A DNA stretch of 64,000 nucleotides from Phycisphaerales bacterium (lineage in GTDB: Bacteria; Planctomycetota; Phycisphaerae; Phycisphaerales; UBA5793): contig JAPKGW010000001.1 of assembly GCA_026647365.1 (NCBI GenBank), forward strand, positions 66,340 to 130,339, in the 5' to 3' direction. The translations under genes and the position numbers were made by a program. This document shows, piece after piece, positions 1 to 64,000 of the stretch. How positions within the stretch are numbered: the first letter of the stretch is position 1; each line of letters begins with the position of its first letter. The notes below the pieces were generated by a model, which made no database searches, had not been told where the DNA came from, and saw nothing but the letters and a program-made list of their open reading frames with translations.

Positions 1-873
1 CTGCTCGGGCGAGAGCGTGCTGACGTTGAGGTCCTGGTCATAGTTGCCCAGCGGCTGACTGTTCCAGTGGCTGTGCGCGAGTCGGCCAACGCTCAGCGGC
101 CAACTGAAGGCGTAGGCGAGATCCTCGAAGCCCATCAGCACGTGCCCGACCTCGGGATTCATGCACACGAGTTTGTGTCCGTCGTCGAGCAGCCGGCGAT
201 TGTCCTTCGCTCGCAGCATCGAATCGACCTGATGGCCGAGGAGCAGGCCCTCGGGCGTGGTGCCGAAGAGGATGCGGCCGCGCGGTTCGTAGGGCTTTGG
301 CTCGAATGCGATGCGCACGCCCGGCTCTGCATCCATCGCCTCCGCGAGGCCCTCGGCAAAGCGATCGCGCATCGCGGCAAAGTCGAGCCCGAAAGAGTTC
401 TCATATCCATCGATGCCGGGCCAGACCACGGCGAAGTCGGTGTCGAGTTGCCTGTTGAGGCGCAGCGCGCCTTTCGTGCGCTCGATCGCATTGCGCCGAG
501 GTTCTTTCAGGGGACTCGAAAGCGAGCCCCACTCGAACTGCTCATCCCAGAAAAGCAGGGGAATGACCGTGAGCAGGCGGATGCCCGAGTCGCGCGTGAA
601 CGCCTTCCAGAGGTCAAGGTTCTCTTCGTTGATCTCGTTGGGGTAGTGCGCTTCGAGGGCGCCCAGGCCCTGGCCCGCGAGCGTGGCGGCGATGTCGAGG
701 CGCTGCTCGATCGTGCGGTCGGGCTGATACTTCGCATGAAAACGCGAATGAGCCGGCGAGAAGAACCAGATCCCCGCGGAGAACTTGAGATCAAGGTTGA
801 ATGACTGAAGATGCGCATGCATCTCGGCCGTCGTTCTGCGCATCGCCTGAGAACGTAGATCAAGCATCGGCAT
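1..873 (-). CDS. xylose isomerase-like TIM-barrel protein, 3' end cut by the window edge
   Basis: Not in the ORF track because no stop falls inside the window. My translation of the minus strand from ATG 873..871 gives 291 open codons: MPMLDLRSQ..LKFSAGIWFF..IAFEPKPYEPRG..MNPEVGHVLM..HWNSQPLGNYDQDLNV. These are the FS.G.W / EPKP.EPR / NPE.GH / DQDL blocks of class-I xylose-isomerase-type enzymes. Track ORF 67..804(+) is its antisense shadow. The start overlaps the upstream methyltransferase stop by 14 nt (alternative ATG at 867). Confidence 0.8.
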   Translation of the reverse strand, partial: MPMLDLRSQAMRRTTAEMHAHLQSFNLDLKFSAGIWFFSPAHSRFHAKYQPDRTIEQRLDIAATLAGQGLGALEAHYPNEINEENLDLWKAFTRDSGIRLLTVIPLLFWDEQFEWGSLSSPLKEPRRNAIERTKGALRLNRQLDTDFAVVWPGIDGYENSFGLDFAAMRDRFAEGLAEAMDAEPGVRIAFEPKPYEPRGRILFGTTPEGLLLGHQVDSMLRAKDNRRLLDDGHKLVCMNPEVGHVLMGFEDLAYAFSWPLSVGRLAHSHWNSQPLGNYDQDLNVSTLSPEQ

Positions 874-1795
874 ACGTCGTTTCTCCCGCAACCTCTCTCG
901 TTGCCACTTCTGTTTGATCCTGATCGATATCGAGTGACCCGGACCGGCTCACCTCCGGCCTCACGAGCGCAAGCCGGCGCTTCATCACGCGCACCGCTTC
1001 TTCATTATTATCAATGAGCACGGCGCTGCGGCCATTCCTGATCGCCGCTTCGCCCAGCGTGCCGCTGCCGGCGAAGAAGTCCAGGCACACATCGCCGGGA
1101 TTCGAGTGCACGCGCACGATGCGCTCGATGATGGCCAGCGGCTTCTGCGTCGGATAGCCGGTCTTCTCCTTGCCGTTGGGGCTGACGATCGTGTTCCACC
1201 ACGTGTCGGTGGGCGTCTTGCCGCGTGCGGCCTTCTCCGGCCCGACGAGGCCCGGGGCCATGTAGGGAATGCGGTCGATGTCGTCGTAGCGGTAGGTGTA
1301 GTTCGCCGGGTCTTTCGCGTACCAGAGGATGTTGTCGTGCTTGGGCGACCAGCGGCGCGTGGCGCGGGCGCCGTAGTCGTAGGCCCAGATGATCTCGTTG
1401 ATGAAACTCGCGCGGCCGAAGATTGCATCAAGCAGCACCTTGGCGTAATGCACCTCGCGGTAATCGAGATGCAGGAAGAAACTGCCCGTCGGCTTGAGCA
1501 GACGATGCGCATCGAGCAGCCGCGGCTCGAGAAACGCCAGGTAGTCGTCGAAGACATCGGCGTATGACTTCGTCCCCAGGCGCACGGATCGATAGCGCCG
1601 GCCCTTGAAGCCGGTGCGGTCGCCCGCGTCGTCGCGCACTGTGTGCATCTGCGTGCGGCTCTGCACCCTGCCGGTGTTGAAGGGCGGGTCGATGTAGATG
1701 AGGTCAAACAAGGCGCCGGGCCAGTCCTGCATGACGGCGAGGTTGTCGCCGAAATGAATCTCGAGGCGGGGGACACCGGCGGGCGGTGTGGTCAT
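860..1795 (-). CDS. site-specific DNA methyltransferase, beta-class (N6-adenine/N4-cytosine, PF01555-type)
   Basis: 311 aa. Motif IV (LIYIDPPFN) precedes YPTQKP and motif I (DFFAGSGTLG), which is the beta-class permutation. DPPF favours N6-adenine. No nuclease or specificity gene is adjacent. Confidence 0.85.
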   Translation of the reverse strand: MTTPPAGVPRLEIHFGDNLAVMQDWPGALFDLIYIDPPFNTGRVQSRTQMHTVRDDAGDRTGFKGRRYRSVRLGTKSYADVFDDYLAFLEPRLLDAHRLLKPTGSFFLHLDYREVHYAKVLLDAIFGRASFINEIIWAYDYGARATRRWSPKHDNILWYAKDPANYTYRYDDIDRIPYMAPGLVGPEKAARGKTPTDTWWNTIVSPNGKEKTGYPTQKPLAIIERIVRVHSNPGDVCLDFFAGSGTLGEAAIRNGRSAVLIDNNEEAVRVMKRRLALVRPEVSRSGSLDIDQDQTEVATREVAGETTYADA

Positions 1796-2156
1796 GGCGT
1801 GAGTCTACCCGCGCGCCGCCCGGCCCGCACCGGCCGCGCCCGGCCACGCGGGCCGCCGGCGAACGCCTCCCCGCCTCAGCCCGCCCGCAGATCGACGGGA
1901 GAAAACTCCACCTGATTCTCATTTCGGCGGAACCGCGCGGCCGGACCGGAGCGAATAAGGGAATATCACGCCGCAGCGTCCGTTGCGGCCGTGGGGCTGC
2001 GGTTTTCTCCTGCGTTCTGCGCCGCAGACTGTATGATGGGGCGACGGCGAGCCGGTCTCGCAGGTCCGTCGGCCCGAGAGCCGCCCGCTCTGCGCTGCCG
2101 CGGCGGACGGGCCGCTCATTACCAGGGTCTTGACATCCATCTGAGGGAGACTCGCC

Positions 2157-3722
2157 ATGAAGCATTGGAGTCGTCGATTCACATTGCATCAGATGGTCCT
2201 TGCCGCGCCAGCCGTGCTGATGTGCTCTGCATGGAGCAGCATCGTCCTCGCCCAGCGCGGCCTGCCGTACACGATTGAGCCGCCGGAGGGTTCGGTCGAG
2301 TTCGGCGCTTCTGTCGCGTCCGGCGGCGATGCCGATCGCGACGGCCTGCCGGACATCTTTGTTGCGGACCCGTCGTTCCGGATCGGCAATGACATCGTCG
2401 GGCGATGGTTCGTGTGTCGCGGCACGGACGGGGCGATCCTCTGGAGTGGAACCGGAGATCAGCCCATGCCCTCAAACTCCGCTCCGTTCGTCATCGGATC
2501 ATTCGTGGGAGACTTGAATGACGATGGGCGCGATGACGTCGTGGTGGCCCTCACGGCTGCGCCCGGCGGAGTTCGCGCGCTGCGCGCCTTCTCGGGGATC
2601 GACGGCATGGCGCTGTGGGAGGCGGATGCAATCGGCATTGGCGATCTCTGCGCCGCCGGAGACCTCGACGGCGACCTTGTCCCCGACATCGCGTACACAT
2701 CGCGCGACTGGCGCAACTCGCAGTTTCAGGTCGTCGCCGTCAGCGGTGCGACCGGCGCAGAGCTGTTCCGCCGGGACGTTCCCAGTTCGGTGCTGCGCAT
2801 TCGCAGCCTCGGCGATGCCGACGGGGACTCCATTCCCGATCTGGTCGTGGGATTCACGGCGAGTCAGGGAGGGTGCTGTTTCTCGGCCGTCATGGCCGTT
2901 TCTGGAGCGGACGGCGCCCCCATCTGGTACGTTCCCGTCAATGGAACGTCGAGCGTCGGCTTTGCCATTGCCACGGGGATTGATCTTTCCGGTGATGGCG
3001 TGTGGGACATAGCCACCATGTATCAGACGAGTTCAACGGGACTCATTCTCGATGGCGCTACGGGCCGGGTTCTTCGTCACTTCGACGCGACTAGGCCGGG
3101 CGATCTCTGGGGAATGCGGCTTGACTTTGCCCGCACCCACGATCCCGATCGCGTGGACCTCGTGGCCCAGCACTGGCGGAACTCGCGCCTCGGCGTCGAT
3201 GTCGTTGACCAGGAGAACAACGAAATTCACTGGGTGACGGGCGCCGTCAGTGCGCCGCCTCTCGGCTTTTTCCGCGGTCATGAGACCGCCGTGGCCGATC
3301 TGAACGGCGACGGACTCGACGACTTCATCATCGGTTCGTTCGGGGAAGGCGTGCGCACGTTCGGTGGGAGTCCCCTGTTGCTCAACTTCACCGAACATCG
3401 CGATGGCTACGACATCGTCCCGGGCCACGTCTACGACTTCACCGTCCGCGGCGCGCGACCCGGCCGCACGATCCACCTCCTCGGCTCATTGCGCGGCAAC
3501 GGCTGCACCTTCATTCCGCGCCTGGGCATCTGCATCGATCTCGACCAGCGCATTCACCGCCTCGGCAGCGCCGTCGCAGAACCCGACCGCGCGGCCCGCT
3601 TCACGCTCGAAGCACCGATCAACCTGCCGCGCGGCCCGCTGTGGCTCCAGGCGATCGACCCCGCCGACCCCAGCCGCGGCGCGATCACGAGCAATGTGAT
3701 GCGACTGGAGGTCGTGGATTAG
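2157..3722 (+). CDS. secreted FG-GAP/integrin-alpha-like repeat protein with conserved C-terminal module
   Basis: 521 aa with a signal peptide ending VLAQ. Repeated Ca-loop units are present: GGDADRDGLPDIFVADP, GDLNDDGRDDVVV, GDLDGDLVPDIAY, GDADGDSIPDLVVG, DLSGDGVWDIAT, DLNGDGLDDFIIG. A purine-rich GAGGGAG lies upstream of the ATG. Confidence 0.8.
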   Translation: MKHWSRRFTLHQMVLAAPAVLMCSAWSSIVLAQRGLPYTIEPPEGSVEFGASVASGGDADRDGLPDIFVADPSFRIGNDIVGRWFVCRGTDGAILWSGTGDQPMPSNSAPFVIGSFVGDLNDDGRDDVVVALTAAPGGVRALRAFSGIDGMALWEADAIGIGDLCAAGDLDGDLVPDIAYTSRDWRNSQFQVVAVSGATGAELFRRDVPSSVLRIRSLGDADGDSIPDLVVGFTASQGGCCFSAVMAVSGADGAPIWYVPVNGTSSVGFAIATGIDLSGDGVWDIATMYQTSSTGLILDGATGRVLRHFDATRPGDLWGMRLDFARTHDPDRVDLVAQHWRNSRLGVDVVDQENNEIHWVTGAVSAPPLGFFRGHETAVADLNGDGLDDFIIGSFGEGVRTFGGSPLLLNFTEHRDGYDIVPGHVYDFTVRGARPGRTIHLLGSLRGNGCTFIPRLGICIDLDQRIHRLGSAVAEPDRAARFTLEAPINLPRGPLWLQAIDPADPSRGAITSNVMRLEVVD

Positions 3723-4093
3723 TTTCATCGCACGCAGACACCGCCATTGGAGCCAGGCTCCGGCACGAACTGGGGCCAGCCGGGGGCCACACGGGTCGAA
3801 TCAGGCACGCCGGTCGCCCGGGACGCTCTCGGAAATCAGGGAATCCGCCCCGAAAGTGGAAGGTTTCATTCCGCGGCCCTGAATTCTTCGGTACAATGGG
3901 CCGGTTGAAGGCGGTCGCTGCGGGCATCCTCTGCCCGATGGACCTCCGGGACCGGATACGCACAGTCCGGCCGGCCTGACATTCTTGCCTTGCCTCATCA
4001 CGGCCCTGATGCGATGGCTCGCCCAGAGTCGTGCGCCCCGCCTTGTGTCGGGGGACATGCGGTAAACAGCCAATCTGCCTCAGGAGGTTTGTC

Positions 4094-5686
4094 ATGCATG
4101 CGAGCCGAGGATTATCGTCGATCGCTGCGTGGCTTGCCATTGGTCTGATGGTCGTCGGGCTGCTGCCGACGTCGGTGTTGGCGCAGCGAGGCTTGCCGCA
4201 CCTCATCGAGCCGCCGGAGGGGTCGGTGCAGTTCGGCCGGTCGGTGGCGAGCGGAGGCGATGCCAACGGCGACGGCGTCGATGACCTCTTCATCAGCGAC
4301 CCCGGCTTCGAGGTGGAGGGCGTGCGCGTCGGCCGCTGGTTCGTCTACGACGGAGCGACGCGGGAGGAGATGTGGCGCGCGGTGGGCGACGCGCCGCTGG
4401 GAATTGATGAGTTGAGATGGAGCCACCTGATCGCGGCTGCGTTCATCGGCGACATCGACGGCGACGGGGGAGATGACCTCATCGTCGGGATCCCAACCAC
4501 ATTCCAGCAGCATGGAACAGCGATCGTGTACTCCGGGCGCACGGGCGATGTGCTGCACCGCTACGACGGCGGTGAGCATCACTACCTCGGCATCGACGTC
4601 AGCGGCGTCGGGGATTTGAACAGAGACGGCACGCCCGACTTCGCCTTCGCCGGGCGCTACTACGCCGCCGATGGACACGTCTCGTTTCGATCAGGGAGAG
4701 ACGGAAGTGAACTGCATCGAATCGAGATTCCCTATCCACGGCGCATTCGAGGCATCGGCGACATCGACGGCGACGGACACGATGACGCCGCGGTCAGTTC
4801 CTGGCGCCAATACATCGAAAATGCGCGGGTCTTCATTCTGTCGGGCCGGACGGGCGAAACGACGATCCTGAGCGCGCCGGGCGGATCCCGCGAGGACCGC
4901 TTCGCCTACACGATGGCCGGCAGTGCAGATGTCACCGGCGATGGCGTACCTGATCTTGCGGTGCGAGGCGGTCGTGAGAACAGTGATGGCGTCATCTACA
5001 TCTACTCAGGCGCCACGCTCGAAATCGTCAGCACCATCACGGATTTGACTGAGCGCTTCGGCCTTCGGGCGACGCGGATCGAGTTCGTCGACGTCAACGG
5101 AGACGGCCTGTTCGAAGTCTTCGCCGACTGGGGCGGGAGGGTGAGCATCTACGAGCCGCTGTCGGGTCGAATGATCCGGCACCATCCGACCTCGCTGATC
5201 CAAAACAGCCAGGGCGTCATCTACGGCAGCGAATCCGCCGCAGGCCACTTCAATGGCGACGTCTTCGCTGACGTAGCCAATCTGGTCTACACCAGCAGCG
5301 CGGAGATGCGTCGGGTCGGTCTCTTTGCCGGCGCGCCCCTGCTTCTGAGCACCTCGGAGACCAGCTCTGGCAGCAGGCTTCGGCGCGGTCAGAAGTACGT
5401 CTTCATTGTCCACGGCGCGCAGAGCGGCCGGCGCGTCTACTTCCTCGCCTCGCCCACGGGCCACGGCTGCACCTTCATCCCGCGCCTCGGAGTCTGCATC
5501 GACCTCGACCCGCGCATCCACCGCCTGGGCGACGCTCTTACCAACAGCGAGGGCTTCGCCCAACTCTCGCTCGAAATCGGTACCAACGTCCCCCTCGGCC
5601 CGGCCTGGCTCCAGGCGATCGACCCCGCCGACCCCAGTCGCGGCGCGATCACGAGCAATGTCCTGCAGGTGGAGATCGTCCAGTAG
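4094..5686 (+). CDS. secreted FG-GAP repeat protein, tandem paralogue of 2157..3722
   Basis: The track ORF starts at 4031. I prefer ATG 4094, which has AGGAGG at 4082..4087 and a signal peptide MHASRGLSSIAAWLAIGLMVVGLLPTSVLAQ. The mature N-terminus RGLPHLIEPPEGSVQFGRSVASGGDA and the C-terminus GCTFIPRLGVCIDLD..WLQAIDPADPSRGAITSNV closely match the upstream gene. Confidence 0.8.
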   Translation: MHASRGLSSIAAWLAIGLMVVGLLPTSVLAQRGLPHLIEPPEGSVQFGRSVASGGDANGDGVDDLFISDPGFEVEGVRVGRWFVYDGATREEMWRAVGDAPLGIDELRWSHLIAAAFIGDIDGDGGDDLIVGIPTTFQQHGTAIVYSGRTGDVLHRYDGGEHHYLGIDVSGVGDLNRDGTPDFAFAGRYYAADGHVSFRSGRDGSELHRIEIPYPRRIRGIGDIDGDGHDDAAVSSWRQYIENARVFILSGRTGETTILSAPGGSREDRFAYTMAGSADVTGDGVPDLAVRGGRENSDGVIYIYSGATLEIVSTITDLTERFGLRATRIEFVDVNGDGLFEVFADWGGRVSIYEPLSGRMIRHHPTSLIQNSQGVIYGSESAAGHFNGDVFADVANLVYTSSAEMRRVGLFAGAPLLLSTSETSSGSRLRRGQKYVFIVHGAQSGRRVYFLASPTGHGCTFIPRLGVCIDLDPRIHRLGDALTNSEGFAQLSLEIGTNVPLGPAWLQAIDPADPSRGAITSNVLQVEIVQ

Positions 5687-6000
5687 ACCGTTGCTTCCAA
5701 CCGCGCCGGCCCGGAGCAAGGCATTCGCGCGGGAAGGAGTATCAGCCGGTCCTGCAACCAGGGGATCACAGGGCGGTGCCGGCGCCATGATCCTGCTCTC
5801 GGCGCGCCTGCGTCGGGCGTTGCCGGTGCACAACGGTCTGCCGGCCCGGACTGAAGCGTGGCCGAAGAACCGCTTCCTGGGTTCGCGCATCGCACGCGGC
5901 GGCGACGCGGAGGGAGGGCTCTGTCCACTCGACCCCGGTTGCCTCCTCTCTACGATCTCCGCTTTAGCGCACCACGCGCTCGCGCGGAGGAGTCGAGGAC

Positions 6001-7008
6001 ATGGCCAGGACAGTGTGTCTGCTGCGCGGCGACGGGATCGGGCCTGAAGTGACGGAGGCGGCGCGGCGCGTCATCGACGCCGCCGGCGCGGGCCTCGAGT
6101 GGCTCGAACTCGACGCCGGCGCAGGAGCGCTGGAGCGCACGGGCGATGTCCTTCCGCCCGCGACCATCGCCGCGATCGAGAGGCACCGCATCGCCCTCAA
6201 GGGGCCGCTCACGACGCCCATCGGCAAGGGCTTCGCCAGCGTCAACGTCCAACTGCGCAAGCGATTCGATCTTTACGCTGCGGTGCGGCCGGTGCGCTCG
6301 ATGCCGGGCATCCGCACGCGCTTCGAGAACGTCGAGATCGTCGTCATCCGCGAGAACACCGAGGGGCTGTACTCGGGCATCGAGCACGAAGTTGTGCCCG
6401 GCGTCGTCGAGAGCCTCAAGGTCGCCACGCGGGCGGGCTGCGAGCGAATCGCGCGCTTCGCGTTCAACTATGCGCGCGAGCGCGGCCGCAGGAAAGTGAC
6501 CGTCTTTCACAAGGCGAACATCATGAAGATGTCCGACGGCCTGTTCATCGAATGCGCCCGCAGGATGCACAAGGAGTGCGGCGAGGGGATTGAGTACCAG
6601 GAACTCATCATCGACAACGGGTGCATGCAACTGGTCCAGAACCCGGCGCAGTTCGACATCCTGCTGCTGGAGAATCTCTACGGCGACGTGATCAGCGACC
6701 TCTGCGCGGGGCTGGTGGGCGGCCTGGGCGTCGTGCCGGGGGCGAACATCGGGAAGGACTGCGCCATCTTCGAGGCGGTGCACGGCAGCGCGCCGACCAT
6801 CGCGGGCCAGAACATCGCCAACCCCCTGGCCGTCATCATGAGCGGCGTGATGATGCTGCGGCACCTCGGCCTGCACGAACCGGCCGGGCGCATCAGGAGC
6901 GCCTACAACGCCGTGCTCACCGAGGGCCGGGCTGAGGAACTCACCCGCGACATCGGTGGAACCGCAGGCACGAACGAGTTCGCCCAAGCCGTCATTCGCA
7001 GGCTGTGA
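6001..7008 (+). CDS. isocitrate dehydrogenase, NAD-dependent (IDH3-like) member of the isocitrate/isopropylmalate dehydrogenase family
   Basis: 335 aa. LLRGDGIGPEV, RENTEGLYSGIEHEVVPGVVESLK, FHKANIMKMSDGLF, NLYGDVISDLCAGLVGGLG and EAVHGSAP are close to the mitochondrial-type NAD-IDH pattern. Confidence 0.9.
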   Translation: MARTVCLLRGDGIGPEVTEAARRVIDAAGAGLEWLELDAGAGALERTGDVLPPATIAAIERHRIALKGPLTTPIGKGFASVNVQLRKRFDLYAAVRPVRSMPGIRTRFENVEIVVIRENTEGLYSGIEHEVVPGVVESLKVATRAGCERIARFAFNYARERGRRKVTVFHKANIMKMSDGLFIECARRMHKECGEGIEYQELIIDNGCMQLVQNPAQFDILLLENLYGDVISDLCAGLVGGLGVVPGANIGKDCAIFEAVHGSAPTIAGQNIANPLAVIMSGVMMLRHLGLHEPAGRIRSAYNAVLTEGRAEELTRDIGGTAGTNEFAQAVIRRL

Positions 7009-7172
7009 GCAGAGGTTGAGTCGGGGACGGGGCATCGAGTCGTCACACCCCCCGAAAATAGACCCGTCCCTATTTTCGGGAGGGGGCGTCGAGGGGTCGG
7101 CGGGAACCAGCGGCGCCCGCGGACGAATCATCGGCTGCTTCCGAAGGCTATCGGGGCTTGAGGATGCGGAAG

Positions 7173-7199
7173 AAAACCGCCCGCGGAAGCGGTTTTGTC
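7173..7199 (+). terminator. rho-independent terminator downstream of the isocitrate dehydrogenase gene
   Basis: Stem AAAACCGC (7173..7180), loop CCGCGGAA, stem GCGGTTTT (7189..7196), then TTTTGT. It is symmetric, so it could act in both directions. A second, tail-less hairpin lies at 7048..7086 (CCCCCCGAAAATAG / CTATTTTCGGGAGGGGG). Confidence 0.6.
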
Positions 7200-7264
7200 C
7201 TGTACCCGACGCCATCATGTGGTATGTTCTATGATGTGCCCGGCCCAGCCGGAGGAGTGACCGC

Positions 7265-7849
7265 ATGTCGCTGAAGACGGAAACGGAGATCGAAGCCCTC
7301 GCCCCGCTCTTCGAGTACCTCGAGTCGCTCACCGGCCGGGCGTCCATCGACGATCTCGACCGCGCCATGCGCGCGATCGACGTGACGGTCGAGGACGTGG
7401 CCGGGCACATCCGCTATTGCGATGAGCACTACAAGCGCAACCTGATCCGCGAGGGGCGGTGGTACCAGGCCTACGCGCTGTGCTGGAAGAGCGGGCAGCG
7501 CAGCCCGATCCACGATCACAGCAGCACGACCTGCGGCGTGCGGGTGCTGCAAGGCAGAGGCGTCGAGACGATCTACGAGCCTTCGCCGTGCGGTCAGATG
7601 ATGGCGGTGCGCTCGCGGCCGCTGTGCGTCGGCGACATCTGCGCCAGCCAGGACAGCGACACGCACCAGATTTCCAACCTCCAGCCCGCGGGCCAGAACC
7701 TCGTGACGCTGCACATCTACTCGCCGCCGCTGCGCGAGTTCCACACTTACAGCGCCACGGACGGCACGGTGAACCGCGTCCGCGACATCGGCAACGGCTG
7801 CTGCGAGGTCGTCGCCACGATGGACATCGCGGAGTTCAGAGGTCGATGA
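7265..7849 (+). CDS. cysteine dioxygenase type I-like cupin protein
   Basis: 194 aa. WKSGQRSPIHDHSSTTCGVRVLQG plus the later HQISN and LHIYSPPL match the CDO-type cupin metal-site layout (S.IHDH...H). Confidence 0.75.
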   Translation: MSLKTETEIEALAPLFEYLESLTGRASIDDLDRAMRAIDVTVEDVAGHIRYCDEHYKRNLIREGRWYQAYALCWKSGQRSPIHDHSSTTCGVRVLQGRGVETIYEPSPCGQMMAVRSRPLCVGDICASQDSDTHQISNLQPAGQNLVTLHIYSPPLREFHTYSATDGTVNRVRDIGNGCCEVVATMDIAEFRGR

Positions 7850-7871
7850 GCGGCGCGTTTACGATTGATGA

Positions 7872-9647
7872 TCACCGGTGTTGCGACGAGGCGTAGTGCG
7901 AGCCGAGTTTTTCTGCGCTGCGCACCAGAGTGATGAACTCGGCGCGGTGGCCTGTTTCGTCGAGGCCGCGGGCGCTCTCGGCGAGTTCGAGCGCCATGCG
8001 AAAGTCCGCGTCGCCGCGCGCGATCGAGTCGCGGAGCGTCAGGCCCATGGCCGCGACTGCCGCCGCCCAGCGGAAGTCCGTCGAGGCCTCGCGCCAGTCG
8101 GCGCCTTCATCGGACACGGGAATCTCCATGTACCGGCTCGACGCCCCGTCCGGCTGCTTGTAGCGGCACTTGACGGCGAAGAGTTCGCCGCTGCGCTCGC
8201 CGCGCGAGGACGGAACGTATTCCGGCTCGCGCGCAGGACGCTGGTAGCGCAGGGGATCGATCCCCCACGGCACCGACCGCCCCGCCGGAACAATCTCGTA
8301 CAGGGCCGTCACGCTGTGGCCCGCACCCACGTCGCCCGCGTCGCGGCGGTCATCATTGAAATCCCTCGCCGCCAGCATCCGGTTCTCGTAGCCGATGAGG
8401 CGATACCCCTCGACGGTCGCGGGATTGAACTCGACCTGAATCTTGACGTCTTTGGCGACGGTCTGGAGCGTGCCGGTCGCCTGCTCGCCGAGAATGCGCC
8501 GCGCTTCGTGGAAGGAATCGATGTAGGCGTAGACGCCGTTGCCCTGGTCGGCGAGTCGCTCCATCATCGCTTCGTTGAGGTTGCCGCGACCGACGCCGAG
8601 GACCGTGAGAAAGACCTTGCTGCGGGCCTTGCGCTCGATGAGGTCGAGCAGGGCGTAGTCGCTGGTCATGCCGACGTTGAAGTCGCCATCGGTGGCGAGG
8701 ATGATGCGGTTGACCCCGCCGGGGATGAAGTTGTGCTCGGCCACGTCGTAGGCAAGTTGAATGCCGGCGCCGCCGTTGGTGTTGCCGCCCGCGCGGAGGC
8801 CGTCAATGGTGTCCAGGATCGAGCCTCGGTGCGCCACCGCGGTCGAGGGCAGCGCCACGCCGCTGCGGCCCGAGTACGTCACGATCGCCACGCGGTCGTC
8901 ATCGCGCAGTTCGCTCACGAGCACGCGCATCGCCCGCTGAATGAGCGGCAGGCGGTCCTCGGGCGACATCGATCCGGACACGTCGAGGAGAAAGACGAGG
9001 TTCGCCGGCGGGCGATCCGCCATCTCGACCTCGCGGGCGCGGAGGTGAATCCGCGCCAGGCGATGATCCGGCGTCCAGGGGCAGGAGGCGACCTCGACAT
9101 GGACCGCGAAGGGATCGCTGCCGTCCGGCGGCGCATCGTCGTAGGCGAAGTAGTTGATCATCTCCTCGATGCGCACTGCCTGAGGCGGCGGAAGTTGCCC
9201 ATCGCTGATGAATCGCCTCACGTTGCTGTATGATCCCGTGTCCACGTCCACGGCAAACGTTGAAAGCGGCTGCTCCGAGACGCGGCTGAAGGGCTGCTCG
9301 CGGTCGTACTGGTAGCGGTCGCCGCCACGATAGACCGGGCGCGACGACGGGGAGCCGCCGTCGGACGGGAAATGGTGGTAGATGTACGACTCGGGCACGA
9401 TCGTCGTGGAGTGCAGCCCCGGCGCGTAGGAATCGAGCGAGGTGCCGTATCCGGCTGATCCGCTGTACGACTTCGAGTTGCACCCCGACGGCGATCCTGC
9501 GGCAATGAGAACGAGAAGGAGAATCGCCCAGTGGCCCGCTGTGGTCGTCCGGTGTGTCACGGCTGGTCTCCTCGTGATGGGAAAAACGAGCATTGCCGCA
9601 CCGGCGCGAAGCGCGCCCGGCGCCTTTCGGAGAGAGTGATGCGCCAT
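7872..9647 (-). CDS. von Willebrand factor A domain protein (YfbK-like), probable lipoprotein
   Basis: STFAVDVDTGSYSNVRRFISDGQLPPPQAVRIEEMINYF is followed by a vWA MIDAS motif (VFLLDVSGSM..TDG) and a long C-terminal domain. The N-terminus has LLVLIAAGSPSGC, which looks like a lipobox. An alternative start at 9593 (MLVFPIT) is possible. Confidence 0.85.
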   Translation of the reverse strand: MAHHSLRKAPGALRAGAAMLVFPITRRPAVTHRTTTAGHWAILLLVLIAAGSPSGCNSKSYSGSAGYGTSLDSYAPGLHSTTIVPESYIYHHFPSDGGSPSSRPVYRGGDRYQYDREQPFSRVSEQPLSTFAVDVDTGSYSNVRRFISDGQLPPPQAVRIEEMINYFAYDDAPPDGSDPFAVHVEVASCPWTPDHRLARIHLRAREVEMADRPPANLVFLLDVSGSMSPEDRLPLIQRAMRVLVSELRDDDRVAIVTYSGRSGVALPSTAVAHRGSILDTIDGLRAGGNTNGGAGIQLAYDVAEHNFIPGGVNRIILATDGDFNVGMTSDYALLDLIERKARSKVFLTVLGVGRGNLNEAMMERLADQGNGVYAYIDSFHEARRILGEQATGTLQTVAKDVKIQVEFNPATVEGYRLIGYENRMLAARDFNDDRRDAGDVGAGHSVTALYEIVPAGRSVPWGIDPLRYQRPAREPEYVPSSRGERSGELFAVKCRYKQPDGASSRYMEIPVSDEGADWREASTDFRWAAAVAAMGLTLRDSIARGDADFRMALELAESARGLDETGHRAEFITLVRSAEKLGSHYASSQHR

Positions 9648-9800
9648 GCGATGCGCCTATTCCACGCAATTCCGTTTGCGGGGCGGTCCTCCCGTGCAGA
9701 GGACCGAACGAAGAGAACATGCGGCGACGAAACGCCAACTCGACACAGGCCGGGCGACGGCAGACAATACCCCCGGCCGGCAGGTGCAGGGAATTGAGCC

Positions 9801-12008
9801 ATGCGTCGTCAGACCTCCAGGCTGACAATTCTGATACCAACGATCGTCTTCTTGACGGTCGCCGGGATGTTCGCCGTTCTCTGGCGGGCCGTACTGGACC
9901 GGGCCGTGGGCGAGATTGACCTGCGCACGGACCTGACGGCTGAGCAGATCGCCTCTCGACTCGCCGAGCACTTCAAGTTCCGCATCGACCTTCTGCGGCG
10001 CATCGCGCACGATTGGGAGACGGGCTACATCAACTCCGCGGAGGATTTCGATCGGTCCGTCCGCTCGGCTCTCTTCGACTCGCCGGAGTTGTCGTCAGTG
10101 GCGTGGCTGGACGAGGCGGGACAGATGCGCTGGGTCGTCTCGTTCGATCCGGAGACCGGGGCAGCGGGGCACAACCTCACGCCCAACGGCCTGGCGCACG
10201 CCGCGTTCCGCAAGGCCGTTGAGACCGGCCGCTGGACCCTCACTCCCCTGCTCGACCTGCGCCCCGGTGAGAACGGCGTGGTCGCATACCTCCCCCTGAG
10301 CGACGAACAGCAGAGCCACGGCGCTTTGAGTACGACGATTCACGCCGGCATGCTCATTGAAGCCTGTCTCGCGTCCTCTGTCAGAGACAATTTCACCTGC
10401 TCCGTGTGGGACGGCGGTGAGTTGATCTATGGTGAAGGGCCTGCCGCGCCGGCGCCCTCCCGATACACGCAAACCCGCCCTGCGATCCTCGGTCAGCGAT
10501 CCTGGGACGTGTCGCTTACGCCCAACGCGGCCATGCTCGGGGACACGCTCACGGGAGGAATCCCGTTGATCATGGTGCTCGGGTTGCTCGCTGCGGGCGG
10601 TCTGGCGTTCGTCTCCGCCCGCCTGCTCACCAGCCAGGCGCGCCTGCGCGAGAACGAAGAGCGCCTTCGCGCGGTGGCCGAACACATCCCCGGAGTCATC
10701 TACTCATACGAATCCACGCCGGGCCGGCCTCGGTCGCTCATCTACCTCGGGCCGGGGCTTGCGTCGATCATCGGCCCGGTCTCCGCTGCAGCCGTGGCGA
10801 AGAAATTCGATCTGCTCTTCGACCGCATTCACCCCGAGGATCGACCGCGGGTTGCTGAGGCCGCGCGGCGCGGCGAAGCAGGCGACGGGACCGTCGATTG
10901 CGAGGCTCGCCTGCAAACCGACGACGGGTCGTATCGCTGGATCCGTTCCCTCAGCCGGCCCCTTCCGATCGATCGCGACGTCACGCGCTGGCACATCGTC
11001 CTCATTGACATCACCGAGCATCGTAAGATCGTCGATGCACTGCGCGAGAGCGAAGAGCGCTACCGCCTGCTCATCGAGTCCAGTCCGGTGGGCGTGATGA
11101 TCCACCGCGACGGCATGTACCAGTTCGTCAATCCCGCCGCGCTGCGCCTGCTGGGCTACGAACGCTCCGAGGACCTCGTGGGGCGGAGCGTCTTCGACAT
11201 CGTCCCGCCTGAGCGCCACGAGGCAATCCGCGCCCGGATCGCTGCCCTGGGCGCTCAAACTCATTCGGTACGCTTCGAGGATGAGCGGCTGCTGCGGCGC
11301 GATGGAAGCATTCTCAACGTGGAGGTCATTGTCAGCACGATCAACTTCGCAGGCGGTCCGGCGAGACAGGTGCTCATTCTGGACGTCACCGAGCAGCGCC
11401 AGGCCGAGCGGCGCCAGCACCTTCTGATGCGCGAACTCGACCACCGCGTCAAGAACAACCTCGCATCGGTTCTCGCGCTCCTCGATCAGACGGCGGCGAG
11501 CACGCGCGACATCGACGAGTTCCGCCGCAAGTTCGCCGATCGCATCAAGGCCATGGCGCGGACCCACGAGATGCTGGCGCGGACGAAGTGGAGCGGCGTG
11601 GACCTCGCGGAGATCGTTCGCCTCTGCATTGCGCCGTACGTCGTCGAACAGGGGCATCGCGTCCGACTCGACGGCCTGCCGATCGTCATCCCGCCACGAC
11701 CCGCTCTTCCCATTGGCCTGGCGCTGCACGAACTCGCCACCAACGCGATCAAGCACGGGTCGCTCTCGACTCCGCAGGGGCGCATCCGCATTTCGTGGGA
11801 ACGGCACGACGGGCACATCCAACTTCATTGGGTCGAGGCGGATGGACCGCCGGCCGCCACGCCGCGCGACCACGGCACCGGTTTGCGCCTCGTGCGCGGC
11901 CTGGTCGAGTTTGAACTCGGCGGCACGGTGGACTTTCAGTTCAATCCCGAAGGCCTGGAGTGCATGCTCTCGATCGACGCCGCAGCCTTCACGGACGAGA
12001 CCCGCTGA
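9801..12008 (+). CDS. membrane sensor histidine kinase: periplasmic domain, two PAS domains, HWE/HisKA_2 kinase core
   Basis: 735 aa. TM1 is LTILIPTIVFLTVAGMFAVLW and TM2 is IPLIMVLGLLAAGGLAFV. PAS-like segments are present (YRWIRSLSRP, ESEERYRLLIESSPVGVMIH). The H-box is ELDHRVKNNLASV, the N-box is HELATNAIKHG, the HWE-type block is LHWVEADGPP, and GTGLRLV follows. No response regulator is adjacent. Confidence 0.9.
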   Translation: MRRQTSRLTILIPTIVFLTVAGMFAVLWRAVLDRAVGEIDLRTDLTAEQIASRLAEHFKFRIDLLRRIAHDWETGYINSAEDFDRSVRSALFDSPELSSVAWLDEAGQMRWVVSFDPETGAAGHNLTPNGLAHAAFRKAVETGRWTLTPLLDLRPGENGVVAYLPLSDEQQSHGALSTTIHAGMLIEACLASSVRDNFTCSVWDGGELIYGEGPAAPAPSRYTQTRPAILGQRSWDVSLTPNAAMLGDTLTGGIPLIMVLGLLAAGGLAFVSARLLTSQARLRENEERLRAVAEHIPGVIYSYESTPGRPRSLIYLGPGLASIIGPVSAAAVAKKFDLLFDRIHPEDRPRVAEAARRGEAGDGTVDCEARLQTDDGSYRWIRSLSRPLPIDRDVTRWHIVLIDITEHRKIVDALRESEERYRLLIESSPVGVMIHRDGMYQFVNPAALRLLGYERSEDLVGRSVFDIVPPERHEAIRARIAALGAQTHSVRFEDERLLRRDGSILNVEVIVSTINFAGGPARQVLILDVTEQRQAERRQHLLMRELDHRVKNNLASVLALLDQTAASTRDIDEFRRKFADRIKAMARTHEMLARTKWSGVDLAEIVRLCIAPYVVEQGHRVRLDGLPIVIPPRPALPIGLALHELATNAIKHGSLSTPQGRIRISWERHDGHIQLHWVEADGPPAATPRDHGTGLRLVRGLVEFELGGTVDFQFNPEGLECMLSIDAAAFTDETR

Positions 12009-12143
12009 CGGCGCGCCAAACACGCCCGGTCCGGGGAGTGTGTCGTCCAGGATCGTGGCATGGATGTTGGTCGACACGAGTGCCGGGTCAGAACCGTGAG
12101 ACATCACTGAATTCAGACCTCGCCGCATCCCAACCGCCCCGGA

Positions 12144-12236
12144 AAACAAACGGGACAGGTACATTTTATGTCGTTGATTATCAAGCAGTTAGGCAGCGTT
12201 TCCGGGCAGAAATAAATGTACCTGTCCCGTTTGTTT
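12144..12236. repeat. 93-nt hairpin repeat with a perfect 23-bp inverted repeat and 47-nt spacer; solo member of the repeat family that flanks the transposase at 60.2-61.3 kb
   Basis: AAACAAACGGGACAGGTACATTT (12144..12166) and its exact reverse complement AAATGTACCTGTCCCGTTTGTTT (12214..12236) are separated by an AT-rich 47-nt spacer. It sits in the convergent gap between the kinase stop (12008) and the malic enzyme stop (12246). Confidence 0.95.
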
Positions 12237-12245
12237 CACGGACAC

Positions 12246-13937
12246 TCAGGCGGCGTACTCCGGGTACCACATCATCGACGCCACCGCATCTTCGATCGAC
12301 TCGTCGCGGAGCAGGCGGCCGAGGTCGAGGCGCTTGGCTTCTCGCACGACGGCGACGGCGATGCGCCGGGACACCTCGCGCAGGTCGCTTTGATCGGGAT
12401 ACAGCGCCCCTGCGGCAAGGCGATCGGCGGAGATGCACTCCGCCAGCGTGCGGGCGGCGATGAGGAACATCGAGTCCGTTACCTGGCGCGCCTCGGAGAC
12501 GATGCACCCCAGCCCGACGCCGGGAAAGACGAAAACGTTGTTGCCCTGCCCGATGACGTGGCGCCGTCCTTCGTATTCGACAGGCGCGAAGGGGCTGCCC
12601 GTCGCGACCAGCGCCCGTCCCTCCGTCCAGCGGATCACCTCTTCCGGTGTACACTCGGCCTTGGACGTCGGGTTGGAGAAGGGCATGACAATCGGCCGCG
12701 GCGCGTGGCGCGCCATCTCGCGGATGATTTCCTCCCGGAACACACCCGGCTCGGCCGTCGTCCCGATGAGAATGGTCGGCCTGATGTTCGCCACTACGGC
12801 GTCAAGATCGAACGGTCCTTCGCCGCGCAGGCCACACCTTTCCATGTCTTCCCGCGTCCAGGCAAAGGCCCGCTTGTGCGCGTCGCGGATCATGCGATCA
12901 GTGAAGATCAGTCCGCGGCTGTCGAGGAACGCCTGGGCACGGCGGATCGTCGTCTCATCGGCGCCTTCTTCGCGCATCGCGTCGCGCACGAGCCGCCCGA
13001 TGCCGATCCCCGCCGCGCCTGCGCCGAGGTAGACGATGCGCTGATCGCTGAGCCGCTCGCCCGTCGTGCGCAGGGCCGCGAGGATGCCGGCCAGCGCCAC
13101 CGCCGACGTGCCCTGTATGTCATCATTGAAACTCGTCACGCGCAGCCGGTAACGGTCGAGCACCTGGAATGCAATGTTCTTGTGGAAGTCCTCCCACTGA
13201 AGCAGCGCCCTCGGGAACACGGCGGCGACGGCCTCCACGAATCGCTCGATGAACTCCTCGTAGGGCTGGCCGCGAAGTCGCCTGTGCCGCCATCCACGGT
13301 AATAGGGGTCGTTGAGCAGTTCGGCGTTGTCTGTGCCCACGTCGAGGCTGATGGGCAGGCACAGCGAAGGATGAATGCCCGCCGCCGCCGTGTAGAGCGA
13401 GAGTTTCCCGACGGGAATCCCCATACCGCCTGCGCCCTGGTCGCCCAGGCCGAGAATCCGCTCATTGTCCGTCGCCACAATCAGGCGGATGTTCTCATCC
13501 GGCGCGTTGCGAAGGAGGTCGGGGATGCGGTCAATGTCCTCGGGCGTGATCCACAGGCCGCGCGGCTGGCGCATGATGTGGCTGTAACGCTGACACGCGA
13601 GCCCCACCACCGGCGTGTAAACGATCGGCATCAGCTCCGGAAGATTCTCAATGAGCACCCGGTAGAAGAGCGTCTCATTCCGTTCGCGCAGCGCATCGAG
13701 GCCGATGAACTTCTCGAGGTCATCGCGCTTGTCGCGGAGATGTTCGAGTTCAAGGCTGACCTGCTCCTCGATGCTCTGGACGGCGCTCGGCAGCAGGCCG
13801 CGCAGCCTGTACGCATCGCGCTCCTCTGGCGTGAACGCGCAGTCCTTGTTGCGGCGCGGGTCGCGGAGCAGGTTCTTGCCTGTGAGGTCTGAATCGACGG
13901 ATCGTGGACGTCGGGCCGGAGTCTGCAGGAGCGCCAT
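12246..13937 (-). CDS. maeA: NAD(P)-dependent malic enzyme (large, MaeA/SfcA type)
   Basis: The track ORF extends to 14249. I start at ATG 13937 ([10 protein letters not shown], with GGAAGGA upstream), giving 563 aa. Motifs seen: [79 protein letters not shown]. Confidence 0.92.
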
Positions 13938-14205
13938 GGCGGGTTCCTTCCGGTCAAGGCAGGCGCCGGCTTTGGATTGCCGAAACGGCGCGCGTGACCA
14001 GTCCATTGTTCGCCCGGCTGCTGAGAAGGCGAACAGGAAAGCCGCCCTGATTCGACTCGCGCTGTTGATCCGCCTCGGCCGGGCGGGCGCCCAGCCGCCC
14101 ACTGGACTGAAGCGCCTGCAATCGGGCCGGTACGGACAATACCCCTTCATTGAGCACGAGGCGCCGCGCGTTGGCCTTGCGCTCCGGCGGGCGTTACCCT
14201 TGAAC

Positions 14206-14664
14206 ATGAGCGACGCGCTTGAGAGGCCTTCGTGCCTCTCGATCATCATCTCCGACGCCGTCTACCGCGACGAGATCACCAAGAAACTCATCATCGTCGG
14301 AACGTTCAACACGATCCACGCGCAGAAGTTCCCCCACCGGCACGATCACATGAACGTCCTCTTCTCGCTCACCAGCGGGCGGCGGACCTACGACGTGGCT
14401 CTCGCCATCGAGCACGGCGCGTCGGGAACCTCGATCACGGAGATTCACGGCCCGATGCGTCTCGACAATCCGCTGCACATCACCGACGTCAACGTCGAGT
14501 TGCGCAACCTCGAGTATCCTGAGCCGGGCAAGTACTGGGTCACGCTCAAGGTGGACGGCGAGATCATCTGCCAGCGGCCGTTCATGGTGGCCGGGCCGGG
14601 CGCGACGCCCGCCGCACCGCCTCAGCAACTCGGTGAGGACGAACCCGCGCCCGGCGACGCATGA
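14206..14664 (+). CDS. hypothetical protein (152 aa) with Pro/Ala-rich tail
   Basis: This is the first ATG downstream of the divergent malic enzyme start. The sequence [64 protein letters not shown] has protein-like composition. I recognise no family motif. Confidence 0.55.
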
Positions 14665-14757
14665 GGCCCGCGGGGTGGACGAAAGGTGAATCGCGGCCCG
14701 CGCCCCGGCGATCTATGATCCGCTCATGCCGCAACGCAGCGGCCACCGGCGACAACC

Positions 14758-15714
14758 ATGCCTGCGACACGAATGATTGCGTTCATGAACCAGAAGGGCG
14801 GCGTGGGAAAGACGACCACGGCCGTCAACCTCGCCGCCGCCCTCGCGCAAAGCGGCCGCAGCGTCGGCGTCATCGACCTTGATCCGCAGGCCCATCTCAC
14901 GCTCCACTTCGGGGCCGAAGTCGCGCCCGGCTCGCCGAGCGTCTATGACGTGCTCGTTGACGAAGGCACGCCCGTTGACGAGGCCGTAATGCGCGTAACC
15001 GAGCGGCTGCTCCTTCTGCCCGCGGAGACGGACCTCGCCGGCGCCGAAGTTGAACTGGCCGGCCTGCCCGACCGTACGCTGCGCCTGGCACGGAAGTGCG
15101 CAGAGTCCTCGATGCTGCGCGGCCTGGACTTTCTGCTCATCGACTGTCCGCCGAGCCTTGGGCTGCTCACGCTCAATGCGCTCGTCCTCGCACGCGAGGT
15201 CATGGTGCCGATGCAGGCCCACTTCCTCGCGCTCCAGGGCCTGAGCAAACTCCTCGAGACGGTCTCGCTCGTAAGCCGCGGCGTCAATCCGGACCTGCGC
15301 GTCACAGGCATCCTGCTGTGCATGTACGAGGGGCAGACGCGGCTGGCGGCGGAGGTCGTCGGCGACCTCGAGACGTACCTGGAGAGTCATCGCGGGGAGG
15401 CTGTGCCGTGGCGCGACTGCCGAGTGCTGCGCCCGGCCATCCGGCGCAACATCAAGCTCGCTGAGTGCCCCAGTTTCGGGCGCTCCATCTTCGATTACGA
15501 CGCCCACTGCCCCGGCGCGGAGGATTACCTCGCCCTGGCGCAGAATCTCACCGTTGAAGCGGAGCCTTCGGTGAACGGGGAGACGGCGGAGCGAGCCGCA
15601 GGCATCGAAACCGCGCACGACATCGAGCCGCCTGTGGTTGTGACTTCGGTGCAGGGCGCCGCCGCTGCCGCACCCGCACCACAGGGGTCGGGTCACGCGG
15701 CCGAGGCGCCATGA
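14758..15714 (+). CDS. ParA/Soj-family P-loop ATPase with extended C-terminal tail
   Basis: It carries the deviant Walker A NQKGGVGKTTTAVNLAAAL, plus IDLDPQ and FLLIDCPPSLG. The C-terminal ~60 aa is a low-complexity Ala/Pro tail. No parB-like gene is adjacent. Confidence 0.9.
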   Translation: MPATRMIAFMNQKGGVGKTTTAVNLAAALAQSGRSVGVIDLDPQAHLTLHFGAEVAPGSPSVYDVLVDEGTPVDEAVMRVTERLLLLPAETDLAGAEVELAGLPDRTLRLARKCAESSMLRGLDFLLIDCPPSLGLLTLNALVLAREVMVPMQAHFLALQGLSKLLETVSLVSRGVNPDLRVTGILLCMYEGQTRLAAEVVGDLETYLESHRGEAVPWRDCRVLRPAIRRNIKLAECPSFGRSIFDYDAHCPGAEDYLALAQNLTVEAEPSVNGETAERAAGIETAHDIEPPVVVTSVQGAAAAAPAPQGSGHAAEAP

Positions 15715-16157
15715 TCCGCGCCCTGGTCGAGCAGATGGAGCGCGTGAGCCGCAGCGCCTGGCGCCGCATCACGCTCATCTACTGGCTGGCGCTGACGGCG
15801 GGGACACACTGGCCGAAACTTCGCATCGGCGCGCCCGGCCCGATCCCGGTTGACAAGATTCTCCATGCGCTGGCCTTCGCGGGTCTCGCCGGCCTGCTCA
15901 TGCTCACGCGCCTTCTCGACCGGCAGACTCCGCGCGCGTTCGCCGCGCGCAACATCAACCGGGCCGCCGCCGCCGCGCTGGCCCTGGCCGCCATTGACGA
16001 GTTGACGCAATACTGGCCCGCGCTCGACCGCTTCGCGCGATTCGACGACTTCGTCGCCGACGTCATCGGCGTCGCGGCGGCGTGGTGCGTGGCGATGCTC
16101 GTCTTCCGCCGTGCCGGGGGCGACCATGATCCTGCGGGAAGCCGAACGCATGGGTAG
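15711..16157 (+). CDS. VanZ-like membrane protein
   Basis: 148 aa. DKILHALAFAGLAGLL and AIDELTQYWPALDRFARFDDFVADVIGV fit the VanZ family pattern (DK..H, DE..Q, R....D). Its ATG overlaps the ParA stop (ATGA). Confidence 0.65.
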   Translation: MIRALVEQMERVSRSAWRRITLIYWLALTAGTHWPKLRIGAPGPIPVDKILHALAFAGLAGLLMLTRLLDRQTPRAFAARNINRAAAAALALAAIDELTQYWPALDRFARFDDFVADVIGVAAAWCVAMLVFRRAGGDHDPAGSRTHG

Positions 16158-16184
16158 GCAGCGCATCCGGCAGCGGAGCTCAAT

Positions 16185-19100
16185 CTAAGACACCTGCTGC
16201 CACACCTTGTCCAGCCGCTGCGGGGAGATTCGTTCGGCGGTGCCGAGGTCCTGGGCGAAGAGTGAGATGCGCAGTTCCTCGATGAGCCAGCGGTACTCCA
16301 CGAGTCGGGGATCGACCGGTTGATTCGGATCGCGCGCGGAGAGCGCCTGTGCGAGGCGGGCGAGGTGGAGTTCAATCGTCTGCCGATGCTGGGCGTCGCG
16401 CGGCAGGCCGGCGCCACTGAGACGATCGAGGCGGCGCAGCATTCCCGCCAGGTAGCGTGGCACATGGCGCAGACGCTCAAGCGGCGTGGTGCGCAGAAAA
16501 TCCGCCGGCAGCAGGTCAGTAAGTTGCATCCTGAGGTCGTCGAGAATCGGCTTCCACGTCGGCGGGGCCGGCTTGCCCAGGCGCAGTTCAACCTCGTGCC
16601 GGGCCGCGAGGATCGGCTCGATGAGCGAGCAGATGCTGAACATCGCCTCGCCGACGCGATTCCAGCCATCGTTGAGCCGTGCATCGAACGCTTCGCGCTT
16701 TCGCGGGATCGATCCGTCGCCAAGAAATGCCTCCTGCGCTGCAATCTCGATGATCTGTTCGTGCAGCAGGCTCGCCGGGCCGAGCGAGGCAAAGAGGAGT
16801 TTGAGCCGATTGAGTTGCGGCATCGACCTGAGTTGATGCCGCAACTCTTCCTGCGAGGCGATGACGTAGAGCCTTCGCACGCCGAGCCGGCTCGCCGCAA
16901 GCGCCGCGGCCGCCGAGTCGAGAATGGTCAGGCGCACCGATGATCCCTCATCGATCAGCGCCGGGTAGGCCGTTACGCTCATCCCGCCGCGCTTGAGTTC
17001 GACAGTCTCGCTCAGTTCGCCGAAGTCCCACGACGTGATTCCCGATCGCGAGAAGCGTTCATCGGAGAGGGACTGGAGTTGCGAGCGGACCTTGCCGGCG
17101 AGATCGCGTCGGAGTTGTTCGATGTCGCGCCCTTCGCCGATGACATGGGCGCGGCGATCGACGATTCGGAAGTTCATCTGAAGGTGGCGGTCGAGCCTTT
17201 CGGCCTGAAAGTCGCCGGGCCGCACCGGCACGCCGCGCAGGGCAAGCAGTTGCGCCGCCAGCGCCTCCTCGAATCTGCGGCCGTCGGGCGTCATCGCCTC
17301 GGCGCAGGCTCTCGCGTAGTCGGCGGCGGGCAGAAAGGCCGTGCGCGTACTCTTGGGCAGCGACTTGATCAGCGCGGTGATCTTCTCGAGGCGCATGCCC
17401 GGCACGAGCCAGGTGAAGGGAGCCGCGTCAATCTCGTGAAGCGCTTCAACGGGGACGATCGCCGTCACGCCGTCGTCCGCCGCGCCGGGTTCGTGGACGT
17501 AGCGCAGCGCCAGCGTGTGCCCGCCGACGGTCATGCGGTCGGGGAAGTCGGCAGCGCTGCGCTCGACCTGCACGAGGTCTTCGCGCTTCATGTGGAGGAG
17601 TCGCGGCGTGCGGCTCTGGGCCTCCTTCCACCACTTCTCAAAGGTCGCGCCGCTGTAGACATCCGCGGGCAGACGCTGATCGTAAAACGCGAATCGCTGC
17701 TGCACGTCGACGAGCACATCGCGCTTGCGGACCTTGCTCTCGACCTTCTCGACCTCGGCGACGAGTTGGCGATTGTGTTCGAGGAAAGGCGCCTTGGTGC
17801 GCCACTCGCCTTCGACGAGGGCGTGATGGATGAAGAGTTCGCGCGAGCCCCCGGGCTCGATCGGGCCGTAGTGAACGCGGCGGCCGGAGGCGATGTCCAG
17901 GCCGTACAGCGAGACCCGCTCCGACGCCGTAACCTGGGCATTACTCTCGTTCCACGCGGGCTCGGAATAGTGCCGCTTGACGAGGTGGCCGGCGAGGGAC
18001 TCGATCCACTGCGGCTGAATCTTCGCCACGCAGCGGGCGTAGAGGCGCGTCGTTTCGACGATCTCCGCGGCCATGATCCACGCCGGACTCTTTCTGAACT
18101 GGCCTGAGCCGGGGAAGATGAAGAACTTCGTGCCGTGAGCTCCGGTGTATTCGTGTCCGTCGGTGCGCAGGCCGATGTTGCTCAGCAGGCCGCTGAGCAC
18201 GGCGCGGTGGACGGCGTCGTAGGCGGCCGGTTCGGTGTTGAGGCGCAGCCTGGACTCGATCGCCACTTCGCGCAGTTGCGTGTGGATGTCGTGCCACTCG
18301 CGCATGCGCATGAAGTTGACGTGGTTCTGGCGGCACCAGTGCCGGGCCTTGCTGTGGGAGAGTCGCCGCGCCTCGTCGTGGTAGGCCTGCCAGAGATTGA
18401 CGAACATGAGAAAGTCGGAGTCCTCATGCGCAAAGCGGGCGTGCGCCGCGTCGGCTTTCTCCTGCTGATCGTGCGGCCTCTCTCGCGGATCAGGAATGGA
18501 AAGTGCGGCGGCGATGACGAGCACCTCCGCCATGCAGTGCTCGCGGTCGGCTTCGATGATCATCCGGCCGAGGCGCGGATCGATGGGCAGACGCGCCAGG
18601 TCGCGGCCGAGGTCGGTCAACTCGTTGTGGGCGTCGACGGCGCCGAGTTCGTGCAGGGTCTGATACCCGTCTCGAATCATGCGCGCCGTCGGCCGCTCAA
18701 TGAATGGAAAGCGCTCCACGTCGCCCAGGCGCAGCGCCTTCATCTGCAGAATCACCGCGGCAAGATTGGTGCGGAGAATCTCCGGCTCGGTGAACTCCGG
18801 GCGCGCGTTGAAGTCGCTCTCCGAGTAGAGCCGCACGCACACGCCCGGCTCGATGCGTCCGCAGCGCCCCTTGCGCTGCTCGGCGCTGGCGCGTGAGATC
18901 GCCTCGATGGGCAGGCGCTGCACCTTGGTGCGCGAGGAGTAGCGGCTGATGCGGGCGCTGCCGGGATCGACGACGCAGCGGATGCCCGGCACCGTCACCG
19001 ACGTCTCCGCCACGTTGGTCGCGAGGACGATGCGCCGCTGCTGGTGCGGCTGGAAGATGCGGCTCTGCTCAGCGCTGCTGAGGCGCGAGTAGAGCGGCAG

Positions 19101-20081
19101 AACGTCGATGCCGCGCCCGCTCAGGTGGCGCAAGGCCTTCGCCGCCTCGCGGATCTCGCGCTCGCCGCTGAGGAAGACCAGAATGTCGCCGCGCTCGCTC
19201 TGCACGAGTTCATCGACGGTGCTCACGACCGCGTCGATCAGGTCCGGGGCCTCGTCGTCCCCCGCCTCCGCCACCATCGGCCGGTAGCGCACCTCGACAG
19301 GATACGTGCGGCCGGAGACTTCGATGATCGGCGCATCATTGAAGTGCTCGCTGAAGCGCTGCGGGTCGATCGTCGCGGAGGTGATGATGATCTTGAGGTC
19401 GGGACGTCGCGGCAGGAGTTGCCTGATGTAGCCGAGAAGGAAGTCGATGTTGAGGCTGCGTTCATGGGCTTCGTCGATGATGATCGTGTCGTAGGCGTCG
19501 AGGAAGCGGTCGCTTTGCGTTTCAGCCAGCAGGATGCCGTCCGTCATGATCTTGATGAGCGTGGCATCGCTGGTCTGGTCGCTGAAGCGGATCTTGCAGC
19601 CGACCTGTTTGCCGACCGGGACGCGAAGTTCCTCGGCGATTCGTGCGGCCACGGTGCGCGCGGCGACTCGGCGCGGCTGGGTGTGGCCGATCATGCCCGT
19701 CACGCCGCGTCCGAGTTCGAGGCAGATCTTGGGCAGTTGGGTCGTCTTGCCCGAGCCGGTCTCGCCGCAGAGGACGATGACGGGGTGGGCGGCGATGGCG
19801 GCGGCGATTTCCTCGCGCCTCTGAACAACCGGAAGTTCCGCTGGATAGATCACGCGCGGTACGGCATTCCGCCGCGCGGCGGCGCGCTCGATCGACTTGC
19901 GGATGTCGGCATTGAGGGAGTCGATCGTGTCGGCTCCCCGCACCGGCCGGCGCCCCGGTTGTCGTGCCGATCTCGCCTCCGCCCCGCCCGACAAGGCGCG
20001 CAGCCGCTGCACGAAGCGATGCCGGTCGCATCGCATGCACTCTTGAATCATCTGGTCGAGGCTCGTCGCCGGTTGAGGCAT
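16185..20081 (-). CDS. hrpA: ATP-dependent RNA helicase HrpA (DEAH-box)
   Basis: The track ORF (1508 aa) has an implausible N-terminal extension. I start at ATG 20081 (MPQPATSLDQMIQECM), giving 1298 aa. Motifs seen: GETGSGKTTQLPK, DEAHERS, TSATID, TNVAETSVT, QRKGRCGR. Confidence 0.92.
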   Translation of the reverse strand: MPQPATSLDQMIQECMRCDRHRFVQRLRALSGGAEARSARQPGRRPVRGADTIDSLNADIRKSIERAAARRNAVPRVIYPAELPVVQRREEIAAAIAAHPVIVLCGETGSGKTTQLPKICLELGRGVTGMIGHTQPRRVAARTVAARIAEELRVPVGKQVGCKIRFSDQTSDATLIKIMTDGILLAETQSDRFLDAYDTIIIDEAHERSLNIDFLLGYIRQLLPRRPDLKIIITSATIDPQRFSEHFNDAPIIEVSGRTYPVEVRYRPMVAEAGDDEAPDLIDAVVSTVDELVQSERGDILVFLSGEREIREAAKALRHLSGRGIDVLPLYSRLSSAEQSRIFQPHQQRRIVLATNVAETSVTVPGIRCVVDPGSARISRYSSRTKVQRLPIEAISRASAEQRKGRCGRIEPGVCVRLYSESDFNARPEFTEPEILRTNLAAVILQMKALRLGDVERFPFIERPTARMIRDGYQTLHELGAVDAHNELTDLGRDLARLPIDPRLGRMIIEADREHCMAEVLVIAAALSIPDPRERPHDQQEKADAAHARFAHEDSDFLMFVNLWQAYHDEARRLSHSKARHWCRQNHVNFMRMREWHDIHTQLREVAIESRLRLNTEPAAYDAVHRAVLSGLLSNIGLRTDGHEYTGAHGTKFFIFPGSGQFRKSPAWIMAAEIVETTRLYARCVAKIQPQWIESLAGHLVKRHYSEPAWNESNAQVTASERVSLYGLDIASGRRVHYGPIEPGGSRELFIHHALVEGEWRTKAPFLEHNRQLVAEVEKVESKVRKRDVLVDVQQRFAFYDQRLPADVYSGATFEKWWKEAQSRTPRLLHMKREDLVQVERSAADFPDRMTVGGHTLALRYVHEPGAADDGVTAIVPVEALHEIDAAPFTWLVPGMRLEKITALIKSLPKSTRTAFLPAADYARACAEAMTPDGRRFEEALAAQLLALRGVPVRPGDFQAERLDRHLQMNFRIVDRRAHVIGEGRDIEQLRRDLAGKVRSQLQSLSDERFSRSGITSWDFGELSETVELKRGGMSVTAYPALIDEGSSVRLTILDSAAAALAASRLGVRRLYVIASQEELRHQLRSMPQLNRLKLLFASLGPASLLHEQIIEIAAQEAFLGDGSIPRKREAFDARLNDGWNRVGEAMFSICSLIEPILAARHEVELRLGKPAPPTWKPILDDLRMQLTDLLPADFLRTTPLERLRHVPRYLAGMLRRLDRLSGAGLPRDAQHRQTIELHLARLAQALSARDPNQPVDPRLVEYRWLIEELRISLFAQDLGTAERISPQRLDKVWQQVS

Positions 20082-20300
20082 GGAAGCCTTCCGAAAAGTG
20101 GCCGCAGATTGTAAGGGGATTGAAGTGCGCGCGTGACGGGATGGCATGACTTCGCGGCCGCGGCGAACCCGAAGCGTGAGCGAGGAGCCTCGGCGCGCAG
20201 CGACGGCTAGACACCGTCCTCGCCGGCGCGTCGGCCTAGTGTCAGGAACCCGGGCGGCTAACCTTGAGCAGCAGAAACGATCACGCAAGGGGAGATCGTC

Positions 20301-21197
20301 ATGGAGCAGCGACCATTCGGCCACACCGGGCTGAACGTCTCCGTCATCGGCTTCGGAGGCGCGGCCATCTGGCACGCACCGGGCGAGAAGGGCGGCGTCG
20401 GCGATGACGAAGTCGATGCCCTCCTCAATGCCATGCTCGACTCGGGCGTCACTCTCATCGACACCGCCGGCATGTACGGCCTCTCCGAGGAGCGCATCGG
20501 ACGCGCCATCGCCCATCGCCGCAGCGAGTTTGTCCTCTCCTCCAAGTGCGGCTTCGACCGCGATGAGAGCGAAGACTGGTCCGCCGAGGCGATCACCGCC
20601 GGAATCGACCGCTCGCTCAGATTCCTGAAGACCGACCGCATCGACATCATGCACCTGCACTCGTGCGACATGCAGGTGCTGCGCCAGGGCGAGGCGATCG
20701 CGGCCCTGCACAAGGCGGTGGAGACGGGCAAGGTGCGCTTCGCGGCCTACAGCGGCGACAACGAGGAGCTCCTCTGGGCCGTCGAGTCAGGTCACTTTGC
20801 AAGCATCCAGACCTCGCTGAACATCTGCGACCAGCGCTGCCTCGACCGCGCCCTGCCGCACTGCCATCTCAATGGCCTGGGGGTGATCGTCAAGCGGCCG
20901 CTCGCCAACGCCTTCTGGCGCTTCGCCGACCGGCCGCGCGGCGAATACTGCGAGGAATACTGGGTGCGGGCCAGGGCAATGAACCTCAGGCCCGATCCGC
21001 TGCCGTGGGACGAGTTCTTCCTGCGCTTTGCAGCGTTCCAGAGCGGCGTGTGCAGCATCATCATCGGCACGCGGCGCGTCGAGCACTTCCGCCGCAACGT
21101 CGAGTTGCTCCGCAAAGGCCCGCTCCCGCCCGAGCAGGTCGCCGCCCTGCGCGAGCTCTTCAAACGGCACGACCACGGGTGGACGGGGCAGATCTGA
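20301..21197 (+). CDS. aldo/keto reductase family oxidoreductase
   Basis: 298 aa. LNVSVIGFGG, IDTAGMYGLSEERIG, VLSSKCG and IDIMHLH are typical AKR blocks. GGGGAG lies upstream. Confidence 0.85.
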   Translation: MEQRPFGHTGLNVSVIGFGGAAIWHAPGEKGGVGDDEVDALLNAMLDSGVTLIDTAGMYGLSEERIGRAIAHRRSEFVLSSKCGFDRDESEDWSAEAITAGIDRSLRFLKTDRIDIMHLHSCDMQVLRQGEAIAALHKAVETGKVRFAAYSGDNEELLWAVESGHFASIQTSLNICDQRCLDRALPHCHLNGLGVIVKRPLANAFWRFADRPRGEYCEEYWVRARAMNLRPDPLPWDEFFLRFAAFQSGVCSIIIGTRRVEHFRRNVELLRKGPLPPEQVAALRELFKRHDHGWTGQI

Positions 21198-21316
21198 GGG
21201 TCAGCCGCGGCGACGGGATTGCAGCATGTTGCGCCCCTGTTGCGCGGAGGCGGGGCCTTCGAGCGTATATCTCCAGTGGCGGGCGGGAGTTTCGCCCTGC
21301 CGCAAGGAGATGAATC

Positions 21317-23680
21317 ATGTACATCGCCGCCCTGCGCCGCATTCGCCCGGTTTTCGGACTTCTGATGCTCGCCGGCCTCTTCGCCCCGGCCGCACGGGCC
21401 CAGGACCAGATCGAGATCATCATCCGCTCAAACCTCGGCCGGGCGACGCACGTCGTCATGCCGCAGACGCGGAGTTTCGCCATCGAGCGGCGCGGCGAGG
21501 CGGTCGTCGTCGAGAGAGTCGATGCGCTGGTTCGCATTCTCGATGCGACGGCGACGACGACGCTGGAAATTTCGCTCCGCAACGCTTCGTCGAGCCTCGC
21601 CGAAGCGGTGCTTCTTCTGCCCGTGCCCGACGGGGCCGTAGTCGGGTCGTTCCTCTTTGAGGGGGCATCGGCTGAGCCGACGGCACAGGTCATGCGGCGC
21701 GATGAAGCGCGGCGACTCTACGACGCCATCGTCGCCAGGGTCCGCGATCCGGCGCTGCTCGAGTTCGCCGGCTACAACCTGGTGCGCTCCAGCGTCTTCC
21801 CCGTCGAGGCGGGGGGAACGCAGAAGGTCCGTCTCAGCTATGAGCACCTTCTGCCCGTCGATGGAAGTCGCGTCGATTACATCCTGCCGCGCAGCGAATC
21901 GCTCGATCGGCGCACACCCTGGAGCGTGCGCGTCGATCTCCAGTGCAAGGAGCCGGTCTCGATGGTGTATTCGCCGAGCCACACGCTCGAAGCCGAGCGG
22001 CGCTCGCCGAACCATCTGAGCCTGCGCATCGCCGAGAGTTCACGCCTCGACCCCGGCTCCTTCCGCCTTTCGTACCTGCGCGAGGGCAAAGGCGTCACCG
22101 CTTCGCTCTATGCCTATCCGGACCCGAAGATCGAGGGGGGGTACTTTCTTCTCGTGGCGGGGCTGCCCGCCGATCCGGTGAAGGTCCGCGATGCGAACAT
22201 CGCGGCTCGCGCGGTCAGGCGCGAGGTCACGCTCGTCATCGACCGCAGCGGGAGCATGGCGGGGGTCAAGATGGACCAGGCGAAGGCCGCCGCGCTCCAG
22301 GTTCTCGAAGGCCTCGACGAGGGCGAAGCGTTCAACATCATCGATTTTTCCACCGCGGTCTCGATGTTCTCGAGCAGGCCGGTGGAGAAGAACGAGAGGA
22401 GCACCGCCGCCGCCCGCACGTATCTCGACGCGATCCGCTCCGGCGGCGGGACGAACATTCACGATGCGCTGCTCGAAGCGCTCAAGGCACATCAGTCCAC
22501 CGAGGGCCGCCTGCCGCTCGTGCTCTTTCTGACCGACGGCCTGCCGACCGTGGGGCGCACGTCTGAGGTGGACATCCGCCAACTGGTGGAGAAGGGCAAT
22601 CCGCAGGGCCGCCGCATCTTCACGTTCGGCGTGGGCCACGATGTCAACGTGCCGCTGCTCGATCGCCTCTCCGACGCGACGCGGGCGGTATCGGTGTACG
22701 TGCAGCCGGAGGAGGATGTGGAACTGAAGGTCGCGCAGACCTTCCGGCGCCTGTCCGGGCCGGTTTTCGCCGACGCCTCGCTCAACACGATTGACCAAGC
22801 AGGCGAGATCACCACGGGCGCCGCGGTGAGCGATTTGATTCCCGCCGCCCTGCCTGATCTCTTTGACGGCGATCAACTCGTGGTCCTCGGGCAGTACCGA
22901 AGCGCCGGCGGCGAGGGCGGCAGGACGCCGATCCGCTTCCGTCTCAGCGGCGAGTTTCTCGGCGAGTCGAGGGTCTTTGAGTTTGAGTTCGACCTTGACG
23001 CGGCGACGACGCGCAACGCCTTTGTGCCGCGGCTGTGGGCGAGCCGGCGCATCGCCTACCTCGTCGATCAGATCCGCCAGGCAGGGGCGTCGTCGGCCGC
23101 ATCGCCGCACGTCGCCAATGCGCCGATCTTCGACGATCCGCGCTACCGCGAACTCGCCGAGGAGATTCTGCGACTCTCGACGGAGTTCGGCATTCTGACG
23201 GAGTACACCGCATTCCTCGCCACGGAGGGAACGAATCTCTCCGACTGGAGCAACCTCCAGGCGACGTGCAACAGCATCCTCGACGTCCGGGCCGTGCAGC
23301 AGCGCTGGGGCATGGGCGCCGTCAACCAGGGCGTCAACTTCAACGAGCAGAAGGTCCAGGCCAAACTGAACTACGACAATCGATTCGTCGACGACAAACT
23401 CAACCGGGTTGAGATCGCTTCGGTTCAGCAGGTCTGCGACCGGGCCTTTTTCAAGCGCGGCGCGCAGTGGATCGACTCGCAACTCATCACCGCCGGCGAG
23501 AAGCAGGCTGCCCCGATTGCTCCGGACGAGACGATCGAGTTCGGCAGCGCCGAGCACATCGCCATCCTTCACCGCCTCATCGAGCAGAACCGCCAGGGCG
23601 TGCTCTCGCTTGACGGCGACATCATGCTCCGTTTCGAGGGGCGCAACATCCTTGTTCGAAACACTCCACCTTCACCGTGA
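21317..23680 (+). CDS. secreted VIT-domain plus vWA-domain protein
   Basis: 787 aa with a signal peptide ending AARAQ. The N-terminal VIT-like region (DATATTTLEISLRN..LLLPVPDGAVV) is followed by a vWA MIDAS motif (VTLVIDRSGSM..GGGTNIHDAL..LTDGLPT). AAGGAG RBS. Confidence 0.85.
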   Translation: MYIAALRRIRPVFGLLMLAGLFAPAARAQDQIEIIIRSNLGRATHVVMPQTRSFAIERRGEAVVVERVDALVRILDATATTTLEISLRNASSSLAEAVLLLPVPDGAVVGSFLFEGASAEPTAQVMRRDEARRLYDAIVARVRDPALLEFAGYNLVRSSVFPVEAGGTQKVRLSYEHLLPVDGSRVDYILPRSESLDRRTPWSVRVDLQCKEPVSMVYSPSHTLEAERRSPNHLSLRIAESSRLDPGSFRLSYLREGKGVTASLYAYPDPKIEGGYFLLVAGLPADPVKVRDANIAARAVRREVTLVIDRSGSMAGVKMDQAKAAALQVLEGLDEGEAFNIIDFSTAVSMFSSRPVEKNERSTAAARTYLDAIRSGGGTNIHDALLEALKAHQSTEGRLPLVLFLTDGLPTVGRTSEVDIRQLVEKGNPQGRRIFTFGVGHDVNVPLLDRLSDATRAVSVYVQPEEDVELKVAQTFRRLSGPVFADASLNTIDQAGEITTGAAVSDLIPAALPDLFDGDQLVVLGQYRSAGGEGGRTPIRFRLSGEFLGESRVFEFEFDLDAATTRNAFVPRLWASRRIAYLVDQIRQAGASSAASPHVANAPIFDDPRYRELAEEILRLSTEFGILTEYTAFLATEGTNLSDWSNLQATCNSILDVRAVQQRWGMGAVNQGVNFNEQKVQAKLNYDNRFVDDKLNRVEIASVQQVCDRAFFKRGAQWIDSQLITAGEKQAAPIAPDETIEFGSAEHIAILHRLIEQNRQGVLSLDGDIMLRFEGRNILVRNTPPSP

Positions 23681-23725
23681 TTCGGATCACGTTTCCGACA
23701 CAATTCACCAAGCAGGGAGATCATC

Positions 23726-25237
23726 ATGCAACTTCTCAAGTCTTCGACATTGGCCGCCCTTTCAATCGGCACACTTGCGGCAATGGCCGCTGCGCCGCCC
23801 GCAGCGCCGTTCAGGGCACCGGTGATGCGACCGATGAGCGCGGTCTGCCCGGAGCTTTTCTCCTGGCCGCCGACCATGCGGATCACCCCCGCCGAGGCGC
23901 GGCGAACCGTCGAACTGGCCATCTGCCTCGACACGAGCGGGAGCATGGACGGCCTGATCGAAGCGGCGAAACTCAAACTCTGGGACATCGTCAACGACCT
24001 CGCCCTCGCCACCCCCACGCCGCGCCTGCGCGTGGCCCTGCTGACCTTCGGCAACGACGGGCACCTCGCCGAGGACGGCTGGGTTCGCGTCGATTCGCCC
24101 CTCACCGAAGACCTCGACGAGATCTCTCGCCAACTCTTTGCACTGCGCACCAACGGCGGGACGGAGTACGTCGGCCGCGTCCTGCGCGAAGCGGGCGAGC
24201 AACTCGAATGGACGCCCTCGGACAGCACGCTCAAACTCGTCGTCGTCGCCGGCAACGAGAGCGCCGACCAGGACCAGACCTTCCGCTACGCCGATGTGTG
24301 CAAGGGCCTGATCTCGCGCGGCATCATGGTCAACGCGATCTACTGCGGCAACCCGGCCGACGAGATCGCGCCGGCGTGGCGCGAGGTGGCGCTCCTCGCC
24401 GACGGCCACTACGCGGCGATTGACCACAACAACGGGAACATCGTGATCGCCTCTCCCTTCGACGACAAACTCGCCGAACTGAGCAGCACCATCAACCGGA
24501 CTTACCTCGCCTACGGCGAGAAGGGCGCCTGGGGCGCGACCAACCAGGCGCAGCAGGACGCCAATGCGCAGACCCTCAGTTCCGCCGTCGTCGCTGCCCG
24601 CTGCCAGTCCAAGGGCAGCGCACTCTACTCGAACGAACACTGGGACCTCGTCGATGCGTGCCGGAGCGCCGCGTTCAAACTCGCCGACGTGAAGGATGAA
24701 GACCTGCCCGAGTCGATGCGCGGCAAGACGCTCGAGCAGAAGCAGGCCATCGTCGCCGACATGGCCGCGCAGCGCGAGGCGATCCAGAAGGAGATCGCCG
24801 ACTTCAGCGCCAGACGCCAGGCGTACGTCAACGAGGAGTTGAAGAAGCACCAGTCCGAAGAGGATCGATCGTTCGACACGGCCCTGCGCAAGGCGATCCG
24901 TGCGCAGGCGATGAGCAAGGGCTTCGAGTTCAAGGTCGAGCCGCTGACCAGCAGGCCGCTCGCGCAGACCGCATTCGTCCAGCGCGGCGACTGGTGGGTC
25001 GATGCCTCGTACGCGGACGAGTACGATGCGCTCGTCGCGAAGATTAAGCAGCCGACGTTCGACGAAACGATCCCCAACACGCCCGAAGGGCGCGAAGCGC
25101 TGCTGGCGCGGCTCAGTGAGTCCCAGCGGAAGGCTGCGCAGGCCATCATCGATCAGATGCTGATGCTGAGTTACTGGGGCGGAGGCTTGATCGTGCGCCT
25201 CGATGGAAAACTGGTCTGCCTCACGTTTGACTGTTGA
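23726..25237 (+). CDS. secreted vWA-domain protein
   Basis: 503 aa with a signal peptide. The MIDAS motif is LAICLDTSGSMDGLIEAAK..GGTEYVG..VVAGNESADQD. Confidence 0.8.
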   Translation: MQLLKSSTLAALSIGTLAAMAAAPPAAPFRAPVMRPMSAVCPELFSWPPTMRITPAEARRTVELAICLDTSGSMDGLIEAAKLKLWDIVNDLALATPTPRLRVALLTFGNDGHLAEDGWVRVDSPLTEDLDEISRQLFALRTNGGTEYVGRVLREAGEQLEWTPSDSTLKLVVVAGNESADQDQTFRYADVCKGLISRGIMVNAIYCGNPADEIAPAWREVALLADGHYAAIDHNNGNIVIASPFDDKLAELSSTINRTYLAYGEKGAWGATNQAQQDANAQTLSSAVVAARCQSKGSALYSNEHWDLVDACRSAAFKLADVKDEDLPESMRGKTLEQKQAIVADMAAQREAIQKEIADFSARRQAYVNEELKKHQSEEDRSFDTALRKAIRAQAMSKGFEFKVEPLTSRPLAQTAFVQRGDWWVDASYADEYDALVAKIKQPTFDETIPNTPEGREALLARLSESQRKAAQAIIDQMLMLSYWGGGLIVRLDGKLVCLTFDC

Positions 25238-25369
25238 GGGAAGGGGGAACAACGTCGAGTCCGTACCCCGCGCGCCGGCTGCGTCTGCACGTCCGGCGCG
25301 CTCCCCTGCGCAGAGCCTCCGGGTCGCGGCTGAACACGCTTCGACGCCTCCCCCACCCCGTATGATCCA

Positions 25370-26104
25370 ATGTCCCCTGGAGTCCGACACGTGTCCCAAC
25401 CCACGGTGCTGGTGATCGAAGACGACACGCCCATTCGGCGCGGCCTCGTCGATGCGCTCCAGTTCGCCGGGTACGCCGTGCTCGAAGCCGCCGACGGACG
25501 CCGCGGCGCGGTCCTGGCGATCGAGGCGACGATCGACCTTGTTCTGCTCGACGTCATGCTGCCGGGGCGCGACGGCTTCAGCATCCTCGACGAGTTGCGG
25601 CGCAGCCGGCCCACGCTGCCGGTCATCATGGTCACGGCGCGCGGCGGCGAGGATGACCGCGTGCGCGGCCTGGTCAACGGCGCGGATGACTACATCATCA
25701 AGCCCTTCAGCGCCCGCGAGCTGCTCGCGCGCGTCGAGGCGGTGCTGCGGCGCAGCCCCGAGCGGCCAAGCGACGTGCGGTCGATTCGCCTCGGCAACAC
25801 CATCGTGCGCCTCGATCGCGGGGAGATCGTCGAAGGCGGCGCCGCTCGATCCACTCTCTCGCAGCGCGAGTGCGGCATTCTGCGCTACCTCGCCGCCAAT
25901 GCCGGCCGGGCGATCGCGCGCGATGAACTCCTCCACCGCGTCTGGGGCATCGACCCGCGCGGCGTCGAGACGCGCACCGTCGACATGCACGTCGCCCGCC
26001 TGCGCGACAAGCTCGCCGGCAACGGCCGCGAGGCGGAGATGATCCAGACCGTGCGAGGCAAGGGCTACATGCTCGCCGCCGAGGTGGAGGTCGATCCCGC
26101 ATGA
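25370..26104 (+). CDS. OmpR-family response regulator
   Basis: The receiver domain shows VLVIEDD, LVLLDVMLPGRDG and DDYIIKPF. The C-terminal winged helix shows VDMHVARLRDKL and TVRGKGY. GTG 25391 is a possible alternative start. Confidence 0.92.
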   Translation: MSPGVRHVSQPTVLVIEDDTPIRRGLVDALQFAGYAVLEAADGRRGAVLAIEATIDLVLLDVMLPGRDGFSILDELRRSRPTLPVIMVTARGGEDDRVRGLVNGADDYIIKPFSARELLARVEAVLRRSPERPSDVRSIRLGNTIVRLDRGEIVEGGAARSTLSQRECGILRYLAANAGRAIARDELLHRVWGIDPRGVETRTVDMHVARLRDKLAGNGREAEMIQTVRGKGYMLAAEVEVDPA

Positions 26105-27981
26105 CCGGCCGCCGCAGCACTTGGTGGAAGTGGTTCGCCCTCGGCGCGGCGCTGGTCATCGTCGCGCTCGCATGGGTGACGTCGGCCGTGCTCGATCTCG
26201 AACGATCGGAGTGGGCCGCCCGCGCCGACGCCCGGCGGCAGGAAGTGCTGCGCCTGGCGCTGTGGCGAATGGACTCGTGGCTGGCGCCGCGCCTGGCGCG
26301 CGAGTCGGCCCGCCCCTACTTCGAATACCTCTCCTACTTCCCCCAGGAACGTGCCTACACGCGCATGCTCACGCCGATTGAAGAGGGCGCGATCCTCACT
26401 CCATCGCCTCTGCTCACATTCCGCGAGCCGTTCATCACGCTGCACTTCCAGATCGATGAGTCGGGGCGCCTCAGTTCGCCGCAGGTTCCCACGAGCAACC
26501 ACCGCGACCTCGCCGAATCGACGGTGCTCAGCGCCGCGACGATTGTCGGCTGCAACATGGTCCTCGAGCGCGTTGAGGCGCTGATCGATGTGGAGGCGAT
26601 CAGGGCGCAGGTGGCCCGGGCCGAGCAGCGCCTGGCCATGACGCCGCTCCCGCTCCCGCCGCAGCAGCAGGTTCGCCGGCAGCAGGAGATGCCCGGCGAC
26701 TACGAGAAGGCGCAGACGGCCTGGACGATGATCGAGCAGACCAAGCGCATGGCGCGAAACGCTGAGCAACTCGATGCGCCGCAGCAGCAGATGCTGATTC
26801 CCGATGAGAGCGGGCAGCAGGTCGACTTCCCGGCCCAGGGCGCCGACATCGCAGCCATCCGACCGGACGCAGTTCAGGTCGGTCCCTTCGTCCCCCTGTG
26901 GGTGGTTAGCGGCGGCGAACAGGCGGAACTCGTCTATCTTCGCCAGATCCGCATCGGCAAAAGTCATCGATTGCAGGGATTTCTCGTCGACTGGTCGCGG
27001 CTGCGCGAGACGCTCATCGAGGAAGTGTCGGACCTCATGCCTGGAGCAGACCTCGTGCCGCGCCTCGACGAGGCGGAGGGGAACGGCTCGGCCGCGTCGA
27101 TCAACCTCGCGACTGTTCCCGCGTGCGTGAGGGGATTGCCGCCTTTGATTGCATCGATCAGGGGCATGACGCCGACGCGCCTGGCGCTTCTCATCGTCTG
27201 GGGCGTCGTGGTTGTCGCGCTGGGGGCGGGGGGCATGATGCTCCACGCGAGCCTTCTGTACGGCCGGCGTCGCAGCGACTTCGCCTCCGCCGTCACGCAC
27301 GAGTTGCGCACTCCGCTCACGACGTTCCGCCTCTACTCGGAGATGCTCGCCGACGACATGATTCCCGAGCCGGCCCGGCGGCGCGAGTACCTGGAAACAC
27401 TGCGAACGGAGTCGTCGCGCCTGGCGCGCCTTGTCGAAAACGTGTTGGCGTACGCGCGCCTTGAGGAAGGCCGGCAGCACACCGCGCCCAGGCGCGTGGC
27501 CGTCCGCGACCTGATCGACGACGTGCGGCCCGCCCTGGAGCGTCAGGCGGCGGACCACGGCATGTTCCTGCGCATCGATAATCCGCTCGACTCCGGCGAG
27601 TGCGTCTGCGTCGATCGCGACAGCGTCGGCAGAATCCTCACCAACCTCGTGGACAACGCGTGCAAGTATGCCGGCGCCGCGGCGGACAGGTCGATCGACC
27701 TCGGCCTGAGCCGTGTCGGCGGCCATGTGCATGTGGCGGTGCGCGACCACGGGCCGGGCGTGGCGCCCGATGCGGCCAGGACGCTCTTCGCCCCCTTCCG
27801 GCGCGGGCGCAGCGCGTCAAGAGAGGCGGCGTCAGGCGTCGGCCTGGGCCTGGCGCTGTGCCGCGCGCTGGCACGCGACATGGGAGGCGACCTGCGCCTC
27901 GCCGCCCTTCCCCCCGGTCAGAGCGGCGCGTGCTTCATCTTCGAACTGCCCGTCGACGCGCGCGGCTGCGATCGGGCCTGA
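26101..27981 (+). CDS. membrane sensor histidine kinase (HisKA + HATPase_c), cognate of the upstream regulator
   Basis: It has two TM segments, an H-box FASAVTHELRTPLT, an N-box NLVDNACKY and a G-box GVGLGLALCRALA. The ATG overlaps the regulator stop (ATGA). Confidence 0.92.
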   Translation: MTGRRSTWWKWFALGAALVIVALAWVTSAVLDLERSEWAARADARRQEVLRLALWRMDSWLAPRLARESARPYFEYLSYFPQERAYTRMLTPIEEGAILTPSPLLTFREPFITLHFQIDESGRLSSPQVPTSNHRDLAESTVLSAATIVGCNMVLERVEALIDVEAIRAQVARAEQRLAMTPLPLPPQQQVRRQQEMPGDYEKAQTAWTMIEQTKRMARNAEQLDAPQQQMLIPDESGQQVDFPAQGADIAAIRPDAVQVGPFVPLWVVSGGEQAELVYLRQIRIGKSHRLQGFLVDWSRLRETLIEEVSDLMPGADLVPRLDEAEGNGSAASINLATVPACVRGLPPLIASIRGMTPTRLALLIVWGVVVVALGAGGMMLHASLLYGRRRSDFASAVTHELRTPLTTFRLYSEMLADDMIPEPARRREYLETLRTESSRLARLVENVLAYARLEEGRQHTAPRRVAVRDLIDDVRPALERQAADHGMFLRIDNPLDSGECVCVDRDSVGRILTNLVDNACKYAGAAADRSIDLGLSRVGGHVHVAVRDHGPGVAPDAARTLFAPFRRGRSASREAASGVGLGLALCRALARDMGGDLRLAALPPGQSGACFIFELPVDARGCDRA

Positions 27982-28046
27982 CGGCCGCGATTGCCCGTGT
28001 GCTGCCCGAAGCCGCTGATCGTTGACGCGGCTCGCTACCATCGTCC

Positions 28047-29381
28047 ATGCCGCCGCCGGCCACCCTTCCGCCACCACCCTCGGTTCGCTCCATCGCCCCC
28101 GCCGCGCCTGACGCGGCAGCGGCCGGCGTCGCAGCGCTCGCCGCGGCTTCAGCCCCCTTTGCACCCGTCCAATACGCGGTCCCTCGCCTTGGAATGCTCG
28201 TGACGGCCCACGTCATCGTGGACTGTCTCGCGATGACGGTTGTGCCGCTGCTCACCGTCCTCGAAGGGCGCATCACGATCACTCAGCCGCAGGGAGCACT
28301 GCTTCTTGCCGTAGGCTCTCTGTGCAGCGGACTCATCCAGCCTGTAACAGCCGCGGTCAGCGATCGCTACAACACGCGCCTCTTTGGCCCGCTCGGCCTG
28401 CTGGCCGCCGCGCTGGCGCTCTCTCTCCTCGGCTTTGTCAACACCTACTCGCAGTTGCTTCTGCTGCAGGCGATATCGACGGCCGGCATCGGCGCGTTTC
28501 ACCCCGTTGGCGCGTCGGCGATGGGGCAGATCTCCGGCCGCCGCCGCTCCGTCGGCATCGCGGTCTTCTTCACCGGCGGAATGGTGGGCACGATGCTCGG
28601 GAGCCTTCTCGTGCCCGCGATGAACGAGGCATGGGGGCTGCGCTCGCTGCTGTGGTTCATCGTGCCCGGCGTCGTCGGAGGTTTGGCGCTGTGGATGGCG
28701 ATCGCCTCGATTCCCCACCGCCATGTCGAAGCGGGCAGCCGCGCCGCAGCCCTCTCGCCTGCCGAGGTCCAGCGCCGCTGGTGGTCGGTCGGCATCCTCT
28801 ATGCCGGCAACATTCTGCGCTTCACCGTCAATCAGGCGATCGTCGTACTCGTGGTGCGTTGGGCGGAGGCAGCGACGCTCAGCGCCGCCGGCTCGACCAC
28901 GCTCACGACCGCGCTGCGAGAATCGTCTTCGATCCTCAACGGCCGCATGCAGGCGGCAATGGCCGTCGGCATGGGAGTCGGCGGCCTGCTGGGCGGCACG
29001 CTCGTGCGGCCGGGGCGTGAGAAGCGCGTCCTCGTCGGCTCGGCGGTGATCGGCGTGCCGGCGATTGTGCTCTTTCCGCTTGCCGGGCCGTGGGCGGCGG
29101 TGGCGCTGGCGATCCTGGCCGGCGTGGGTTTCGCCTCGGCGACGCCCGTGTCGATCGCGGTGGCGCAGCGCCTGCTGCCGCACCGCACGAGTTTCGCCTC
29201 GAGCCTGATGATGGGAGGCGCGTGGGTCTTCGCGGCCAGCGGCCCGCTGCTGGCGCAGGGTTTCATCGCGGCGCTTGGACTCGCCGGCGCGTTCATTGCG
29301 ATCGCGGCGATGCTCGCCCTCTCCGGCGCCGCGTCTGTGCTCCTCTCCTCGCGCCTGCTCCGCGAGACGGCGGTTGAGTGA
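28047..29381 (+). CDS. MFS transporter
   Basis: 444 aa with about 12 hydrophobic segments and MFS-like loops (SDRYNTRLFGP, GRRRSVGIAVF). The true start may be the internal MLVTAHV. Confidence 0.8.
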   Translation: MPPPATLPPPPSVRSIAPAAPDAAAAGVAALAAASAPFAPVQYAVPRLGMLVTAHVIVDCLAMTVVPLLTVLEGRITITQPQGALLLAVGSLCSGLIQPVTAAVSDRYNTRLFGPLGLLAAALALSLLGFVNTYSQLLLLQAISTAGIGAFHPVGASAMGQISGRRRSVGIAVFFTGGMVGTMLGSLLVPAMNEAWGLRSLLWFIVPGVVGGLALWMAIASIPHRHVEAGSRAAALSPAEVQRRWWSVGILYAGNILRFTVNQAIVVLVVRWAEAATLSAAGSTTLTTALRESSSILNGRMQAAMAVGMGVGGLLGGTLVRPGREKRVLVGSAVIGVPAIVLFPLAGPWAAVALAILAGVGFASATPVSIAVAQRLLPHRTSFASSLMMGGAWVFAASGPLLAQGFIAALGLAGAFIAIAAMLALSGAASVLLSSRLLRETAVE

Positions 29382-29405
29382 GAAGTCTTCGCGCCGCTCC
29401 CGACC

Positions 29406-30472
29406 TTACTGCCCCGAGACCGTCACCTCGAGCACCGCCGACGTGTTCTGCGCCTCGGCTGCCTGGAGGTGCGCGAGGTCGAGGGGAAAGTCGTTGGGCA
29501 CAGTGAAAATCCTTGACGCGTCCCCGTTAGCGTCGGCCGTGCTCGATCCGATCAGCACGGCGGTGTCGATGTCCAGCGTCGCGTCGAGGGCGGGGATGTA
29601 CGTCGATCCGCAGCCGGTCGTCGAGCAATACCAGCGCACCAGGTTGCCCGGCCCCGCGCCCTTGACCGACAAGGTCAGGTACGTGCCGCGCATGATCGGC
29701 GTTGTCGTCGGCGAGATCGCCAGGGGCATCGACTGGTTGAGGTCCGTCCGCGCGACCCAGGTCTTGCGGCGTCGATTGGCCATCCCACCACATCAGATGG
29801 CTCCACATCACGCCCTCGAAGCCCTCCAGCGGATCCTCATCCACGGCGCTGGAGTCCGCCCAAGGCTCCGACGCGGAGGGCGAACCTGTGCTTTCTTTCA
29901 GTACGAGGGTCGCGCGCAACTCGCCCGCGTCGTCGTAGTGCTTGCGGATGGCGCGGCCGATGGACACGTGGTCGCTGGCCGACGTCGGGTTCCACGCGAT
30001 GGACGCGTTGCCGTCATCGTCCACGTGGATCGCGGGATAGAAGGGGCTGATTGAGGTGCCAGGATTGATCGTGCCGTACTGGACGAGTTCGGGACCGTTC
30101 TGGCTGACCGGCCAGCCGTTCATGTCGATCTCATACCAGCGCACCTTGGCTTTATTCGGCTCCTGGCCCGGGTTGCCGGGGCCGATGGATTGCGCCGCCC
30201 ACGCCGAGCCGTTGCGGTAGACGGGAAACTTGAAGTCCCAGTGGCGGGTCACTTCCGAGTTGGCGCCGGGCACATCAATCTTGATGGGCGCGTTCCGGAG
30301 AGAAGTAAAGGTACACGACCGCGCGGGGGAACATCCCTTCAGCCTGAGCGCGCATGGGGCCGGGGCACGATCCTTCGAGGGTCGGCACCGGTTGCGCCAA
30401 CGCCGGCCCGGCCCAAAGCACCGCCGCACCCAAGCCCCACAGGGCAAGCCCGACGCATCGTCTCGCACTCAT
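29406..30472 (-). pseudogene. secreted-protein gene interrupted by two +1 frameshifts
   Basis: Three consecutive minus-strand frames each carry one protein-like part. Frame 1 runs from ATG 30472 (signal peptide MSARRCVGLALWGLGAAVLWAGPALAQ..AVVYLYFS) to a stop at 30275. Frame 2 reads NAPIKIDVPG..VRWYEIDMNGWP..IHVDDDGNASIAW..VMWSHLMWWDG. Frame 3 (29783..29406) reads RRKTWVARTD..GCGSTYIPALDATLDID..LEVTVSGQ. The shifts fall at about 30290..30305 and 29765..29792. Confidence 0.7.
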
Positions 30473-30802
30473 GGCCGTCTCCTTTCCGCCCCCGTCGCTG
30501 AGATCGTACATCGTCGCCGCTGCTTCACCCCGGCCGCCCATCAGGTGTTTTTTCCCTGTGTTTCGGCCCTCTGGTGACATGATGAAAGGGCCATCGCTCC
30601 CGCCGCTATCGGCGCGAGTCCGCGTGAACGTGTCCGAGTCATGTCGACCTTCCTCCACCCCCACGGGCAGCCGCGGCGACCTGCCGGCCGCCGCGCTTCA
30701 TCCCCATTCAGAGACTGCCGGATTCAGCATGGGTTGTCAAGCAAGAACTGACAGGAAAGCCTCACGTGTTCCAAAGACGCTCCCTCTGCCCGTTTCCAGT
30801 TT

Positions 30803-31048
30803 TTGCCGCCCGCGCTGTCCATCGATCGGTTCGACGGCCGGCCTCTGCGCTACCGCCTCGCCGAAGACGGCCCGCTGCTCTACTCCATCGGCGCCGATCG
30901 GATCGATGACGGCGGGGCAGCGCCGGTCAAGGAAGGGGAAGCGTGGCGCATCGCGCAATACGGCTTCAGGATTCCCGCCGACCCGATGAACGCCGACTGG
31001 ATCCTCCGGGACGGGCGCAGCGTGAGGTCCGCGGCGGAGGAAGATTGA
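30803..31048 (+). pseudogene. C-terminal remnant of a type II secretion pseudopilin-like (GspG-like) gene
   Basis: IDRFDGRPLRYRLAEDGPLLYSIGADRIDDGG resembles the C-terminal D.(F/W)G.P..Y....G..LYS.G.DG.DDGG block of pseudopilins. The frame is closed by TGA at 30749..30751. There is no ATG (TTG only) and no prepilin N-terminal methylation motif upstream. Confidence 0.45.
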
Positions 31049-31212
31049 CCGCGCCTCGCGCGCCTGTCGAAGTCGTGGGTTCGTGATCGCGCCGGCTCGC
31101 TCGAAACGACTCAGAAAAACGGCGCCGGCGCAGGTTTGGTTGCCCGCCCCCGCGCCGGCCCGCGATCGGCAAGACCGGCGCGCCGTCTCCGGCGTGCCGG
31201 TCGCTCACGGCC

Positions 31213-32493
31213 TCACCTGACCGTGCGTTGGATCACGTTCGTCACCTGTCCGATCTGAAGCGCCTGGAAGTAGACCGTCCGCCCGCGCGCATTGGGCGGG
31301 ATCGGCAGCGACCAGGTCACGTTGCCGTTGGCGTCGGCCCGCTTTGTCGCGCCCGCCTGGATCGGGTTGCGGATGTTGAGCGTCACGTTGTAGATGGGCA
31401 GTTGCGTGAGGCCCAGGCCTGTTGTGCTGTAGACCAGGCCCGTCTGCGCGTTGGGAGTTGCCCCCGTCACGTTGAAGGTCGCATTCTGCCCGGCGTTGAG
31501 GACGCTCGTGGCCAGATTGAAGCCAATCGGCGTCATCGTCGTGATGGCGACCAGCGGCGAACCCTGAACCGGCACGCGCACGTTGCGCACCGTCCCCGCC
31601 CAGTTGTCATGCACGATCAGGTGCGTGACGTTCTGGCCGACGGCGGTGTAGCCGACCACGGTGACGGCGTGTCCAAGACCCTCGGCGTCATAGCGCATGT
31701 TGTACTGCTCGCCGTAGGGGCCGTTCGGATTCGCCGAACCCCAGACGTAGTCGGAGGAGCCGAACTGCGATTCGGTCGTCTCGTTGCCAAGCCCCTCGCC
31801 GGGTCCGGCCGGGCCGATGACCGCCCAGTGCTGGAAGTGCGCGATGACAGGCCGATTCCCGTCCACCTCCGGCTTGCACATGTCGGCGAGGACCTGCAGC
31901 GGCACGCCTCCGAAGACCGGATGCGTCCCCCAGATCACGACCTGGAACGGCTGTGGAACGGTGCTTGCGGCGAGGAAGTTGATCGCGCCGATGACGGAGT
32001 CGAGAATCTGCGTTCCGACGTGCGGCCCGTTGGGCAGGCCCGGGTCACCGATGTTGTTCGTGTCCATGTACCAGCCGAGGTCGTTGACCTGTCGCGTGCC
32101 TCGCAGCGGATGAGGATTGGGAGAGCCGGCGAAGCCGTCGGCAGTAAAGTCGTGCCACTTGGGGCCGGCGCCCCATGCGGGTCCGGCGTAGGAGCCGGGA
32201 AGCGCCTGAATCCCGTCCGGGCAACTGTCCGAGAGAAGCACCCGGCCATGGTAATCCTCCCAGTAGCCCATCATCATGGCGGTTGACGTTGGTGCACACC
32301 ACGCGCTGAACGGCGCGCCAGGGAACCATGGGCCGGGCCCGGTCGGATCGAACCCGAGCGGGTCGGGATAGTAATGCGGCTGGTCCCAGTTGGGCACCAG
32401 TCCGTTCACGTAGTTGGTCACCTGCGCCCCCGAGGTCAGCGGAAGGCACAGACATGCGGACAGCGCCGCACTCGAACATACGATGCGTTTCAT
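31213..32493 (-). CDS. secreted C39-like (papain-fold) cysteine peptidase domain protein with C-terminal beta-module
   Basis: 426 aa with a signal peptide ending SGAQ. The candidate catalytic triad is Cys in WCAPTSTAMMMGYW, His in GHAVTVVGY, and Asp/Asn in VHDNW. A strong RBS (GGAGGTGG) lies upstream. Confidence 0.65.
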   Translation of the reverse strand: MKRIVCSSAALSACLCLPLTSGAQVTNYVNGLVPNWDQPHYYPDPLGFDPTGPGPWFPGAPFSAWCAPTSTAMMMGYWEDYHGRVLLSDSCPDGIQALPGSYAGPAWGAGPKWHDFTADGFAGSPNPHPLRGTRQVNDLGWYMDTNNIGDPGLPNGPHVGTQILDSVIGAINFLAASTVPQPFQVVIWGTHPVFGGVPLQVLADMCKPEVDGNRPVIAHFQHWAVIGPAGPGEGLGNETTESQFGSSDYVWGSANPNGPYGEQYNMRYDAEGLGHAVTVVGYTAVGQNVTHLIVHDNWAGTVRNVRVPVQGSPLVAITTMTPIGFNLATSVLNAGQNATFNVTGATPNAQTGLVYSTTGLGLTQLPIYNVTLNIRNPIQAGATKRADANGNVTWSLPIPPNARGRTVYFQALQIGQVTNVIQRTVR

Positions 32494-32735
32494 CTTCCAC
32501 CTCCATTCAACTGCTCAAACGGCGATGCCTCGTTCGCAAGCCCGAGTGTGAAATCCCGCGGCACGGCGAGCGCGGCCGTTCGATGATGAATGATCAACAG
32601 GATGATGACGAGCAGCGGTTCATCCGTCCACAGGAACTTCACCCCAATCCGCGCGCATCGATCGCGGCGCAGCAAAGACGCCGCCGCGTTACCACAATGG
32701 CCGCTGAGCGCGCGCCCGCCGCGACGGCGATCCCT

Positions 32736-33236
32736 TCATTCCTCCGCCTCGATGTCGCGCGGGGACCAGAGATTCACGAGCGTGCCGCGCCTCTGCGATG
32801 CGATCTCGGCCCATGAGTCAATGGAGAGGTCGATCTGCGCGAGGGCGGCCGTCGGCATTGTCTCACGACGCCCCGTCAGGCGAAGGATGAGTTCCTCAAG
32901 GCCGGGATTGTGGCCCACGACCATCAGCCGCCTGGCCTTCCCGCCGTGCCGCGCGACGACGCGGCAGATCAGGTCCGCCGACGCCAGATACAGTCGCTCG
33001 TCGTAGTGAATCCTCTGCGTGAAGCCGCAGGCGTCGGCCAGGAGTTCGGCCGTCTCGTGCGTCCGCTGCGACGTTGAACTGAGAATCGCGTCCGGGACGA
33101 GACCCTTGTCCAGCAGCAACTGCCCCATGCGCGGGGCTGCTCTCCGGCCGCGCTCCGTCAGCGGGCGGTCGTGATCGGGCAGCGAGTCGTCGGCATGACT
33201 CGACTTGGCGTGGCGCAATGCGAACAGCGTGAGCAT
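32736..33236 (-). CDS. sixA: phosphohistidine phosphatase SixA-family (histidine phosphatase superfamily)
   Basis: I start at MLTLFALRHAKS (33236). RHA, PLTERG and VVGHNPG are histidine-phosphatase motifs. Confidence 0.8.
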   Translation of the reverse strand: MLTLFALRHAKSSHADDSLPDHDRPLTERGRRAAPRMGQLLLDKGLVPDAILSSTSQRTHETAELLADACGFTQRIHYDERLYLASADLICRVVARHGGKARRLMVVGHNPGLEELILRLTGRRETMPTAALAQIDLSIDSWAEIASQRRGTLVNLWSPRDIEAEE

Positions 33237-33322
33237 GGCGTCGCAGCGGCCGTGCGGAAACACGGCCAAGAACCCGTCCGCGCGGGGCGGGCGGAACTCT
33301 CGAACCTTCTTCTGACGAGCAA

Positions 33323-33396
33323 TGGGCCTGGGAGGATTCGAACCTCCGACCTCACCGTTATCAGCGGTGCGCTCTGACCAACTGAGCTACAAGCCC
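33323..33396 (-). tRNA. tRNA-Ile (anticodon GAT)
   Basis: The reverse complement is GGGCTTGTAGCTCAGTTGGTCAGAGCGCACCGCTGATAACGGTGAGGTCGGAGGTTCGAATCCTCCCAGGCCCA. It folds as a 74-nt cloverleaf with a 7-bp acceptor stem (one G-U), anticodon loop CTGATAA and a GGTTCGAAT T-loop. CCA is not encoded. Confidence 0.95.
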
Positions 33397-33424
33397 CCTT
33401 CGCGCCACCGGGCGCGAGAAGGCA

Positions 33425-33453
33425 AGTATCGGCGCGATCCGACCGGCCGTCAA
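33425..33453 (-). promoter_or_regulatory. candidate sigma70-type promoter for tRNA-Ile
   Basis: On the minus strand: TTGACG (33453..33448), a 17-nt spacer, then GATACT (33430..33425). This lies about 30 nt upstream of the mature tRNA 5' end. Confidence 0.4.
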
Positions 33454-33586
33454 GACGCTCCGCCCGTTATGATTGCCCATGCCCGCCGCCCCCCGCGCCC
33501 CCTCCCCAGACTCAACCTCCACACGCCCAAACGGGCGGATGGTCGCCGGACACGCGACGCCGCAACCTCTTTCGCCACTCGTCCAG

Positions 33587-34540
33587 ATGGTCTGGCCCGG
33601 CAAATTCGACGCCGCCGGTCATCGCCGCACGCCGAGCGTCCTGCCCTCCCGATCACGCAAGGTGCTCCAGCAAGCCGGACAGGAAGTCCCCTCCAGCCGC
33701 CTCGTCCACGCCGACTTCCGGATCGCCCTTTCAACCGTCGAGCCGGGATCGGTCGACTTCGTTTACGTCGATCCTCCCTTCGGAACTGACCGCGACCATC
33801 GAATGTCCCCGCGCCGCTATGGCCGCGGGGCGCACTCTCTGCACACCCGCCCTGTCGCCTATGCCGATCGCTGGAGTACGCCCGAGCATCTCGACTTCCT
33901 CGACGATCTCATCGCCCTGTCGCGCGCGGTCCTCACCGAGGCCGGCACCATCGCCGTCCACGTCGATCACCGCGCCTCAGCCCACGTGCGCTGCCTCCTC
34001 GACGAGCACTTCGGTCCGGGCCGCATTGTCAACGAACTGATCTGGAAGTACGGGCTGGGCAACGCCGCTGCCACGCGCCATTTCCTTCGCAAGCACGACA
34101 CAATTCTCGTCTATGCCCGCTCGAATCGCTACTACTTCAAGCGCCAGCGCGGCCCGCTCACGGACGCCCAGCGGCGCAAGTACAGACATGAAGACGAGCG
34201 CGGGCGCTACATGTTGAGTTACGGCAAGCGCTACGACCTCAAGGGCGGCAAGCCCCTCGAATCCGTCCTCGACATCCCCGCACTCGGCGCCACCGACGGC
34301 GAGCGCTGCGGCTACCCGACGCAGAAGCCGCTGCGTCTGCTCGAAGTGCTGATTGAGTCGCTCTGCCCGGCGGGCGGCCTCCTGCTCGACCCTTGCTGCG
34401 GCAGCGGCACGGCGGCCGTGGCAGCGCAGCGATCCGGGCGCCGCTGGCTCGCCTTCGACACCTCTGATGCGGCCATCAGGATGTCCACCACGCGCCTGCT
34501 GGCCGAGCAGGCCTCTTTCACCGTCGAGCGTATCGGGTAG
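33587..34540 (+). CDS. site-specific DNA methyltransferase, beta-class (second copy in window)
   Basis: The track ORF starts at TTG 33473. I prefer ATG 33587 (MVWPGKF), giving 317 aa. Motif IV FVYVDPPFG precedes YPTQKP and motif I DPCCGSGTAAV. No nuclease partner is present. Confidence 0.85.
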   Translation: MVWPGKFDAAGHRRTPSVLPSRSRKVLQQAGQEVPSSRLVHADFRIALSTVEPGSVDFVYVDPPFGTDRDHRMSPRRYGRGAHSLHTRPVAYADRWSTPEHLDFLDDLIALSRAVLTEAGTIAVHVDHRASAHVRCLLDEHFGPGRIVNELIWKYGLGNAAATRHFLRKHDTILVYARSNRYYFKRQRGPLTDAQRRKYRHEDERGRYMLSYGKRYDLKGGKPLESVLDIPALGATDGERCGYPTQKPLRLLEVLIESLCPAGGLLLDPCCGSGTAAVAAQRSGRRWLAFDTSDAAIRMSTTRLLAEQASFTVERIG

Positions 34541-34591
34541 GCCGGGAACGAGGATACAATCGGCGCTTCCCCTGTCCCGTGAGGATCAGTC

Positions 34592-35707
34592 GTGCTGCAC
34601 ACTCCGTTTCACCAGTTCCACCTCGATCGCGGCGCGAAGATGGTCGAGTTCGCCGGGTGGGAAATGCCCATCATGTACACCTCGATCATCGAGGAGCATC
34701 AGCACGTGCGCAGCGCCGCGGGGATGTTTGACGTCTCGCACATGGGCCGGGTGTACGTCGCAGGCCCCGACGCCCGCCGCTTCCTCGAACGCCTGTGCAC
34801 GCGTCGAGTGCACGACATGGCCGAGGGGCAGTGCCGCTACAGCCTGATCTGCAACGAGCAGGGCGGCGTCAAGGATGACGTCCTGATCTACCGCTACGGC
34901 GAGGACGACTTCATGCTCGTCGTCAACGCCTCAAACCGCACCAAACTCCTGCCGCACTTCAACACCGTGCGCGGCAGCATGCGCGTCGAGATCGACGACC
35001 GGACCGAAAAGACAGCAATGCTCGCCCTCCAGGGGCCGATGGTCATCCCGCTGGTGGCCGACTTCAGCGATGAAATTCCCGCGCTCAAGAACTACCGCTT
35101 CTGCGTCAAGAACCTCCTGCTCTTCAAGGTAACGATCAGCCGCACCGGCTACACCGGCGAGGACGGCATCGAGATCATCCTGCCGGCGAACATGGCGGGC
35201 AAGGCGATCGGCATGATGCTCGACAAGGCCGGATCAGCGAAGGACCTCGTCAAGCCCATCGGCCTCGGCGCCCGCGACACACTGCGCCTCGAAGCGGGCA
35301 TGCCCCTCTACGGCCACGAGATGGATGAGCAGACCGACCCCGTCTCCGCAGGACTGAACTTCGGCATCAACCTTGACAAGGACGAGCACGAACTCGGTGA
35401 GACCTTCATTGGCCAGGCGGCGCTCAAGCGCATTGCCTCCGAAGGGCCGCGCAACAAACTCGTCGGTCTCTTCCTCGACGGCAGGAGGACGGCGCGGCAG
35501 GGCATGGCCGTCGTGCGCGGCGATCAACCCGTCGGCCGCGTCACGAGCGGATGCATCAGCCCGACGCTGGGCAAGGCGATCGCAATGGGATATGTGCCGG
35601 CCGAGTTGAGCGAACCGGGGACGGTTGTGCAGGTCGACCTCGGCCGCACCCAGGTCGAAGCGACGGTCACGACGATCCCGTTCTACAGGAGACCGAAGAA
35701 GAGTTAG
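34592..35707 (+). CDS. gcvT: glycine cleavage system aminomethyltransferase (T protein)
   Basis: 371 aa with a GTG start after GAGGA. Motifs seen: FAGWEMPIMY, GMFDVSHMGR, VVNASN, ISRTGYTGEDGIEI, GLGARDTLRLEAGMPLYGHE. Confidence 0.93.
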   Translation: MLHTPFHQFHLDRGAKMVEFAGWEMPIMYTSIIEEHQHVRSAAGMFDVSHMGRVYVAGPDARRFLERLCTRRVHDMAEGQCRYSLICNEQGGVKDDVLIYRYGEDDFMLVVNASNRTKLLPHFNTVRGSMRVEIDDRTEKTAMLALQGPMVIPLVADFSDEIPALKNYRFCVKNLLLFKVTISRTGYTGEDGIEIILPANMAGKAIGMMLDKAGSAKDLVKPIGLGARDTLRLEAGMPLYGHEMDEQTDPVSAGLNFGINLDKDEHELGETFIGQAALKRIASEGPRNKLVGLFLDGRRTARQGMAVVRGDQPVGRVTSGCISPTLGKAIAMGYVPAELSEPGTVVQVDLGRTQVEATVTTIPFYRRPKKS

Positions 35708-35809
35708 CCGCAACGAGGCACAAGAGGCGCAATGAGAGTGTCTGTGATGAGGTGTGCTGCGGCTGCCTTGTGTCTTCTGTGCCTTGTTGCGGGCATCGCA
35801 TTGTGACCA

Positions 35810-36298
35810 ATGGCCAAGGACAAGAGCAAACCATCCACGACGCCGGAGATCAACAATCGCAAGGCGCGGCACGAGTACCACATCCTCGACACGCTCGAGT
35901 GCGGCCTCGTGCTCGTCGGCAGCGAGGTCAAGGCCGTCCGCGCCGGGCAGGTCTCCCTCAACGAGGGTTTCGCTCGCGTCGATGAACGCACCGGCGAACT
36001 GTTCCTCTACGGCGTACACATCTCCGAGTATGCCCCCGCGCGAGGCAGCGTGAACCGCCACGCCCCGGCCCAGGTGCGCAAACTTCTCGCCCACAAGCGC
36101 GAAATCCGCAAACTCGCCGCCGAAACACGCACGAAGGGCACGACGATGGTCCCGCTGAAGATGTACTTCAAGGACGGGTACGCCAAGGTGCTCATCGGGC
36201 TCGCCGTCGGCAAGGGCCAGTCTGACAAGCGCGAGGACGTCAAGAAACGCGACGCCCAGCGCGACATGCAGCGCGCCATGACGCGCAAGCGAATCTGA
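35810..36298 (+). CDS. smpB: SsrA-binding protein SmpB
   Basis: 162 aa. Motifs seen: NRKARHEYHILDTLECGLVLVGSEVK, KLLAHKREI, VPLKMYFKDGYAKVLIGLAVGK. Confidence 0.95.
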   Translation: MAKDKSKPSTTPEINNRKARHEYHILDTLECGLVLVGSEVKAVRAGQVSLNEGFARVDERTGELFLYGVHISEYAPARGSVNRHAPAQVRKLLAHKREIRKLAAETRTKGTTMVPLKMYFKDGYAKVLIGLAVGKGQSDKREDVKKRDAQRDMQRAMTRKRI

Positions 36299-36405
36299 CT
36301 GCGTCGCGTGGCCCCAGATCGTTGAGCGCCGACCCAACCAGACGTTCAGCGGCGTCGCATGCGTCGCCGCTGAACAATTCATCACTCTTCGCGTACCATT
36401 GCCCG

Positions 36406-37476
36406 ATGCTCCACATCGGCCCTTTCCACACCGATTGCCCCGTGCTGCTCGCGCCCATCGCCGGCTGCACCGACCTCGCGTTCCGCCTCACCTGCCGCGC
36501 CGCCGGGCACACAGGCCTTGCGTACACCGAACTCCTGCACAGCCGCGGCATACTTGAAGGCAATCGCGACAGCCTCGAGATCGCCCGCATCAGCACTGAC
36601 GACACGCCGTGCGGCGTGCAGTTGTACGGCAACGATGCTGACTGGTTCTGCAAGGCCGCGCAATGGGCAGAGGGGATCGGCGCGGCGCTCATCGACATCA
36701 ACATGGGCTGCCCGGTCGACAAGGTCACCAAGACCAACGGCGGGTCCATGCTCCTGTGCGATCCCGACCGCACCACGCGCCTGGCCGAACGCATCGTCAA
36801 CTCGGTACGCATCCCGGTCACCGCCAAGTTGCGCCTCGGCTGGAGCGAGTGCGCCATCACCGCGCCGCGCCTGGCGAGACAACTGGAAGAAGTCGGCATC
36901 AAGCTCATCACCATCCACGGCCGGACCACGGCCCAGCGCTTCAAGGGCGCGGCCAGCCTCGATGGCATCGCCGAAGTCGTCGCCGCCGTTGCGCGCATTC
37001 CCGTCATCGGCAACGGCGACGTCGATTCGCCCGAGGCGGCGGTCCGGATGATCGCGCACACGCGCTGTGCCGGCGTGATGGTGGCCCGTGCGGCGATCAG
37101 CCGGCCGTGGGTTCTGCACGCCGTTCACGGGAGGCTCCTCACCGGCCGGACGCCGCCCGAGCCGACCGTCCTTGAGAAGATCCGCCTCATCCGCCTGCAC
37201 TTCGACCTGATGAGGCGATTCCGAAGCGACCGGATGGCGATGATTGTGATGCGTGGCCGCATCGCGGCGTATGGAACGAGTCTGGGGCACGTCAAACCCT
37301 TCAAAGAGCGGATCCGGCTGATGCACAGCCCCGCCGATTTCGAAGCGGCGATGGATGATCTCGAACGGGGGGTCGAGCCGGCGTGGACGAGCGTGCCGCA
37401 CGGAGTTTTCGCGTCGAGGACGAGCGAACAGCACCCGATCGGGACGACCGAGCCTGACTTTGCGATTTGCACCTGA
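36406..37476 (+). CDS. tRNA-dihydrouridine synthase
   Basis: I start at ATG 36406 (MLHIGPF). LAPIAGCTDLAFR, IDINMGCPVDKV, TAKLRLGW and TIHGRT are Dus family blocks. Confidence 0.9.
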   Translation: MLHIGPFHTDCPVLLAPIAGCTDLAFRLTCRAAGHTGLAYTELLHSRGILEGNRDSLEIARISTDDTPCGVQLYGNDADWFCKAAQWAEGIGAALIDINMGCPVDKVTKTNGGSMLLCDPDRTTRLAERIVNSVRIPVTAKLRLGWSECAITAPRLARQLEEVGIKLITIHGRTTAQRFKGAASLDGIAEVVAAVARIPVIGNGDVDSPEAAVRMIAHTRCAGVMVARAAISRPWVLHAVHGRLLTGRTPPEPTVLEKIRLIRLHFDLMRRFRSDRMAMIVMRGRIAAYGTSLGHVKPFKERIRLMHSPADFEAAMDDLERGVEPAWTSVPHGVFASRTSEQHPIGTTEPDFAICT

Positions 37477-37567
37477 TCGGCGCGGGCCGGTCGATTGTCG
37501 CCTGCGGCTGCCGAATAATCGCCCAGCAGTGGCCCGGCTGAAGTTCAGATCGTCGCTGGTGTACAAG

Positions 37568-38452
37568 ATGCGTCTTCGGGCCTTGTGGCTGCGCGCGATC
37601 GAGTCGAAGCGCTCGCCCGGCATCGAGATCAAGCCCTTCATCCTCACCGGACCGCCGCGCAGCGGCACGAGCCTGCTCACCGCCCTTCTCACCCGCAAGG
37701 ACAACGTTCTCGTCGCGAACGAGCCGGTCGTCGTCGGCGATCCCCTGCTGGCGCGCGGCGATCCGGCTCGACTGCTGCGCGGCTACATGAACTCCCTCGC
37801 GCGGCAGGCGGTGCGCCGCGGGACCATGTCCACCAAGGTCGATCGAAAGGATCCCTCGCGCCCCACCACGGACACCGCCCACCGCGGCGCGATCCGCCGC
37901 GACGTCCCCGTCACCATCGACCGCAATCGGCCACTCTGCGTCGGCGTCAAGCATCCCATCTCATTCATGGAGTTCCTGCCCGAACTCGTTGAAGGCTGGC
38001 CCCAACTCAAGGTCATCGTCCTCGCCCGTGATCCGATGGACACCATCCGCTCGTGGCGCGAGACGACTTACGGCTGGCAGCCGGGCCTCGACGATCCGAC
38101 CCAGGGCCTGTGGCGGCGCATGTATGCCGAGATCCCTGCCGATGCGTCGCCCCTTGCAAGGCGGGCGCATCTCTGGAATCTCCTTGTCGAGCGCGGCGAG
38201 AAGTATGCCGCGACTCATCCGGGGCAGGTCATGCTGCTGCGCTACGAGAGCCTTCTCGCCGACCCGGCCGCGACGATGCGGCGCCTGTTCGAGCACATCG
38301 GCGCCGACCGGCCGGAAATTCCTATCGACGTGGCGGACGTCCGGCCCCAGACGCACGCCTCCTACAAGGGATTCACAGACGAGGAAGTGCAGATGATCCG
38401 CAGCATCTGCGGCGAGACGGATCGCCGCACGCGAACGACGACTACCGGCTGA
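37568..38452 (+). CDS. sulfotransferase family protein
   Basis: I start at ATG 37568 (MRLRALW), giving 294 aa. The 5'-PSB loop is TGPPRSGTSLL and the 3'-PB-like block is LARDPMDTIRSW. The 3' end overlaps the convergent S10 peptidase gene by 11 nt. Confidence 0.75.
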   Translation: MRLRALWLRAIESKRSPGIEIKPFILTGPPRSGTSLLTALLTRKDNVLVANEPVVVGDPLLARGDPARLLRGYMNSLARQAVRRGTMSTKVDRKDPSRPTTDTAHRGAIRRDVPVTIDRNRPLCVGVKHPISFMEFLPELVEGWPQLKVIVLARDPMDTIRSWRETTYGWQPGLDDPTQGLWRRMYAEIPADASPLARRAHLWNLLVERGEKYAATHPGQVMLLRYESLLADPAATMRRLFEHIGADRPEIPIDVADVRPQTHASYKGFTDEEVQMIRSICGETDRRTRTTTTG

Positions 38453-40004
38453 GCGCCCGGCCCACGAAGGACCGCAGGTCATCCGCGAGCCGGCGCAGCG
38501 ACGGGCCGTGGATGTACATCATGTGCCCCGACTCGTAGTAGGACATCGTCACATTTCCGCGAATCGACGGATCGAGACTCATGTGATTGAACGTGTGCTC
38601 GGTTGCGAAGTAGGGCGTGGCGAGGTCGTAGTAGCCGTTGGCCACAAAGACACGCAGCGAGGGGTTCTGCGTCATCGCGCTGCGCAGCGTCTCGGCGACG
38701 TTGAGGTACTGGTTCTGATTGCGGCCGTAACTCCACGGCTGCACGCGGCCGGTGAGAATCTCGTAGGGCAGATCGTTCTCGTAGCCGAGCGTGCTGCGTA
38801 CGTAGTGGTTGAGCGCGGCTGAGTAAGGCCCCTGGATGGCGGCGTAACTCGGGTCGTAGGAATAGCCGTCGCCCGCGGCGTCGCGGTCGATGCCGACAAA
38901 GCGGCTGTCGAGGCGGCCGACGGTGCGCCGCTCATCACGCCGCAGTTCCTTGGCGAAGCGTCCGATGCTCGGCCGAAGGTTGCACTGCTCGACGAACTCC
39001 TGCGACACGCCGCAGTAGCGGGCGACCTTGGCCGCGAGGCGCGCCTGCTCCTCGGCGCCGAGGCGATCGCCCAGCAGAAGCCCCTGGGCGTACTCGCCGA
39101 GGGCAAACTTCTCGACCTCGTCGAGCGTGGCGCGAAGATTGCGCTGGAGCATGTCGTCAAGCCGGCCGTGGTACCACGCCGTGGCGCAATACGTCGGCAG
39201 AAACAGGACGCAGGGCAGATCGTTGCCGACGTCGAAGCGCGCCGTCTGGAACTCGAGGATCGAGGAGATGAGCATGATGCCGTTGAGGTACATGCCGTGC
39301 CGTCCCTGGAGGTGGCCCGAGAGGCCCGCGGCGCGAGTTGTGCCGTAACTCTCTCCAGCCAGGAACTTCGGCGAATCCCATCGCTTGAAGCGCGTCGTGT
39401 AGAGCCGGATGAACTCGCCGACGGACTCGACGTCCTCATTGACGCCGTGAAACTCGCTCACGTTCACTCCCTCGGCCGCGCGGCTGTAGCCGGTCGTCAC
39501 CGGGTCGATGAAGACGAAGTCAGACACGTCGAGCAGGGAATGTTCGTTGTCCACGAGTTGAAACGGCGGCGGAACGGGCGTGGCGTCGTCGTTCATGACC
39601 ACGCGCTTCGGGCCGAAGAGGCCAAGGTGGAGCCAGACGGAGGATGATCCCGGCCCGCCGTTGAAGGTGAAGGTGATCGGGCGCCTGGCCGTGTCCTCAA
39701 TACCGTCGCGGATGTAGGCGACGAAGAAGAGGTTCGCCCGCGCCTTGCCGGACTCTTCAATCAGCGCCATGGTGCCGGCGGTGGCGGTGTAGGCGACCTC
39801 GGCGCCGCCGATGGTGATGGTGTGATGCGTCGAGACGAGATCCTTGCTCCATTCAGCCTTGACGGGCGTGGGCTTCTCTTCGGCGGGCGGAGCGGCCGCC
39901 TGACCCTGCTCCTGCGCCAGTCCGACCAGCGCCGCGGATCCCATCGCCGCCGCGAGGACCAACGACTCGATTGACCGCCGCCGCAGACCGGACCATCCAC
40001 CCAT
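38442..40004 (-). CDS. secreted serine carboxypeptidase (peptidase S10)
   Basis: 520 aa with a signal peptide. FTFNGGPGSSSVW and the catalytic-Ser block FLAGESYG are present, and YESGHMMY lies near the C-terminus. Confidence 0.85.
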   Translation of the reverse strand: MGGWSGLRRRSIESLVLAAAMGSAALVGLAQEQGQAAAPPAEEKPTPVKAEWSKDLVSTHHTITIGGAEVAYTATAGTMALIEESGKARANLFFVAYIRDGIEDTARRPITFTFNGGPGSSSVWLHLGLFGPKRVVMNDDATPVPPPFQLVDNEHSLLDVSDFVFIDPVTTGYSRAAEGVNVSEFHGVNEDVESVGEFIRLYTTRFKRWDSPKFLAGESYGTTRAAGLSGHLQGRHGMYLNGIMLISSILEFQTARFDVGNDLPCVLFLPTYCATAWYHGRLDDMLQRNLRATLDEVEKFALGEYAQGLLLGDRLGAEEQARLAAKVARYCGVSQEFVEQCNLRPSIGRFAKELRRDERRTVGRLDSRFVGIDRDAAGDGYSYDPSYAAIQGPYSAALNHYVRSTLGYENDLPYEILTGRVQPWSYGRNQNQYLNVAETLRSAMTQNPSLRVFVANGYYDLATPYFATEHTFNHMSLDPSIRGNVTMSYYESGHMMYIHGPSLRRLADDLRSFVGRALSR

Positions 40005-40025
40005 GATGCACCTCGATGTGTTGGA

Positions 40026-40499
40026 TTACTCGACGACGATCTCGACCACTTCGAAGCGGCGCACGCCGCGCGGCAGGTCGACGCGGATGATCTCCCCGAC
40101 GCGCGCCCGCATGAGCGATGAACCCATCGGCGAAGTGGCGGTGACTTCGATGATCTCCTCGCTGAACCGGCCCGAGGCTTCGCCGACGAGGCGGTAGAGC
40201 ATCTCCTGCTCGTTGTCCACGTTGCGGAGTCTGACGGTGGCGCCGAGGAAGACCATGTCGTCGGGGACGCTGGCGCCGGCGCCGGCGACAACCGCCTTGC
40301 TCAGCCTCTCTTCGAGTTGCCGGATGCGCGCCTCCATCACGCCCTGGTCCTCGCGCGCGGCGTGGTAGTCGGCGTTCTCCTTGAGATCGCCCAGTTCGCG
40401 CGCCTCGGCAATTCGCCTGCTGATCTCGGGCCGCCTGGCCTTGAGTTCCTCCAACTGGTCGACGAGTTTCTGCTTCTCTTCCGGGGAGATCATTTCCAT
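40026..40499 (-). CDS. greA: transcription elongation factor GreA
   Basis: 157 aa. [16 protein letters not shown] and the C-terminal [15 protein letters not shown] fit GreA. Confidence 0.93.
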
Positions 40500-40611
40500 T
40501 TCGTCCGCCTTTCGTCCCGGTCATTCAGGCAAGGTCGTGCCCGAAGCGCCTCGCGATTTGCTCGAAGTCTTGCGCATCGCGGGCGTAGGGCGAGTTGCGA
40601 GGCAGCGGGTT

Positions 40612-42750
<2,139 letters not shown>

Positions 42751-42924
42751 GGTTCAATCTCCTTGAAAAGCGGGTGTGTACGGTCGGGGCGCGTTCGTAC
42801 GGCCTTGGACCTATTACCTCACCCAAGGAACATCATAGAGCCGCATGCCGCGCCGCGTCGGCCTCCGGCAGCCCGTCCGGGCGCACGCAGGTGCGCGATC
42901 TGCTAGATTCGCGCAGTTTTCTAT

Positions 42925-42953
42925 TGACACTCAGACCGGGTTGTGGTAGTCTG
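42925..42953 (+). promoter_or_regulatory. candidate sigma70 promoter of the S8 protease gene
   Basis: TTGACA (42925..42930), a 17-nt spacer ending in TGg (extended -10), then TAGTCT (42948..42953). This predicts a leader of about 108 nt before ATG 43068. Confidence 0.5.
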
Positions 42954-43067
42954 GAAACACGACGGCGCACCGCGGTCGTGGCTTCTCTCTGCGGGCGGCC
43001 GTCGGTTGGCCCACCAGACGTTTCGATGCGTCCACTCCCGTTCTCTCACCTTGTGGAGGTTGTTGCC

Positions 43068-45116
43068 ATGACGTTCGTCAATTCGTTTGTCCCGCGCCGC
43101 ATCCTTGCCCTTGCGTCGGCAGTGCTTGCGACCGGCGCTCTGGCCGCTGCAGCACAGGTCACCCCGAATGCCGTAATGAACCAGGGACCACCGCACTTCG
43201 TTGCCGTTCCGGGCGATCGCGAGTTCTCGGGCCGGATGATCGTCCGGCCGATCCAGTTCGACCAGTGGATCGAGAGCGGCCTGGGCGCCCGCGCCGCGCG
43301 CGAGCGCCTCGCACAAGCGCGTGCGGCCATCAACCGCTACCCGCTCGTCGAATACATCCCGCAGACCGACGAGTACGTGATTCTCGTCCCGGACGGTTCG
43401 ACCGAGAATGACGTCGCTGCGGACCTGCGGGCCGGCAGCGCGATCCAGTACGCCGAGCCGGACTGGATCGTCTATCCCCTCGGCTGCCCGAACGACTCGC
43501 GATTCTCGAGCCAATGGCACCACACCAACATGGACTCCTGCGCGGGTTGGAACATCCATACAGGCGGCCCTTCCGTGAGCGTGGGCATCTGCGACACCGG
43601 CATCCGCACCACGCACGAGGACTTTCGGCAGCATCGCCTCCTCGGCTACAACGCCGTCGATCGTCTCTGGGAGAATCAGGGCGGGGCGATCGGCCCGATT
43701 CACCCGCACGGCACGATGACGACGGGCTGTGCCGCGGCCAACGGCGACAACAGTGTCGGCATCGCCGGCGTCGGCTGGAACCTCAGCCACCGCATGCTCC
43801 GCGTCTCCAACAGCACCGGCGGCGGGTCGTCGCTCTCGACGCTTCAGCACGCGGCCCGCACCGCCGTCGAGAATGGCGATAAGGTCGCCAGCGTCTCCTA
43901 CAGCGGCGTGGACAGTTCGTCAAACCTGACCACGGCGACATACATCCGCTCGCTCGGCGGGCTGCTCGTCTGGGCCGCCGGCAACGACAACCGCAACCTC
44001 ACCTTCGGCAACCGCGACAACGACGACATCGTCGTGGTCGGCGCCTCCGACATCAATGACAACAAGGCCTCCTTCTCCGCGTACGGCCAGTTCGTCGACC
44101 TCGTGGCGCCGGGCGTGAGCGTCTTCACGACCGACTCGGGCAGCGACAACGCCTATGCCTCGGTGAGCGGAACGAGTTTCGCGACTCCGCTGACGGCCGG
44201 GCTTGCGGCCCTGATCTGGTCCGCCGACCCGGCGCTGACCTCTGCAGAAGTCGAGGCGATTCTCAAGGGTGGAGCCGACGACCTTGGTTCATCAGGCGTG
44301 GACAACACCTTCGGCTATGGGCGAATCAACGTGAACGGCTCGCTGCTGCTGACCGGCGGCGGCGGCAACCAGCCGCCCGTTGCAGCGCTCGCGGCCGCCC
44401 CGCTCAACGGCGCTGCGCCTCTCAATGTCTCCTTTGATGCGTCCGCCAGCAGCGATCCTGACGGCAGCATCGTGGACTTCTCGTGGGACTTCGACGGCAA
44501 TGGCACATATGACCTCTCCACCGGGGCCAATCCCTTCGCTGCTGTAACATATACCTCACCCGGCATCTACAACGCGACGGTTCGAGTCACCGACGACGGC
44601 GGCGCGACTGACACGGACTCGGTGACCATCTCCGTCACCGATCCGGGCGGGCAGCCCACATCTCTCGCCTTCGACGGCTTCGAGTCGCGCAATTTCTCAG
44701 GCGGAACCGGGTCGTGGATCGGTTCCTGGATGACCAGCGGCGACATCGCGCTTCAGTGGAGGCGAGACAACCCGCACACGGGCGACGGGCACGTCCGCCT
44801 TCGTCGCAGCACCGGATACATGGAGCGCCGCGTTGACCTTACCGGCGCTTCCTCCGTGCGCCTCACGTTCTGGGCCAAGGTGTCGTCATTCGAGTCCGGC
44901 GACCGGGCAGAGGTCTGGGTCAGCCCCAACGGCGTCAACTACACCCTCGTGAGGACGCTCACGAGCGCCGACGGAAACAACGTCTACCGCTTCTTCGACA
45001 TTGACCTGTCGGGATTCGCGATGACCAACAACTTCCGGATCGCATTCGACGCCGACATGAACGCCACGAGCGACTATCTGTACGTGGATGACATCGACGT
45101 GATCGGCGTACGCTGA
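43068..45116 (+). CDS. secreted subtilisin-like serine protease (S8) with PKD domain and C-terminal beta-rich domain
   Basis: The track ORF starts at 42618. I prefer ATG 43068, which has GGAGG at 43055 and a signal peptide MTFVNSFVPRRILALASAVLATGALAAAAQV. The catalytic residues are Asp in GICDTGI, His in HGTMTTGCAAA and Ser in SGTSFATPLTAGL. The PKD segment is LNVSFDASASSDPDGSIVDFSWDFDGNG..YNATVRVTDDGGATD. Confidence 0.9.
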   Translation: MTFVNSFVPRRILALASAVLATGALAAAAQVTPNAVMNQGPPHFVAVPGDREFSGRMIVRPIQFDQWIESGLGARAARERLAQARAAINRYPLVEYIPQTDEYVILVPDGSTENDVAADLRAGSAIQYAEPDWIVYPLGCPNDSRFSSQWHHTNMDSCAGWNIHTGGPSVSVGICDTGIRTTHEDFRQHRLLGYNAVDRLWENQGGAIGPIHPHGTMTTGCAAANGDNSVGIAGVGWNLSHRMLRVSNSTGGGSSLSTLQHAARTAVENGDKVASVSYSGVDSSSNLTTATYIRSLGGLLVWAAGNDNRNLTFGNRDNDDIVVVGASDINDNKASFSAYGQFVDLVAPGVSVFTTDSGSDNAYASVSGTSFATPLTAGLAALIWSADPALTSAEVEAILKGGADDLGSSGVDNTFGYGRINVNGSLLLTGGGGNQPPVAALAAAPLNGAAPLNVSFDASASSDPDGSIVDFSWDFDGNGTYDLSTGANPFAAVTYTSPGIYNATVRVTDDGGATDTDSVTISVTDPGGQPTSLAFDGFESRNFSGGTGSWIGSWMTSGDIALQWRRDNPHTGDGHVRLRRSTGYMERRVDLTGASSVRLTFWAKVSSFESGDRAEVWVSPNGVNYTLVRTLTSADGNNVYRFFDIDLSGFAMTNNFRIAFDADMNATSDYLYVDDIDVIGVR

Positions 45117-45140
45117 GGGGGGGATTACTCGCTTTGAATG

Positions 45141-45178
45141 CGCGATGGCCGCGTCGGCGCGGCCATCGCGGTTTTCTT
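45141..45178 (+). terminator. rho-independent terminator of the S8 protease gene
   Basis: A perfect 13-bp stem, CGCGATGGCCGCG / CGCGGCCATCGCG, with loop TCGG is followed by GTTTTCTT. Confidence 0.8.
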
Positions 45179-45227
45179 GCGGCCGCTGATGCCCGGAAGG
45201 GGTCAGCGGCACGCGCGAGTCCTCAAA

Positions 45228-45301
45228 CGCCCCAGGCGCGACTCGAACGCGCGACCTGCCGCTTAGAAGGCGGCTGCTCTGTCCAACTGAGCTACCGGGG
45301 C
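45228..45301 (-). tRNA. tRNA-Arg (anticodon TCT)
   Basis: The reverse complement is GCCCCGGTAGCTCAGTTGGACAGAGCAGCCGCCTTCTAAGCGGCAGGTCGCGCGTTCGAGTCGCGCCTGGGGCG. It forms a 74-nt cloverleaf with anticodon loop CTTCTAA. Confidence 0.95.
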
Positions 45302-45411
45302 ATTCGCTCCGGTGCATGATACGCGAGGACGGGCGGCGACGGCATTGACGCACGGGGCCCGCTCCTCCCCGATGATTTCGCTTCTCATCTTTTTTTCCGG
45401 GCCCCGGGAAC

Positions 45412-45440
45412 TTGACAGGAGGCTCTATCGTATGTATACT
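45412..45440 (+). promoter_or_regulatory. near-consensus sigma70 promoter of arsR-arsM
   Basis: TTGACA (45412..45417), an exactly 17-nt spacer, then TATACT (45435..45440), preceded by a T7 tract. The predicted TSS falls on or next to ATG 45447. A 6-bp inverted repeat CTTGCA/TGCAAG (45439..45444 / 45451..45456) overlaps the -10 box and the start codon. Confidence 0.55.
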
Positions 45441-45446
45441 TGCACA

Positions 45447-45938
45447 ATGATGCAAGCACATGGAAACAGCCCGGCCCCCCGGCCCGCCCGCGTGCGACGA
45501 CCCCTGAAGTCGAAGGCGGCCGCACCCTCATCGTCCGCTGAGCCCTGCTGCCCGGAACTGGCCGATCTCCTCGACCCCAGGCTCTTCCGAGCCCTGGCCG
45601 ACGGCAACCGACTCGCCCTGCTCATGCGCCTGGCCGCCTGCGGCCGGCCCTGCAGCGTGGGCGAACTCAACGCCTGCTGCCCCGTCGATCTCTCCGTCGT
45701 CTCGCGCCACCTCGCCACCCTCCGAGACGCCGGGGCGCTCGAAGCGCAGAAGCGCGGCAAGGAGGTCTTCTATCGCGTCCGCTTCGAGCGCCTTGTGCCG
45801 CTCCTTCGCGGAATCGCCGGCGCCCTCGAGAACTGCCGGTGCAGCTCCGAGTCGTGCTGCTCTGCCGCCATCGACCAGGCCGCGAAACCAGCGTCCCGGC
45901 GGGGCCGACCCCGCACCTCCCGACACACGTCCCGTTAG
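45447..45938 (+). CDS. arsR: ArsR/SmtB-family metalloregulator
   Basis: The wHTH is VGELNACCPVDLSVVSRHLATLRDAGAL..KRGKEVFYR. The Cys pair at the canonical ELCVCDL position reads ELNACC. There are extra Cys clusters, PCCPEL at the N-terminus and NCRCSSESCC at the C-terminus. The start could be ATG 45432, 45447 or 45450. Confidence 0.8.
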   Translation: MMQAHGNSPAPRPARVRRPLKSKAAAPSSSAEPCCPELADLLDPRLFRALADGNRLALLMRLAACGRPCSVGELNACCPVDLSVVSRHLATLRDAGALEAQKRGKEVFYRVRFERLVPLLRGIAGALENCRCSSESCCSAAIDQAAKPASRRGRPRTSRHTSR

Positions 45939-45981
45939 GTTACTTCGCTCTCTCTTTCTTTCCTTGAAAGGAACTTCTGCC

Positions 45982-46863
45982 ATGACCACCCGCCAGGATG
46001 AAATCCGCAGCCATGTCTCCGAGTCCTACACTCGCGCTGTCACCACTCCCGGTGCGGGTTGCTGCGGCGGAATGCAGCCGGCGCAGAAGGGTGTGGCCGT
46101 CAGGAGCGCCGGCTACGGCCGCGAACTGAACGACCTCCCGGCCGACGCCGTCGAGAACTCCTTCGGCTGCGGCAACCCCCTCGCCTTCAGCGAAGTCCGC
46201 GAGGGCGACACCGTCATCGACCTCGGCAGCGGCGCCGGCATCGACCTGCTCATCGCCGCGAAGAAGACCGGGCCGACGGGCCGCGTCATCGGCATCGACA
46301 TGACCGACGCCATGATCGAGCGCGCTCGCGGCAACATCGCCGCGGCCGGCGTGAGCGACTACGTTGAAGTCCGCAAGGGTCTCATCGAGAGTCTGCCCGT
46401 TGAGAGCGGTACGGTGGACTGGGTCATCTCCAACTGCGTCATCAACCTCTCGCCCGAGAAGGACCGCGTCTTTGCCGAGATTGCTCGCGTTCTCAAGCCC
46501 GGCGGCCGCATGCTCGTCTCCGACATCGTCGTTGAGAACCTGCCCGAGGAACTTCGGCGCAACCAGGCGTTGTATAACTCCTGCGTCGCCGGCGCGATCA
46601 GCGAGAAGGACTACCTCGACGGCCTGCGCCAGGCCGGCATGACGGACGTGCAGGTGCGCACCCGGCACATCTACGACGACGTTCAACTTGAGGCGCTCAT
46701 CGAGAGCGAGATCGTCGAGCCGAGCGCGGCTCCGGCCGCCAAATCGGGCGGCTGCTGCGCCCCATCCTGTTGCGGCGGCTCGGGCGATGTTGACGTCGCG
46801 CAGATGGCCCGCCGCGCCCGCGGCAAGATTGCCAGCATCAGCGTGTACGCGCGCAAATCCTGA
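45982..46863 (+). CDS. arsM: arsenite S-adenosylmethionine methyltransferase
   Basis: I start at ATG 45982, giving 293 aa. Motifs seen: YGRELNDLPADAVENSFGCGNPLAF, the SAM motif VIDLGSGAGIDL, VISNCVINLSP, and a Cys-rich tail GGCCAPSCCGG. Confidence 0.88.
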   Translation: MTTRQDEIRSHVSESYTRAVTTPGAGCCGGMQPAQKGVAVRSAGYGRELNDLPADAVENSFGCGNPLAFSEVREGDTVIDLGSGAGIDLLIAAKKTGPTGRVIGIDMTDAMIERARGNIAAAGVSDYVEVRKGLIESLPVESGTVDWVISNCVINLSPEKDRVFAEIARVLKPGGRMLVSDIVVENLPEELRRNQALYNSCVAGAISEKDYLDGLRQAGMTDVQVRTRHIYDDVQLEALIESEIVEPSAAPAAKSGGCCAPSCCGGSGDVDVAQMARRARGKIASISVYARKS

Positions 46864-46864
46864 G

Positions 46865-46937
46865 ACGCCCACGATGAGGCTCTGCGATTCGTGGGGTGCG
46901 TCCACGCCCACGATGAGGCTCTGCGAATCGTGGGGTG
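46865..46937. repeat. two tandem copies (39-nt period) of a 34-nt palindromic element
   Basis: ACGCCCACGATGAGGCTCTGCGATTCGTGGGGTG (46865..46898) and ACGCCCACGATGAGGCTCTGCGAATCGTGGGGTG (46904..46937) differ at one position. Each can fold as CCCACGA / TCGTGGG. They lie in the arsM-argF' gap. Confidence 0.9.
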
Positions 46938-46964
46938 TCTTTCGCAAGAGGCATACGATGCTCC

Positions 46965-47969
46965 ATGCGACACTTCCTCACCACCGCCGACTGGTCACGC
47001 GCGGACCTCCAGCGCCTGCTCGATGAGGCGAAGCGTCTCAAAGCGGACCCCATTCAGCCGCGCCTCAAGGACAAGACCATCGCCCTGCTGTTCTTCAACC
47101 CCTCGCTTCGCACGCGCAGCAGCTTCGAGATCGGCGCCTTTCAGATGGGCGCCCATGCGGTCGTGCTGGAGCCGGGCAAGGGCGCCTGGCCGATCGAGTT
47201 CGTCGACGGCGTGGTGATGGACGGCGAGGCGGAGGAGCACATCGCCGAGGTGGCCCGCGTCCTCTCGCGCTACTGCGACTGCATCGCGGTGCGCGCCTTC
47301 CCCAAGTTCATCGACTGGTCGGTGGACCGCGAGGATCGGGTGATCCGGCAGTTCGCCCGCTACGCGACGGTGCCCGTCATCAACATGGAGACGATCACCC
47401 ACCCCTGCCAGGAACTGGCGCTGATGCTCGCGCTTCAGGAGCGCTTGGGCGGCCAGTGCGACGGGAAGAAGTTCCTGCTCACCTGGACGTATCACCCCAG
47501 GCCGCTCAACACGGCCGTGGCCAACTCGGCGCTGCTCATCGCGAGCAAGTTCGGTCTGAACGTAACGCTCCTGTGCCCGACGCCGGAGTATGCCCTCGAC
47601 GATCGCTACATGAGCCTTGCGAAGCAATACACGAAGGAAAACGGCCGCACCTTCGCCATGACGCACGACATCGAGAGCGCGTACAAGGGCGCGGACATTG
47701 TGTATGCGAAGAGTTGGGGCGCGCTGCCCTACTTCGGCAAGTGGGAGCCGGAGAAGCCCATCCGCGACCGTTTCAAGCACTTCATCGTGGACGAGAAGAA
47801 GATGTCTATGACGAACCACGGCGTCTTCAGCCACTGCCTGCCCGTGCGGCGGAACATCAAGGCCACCGATGCCGTGCTCGACTCTCCCAACTGCATCGCA
47901 ATCGAGGAAGCGGAGAACCGCCTGCACGTGCAGAAGGCGCTGATGGATTTTCTTGTGAACCGGCAGTGA
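46965..47969 (+). CDS. argF': N-acetyl- or N-succinyl-ornithine carbamoyltransferase (ArgF'-type transcarbamylase)
   Basis: I start at ATG 46965 ([10 protein letters not shown]), giving 334 aa. Motifs seen: [31 protein letters not shown]. The length and the SLRTR variant fit the acyl-ornithine rather than the classical OTC branch. That assignment is inference. Confidence 0.75.
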
Positions 47970-47979
47970 GGAGCGCGCT

Positions 47980-48020
47980 CACCCCACGATTCGCTCGAAG
48001 ACTCGCTCATCGTGGGCGTG
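47980..48020. repeat. third, inverted copy of the CCCACGA/TCGTGGG palindromic element
   Basis: CACCCCACGATTCGCTCGAAGACTCGCTCATCGTGGGCGTG has the same stem and flanks as the reverse complement of 46865..46898, with a longer loop. It lies in the argF'-cobB gap. Confidence 0.8.
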
Positions 48021-48026
48021 GGAACA

Positions 48027-48785
48027 ATGACTGTAATGATGCTGGATTCCGACCTCATCGCTGCGCTTCGGAATGCCAGGCACATCGCCGTGCTCACCGG
48101 CGCGGGGGTGTCGGCGGAAAGCGGCGTGCCGACCTTCCGCGACGCCCTCACGGGACTGTGGGCGAAGTACGACCCGATGCAACTCGCCACGCCCGAGGCG
48201 TTCGCACGCGATCCTGAGACGGTCTCCCGCTGGTACGACGAGCGGCGGCTCAACGCGCTCAGGCGCACGCCGAACCCGGCGCACCTCGCGCTGGCGCGCT
48301 GGCAGCGGCACATGATCGAGCGAGCCCGCACATTCACCCTCATCACCCAGAACGTCGATCGCCTCCACCAGGCGGCGGGCAGCACTGACGTGATCGAGGT
48401 ACACGGCTCACTCATCGACTGGCGCTGCACGCGGACGGGGCGAATCATCGAGTGTCGCGGCCCGGCGTTCCCGCAGCATCCGATACCCAGCGGACACGGC
48501 GGCGTGCTGCGTCCCAACGTCGTGTGGTTCGGTGAAGCGCTGCCCGAGGACGCCGCGTCCGCCGCCCAGCATGCCTCCGGGTTCTGCGATGTCTTCATCT
48601 CCATCGGCACTAGCGCCCTCGTCTATCCCGCGGCCGGATTCATCCACTTCGCGAAGTCTTCGGGCGCGGTGACCGTCGAGATCAACCGGGATCCGACGCC
48701 GGCGACGGAGATCGTCGATCACTCGATGCTCGGCCTGGCGGGCGAGATCGTGCCGGCTCTGGTGGAGGCGTGGGAGCAGGCGTGA
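48027..48785 (+). CDS. cobB: NAD-dependent protein deacylase (sirtuin, CobB type)
   Basis: Motifs seen: [46 protein letters not shown] 48012 is a possible alternative start. Confidence 0.9.
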
Positions 48786-48870
48786 GAGGTTCATCGATCG
48801 CGCTCCCCGGCGCCGGGCCTTCGGGTCGCAGCCGAACAACTCCGGGCCAATCCGCTACGATGCGCCGATC

Positions 48871-50325
48871 ATGACGACCGAAACTCCCTCGCAGCGCACC
48901 GCGCGCCTCGCCGCGCTCGATCATGAACACGTCTGGCATCCCTTCACGCCGATGCGCCAGTGGCGCCAGAGCGAACCGATCATCATCGACGCTGCCGAAG
49001 GCGATGAACTCATCGACACCATGGGCCGGCGGTACATCGACGGCGTCAGTTCACTCTGGTGCAACGTCCACGGTCACCGCGTACCGGAGATCGATGCCGC
49101 CATCCGCGCCCAACTCGATCGCGTGGCGCACAGCACGCTGCTCGGACTGGGCTCGACGCCATCTATTGAGTTTGCCGCGCGCCTCGTACAGGCGGCGCAA
49201 ACACTCGCGCGATCGCGCGAGTCACGCCGGCTTCCGCCTCGTCCGCCTCTCGCCAGGGTGTTCTACTCCGACTCCGGCGCGACCGCGACCGAACTGGCCA
49301 TCAAGATGGCTGTCGGCTTTCATCACCACAGCGGCCGGCCTCAGCGCACCACCATCATCGCCTTCAGAGGCGCGTACCACGGCGACACGGTCGGCGCGAT
49401 GAGCGTCGGCTATTGCGAGACCTTCCATCGGCCGTTCGAATCGCTCACTTTCCGCACGGTCTTCAGCCCCGCCCCCGATGTGACCAGCGCGCCCGAAGCG
49501 CAGGACATCGACTGGCCCTGGCATGATGAGGCGTTGCGCCGCGTCGTGCGCGACCGCTGCCTGGCGCAGTTCGACGAGGCGCTCGATGCGCATGACGACA
49601 CCGTCGCAGCGGTGATGATTGAGCCGTTGGTCCAGGGAGCGGCTGGCATGGTGACACACCCGGAAGGTTTTCTCAGCGGTGTCGCGCAACTCTGTGCAGC
49701 GCGAGGCGTACCGCTCATCGCCGACGAGGTCGCCGTCGGTTTCTGCCGCACCGGGACGCTCTTTGCCTGTGAGCAGGAAGGAGTGGTGCCGGACATCCTC
49801 TGCCTCGCCAAGGGCATCAGCGGCGGCTACCTGCCCCTGGCGGCGACGCTCTGCACGGACCGGATCGAACAGGCCTTCGAGGGCGAGCCCTGGGAGCACA
49901 AGACGCTCTACCACGGACACACCTACACCGGCAACGCGCTCGCCTGCGCCGCGGCCCTGACCAATCTCGATCTCATTGAACGGCGCGGCACCTGCGCCGC
50001 CGTGCAGCGCAACGCGGCGATCATGGCTGAGGCGCTGGGCGAGCTGCGCGATCATCCACACGTGGGCGATGTACGGCAGCGCGGGGTAATGGCAGGGATC
50101 GATCTCGTCGCCTCACGCCGGCCGCGGCGGGCGTTTGACGTGAAACCGCGTCTCGGTCACGCCGTTTGCGCCGCGGCCCGGCCTCGCGGCCTGATCATCC
50201 GCCCTCTCGGCGATACGGTCATTCTCAACCCGATCCCGGCGATGCGGGCCGATACACTTGAGCGGATGATGCGGATCGTCATCGGGACGATCCGATCGTT
50301 CGACTTCGAGGCCGCGCGTTGCTGA
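48871..50325 (+). CDS. bioA: adenosylmethionine-8-amino-7-oxononanoate aminotransferase
   Basis: 484 aa. Motifs seen: HVWHPFT, IDGVSSLWCNVHGH, FYSDSGATATELAIKMA, LIADEVAVGFCRTG, LCLAKGISGGYLPL. A basic ~15-aa insertion (ARSRESRRLPPRPPL) lies before the FYSDSG block. Confidence 0.88.
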   Translation: MTTETPSQRTARLAALDHEHVWHPFTPMRQWRQSEPIIIDAAEGDELIDTMGRRYIDGVSSLWCNVHGHRVPEIDAAIRAQLDRVAHSTLLGLGSTPSIEFAARLVQAAQTLARSRESRRLPPRPPLARVFYSDSGATATELAIKMAVGFHHHSGRPQRTTIIAFRGAYHGDTVGAMSVGYCETFHRPFESLTFRTVFSPAPDVTSAPEAQDIDWPWHDEALRRVVRDRCLAQFDEALDAHDDTVAAVMIEPLVQGAAGMVTHPEGFLSGVAQLCAARGVPLIADEVAVGFCRTGTLFACEQEGVVPDILCLAKGISGGYLPLAATLCTDRIEQAFEGEPWEHKTLYHGHTYTGNALACAAALTNLDLIERRGTCAAVQRNAAIMAEALGELRDHPHVGDVRQRGVMAGIDLVASRRPRRAFDVKPRLGHAVCAAARPRGLIIRPLGDTVILNPIPAMRADTLERMMRIVIGTIRSFDFEAARC

Positions 50326-50352
50326 GGGCGGTCGCGGCCGCCGGGAGCGCCC

Positions 50353-51426
50353 ATGCTTGCCGCGCTCATGATCGACGAAGCCATCGCCCGGACCGAGCGG
50401 GACTGGTTTGCGCGCACGGTGGTCGGACTTCTGTCGGCCGGCCTGCGCGTGGTGAGGCTGATGCCCGAATCGCAGCCGGATGATCCGCGCATCGCCCTGA
50501 CGCCGCTGATTCCGTATCGGCCGTCGGGACTGCCATGGTCGGTGAAGTCGTCGATCCGCGAGGCGCGAGAGGCGCTGGCGCCGCACGCGCCGGACGTGGT
50601 GCACGCGATCGGCGCGGGATCGTGGCGCACGGCACTGGCGCTGGCGAAGGAGATGCAGTGCCCGGCGGCACTGTCGGTCTGGTCGCGGGAAGAAGCGCGG
50701 GCCGTGCCCAGGCCCGCCGCCGTGGCGCAACTCGGGGCGGTCCTTCCCGCATGCGAGGCGCTGGCGCAAGAATGCGGCCGGTCGGTGCCTCGCGAGATGG
50801 TCCAGGTCGTGCCCATCGGCGTCTACGTCCCGCCCGAGCCGCACCAGATTCTTGCGCAGATCGAGTTCAGCGTAGCCGTCGTGCTCGCGGGCCGGGGTGC
50901 GCCCGCGGCCGCGATCGAGAGCGTGATCGACGGCCTGGCAATGGTGGCGCCGGACTTCCGGCAGGTGACGATCTTCGCAGACCTCGACGAATCCGTCCGC
51001 GCCCGCGCCTGGCGCCGGGCGGGCGAGCGATCCGTGCGGGCGCAGTTCAGCCTCACGCCGGACGTGCTCGAGCACCGCGATCTGGTGCTGTCCGCGAGCG
51101 TGCTGCTGGCGCCCGCGGCGACGGGGCGGTGCAACAGTTTCCTGATCCAGGCGATGGCGATGCCGATGGCCACCATCGCCGTGCGCGACCTCTACAACGA
51201 CGTACTCAACACCGACGAGGCGGCGACGATCATCGAACGCGCCGAAGCGGCCGCGTGGGCCACCGCTCTGCGCCGTATTCTCTCCGATCCTCAAGGGGCG
51301 CGCACCCGAGCCGAGGCCGCCCGCCGGCTCATCGCCGCCCGCCACTCCATGTCAACCCAAAGCGAGCTGCTCGCCTCCACCTACGAGCGCATGCTCACTG
51401 GCGGAAACGTCGCGATTGCCACCTGA
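50353..51426 (+). CDS. glycosyltransferase-like (GT-B / group 1-like) protein, divergent
   Basis: 357 aa. The overall two-Rossmann layout, and the C-terminal LLAPAATGRCNSFLIQAMAMPMATIAV, resemble the GT4 acceptor/donor region, but the usual EX7E acidic residues are not evident. Confidence 0.5.
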   Translation: MLAALMIDEAIARTERDWFARTVVGLLSAGLRVVRLMPESQPDDPRIALTPLIPYRPSGLPWSVKSSIREAREALAPHAPDVVHAIGAGSWRTALALAKEMQCPAALSVWSREEARAVPRPAAVAQLGAVLPACEALAQECGRSVPREMVQVVPIGVYVPPEPHQILAQIEFSVAVVLAGRGAPAAAIESVIDGLAMVAPDFRQVTIFADLDESVRARAWRRAGERSVRAQFSLTPDVLEHRDLVLSASVLLAPAATGRCNSFLIQAMAMPMATIAVRDLYNDVLNTDEAATIIERAEAAAWATALRRILSDPQGARTRAEAARRLIAARHSMSTQSELLASTYERMLTGGNVAIAT

Positions 51427-51718
51427 GCCGCCCTGGTCAGAATCCGGGGGCGCCTCAGGTTCGAGGCGTGCCCCCCCCAGCGGGCCAGAACATGGCCGGA
51501 GGGGGGGATTTCCTGCTCCGTTACCGCACAAGGAAGCGCCGGGATGCGTAAGGATCATGCCGCAAGTCGGCTCCGACGCCCGGCCAACGAGTTTTTTTGC
51601 GATCTAACATGCTGAAAATGAAAGAGTTACGTCTGGCGTACCGGGAAATGTACGCATTTTGTTGCTGAATATGCTCAAGTCTGTCCGATTTCTGAAGTGA
51701 TCATCTTTCTCCCCTCCG

Positions 51719-51756
51719 CCCCGTTGCCGCCTCTGGTGGCAACGGGGTTTTCCTTT
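51719..51756 (+). terminator. rho-independent terminator with no annotated gene upstream
   Basis: A 10-bp stem, CCCCGTTGCC / GGCAACGGGG, with a 9-nt loop GCCTCTGGT is followed by TTTTCCTTT. It lies 293 nt after the nearest + strand CDS stop and directly after an AT-rich island. Confidence 0.8.
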
Positions 51757-52012
51757 GGCCGGCCCGTTGCCGGGCTTGTGCCGGGCCGACGTCCAACGCC
51801 TGAGGTGATCGCGGCAACCAGGGTCAGGCGAACCTCAGAGACTGTTTGAGAACTGCGCGTGCCGTGGTCAAGCGACGCTTCGGGAGCGCGGGCCACGCCG
51901 GCGCGCGATCGACGACCGAGCCGGCGTGATCGACCGTCCGCGTCACGACGTGGTCCTCCGGTCGCGGAGCCTCCCTCCGGACCGCGGCACCCGACGGCTT
52001 TCAGGCAGGTTC

Positions 52013-53020
52013 TCAGGTGCGAATCAGTTGCAGGAGTTTGCGCGGCGACTCGCTCTGGAGCGTGCAGACGCTCAGTCGCACCGCCTCGCAGACGGCCGCG
52101 GTCGATGCGAGGGGGTAAGGCTCGCGCTGGCGGCGCCGAGGGTCGAGGATCGCATCGATCTCCTCGGCGAGGAGGCGGGCAGGCGCGGACGCGGCCGTCG
52201 CGTCAAAGGAGGATCGCTCGAGCACCTTTCCCCCGAGGTCCACGAGTTCGAGGTCGTGGTCGGTCATGCGGGCGCAGCCTTTCTCGGCAAGGACAGTCAC
52301 GCCCCGCGCCCAGGTTCCGCCGCAGTCGCTGACATGGATGCTGGCACAGCAATTCTGTGCGAAGCGGGCGTTGACAGTGATGTGGCCGTGCAGGTCGCGC
52401 GGCGACTCGGGGGCGGTGGAAGCCGGTCCGCTCATGGCGGCGTCGAGCAACTCGATCGGGCCGCACAGGCGTTCGACCGTGTCCGCCGCGTCGGTAAGGC
52501 GGGCGTGCAGCGAGCCGCGCGACGCGCGGCATCGCATCATCACGTTGACGGACCGAACTGCGCCGAGGCTCTCGCGACAGTCTTCAAAGAGGCGCATCGG
52601 GGCGCTGTGCCGCATCGCCGGCACAAGCCAGACGGGCGACCTGACCGGATCGGCGCCGCCGTCGGAGATGCCCTCGGCGATCGGCTCGAGCGTCAGCGTC
52701 GCCGCGGCACGGTCGAGAATCGCCTTGCGCTCCTCGCGCACGACGCCGCCGAGCGTGAGCAGCAGCAGGACGTCGTGCGGCACGTCGAAGACGGCACGAC
52801 GCAGGTCGTCGGTCTTCTCCGCGCCGAGGCGGGCCGAAAGTTCCGCGGCTGCCGGCGACGGCGCGCCGGCGCACACGATCTCAATCCCGGCGAGGGCGCG
52901 CACCTCCTCGACGAGGTCGGCCTGATCCGGTTCGCACCAGACGATGGCCCGCCGGCCCGTGCCGCCGCCGGCGCCCGCGATCGAGTGCGATTCGGCATCG
53001 AGCATCACATCCGCCGTCAT
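52013..53020 (-). CDS. hypothetical protein (335 aa), possibly a degenerate Rossmann-fold oxidoreductase-like protein
   Basis: The track ORF extends to 53380 across rnpB. I start at ATG 53020 (MTADVMLDAES). The composition is protein-like and I recognise no diagnostic motif. Confidence 0.55.
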   Translation of the reverse strand: MTADVMLDAESHSIAGAGGGTGRRAIVWCEPDQADLVEEVRALAGIEIVCAGAPSPAAAELSARLGAEKTDDLRRAVFDVPHDVLLLLTLGGVVREERKAILDRAAATLTLEPIAEGISDGGADPVRSPVWLVPAMRHSAPMRLFEDCRESLGAVRSVNVMMRCRASRGSLHARLTDAADTVERLCGPIELLDAAMSGPASTAPESPRDLHGHITVNARFAQNCCASIHVSDCGGTWARGVTVLAEKGCARMTDHDLELVDLGGKVLERSSFDATAASAPARLLAEEIDAILDPRRRQREPYPLASTAAVCEAVRLSVCTLQSESPRKLLQLIRT

Positions 53021-53169
53021 GCCGACAGTGTATCGGCGCCGCACACTCCCTGCGCGGCTTGCAGGCGCAGAGGCAGGCGGCCAGGGACTTGCCCGGCGAT
53101 GAGACGACGCCGTCCTCGGCTGGTCCTCTGCCTGAGTTCCTCGATGGCCTCCCGCCCTATCATCCAGCG

Positions 53170-53615
53170 CCGCTGCGGATGCGGCGATCGCTCCGGGTTC
53201 ATCCCGGGGAGGAAAGTCCGAGCACGGCAGGACACGGTGGTGGGCAACACCCACCGGCCCGAACAGGGCGCTTCGGCGCCACGGTCGCGGGCCAGGGACA
53301 GTGCCACAGAAAACACACCGCCGATGGCCGGGCCTCGCGCCCGGCACAGGCAAGGGTGAAATGGTGCGGTAAGAGCGCACCGCCCGGTCGGCGACGATCG
53401 GGGCAGGGCAAACCCCACCGCGTGCAAGATCACGCAGTTCCCGGCTGGTCCGGCCAATGGGAACGGGTAGATCGCTGCATGGCGCCGCTTCGGCGACGCC
53501 ACGCCCCGTCGCGGCAACGCGCCGGGAAGAGAAATGATCGCCCCGCGCCCGACGCAGCCCCCGTCAAGGAGTTCGCGGGCGCGGAACAGAACTCGGCTTA
53601 CGATCCGCAGCCGAC
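53170..53615 (+). ncRNA. rnpB: RNase P RNA, bacterial type A
   Basis: Universal blocks are present: GGAGGAAAGTCCGAGC, CACAGAAAACA..CCGCCGATGGCC, AGGGTGAAATGGTGCGGTAAGAGCGCACC, AAACCCCACC..GTGCAAG, GGGTAG, ACAGAACTCGGCTTA. P1 pairs GCTGCGGAT (53172..53180) with ATCCGCAGC (53603..53611). A TATCAT -10 box at 53158..53163 fits a 5' end near 53170. The ends are accurate to within a few nt. Confidence 0.95.
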
Positions 53616-53762
53616 CGCCATGACACACGCCGGCAACCAACGCCGCGCGTGTCGTGGCGCGCTGAATGCGAAGGTCTCAGAGCAGCAGAGGCATCGCGGG
53701 AGAGAACCCGCGAATCGTGCCGAGCGTCCGAGACCGCTTGCGCCTCCGCGTTCGATCGCCGT

Positions 53763-55079
53763 TCACGCCCCCGTCTCGATGCGCGGGCGGAACTCGCCGA
53801 GCATCTCCGGCACCGTTCCGTCATTGGCGAGATGGAACTGGAGCATCGCCAGCGCCGTGATCGCGGCGCGGCGGCGGACCATCTCGCGGTCGCCGACGAA
53901 AACAAAGTGCCGCACGTGCGAACTCGGCTCACCGTCTTCGTCGATGAAGGCGAGGGCGATGAAGACGGTGCCGACGGGCTTGGCCGCACTGCCTCCCTCC
54001 GGCCCGGCGACGCCGGTGATCGCCAGCGCGTACCGGGCCCCGCTCTGCGCCAGCGCGCCGATCGCCATCTGGTCCGCCGTCAGTCCCGACACCGCGCCGT
54101 GCTGAGCGATCGTCTCCGGCGAGACATCGAGGAACTCGGCCTTGAATGCATTGCTGTACGTGACCCAGCCGCCGAGGTAGACCGCGCTGGCGCCGGGCAC
54201 GTCCGTGATCATCGAGCCGACAAGCCCGCCCGTGCACGACTCGGCCGTGACGAGCGTCGCGCCCTGCGCTGCGAGGCGGCGCACGATCACCGAAGCCAGA
54301 GTGTCTTCATCGCGGCCGAAGGCATAGACGCCCAGGCGCTCCTCGACCGTGCGCGCCGTCGTGACGAAGAGGTCCTCGATCTCCGGTGCCGCGCCGGCCG
54401 CGCGCACGCGGACGCTGACGATGTAGTCGCTCACGAGAGTTCCGACGACGACAGGCCCGCCGCGCTGCATGAGGTCTTCGATGATCTCGCCGACCTTGCT
54501 CTCGGCAAGGCTCACGGTGTGAATCCACGCGGTGAGGCAGCGGTCCGATCCGTTCACAAGTTCTCGCACGGCCGGCGCGACGTGATCGGCCCACATGCGC
54601 TTCATCTCGCCGGGCACGCCGGGCATGACATAGATGGGTGTCCCTTCGGCGCGGGCGGCCAGCCCCGGCGCCGTGCCGACCGGGTTGCCGAGCATCGCGG
54701 CCGAGCGCGGCCGGCGAACCTGCTGGAGATTGCGCCGCGGCATCTCCAAGCCGCGCTTCTCAAAGCGGCCGCGAAGCAGACCCAGCGCCGCTTCGTCGGT
54801 CACCAGTTCCTCGCCCAGCGCATCCGCCAGCGCTTCGCGCGTGAGGTCATCCTCGGTCGGCCCGAGTCCGCCGGTGATGAGCAGCACGCTGACGCGAGGC
54901 GCCGATTCGCGGATCGACGCGGCGATCGCGGCGCGGTCGTCGGGCAGCGCAAGGTGGAAGGCCGTCTCGACGCCGAGTTCGAGCAGGCGCTGCGAGAGCC
55001 ACGTGCTGTTCGTGTCCACCCGGTCGCCGCTGGTGAGTTCATCGCCGACCGTGAGGATCCCCGCTGTGATCCGGCTCAT
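53763..55079 (-). CDS. cinA: CinA-family protein (MoCF-like domain plus nicotinamide-nucleotide amidase PncC domain)
   Basis: I start at ATG 55079 (MSRITAGILTVGDELTSG), giving 438 aa. Motifs seen: LLITGGLGPTEDDLT, MPGVPGEM, TAESCTGGL, ITGVAGPEGG. Confidence 0.9.
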   Translation of the reverse strand: MSRITAGILTVGDELTSGDRVDTNSTWLSQRLLELGVETAFHLALPDDRAAIAASIRESAPRVSVLLITGGLGPTEDDLTREALADALGEELVTDEAALGLLRGRFEKRGLEMPRRNLQQVRRPRSAAMLGNPVGTAPGLAARAEGTPIYVMPGVPGEMKRMWADHVAPAVRELVNGSDRCLTAWIHTVSLAESKVGEIIEDLMQRGGPVVVGTLVSDYIVSVRVRAAGAAPEIEDLFVTTARTVEERLGVYAFGRDEDTLASVIVRRLAAQGATLVTAESCTGGLVGSMITDVPGASAVYLGGWVTYSNAFKAEFLDVSPETIAQHGAVSGLTADQMAIGALAQSGARYALAITGVAGPEGGSAAKPVGTVFIALAFIDEDGEPSSHVRHFVFVGDREMVRRRAAITALAMLQFHLANDGTVPEMLGEFRPRIETGA

Positions 55080-55144
55080 GGGGTGATGGTATGAGGGCGG
55101 AGGCACGAGCATCGCCCTGAGAGTCGCCGGACGCGAGGGCGGCG

Positions 55145-56632
55145 CTATCGCACGTGCCGCTTTCGATACCCCGTGCTCGGATCGCCGACGTGGTGGACGG
55201 CGAGCGAGTTTGTCGAGCCGACGCGGCCGATCGGGTGGCCCGCGAGGATTACCACCGGCTCCCCGCGCTCCACCCAGCCGCGCGCCAGCAGCAACTCGTC
55301 CACCAGGCCCGTGAACTCGTCGAGATCGGGCGGCATGTCGATCTCGACGGGCGTGACGCCGTGCAGCACCGTCAGGCGCCGCAGCGTCGAGCGGTCCTCT
55401 GAGCCGATCACGATCGGGATGCGGAAGTTGTTCTGACTGAGGTGCAGTGCGGTCAGGCCAGATTCGGTTGGCGCCACGATCACCTTTGCTCTCACGTCCT
55501 GCGCGATCATCCACGCGCCGTGGGCGATTGCAGCGGTCCAGTGCCCCTTGCGGCGCTCGGTGGTCAGCGGCGGCGGCTGATGCGGCGTGCTGCGGATGTA
55601 CTCCTCCGTCGCGGCGGCGATGCGGCTCATCGTGTCCACCGCAAGCACGGGCCACGCCCCCACTGCCGTCTCGCCAGAGAGCATCACCGCATCCGCTCCG
55701 TCGAGGATCGCGTTGGCCACGTCGCTCGCCTCGGCCCGCGTCGGCGAAGCGTTGGCGATCATCGATTCGAGCATCTGCGTCGCCACGATGCAGGGCCGGC
55801 CGCGGCGCTGGGCGGCATCGACGAGGCGCTTCTGAATCGCCGGCACCTCCGCCAGGTCCATCTCGACGCCGAGGTCGCCGCGGGCGACCATGATCACCTC
55901 CGCCTCGTCGAGGATCGCGTCGATGTTCGCCAGAGCCTCCGGCCGCTCGATCTTGGCGATGATCGGCAGCGACCGCCGTCCCGAGCCCTTCATCAACTCC
56001 AGAATCCGCCTGTGCAGGAGTTGCACATCCTGCGCCTCGCGCACGAAACTCATCGCGACGAAGTCGAGTTCATTGCGGACCGCCCACTCGAGACAGGCGT
56101 GGTCCTTCTCGGTGACGCAGGGCAGGCGCACCTGGGTGTTGGGCAGGTTGATGCCCTTGCCCGTGGTGACCAGTCCGCCCGTGGTGACGCGGCAGGTGAT
56201 CTCTTCGGGCCGGCAATCGACGACGAGCATGCGGATTGCGCCGTCGTTGATGAGCAGTTTCTGCCCCGCTTCAACGTCGCTGACGAGGCCCGGGTAGGTG
56301 CAGGAGAAGCGCGGCCCGGCAGCCACGATGGGTTCGCGCTGGAAGACGACATCCTGCCCGGCCTCGACGTTGACGCCGCCATCAATGACCTGCCCGACGC
56401 GGATTTTCGGACCCGAGAGATCGCCAAGCACGCCGAGGGGATGGCCGACCTCTTTCTCGACCTGGCGGACGGCATCGAGAACCTTCCTGTGCTCCTCAAG
56501 CGATCCATGCGAGAAGTTGAGGCGGAAGACCGAAGCGCCCGCCTCGACGAGTTTGCGGATCGTCGCGGCATCGCGGCTGGCCTTGCCGAGCGTGGCGACG
56601 ATCTTCGTGAGTGTGTGCCGGGTGCGCCACAT
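55145..56632 (-). CDS. pyk: pyruvate kinase
   Basis: 495 aa. Motifs seen: TKIVATLG, FRLNFSHG, GDLSGPKIR, IIAKIERPEAL, MVARGDLGVE, ATQMLESM, LSGETA. Confidence 0.95.
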   Translation of the reverse strand: MWRTRHTLTKIVATLGKASRDAATIRKLVEAGASVFRLNFSHGSLEEHRKVLDAVRQVEKEVGHPLGVLGDLSGPKIRVGQVIDGGVNVEAGQDVVFQREPIVAAGPRFSCTYPGLVSDVEAGQKLLINDGAIRMLVVDCRPEEITCRVTTGGLVTTGKGINLPNTQVRLPCVTEKDHACLEWAVRNELDFVAMSFVREAQDVQLLHRRILELMKGSGRRSLPIIAKIERPEALANIDAILDEAEVIMVARGDLGVEMDLAEVPAIQKRLVDAAQRRGRPCIVATQMLESMIANASPTRAEASDVANAILDGADAVMLSGETAVGAWPVLAVDTMSRIAAATEEYIRSTPHQPPPLTTERRKGHWTAAIAHGAWMIAQDVRAKVIVAPTESGLTALHLSQNNFRIPIVIGSEDRSTLRRLTVLHGVTPVEIDMPPDLDEFTGLVDELLLARGWVERGEPVVILAGHPIGRVGSTNSLAVHHVGDPSTGYRKRHVR

Positions 56633-56644
56633 GGAGTGAATCTC

Positions 56645-58171
56645 TTATCGGCCCGATCGCCCCAACTCTACGACGGCGCGATAGCGGGCTCGAAAGAACT
56701 CCGCCCACCGGATGCGGTCCCTCTGTGCCTTGAGCGGGTCAAGCCCCCTGGCCTTTCCTTCGGGCGACTGCGCGAGGCGCCAGTCGGCGCGAATCGCCGC
56801 GAGATTCTCCGTCGTCGCCAGCGACACCTCTCGCCCTTCGGTCAGCACGGCCGTCGGCATGTCGTGAAACAGCCGCAGCATCTCCGCCCGCACGGGATCG
56901 TCGGGCAACCGCCCGTTGATCGCTTTCCACGCCGACCGCAACTCCGCCTGGCTGTCGATCGCCATTGCGGCCAGAAGAGGCGCAATGAACCCGCGCACGT
57001 TGCTGTCCCAGTTCTCAAACGGTTCGGCGAGCGCAAAAGGATCAACGCGATCGACGAAGCGATCAAAGTGCTTCTCGTACATCACCCGGCGGATCGGAAG
57101 GCGGCGCAACTCAAACTGCTGCGGCCCGAGATCACCTTCCGAAGTCGTCAGCGGAAACTGCCACAACGCCTGACCATCTTCGCTCAGGCAGAACTCGATG
57201 AAACGAACGGCAAGGTCGCGGTTCGGCCCGCCGTTGAGCAGGCTGATGGGGTCGGGATCGATGTCGGAGAGGCGCGGCGGATCGACGTAGCCGAGGCGCT
57301 CGCTGCCGTCGGCGTTGCGGATGACCTGCGCTTGCGTGCGGCCGTAGAAGTCGATGCACATGCCCATCGCCGCTTCGCCCAGGCTCACGTCAATGGGGAT
57401 CTTGCTCGACGAGTCGGCGAAGTACCGGGCGTTGGCGCTCGCCTCGCGCACGATGCGCCAGCCTTCGCGCCAGCCGAGGCGCTGGAGAATCACGTCAAAG
57501 ACCGTCGCGATCGAGCCGGACTGGCCCGGATCGGCGAGCGCGACCCATCCCATGAGGCGCGGGTCGGCGAGGTCGCTCCACGTCTGCGGCTCCGGCACGC
57601 CGAGGTCGCGCAGCACATCGAGGTTGTACACCAGCCCGAAGCCGGAGAGCGCCGTGCCGAACCAGTGCAGATCTTCGTCGTAGAGCACGTTGCGGCCGAC
57701 GCGGTTCTCGCCGTACCACTCGTGAAGTTGCTCAGCGCTGAATTCGACGGGGATCGTAATGGTGGCGGAGCGCACCGTGCCGTCGGACAGCGTGCAGGTC
57801 ACGGCCCGCTTGACCTGCGCGTGCTCATAACTGCCGCCGCCGAAGAGCAGATCATAACTCATGGACCCGGGTGCGATCGGTCCGCGCTTGATCGCGGCCT
57901 CGTACTCAGCGAAGAGTTGGCGCCGGATCTCGGCCGTGCCGCCGGGGGTGCGCCAGTCGATGACCACGCCGCGCCCCTCGAAGGTGGCGCGGTGCCAGCG
58001 GTCGAAGGCGAGGCCGAACTCCGTGCGAATCTGCTCGTTGTGCGGAGTAATGATGACCAGGCGCAGCGAGGCGCCATCCACCGGCCCGCCCCGCGGCCGG
58101 AACGCAAAGGGCACGCCCAGCACGACCAGCAGCGCGGGAAGGAAACTCCACTTGAGCCAGTCAGTGTGCAT
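56645..58171 (-). CDS. extracellular solute-binding protein (ABC-type, PBP2 iron/polyamine-like), orphan
   Basis: 508 aa with an N-terminal anchor or signal WSFLPALLVVLGVPFAF. The layout is a PBP type 2 fold (VIITPHNEQIR, GGSYEH). No permease or ATPase genes are adjacent. Confidence 0.7.
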   Translation of the reverse strand: MHTDWLKWSFLPALLVVLGVPFAFRPRGGPVDGASLRLVIITPHNEQIRTEFGLAFDRWHRATFEGRGVVIDWRTPGGTAEIRRQLFAEYEAAIKRGPIAPGSMSYDLLFGGGSYEHAQVKRAVTCTLSDGTVRSATITIPVEFSAEQLHEWYGENRVGRNVLYDEDLHWFGTALSGFGLVYNLDVLRDLGVPEPQTWSDLADPRLMGWVALADPGQSGSIATVFDVILQRLGWREGWRIVREASANARYFADSSSKIPIDVSLGEAAMGMCIDFYGRTQAQVIRNADGSERLGYVDPPRLSDIDPDPISLLNGGPNRDLAVRFIEFCLSEDGQALWQFPLTTSEGDLGPQQFELRRLPIRRVMYEKHFDRFVDRVDPFALAEPFENWDSNVRGFIAPLLAAMAIDSQAELRSAWKAINGRLPDDPVRAEMLRLFHDMPTAVLTEGREVSLATTENLAAIRADWRLAQSPEGKARGLDPLKAQRDRIRWAEFFRARYRAVVELGRSGR

Positions 58172-58191
58172 GACGTCCCTTTGAACCCCGC

Positions 58192-59091
58192 CTACCGCGT
58201 CGCAACTTCGCTGATCTCCTGCGCAAAGCGATGCGCTGCGTCCGCCACGGCATCGGCCCAGGGACGATCAGCCTCCTTCTCGTATGCGAAGATCACGCTG
58301 CGGCTGGTGGTGATGATCGCTCCGCGCCCGTCAGGGTTGAAGCAGGCGCGCACATCCTCGGCGCCCCCTCCCTGCGCGCCGTAGCCCGGCACGAGGAAGA
58401 TGCACCGGGGCATCAGCGCCCGGAGCGAGGCAATTTCCGATCGCTTCGTCGCCCCCACGACCGCGCCGAGATCGCTGTAGCCGAGCATCCCCATGTGCTC
58501 GCGCGCCAGGCGATCAACGACGCCGGCCACGTGTTCCGCGACCGTCTCGCCGCTCTCGAGCCGAGCCTGCTGGATCTCGTCGCCACCCGGATTGCTCGTG
58601 CGCACGAGGACAAATGCCCCGCGCCCGTCGCGGCAGAAAGGCTCAATCCCGTCTGCGCCGAAGTAGCCGTTGATCGTCACCGCATCGGGGACCGCCAGGC
58701 GCGGAGCCAACTCGTCGCGGTCGATCCACGGTTCAAAGATGCCGCGCGCGTAGTGCTCGGCGGAGAGGCCGATGTCACCTCGCTTCGCGTCGAGAATCGC
58801 GATCAGTCCGAGGTCGGCCGCATCGGCGATCAGGCCGGAAAGCGTCTCGACGCCTTCGTCGCGGTAGCGCTCGAAACACGCGCTCTGAAACTTGACGGCG
58901 GGGACGGCATCGGCCACAGCGTCGAGCACCACCGAGCAGAACTCGCTGATCGCCGCCAGAGCGCTGCGCGGGCCATCGATGCGCCGGCGCAACTCGGCCG
59001 GCAGACGCTCATGCACCGGGTCGATCCCCACGCACGCAGGCGAGCCCTTGTGCCCGATCGCATTGAGCAGCCGATCCGAGAAGTGTTCCAC
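58192..59091 (-). CDS. pyrF: orotidine 5'-phosphate decarboxylase, type 2
   Basis: 299 aa. Motifs seen: ACVGIDP, VKFQSACFE, ILDAKRGDIGLSAEHY, VNGYFG, PGYGAQGG. Confidence 0.9.
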   Translation of the reverse strand: MEHFSDRLLNAIGHKGSPACVGIDPVHERLPAELRRRIDGPRSALAAISEFCSVVLDAVADAVPAVKFQSACFERYRDEGVETLSGLIADAADLGLIAILDAKRGDIGLSAEHYARGIFEPWIDRDELAPRLAVPDAVTINGYFGADGIEPFCRDGRGAFVLVRTSNPGGDEIQQARLESGETVAEHVAGVVDRLAREHMGMLGYSDLGAVVGATKRSEIASLRALMPRCIFLVPGYGAQGGGAEDVRACFNPDGRGAIITTSRSVIFAYEKEADRPWADAVADAAHRFAQEISEVATR

Positions 59092-59185
59092 GAGCGCTCC
59101 GTTCGCTGAAATCGCGGGAGTCTATGCGCGCAGCACGGTGGTTTGGCGGCCCCGGGGCGCGCCCGCGCTAAACTCTGGCGGACCA

Positions 59186-59563
59186 ATGTCCATGATCGCC
59201 AGGCCCCGACATCTCGACATCAAGCGCGATCGCGGCCTCACCATCGAGTGGGAGGACGGCTCGACGACCTTCTATTCCGTGACGTACCTGCGCAAGTGGT
59301 CCCCCTCGGCCGAGGCCCGAACCCTGCGCGAACAACTGGCGAGCAATCCGCTGACGGTCCTTCCCGCGTCTGCGGTGTCCGACGGCAAACCGCTTACCAT
59401 CGTGGACGCCGAGTTCGTCGGAAACTACGCGATCAAGATTCACTTCAGCGACGGTCACGACACGGGGCTGTACTCGTGGGAGTATCTCCTGGAGATCGAC
59501 CCGGCCCGCCAGGCGTCGCGTAAGTCGTTGGAGTCTCCCGTGGTGCGCGAGAGACACGGATGA
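59186..59563 (+). CDS. DUF971-type (gamma-butyrobetaine hydroxylase N-terminal-like) small protein
   Basis: 125 aa. LTIEWEDGSTTFYSVTYLRKWSPSAE and GNYAIKIHFSDGHDTGLYSWEYL match the DUF971 pattern. Confidence 0.75.
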   Translation: MSMIARPRHLDIKRDRGLTIEWEDGSTTFYSVTYLRKWSPSAEARTLREQLASNPLTVLPASAVSDGKPLTIVDAEFVGNYAIKIHFSDGHDTGLYSWEYLLEIDPARQASRKSLESPVVRERHG

Positions 59564-60048
59564 GCGACCGGATCGAGATCGCGCCCCTGCCGTCGCCCGC
59601 GAAGATCGAGGACATCGACTGGCTCGCGCTCGGCACGCCGCGCCCCGATCCCTTCACGCTCCGCCTGACCGTCGGCCCGGCGCACATCAGCCGCGTCATC
59701 CCCCACGTGCCCAACACGACTTTCGTGCAGTGGCTCGAATCAATGGCGGTCGCACACTGCGCTTCGCTTGGATTCGACGACGCCTGGCATCGGCAGCGCG
59801 ACCTGATCTGGTTCGTGCGGCGGCACGAGATCGACTACCTCGCCGAAGCGCTCGAAGGCGATGATCTCGTGATGGCGACGTGGGTCGAGGGATTCAACAA
59901 GACGAGTTCGCCCCGGCGGTACCTCATCTGCCGCCCGCGCGACGAGGCCGTGATCTGCCGGGCGATGACGGTGTGGGTGCTCATGTCGCGCAGCACGCGG
60001 CGGCCGCAGCGCATCGACCCCGGCGTGGCGGCGGCGTACCTGGCTTGA
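59560..60048 (+). CDS. hotdog-fold acyl-CoA thioesterase (4HBT/YbgC-like)
   Basis: 162 aa. The length and the blocks VPNTTFVQWLE..AH, WFVRRHEIDYL and VMATWV fit the 4HBT family. The ATG overlaps the upstream stop (ATGA). Confidence 0.65.
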   Translation: MSDRIEIAPLPSPAKIEDIDWLALGTPRPDPFTLRLTVGPAHISRVIPHVPNTTFVQWLESMAVAHCASLGFDDAWHRQRDLIWFVRRHEIDYLAEALEGDDLVMATWVEGFNKTSSPRRYLICRPRDEAVICRAMTVWVLMSRSTRRPQRIDPGVAAAYLA

Positions 60049-60248
60049 TCGTCGCTCGCGCGCCTCGTCTGTTGATGTCTGCGCCGCAAGTGACTCGATC
60101 CGGTCTCTCGTCTCGGCCTGCTTTCCAGCGCGGCGCAAATGGGCAGGCACTTCTTTGGCAGCGCAGACATCATTAAGCCGTGTCTTCACCGTTGAACTTC
60201 TCCCTCAGCACGCGCGATCGCGAAGTCGCAGCGAGCAAGCGAACCAGA

Positions 60249-60375
60249 AAACAAACGGGACAGGTACATTTATTGCCAACCGGATTTATCGCGTAACGAC
60301 TTGAAAATAAAGGACATAAAATGTACCTGTCCCGTTTATTTTGAACGGAAATAAACGTACCTGTCCCGTTTGTTT
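60249..60375 (+). repeat. left 127-nt three-armed repeat module (F - 47 nt - R1 - 15 nt - R2)
   Basis: F is AAACAAACGGGACAGGTACATTT (60249..60271). R1 is AAATGTACCTGTCCCGTTT (60319..60337). R2 is AAACGTACCTGTCCCGTTTGTTT (60353..60375). R1 and R2 are reverse complements of F with one mismatch each. Confidence 0.95.
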
Positions 60376-60423
60376 TTGCCGGGTTCGCCTTGTTTGCAGG
60401 CGCGGGTTGGAATACGCTCGCAC

Positions 60424-61101
60424 ATGCCACGCACCGCTCGACGAACGCCCGGCGGCTATGTCTACCACGTCCTCAATCGAGGCGTCGGCCGACGCACCAT
60501 CTTCGAGAAGGACCATGACTACGAGGCGTTCGAACACATCATGGGCGAATGCCTTGACCAGCATCCGGGCGTCCGCCTGCTCACCTATTGCCTCATGCCC
60601 AACCACTGGCACCTGCTGCTCTGGCCGCGCAGCGACGATGACCTCGCGCCCTTCATGCAGCGCCTCACGTTGACACACGTCTGCCGATGGCAGCGACATC
60701 GGGAGTGCCACGGCACGGGCCACCTCTACCAGGGTCGCTACAAGTCATTCCCCATCCAACAGGACAACCATTTCCTCATCGTGGCGCGATACGTCGAACG
60801 CAACGCGCTCCGCGCCAATCTGGTCAAGCGGGCCGAAGACTGGCCCTGGTCTGGCTTATGGATTCGACAACAGGGCGATGACGAACAGCGTCGCATGCTC
60901 ACGGCCTGGCCGGTCGCGCAACCCCGAAACTGGCTCCGTCTCGTCAACGCTCCGCAAAGCGACAAGGAGCTCGACACGGTGCGAGTGAGCGTCGACCGTG
61001 GACGGCCCTTCGGCTCCGACCAGTGGAGCACGCGCGTCGCACAAGCACTCGGCTTAGACCACACCTTTCGCGAACGAGGCCGACAGCCCAAGACCTCCTG
61101 A
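60424..61101 (+). CDS. HUH / Y1 tyrosine transposase, RayT (REP-associated) / IS200-like family
   Basis: The track ORF starts at 60370 inside repeat arm R2. I prefer ATG 60424 (MPRTARR), giving 225 aa. Motifs seen: GGYVYHVLNRGVGRRTIF, the HUH motif CLMPNHWHLLLWP, GRYKSFPI, and the candidate catalytic Tyr in ARYVERNALRANLV. Confidence 0.85.
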   Translation: MPRTARRTPGGYVYHVLNRGVGRRTIFEKDHDYEAFEHIMGECLDQHPGVRLLTYCLMPNHWHLLLWPRSDDDLAPFMQRLTLTHVCRWQRHRECHGTGHLYQGRYKSFPIQQDNHFLIVARYVERNALRANLVKRAEDWPWSGLWIRQQGDDEQRRMLTAWPVAQPRNWLRLVNAPQSDKELDTVRVSVDRGRPFGSDQWSTRVAQALGLDHTFRERGRQPKTS

Positions 61102-61176
61102 CCGTCACAAGCCCCGCCGGCGACCCAGCCTCGCGAGGCCCAAGCGAGAGATGCGGTTCGCCAGAAACAACCCGCA

Positions 61177-61303
61177 AAGCAAAAGGGACAGGTACATTTG
61201 TTTCGGGACGAAAATCGGCTGTAAGTCTTTGATATACAAGCAGATAAAATGTACCTGTCCCGTTTATTCGGGAACGGAATAAACGTACCTGTCCCTTTTG
61301 TGT
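61177..61303 (+). repeat. right 127-nt three-armed repeat module, same order and spacing as the left one
   Basis: F is AAGCAAAAGGGACAGGTACATTT (61177..61199). A 47-nt spacer follows. R1 is AAATGTACCTGTCCCGTTT (61247..61265). After 15 nt comes R2, AAACGTACCTGTCCCTTTTGTGT (61281..61303). Confidence 0.95.
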
Positions 61304-61350
61304 GAGGATTGCGCGATGCAACTTGCCTGACGGTCTCTCGTACCTCAGGT

Positions 61351-62277
61351 TCAGTCGGCGTCGTCGCCGTTGAGCGTCTCCTTCATCACCCGCCCGCTCA
61401 CGAGGTCGTAGCACGTGGACAGCAGGCCGAGGATGCGGAAGCGGCTCTCGGGGAAGGGCGAAGGGCCGAGACGGCGCACCAGAACGTGCGAGACTTCCGG
61501 CGGCGCCAGACGCGTCTCAAATGAGGCGATCTCCGGCCGAAGGTCGTAGAACGAATCAATCAGGCAATCGAGAGGCTGCGGTTCGACCGCGAGAATCGAA
61601 CGATCGAGCGGTTGATGCGCCGTCGCCGGCCCGGCGCCCGAGTCGATCGTGCGCTTGAGGCGGATGCGCTCGGCGAGTTCGACGGGATCAACGCCGCGGA
61701 TCGTCCATGCGAGCGCAGGCTGGGCGTCAAGGCGCTCGGCGAAGAGGTGGGCGGCGGCGACGGCGTGCTTGCACCACGTCAGTTTGCCGTCGCGCACCTG
61801 AGGGCAGGTGCAGGTGGGCGTCGCCCCCTGCGCGCCGCGGACCGGGAGCAGCGCCATCGCGTGCGCATCGAGCACATCCAGCAGCTCGCGGCTGATCTCG
61901 CCCTCCCCCAGGCCGTGCGCCAGGCGCGCTTCGCCCGAGAGCGAGGAGATGATTCGCTCGCACGCTTCCTGCTCAAACGTAGGCCAGGCGATGGACCAGC
62001 GGTAGGCGCGGGCGCAGCGTCCCTGAATTGTCGACTCGATGCGGCCGGGCCTGACCTCAAGGCTGATGATCTGGCCAAGGCGAGCGTAACTGATGCCCTC
62101 ATCGAAGAGCGCCTGATCACTCACGCATGCGCGGACGTCGTCGAGCCAGCGCCGCGTGAGCGGGTGAGTGCCGAGCCGATCAACGCGAAGGCTGAGTTTG
62201 ACCCCGCGCTGCACGCGGCGAGGCTTATCAGGCAGGCGGCGCGGATTCGGCGATGGGGAGGAGGGGGTGGAGGTCAT
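61351..62277 (-). CDS. SWIM zinc-finger protein
   Basis: 308 aa. The SWIM signature is C.C..(n)..C.H in TCTCPQVRDGKLTWCKHAVAAAHL. The ATG overlaps the stop of the upstream SNF2 gene (ATGA). Confidence 0.8.
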   Translation of the reverse strand: MTSTPSSPSPNPRRLPDKPRRVQRGVKLSLRVDRLGTHPLTRRWLDDVRACVSDQALFDEGISYARLGQIISLEVRPGRIESTIQGRCARAYRWSIAWPTFEQEACERIISSLSGEARLAHGLGEGEISRELLDVLDAHAMALLPVRGAQGATPTCTCPQVRDGKLTWCKHAVAAAHLFAERLDAQPALAWTIRGVDPVELAERIRLKRTIDSGAGPATAHQPLDRSILAVEPQPLDCLIDSFYDLRPEIASFETRLAPPEVSHVLVRRLGPSPFPESRFRILGLLSTCYDLVSGRVMKETLNGDDAD

Positions 62278-64000
62278 GTCGCGGCTGCCTCCGCGGCCGA
62301 GTCGTCAAGGTCGTCCGCCGATTGCATGTCCTCGTAGCGCAGGGCGAGCACCTCGCGCAGCTGATCGGTGCTCAGTTCCGTGAGCCACTGCTCCCCGGCG
62401 CCGACGACGTGCTCGGCCAGTTCGGTCTTCTGTTCGATCATCGCATCGATGCGTTCCTCGAGCGTGCCCGAGCAGACGAACTTGTGCACCTGGACGGCGC
62501 GGGTCTGACCGATGCGGAACGCGCGGTCGGTGGCCTGGTTCTCGACAGCCGGGTTCCACCAGCGATCAAAGTGGAAAACGTGATTGGCGGCGGTGAGGTT
62601 AAGTCCGAAGCCGCCCGCCTTGAGCGAAAGGATGAACACGGGGCAGGTTCCGTCTCGCATCTGGAATCGTTCGATCAACTGCTCGCGCTTGCCGATGGGC
62701 GTGCCTCCGTGGAGGAAGAGGGCCTCAAGACCCAGTTCGCGCCGGACCATCGAGGCAAGCAGGTGCCCCATCTCGCGGAACTGGGTGAAGACAAGCGCCG
62801 AATCGCCCTCGGCCACGACTTCCTCGAGCATCTCGATCAGGCGTGCCGCCTTGCCGGAGCGCGCGACGGTGACGGCGCCCTGGCGGCCTTCCTCGGCGTC
62901 GCGCAGGAAGTGGGACGGGTGATTGCAGATCTGCTTGAGTTTGACGAGCGTGGCCAGCACCAGCCCGCGGCGCTGAATTCCCTCGCTCGCGTCGGCCTGG
63001 CTCAGCATTGACTGGACCGTGGCCTCGTAGAGCCGCGCCTGCTCGGGCGTGAGCGAGCAGTAGACCTTGTACTCGAGTTTGTCGGGCAGGTCGGCGATGA
63101 CGTGCGGATCGGTCTTGAGGCGCCTCAGGACGAAGGGCTGAATGAGATGACGCAACTGCCCGACGCGCTCCTGGTCGCGGTAGCGCTCGATGCCGACGGC
63201 GAACTGCCTGCGGAAGTCGTGCGCCGTGCCGAGGTAGCCGCTGTTGAGGAAATCCATGATGGACCAGAGTTCGCTCAGGCGATTCTCGACGGGAGTGCCC
63301 GTGAGGGCGATGCGCCGCTGGGCCGGCAGGCCGCGGATCGCCGCTGACTGCTTCGCGCTCGGGTTCTTGATGTTCTGCGCCTCGTCGAGGCACACGCGCC
63401 ACCAGGGCACGCGCCCAAGCGTCTCGCGGTCACGGTGCACAAGGGCGTAGGTTGTAATGACGATGTCGTGGGCGCGGGCGTGCTCGATCAGGGCCTTGCC
63501 GACGGCGCGGTTGACGCCGTGATGCACCATGGCCCGCAGGCTCGGCGAAAACCGCCGCAACTCGCGCACCCAGTTGCCGAGTACCGAAGTCGGCACGACG
63601 AGCAGCGTCGGCGGCACCGCCCTCTCGGCCGAGGCGGTGTGCGGACCCGCCGAGTTGCGCGCCGCCTCACGCTCGGCCAGCAGCAGCGCGATGAGTTGAA
63701 TCGTCTTGCCCAGGCCCATGTCGTCGGCCAGGCACGCGCCCAGCCCGAAGCGATCGAGGAATGCGAGCCAACTCAGCCCCTTGACCTGGTACGGCCGCAA
63801 GTGGCCCACGAACGACTCGGGCTGGGGAAGCATGGGCATGGCTCGCGCATCGGCGCCGGCGGCCGTGGTCCCGAAGAGTTGCCCCACCCAGCCGTCCGCG
63901 TCCATTCCCAGCACAGGCAGGCCCACGCGTTCCGGCGTTGAGCCGTACGCCAGGCGCAGCGCATCGCGAAGCGTCATCTCCCCTTCGTCCGACTGCTCCC
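62274..64000 (-). CDS. SNF2-family helicase/translocase, 5' end beyond the window
   Basis: Motifs seen: LRPYQVKGLSWL, ADDMGLGKTIQ, CLDEAQNIKN, ALTGTPVENRL, LVFTQF, SLKAGGFGLNLT, DRWWNPAVENQATDRAFRIGQ. The frame stays open upstream of the track start (63977) to the window edge. Confidence 0.9.
   Translation of the reverse strand, partial: EQSDEGEMTLRDALRLAYGSTPERVGLPVLGMDADGWVGQLFGTTAAGADARAMPMLPQPESFVGHLRPYQVKGLSWLAFLDRFGLGACLADDMGLGKTIQLIALLLAEREAARNSAGPHTASAERAVPPTLLVVPTSVLGNWVRELRRFSPSLRAMVHHGVNRAVGKALIEHARAHDIVITTYALVHRDRETLGRVPWWRVCLDEAQNIKNPSAKQSAAIRGLPAQRRIALTGTPVENRLSELWSIMDFLNSGYLGTAHDFRRQFAVGIERYRDQERVGQLRHLIQPFVLRRLKTDPHVIADLPDKLEYKVYCSLTPEQARLYEATVQSMLSQADASEGIQRRGLVLATLVKLKQICNHPSHFLRDAEEGRQGAVTVARSGKAARLIEMLEEVVAEGDSALVFTQFREMGHLLASMVRRELGLEALFLHGGTPIGKREQLIERFQMRDGTCPVFILSLKAGGFGLNLTAANHVFHFDRWWNPAVENQATDRAFRIGQTRAVQVHKFVCSGTLEERIDAMIEQKTELAEHVVGAGEQWLTELSTDQLREVLALRYEDMQSADDLDDSAAEAAAT

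Follow-up and report, generated by a model that had tools for sequence, protein, structure and literature searches.

The window analyzed here, a 64,000-nucleotide stretch of DNA, is likely to contain a REPtron/TIRtron-type locus, that is, a single-copy gene for a RAYT-like HUH-Y1 enzyme located inside a cluster of its own cognate repeat. The host belongs to the planctomycete order Phycisphaerales; a planctomycete-like host had been surmised in an earlier note made from the sequence alone. R. baltica is a planctomycete as well. This is no new type of system: it is of the known REPtron/TIRtron kind. The phylum is little studied, however, and the layout of the repeats, with three arms, is unusual. 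The respective features are listed in Table 1.

Table 1. Features of the transposase locus and of its repeats (coordinates of the window)
Feature	Position	Strand	Details
225-aa Y1 HUH endonuclease/transposase gene, RAYT/TIRYT type	60424..61101	+	Profile, fold, motifs
Left three-armed module	60249..60375	+	F 60253-60271, loop 60272-60318, R1 60319-60337, 15-nt gap, R2 60353-60371
Right three-armed module	61177..61303	+	F 61181-61199, loop 61200-61246, R1 61247-61265, R2 61281-61299
Small 9-bp hairpin, R1 tail/R2 head	60333..60357	+	CGTTTATTT-N7-AAATAAACG
Dispersed two-armed 93-nt hairpin copy	12143..12237	-	Arms 12148-12166 and 12214-12232, 47-nt loop
Arm pattern matches	12150(+), 12214(-), 60255(+), 60319(-), 60353(-), 61183(+), 61247(-), 61281(-)		ACGGGACAGGTACATTT search
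Presence/absence segment	60058..61358	.	Found here and in L159 (same species); missing at the syntenic site in L165 and L166 (related Phycisphaerales genome)
Degenerate direct copy of 61359-61412	60182..60232	+	Score 39 vs shuffles 15.9 +/- 2.2, max 24

The frame and the start codon of the transposase gene are correct, because homologues begin with MPRTAR at this ATG. The protein scores 50.3 bits with the Y1_Tnp profile (Pfam ID PF01797; gathering cutoff of 23, E value of 3.1e-13, profile positions 6 to 121 of 121), and the HUH motif and Tyr residue pointed out in the earlier note align as proposed: H61-W62-H63 corresponds to the H-M-H of Escherichia coli TnpAREP and Y123 to the Tyr of YIYINP. 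Residues H61, H63, Y123, and N127 do not vary among the 36 family members aligned. The catalytic Y123 is found in the context YVERN(A), a WPWSG motif is also present, and the helical C-terminal domain of about 80 aa ends in an AT-hook-like RGRQP. Position 128 is Ala in nearly all of the 36 aligned members and Pro in a few, and the Y---NP signature of class 2 (PMC6006769) is replaced in this protein by YVERNA.

Among the NCBIfam models, the query matches only REP_Tyr_transpos, which is matched by all 36 members; the IS200 model does not match the query and is matched by two of the 36 members, with an E value of 0.1. The query scores 65.8 bits, below the 80-bit equivalog cutoff of NF047646. The family profile finds E. 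coli TnpAREP (PDB 4ER8) with an E value of 2.2e-7 and ISDra2 TnpA with 4.7e-4. Similarly, for the AF2 model of the protein (pLDDT 92), the best PDB match in Foldseek is 4er8_A (3e-6, TM 0.71), with ISDra2 and IS608 TnpA at 6e-5 to 1e-3. By sequence profile and predicted fold, then, the protein is nearer to E. coli TnpAREP than to IS200/IS608 TnpA, which agrees with its earlier description as a RAYT-type Y1 HUH enzyme and not an IS200 TnpA. It thus has the catalytic residues and, in the model, the catalytic fold. The family comprises 681 clusters at E values of 1e-30 or lower, and there is one copy of a catalytic-type gene in 71 kb.

As noted earlier, the window contains eight AAACGGGACAGGTACATTT arms at three loci. 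A search for ACGGGACAGGTACATTT that allowed up to 3 mismatches returned exactly 8 matches, each with 2 mismatches at most; in shuffled sequence 0.04 matches are expected, and no shuffle reached 8. The two 127-nt flanks bracket the gene in direct orientation, each in the F-47-R1-15-R2 layout with the same order and orientation of arms, and the constancy of the spacings holds as well: the F-R1 loop (A+T-rich in the left module) is 47 nt at all three loci, and the R1-R2 gap is 15 nt in both flanks, with 34 nt from the start of R1 to the start of R2. The modules are offset by 928 nt, in register, and are identical at 93 of 127 positions (73%) without gaps.

The arms are complementary as had been proposed, but the stems are longer than stated in the earlier note. 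The F/R1 stem spans 24 nt with 96% complementarity in the left module (60248-60271 with 60319-60342) and 19 nt with 95% in the right one, and the stem at the 12-kb locus spans 28 nt with 93%; in the left module F can alternatively pair with R2 over 30 nt (93%). Folded as single-stranded DNA, the modules reach -29 to -34 kcal/mol (z scores of -6.3 to -8.0), and the F-47-R doublets at the three loci fold with z scores of -6 to -8, as expected of a REPIN, defined in a passage of PMC3337134 as two inverted repeat units with a less conserved spacer between them. The small R1/R2 hairpin has a counterpart in the right module (61261-61285, CGTTTATTC-N7-GAATAAACG) that differs by one compensatory pair change and is part of the centroid structure of that module. 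The arms contain no GTAG or GTGG foot of the canonical palindromic REP. Single arms fold no better than shuffles; a REP-like mini-hairpin formed by each arm, with the A/T frames as the stem and the G-rich core as the loop, was therefore rejected as the general structure, and the protein may recognize duplex DNA instead of a hairpin of the REP type. The repeat unit is an arm of 19 to 24 nt consisting of an A-rich frame, CGGGACAGGTAC, and a T-rich frame, and R2 may be a 34-nt tandem duplicate of R1; arms in tandem are found repeatedly in the family.

The repeat is not confined to the flanks of the gene. The 12-kb copy is located between convergent ORFs 9801-12008(+) and 12246-14249(-), lacks a third arm, and is opposite in orientation to both flanks, as judged by loop homology. 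It is 86 to 88% identical to copies in two unrelated metagenome contigs without such a gene (L137 and L141) over about 92 nt, loop included, and the sequences surrounding the unit share no homology. The exact 19-mer arm is present in 21 metagenome contigs, in 8 of them as inverted doublets; none of the 21 encodes the protein, and tblastn of the protein against the pattern-matched loci found no homologue beside the dispersed arms. The dispersed repeat family postulated earlier is thus borne out: the gene has modules on both sides, and the same repeat recurs at a third locus in the window and in the metagenome contigs. The 93-nt doublet hairpin is a dispersed REPIN-like unit, found in other organisms too, and the two inverted arms with the 47-nt spacer could serve as a non-autonomous unit, REPIN- or MITE-like. 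REPINs have high copy numbers, tens to hundreds per genome (Bertels & Rainey 2011); the three arm loci are all within the 64-kb window, with none in the next 7 kb (conspecific contig). In more than 20 runs, the Logan contigs with the exact protein break off within the modules. In a scan of genome contigs with the 15-mer GGGACAGGTACRTTT, the matches listed were mostly due to chance (e.g., a Collinsella gene), but a few of them were hairpins in other phyla that share this core. In L068, hairpins of similar core follow a tRNA-like 3' end.

Arms are found beside the homologous genes at all 8 loci examined and beside two plasmid genes that encode YIELNP-type proteins with 30 to 33% identity to the query, in alignments that span 98 to 100% of it. 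The loci differ in the number of arms: F lies upstream of the gene in L127 and L158, with two R downstream in L127 and R downstream in L158, there are five F upstream and two R downstream in L157, and L154 has F-loop-R upstream and R downstream. They also differ in arm sequence, which is altered to AATAGGGACGGGTCTATTT on both sides in L128 and reads AAAAGGGG(G/A)TAAGTCCAAT on both sides in L130 and AACGGGGACAGGTCCAGTT on both sides in L132, where two more clusters lie within 4 kb. The plasmid genes show the same layout, with arms of GGGGTCAG or GGGGACAG. The order of F upstream and R downstream is seen here, at 7 of the 8 homologue loci, and at both plasmid loci, the exception being L155, where F is in tandem upstream and no more than a degenerate remnant is left on the downstream side. 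Modules of three arms in direct orientation are specific to this species and differ between strains, one variant (L164) having a four-arm left module.

The arms share the core GGGGACAG/GGGACRGG, around which their sequence varies by lineage, and they change together with the protein lineage. The GGGGWSAS motif is matched at 7 of 8 positions by CGGGACAG of this locus and at all 8 in L132, L169, and the hairpins in other phyla (GGGGACAG) as well as in L168 (GGGGTCAG); the arms of L128 and L130 deviate from it. The F-R loop in relatives is 31, 35, 40, or 43 nt long, and the length of 47 nt is a feature that one sub-family shares by descent. Most relatives have one arm 31 to 36 nt upstream of the start codon, directly followed in three cases by TTGAC(A/C). 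The gene-proximal upstream arm is inverted here relative to most homologues, which counts against the REPtron/TIRtron assignment, as do the REP_Tyr_transpos score below the cutoff, the Y---NA of the protein, and the failure of single arms to fold significantly.

In another Phycisphaerales genome, related to this one (L165, L166), the genes on either side (4HBT_2 and the gene for a 308-aa protein) directly adjoin at exactly this position and there are no arms in 21 kb, so the locus has been gained or lost as a block. The empty site fits another interpretation, in which the whole 1.1- to 1.3-kb module-gene-module unit is an autonomous single-strand transposon that is active or was so until recently, with the hairpin modules as its ends, direct like the LE/RE of IS200/IS605, and the 93-nt elements as internally deleted MITE derivatives. 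It would also account for the unrelated gene neighborhoods of the homologues, the polarity that both modules share with the gene, and the roughly 51-nt degenerate duplication of the target gene end that brackets the unit: 61359-61412 is the 3' end of a minus-strand gene for a 308-aa protein, and its copy lies 16 nt upstream of the left module. A second candidate copy, 60049-60105, failed the shuffle test, with only the 7-mer TCGTCGC in common. The boundaries of the presence/absence segment, however, are 190 nt and 55 nt outside the modules, so that the "autonomous copy" of the earlier note agrees with the empty site but not with the ends that it implies; these 190 nt and 55 nt and the 5' and 3' untranslated stretches of the gene have no match in any of the loci compared. 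The single copy in 71 kb and its fixed position in strains of 98 to 99.7% identity also argue against such a transposon, as do its RAYT-like rather than IS200-like protein and the 73% identity of the modules, which indicates that no recent transposition has homogenized them. IS200/IS605 elements, in addition, are not known to make long target duplications. On balance, we regard an autonomous transposon as unlikely. Equally doubtful is the view of the block as an evolutionary intermediate that links autonomous IS200-like elements and domesticated RAYTs. If true, it would mean a RAYT-clade gene that still moves, or did so recently, together with the REPIN-like hairpin modules that bound it, an insertion between convergent genes that duplicated roughly 50 nt of the target gene end, and recognition of a GGGGACAG... 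core conserved from Pseudomonas plasmids to Planctomycetota, Desulfobacterota, Aminicenantes, and Omnitrophota.

The hairpins could also have a regulatory or structural role in the host, for example as bidirectional terminators or as binding sites for proteins at convergent gene ends. They would then be kept by selection and not be mobilized by the neighboring protein, whose gene would be adjacent incidentally or for regulation only. Each of the three loci is intergenic, and at two of them the neighboring genes converge; A-runs and T-runs frame the arms, and the L068 hairpins mentioned above fit such a role. We nevertheless consider it improbable: a scan of 59900-61500 found no intrinsic terminator, the 47-nt loop and the A/T-rich stem top differ from intrinsic terminators, near-identical units occur in unrelated contexts, and chance juxtaposition does not explain lineage-specific arms at 10 of 10 related genes elsewhere (8 loci and 2 plasmid genes). 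The scan of 59900-61500 found no sigma-70 promoter either, and an Rfam search of 59500-62000 (E values up to 10) returned only spurious miRNA/snoRNA-type matches far below gathering scores and no known RNA family. A plain local duplication without any wider family, which the direct, in-register arrangement of the modules might suggest, has next to no probability given the third locus 48 kb away and the arms in metagenome contigs and relatives; the loops of the flanks, moreover, are 49% identical to each other and 57 to 66% identical to that of the distant copy.

In the REPtron/TIRtron interpretation, the neighboring protein probably mobilizes the arms. The F and R arms would pair on single-stranded DNA, probably at replication forks, and the protein would bind the stem or its G-rich core, while its C-terminal helical domain with the AT-hook-like tail may contact the A/T frames. 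Tyr123 and an HUH-bound metal could then cut and rejoin the strand, so that hairpin units are excised or copied. Because most relatives have an arm shortly upstream of the start codon, binding there may also autoregulate the gene.

Group 1 is the largest RAYT group (Bertels 2017, PMC5581495) and subclass 2.1 the largest class-2 subclass (Quentin 2018, PMC6006769). A literature search found no biochemical characterization of a TIRYT, and such assays were proposed as future work by Di Nocera 2013 (PMC3733652). The locus and its relatives offer a clean testable pairing of a 225-aa enzyme with a short arm that varies with lineage around a G-rich core, a pairing that occurs in Planctomycetota and in which the arm forms dispersed 93-nt hairpins. 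Defined oligonucleotide substrates could reveal whether these enzymes act on duplex arms, doublet hairpins, or both, and the pair of filled and empty sites provides a handle on how such loci are acquired.

The earlier note held that the layout fits no described architecture, which is overstated, as REPIN doublets and TIRtrons/TIRYTs have been described before. With IS200/IS605 elements the locus shares the HUH-Y1 fold and same-strand hairpins on both sides of the gene. However, the similarity is weaker than to TnpAREP, the motif is Y---N and not Y---Q, the protein has 225 aa as opposed to about 130 to 150 aa in TnpA, there is no tnpB, and the window contains one copy instead of multiple near-identical ones. 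Furthermore, the ends are complete multi-arm repeats common to a dispersed family, and the presence/absence boundaries do not match the hairpins. TnpAY1 subclass 2.1 (PMC6006769), which equals RAYT Group 1 (PMC5581495), is similar by description in its length of about 225 to 240 aa, an aromatic/aliphatic NHxH motif, a serine motif that follows the core, and an extension at the C terminus with RGRP at its end, and in the full-length alignment to the YIELNP-type plasmid proteins. Group 1 has modestly repeated flanking 16-mers and some plasmid copies (PMC5581495), and Quentin et al. 2018 reported no REP-like sequences near subclass 2.1 genes (PMC6006769), whereas the hairpin-forming repeats are obvious here and the motifs are NHWH, YQ, and YVERNA.

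As in REPIN-RAYT systems and REPtrons (Nunvar 2010; Bertels & Rainey 2011), a single-copy HUH-Y1 gene is flanked by a dispersed intergenic repeat, the putative mobile unit is an inverted-repeat doublet with a less conserved spacer that forms a long hairpin, and E. coli TnpAREP is the best match of the protein in both sequence and fold. In contrast to those systems, the arms lack a GTAG/GT[AG]G foot and singly form no stable palindrome, and the protein is longer, with the conserved C-terminal domain, has Y---NA in place of Y---NP, and scores below the NCBIfam equivalog cutoff. TIRtrons, with their TIRYTs, are Y1 genes flanked by non-palindromic inverted repeats with GGGGWSAS that also occur as singles, dimers, and clusters, and R. 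baltica, which is rich in such genes and repeats, is listed among the REP-bearing species (PMC3733652). Compared to TIRtrons, which have one repeat per side, each flank here is a complete module, and the flanks are therefore direct; the gene-proximal upstream arm is inverted, and the form found dispersed is a 93-nt hairpin, with a loop that is conserved from one organism to another. Nevertheless, the RAYT-like Y1 gene with inverted, not individually palindromic flanking repeats, the conserved distance of the repeats from the coding sequence, and their occurrence as genomic singles, dimers, and clusters are all as described for TIRtrons (Di Nocera, De Gregorio & Rocco 2013, PMC3733652), and with a G-rich motif that matches GGGGWSAS in part of the loci, the locus and its relatives probably belong to the GGGGWSAS TIRtron/TIRYT family of that work.

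The whole window was searched for the arm ACGGGACAGGTACATTT at a tolerance of 3 mismatches, which returned 8 matches at three loci, each with no more than 2 mismatches (0.04 expected from shuffled sequences); no further arms appeared in the window when the 19-mer search was loosened to 4 mismatches. In both flanks of the gene for the 225-aa Y1 HUH protein (the query), a forward arm (F) is followed by 47 nt, a reverse-complement arm (R1), 15 nt, and a second such arm (R2). The resulting modules lie 928 nt apart, in register and on the strand of the gene, and are identical at 93 of 127 positions without gaps. The eight arms, three loci, and directly oriented three-armed flanks described in the earlier note thus stand, and the stems (24 nt at 96%, 19 nt at 95%, and 28 nt at 93%) exceed the figure given there. 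Predicted single-stranded folds of the modules have energies of -27 to -34 kcal/mol (z, -6.3 to -8.0), with both R1 and R2 as possible partners of F. A 9-bp hairpin, with one compensatory change between the flanks, pairs the tail of R1 with the head of R2, and single arms did not form stable hairpins in the folding test. The copy at 12 kb, located between convergent ORFs, is two-armed and shares the 47-nt loop length; judging by loop homology, its orientation is opposite to that of the flanks.

The query matches the Pfam Y1_Tnp profile at 50.3 bits (cutoff, 23), the search that had been proposed as a check, and its sole NCBIfam match is REP_Tyr_transpos (65.8 bits, under the equivalog cutoff of 80). 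A word-indexed search yielded 7,941 matches, the best 120 of which are full length with 57 to 73% identity, and an exhaustive search yielded 681 50%-identity clusters at an E value of ≤1e-30. The HUH and Tyr residues originally proposed as catalytic are borne out by a 36-member alignment, where H61-W62-H63, Y102-Q103, Y123, N127, and W140/W142 are invariant and a C-terminal PxG...W...L...GR motif is conserved, and by the AlphaFold model (pLDDT, 91.9), whose top structural match is Escherichia coli TnpAREP (4er8_A; 3.2e-6; target-normalized TM score, 0.71), followed by ISDra2 and IS608 TnpA. The family profile likewise matches TnpAREP (4ER8) at 2.2e-7 versus 4.7e-4 for ISDra2 TnpA, and the REP_Tyr_transpos model detects every one of the 36 members, the IS200 model only 2 (E value, 0.1). 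In fold and catalytic residues, the query is therefore a Y1 HUH enzyme from the RAYT side of the family. Unlike textbook RAYTs, it has YVERNA rather than Y---NP, NHWH, and YQ in place of WQ, as well as a confidently predicted additional helical C-terminal domain of ~80 aa. The last residues of this domain are RGR(Q)P, and 4 of the 36 members show a weak Pfam AT_hook match.

We read the flanks of 8 fetched loci that encode homologues of 58 to 73% identity. Arms of a shared design adjoin the gene in all of them (see the table), and in each of the 7 loci with two-sided arms, one variant is common to both sides. The arm sequence varies along with the protein lineage across the 8 loci; this and the identity of the two sides are as expected of a cognate enzyme-site pair. 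The same layout is seen at two plasmid genes for full-length homologues of 30 to 33% identity with YIELNP-type motifs, from Rhodospirillum rubrum and Pseudomonas aeruginosa. Other, distantly related Y1_Tnp genes are also found in this material, one close to the homologue in L157 and one, with 28% identity to the query, in the related Phycisphaerales genome (L165), so that these genomes contain more than one Y1 lineage.

Coordinates and arm features of the window, homologue loci, and fetched contigs (F, forward arm; R, reverse-complement arm)
Locus	Position	Feature
Window	60424-61101 (+)	Query gene
Window	60249-60375; 61177-61303	Left and right modules
Window	12150/12214; 60255/60319/60353; 61183/61247/61281	Arm starts by locus
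Window	7056-7074 (-), context 7040-7090	Single second-family arm AATAGGGACGGGTCTATTT
Window	60058-61358	Presence/absence block
Window	60182-60232; 61359-61412	Degenerate direct copy; 3' end of 308-aa gene
Window	60056-60181	126 nt without assignment
Window	60073-60087/60158-60172	15-nt inverted repeat
Window	60049; 61360	7-mer TCGTCGC
L158		One F, 31 nt 5' of ATG; one R, 20 nt past stop
L127		F upstream; two tandem R downstream, 32-nt period
L157		Five F upstream; two R downstream
L154 (closest homologue, 73%)		F-loop-R hairpin upstream; one R downstream
L155		Tandem F upstream, with GGGACGGGTAC; only a degenerate remnant downstream
L128		AATAGGGACGGGTCTATTT in both flanks
L132 (Posidoniimonas polymericola)		AACGGGGACAGGTCCAGTT in both flanks; F-F-F-R cluster and F-R hairpin in next 4 kb
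L130 (deltaproteobacterial MAG)		AAAAGGGG(G/A)TAAGTCCAAT in both flanks
R. rubrum plasmid		AAAAGGGGTCAGACCCC upstream; complement immediately past stop
P. aeruginosa plasmid		ATAAAGGGGACAGATTTATTTTCC in tandem upstream; inverted copy immediately past stop
L130; L132; L168	~5000-5052; ~9950-10000; ~1440-1500	TTGAC(A/C) directly after upstream arm
L157	11064-11576 (-)	Other Y1_Tnp gene
L165	13091-13627 (-)	Other Y1_Tnp gene
L164	1-60	Left module with fourth arm
L009	3848-3898; 4335-4385; 7092-7139	Same-core (GGGGACAGGTACA) hairpins, short/different loops
L016; L073	2416-2461; 517-560	As for L009
L113; L068	1166-1234; 6478-6539	As for L009
L167; L049	3430-3490; 1-50	As for L009

The F arm ends 31 to 36 nt before the ATG in 6 of the 8 homologue loci, and in three distant homologue loci (L130, L132, and L168) TTGAC(A/C) directly follows the upstream arm. 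From this placement, the promoter may lie right next to the arm, so that binding could autoregulate the gene. In two of these three loci, TAGCCT or TAGCTT lies 17 nt past TTGAC(A/C), with its end 6 nt from the ATG, which suggests both an arm-adjacent promoter and an mRNA that is nearly leaderless. At the query locus, the proximal upstream arm is R2, in inverted orientation and with its end 52 nt upstream.

Scanning of JGI metagenomes for the exact 19-mer arm found it in 21 contigs, 8 of which carry an inverted partner; the loop is exactly 47 nt in three of these (L134, L137, and L141) and 43, 40, 35, or 17 nt in the rest. One of the 21 contigs (L149) has tandem R arms, and none encodes a homologue of the query in the fetched stretches. 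The third locus in the window and these 21 contigs argue for a dispersed family, as the earlier note held, rather than a local duplication. The elements in L137 and L141 are 86 to 88% identical to window positions 12145 to 12236 over ~92 nt, loop included, and their flanks show no similarity to the window; the loops of the six 47-nt copies share 36 to 85% pairwise identity. Judging from these comparisons, the loop is replicated along with the arms but diverges more quickly than they do, as has been described for REPINs (PMC3337134). Logan contigs with the exact protein, from >20 sequencing runs, are all ~960 nt long and end within the modules, the behavior expected if k-mers there recur elsewhere in the host genome, and so provide indirect support. 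Hairpins with the same core and other loops occur in contigs of Syntrophaceae, Aminicenantes, Omnitrophota, and other Planctomycetota and in one IMG/VR contig. A GC-rich 31-nt loop common to L049, L113, and L167 marks a separate doublet family using the same arms; the L068 hairpin, judged by eye, lies directly 3' of a tRNA-like 3' end. The window also contains a single second-family arm, just past a gene end and within a longer palindrome (CCCCCCGAAAATAG...CTATTTTCGGGAGGGGG). Its 19/19 match to the arms flanking P0010, the 71%-identical homologue in L128 (0 expected by chance), suggests that another arm family is present in the host genome, which may also encode a second, paralogous enzyme at some other site.

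The pyruvate kinase encoded in the window is 87% identical to one labeled Phycisphaerales bacterium; the host is therefore a planctomycete, as had been assumed conditionally. A conspecific contig (GCA_900696685.1; 99.7% identical) has the same locus with a few SNPs. In a 98.3% identical strain (L164; Logan SRR28552070), an additional arm, F0, precedes F by 34 nt, so that the left module is four-armed and symmetric (F0-F-loop-R1-R2), and R2 reads AAATGTACC where the window has AAACGTACC; arm number therefore varies within the species. In the syntenic neighborhood of a related genome (GCA_020852515.1; L165) and of Logan contig L166, the 4HBT_2 gene abuts a 309-aa gene and the block is absent; this genome has no arms in 21 kb, and its sole Y1 gene there is the 28% identical one, located elsewhere. 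The block was therefore gained or lost as a unit. It extends 190 nt and 55 nt beyond the modules, and the 3' end of the 308-aa gene is duplicated, in direct orientation and degenerate form (~51 nt; score of 39 versus 15.9 ± 2.2 for shuffles), at a distance of 16 nt from the left module on its upstream side. Such a duplication does not fit an IS200/IS605-type insertion. Between this copy and the 4HBT_2 stop are 126 nt without assignment; neither is present in L165. These 126 nt also contain a 15-nt inverted repeat, 93% complementary with its halves 70 nt apart and unrelated to the arm family, and the 7-mer TCGTCGC occurs at 60049 and 61360.

Three points are established: the enzyme has the catalytic fold and its residues, the arms are conserved next to the gene and vary with it, and the hairpin unit is dispersed. 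From the IS608/ISDra2/TnpAREP paradigm (PDB 2VJV, 2XM3, and 4ER8; PMC3479197), we infer a mechanism in which F and R arms would pair on single-stranded DNA, the enzyme would bind the stem or the G-rich core, and cutting and rejoining via Tyr123 would move or copy the doublet. The enzyme is as likely to recognize duplex or stem DNA as a REP-like hairpin, because of the instability of single arms, the extra helical domain with its AT-hook-like tail, and the A/T that frames the arms in surroundings of ~61 to 72% G+C.

The arrangement of the homologue and plasmid loci is that of the TIRtron/TIRYT systems named by Di Nocera et al. (2013), whose repeats carry a GGGGWSAS motif and occur singly, as dimers, or clustered (PMC3733652); the query-locus arm reads CGGGACAG, matching 7 of 8 positions. 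The locus is not filed as a canonical RAYT/REPtron because it lacks the GT[AG]G foot and palindromic arms of a strict REP and because the query lacks the Y---NP signature and falls below the equivalog cutoff. It appears most similar to TnpAY1 subclass 2.1/RAYT Group 1. For the former, Quentin et al. (2018) reported no REP-like sequences (PMC6006769); for the latter, Bertels et al. (2017) found flanking 16-mers to be only modestly repeated (PMC5581495). What is new is the occurrence in Phycisphaerales, the 93-nt doublet whose loop is shared between organisms, the presence of a complete, directly oriented three-armed module on each side of the gene, and the filled-site/empty-site pair. None of these makes a new kind of system: the locus is like a REPIN-RAYT system in function and like a TIRtron in layout.
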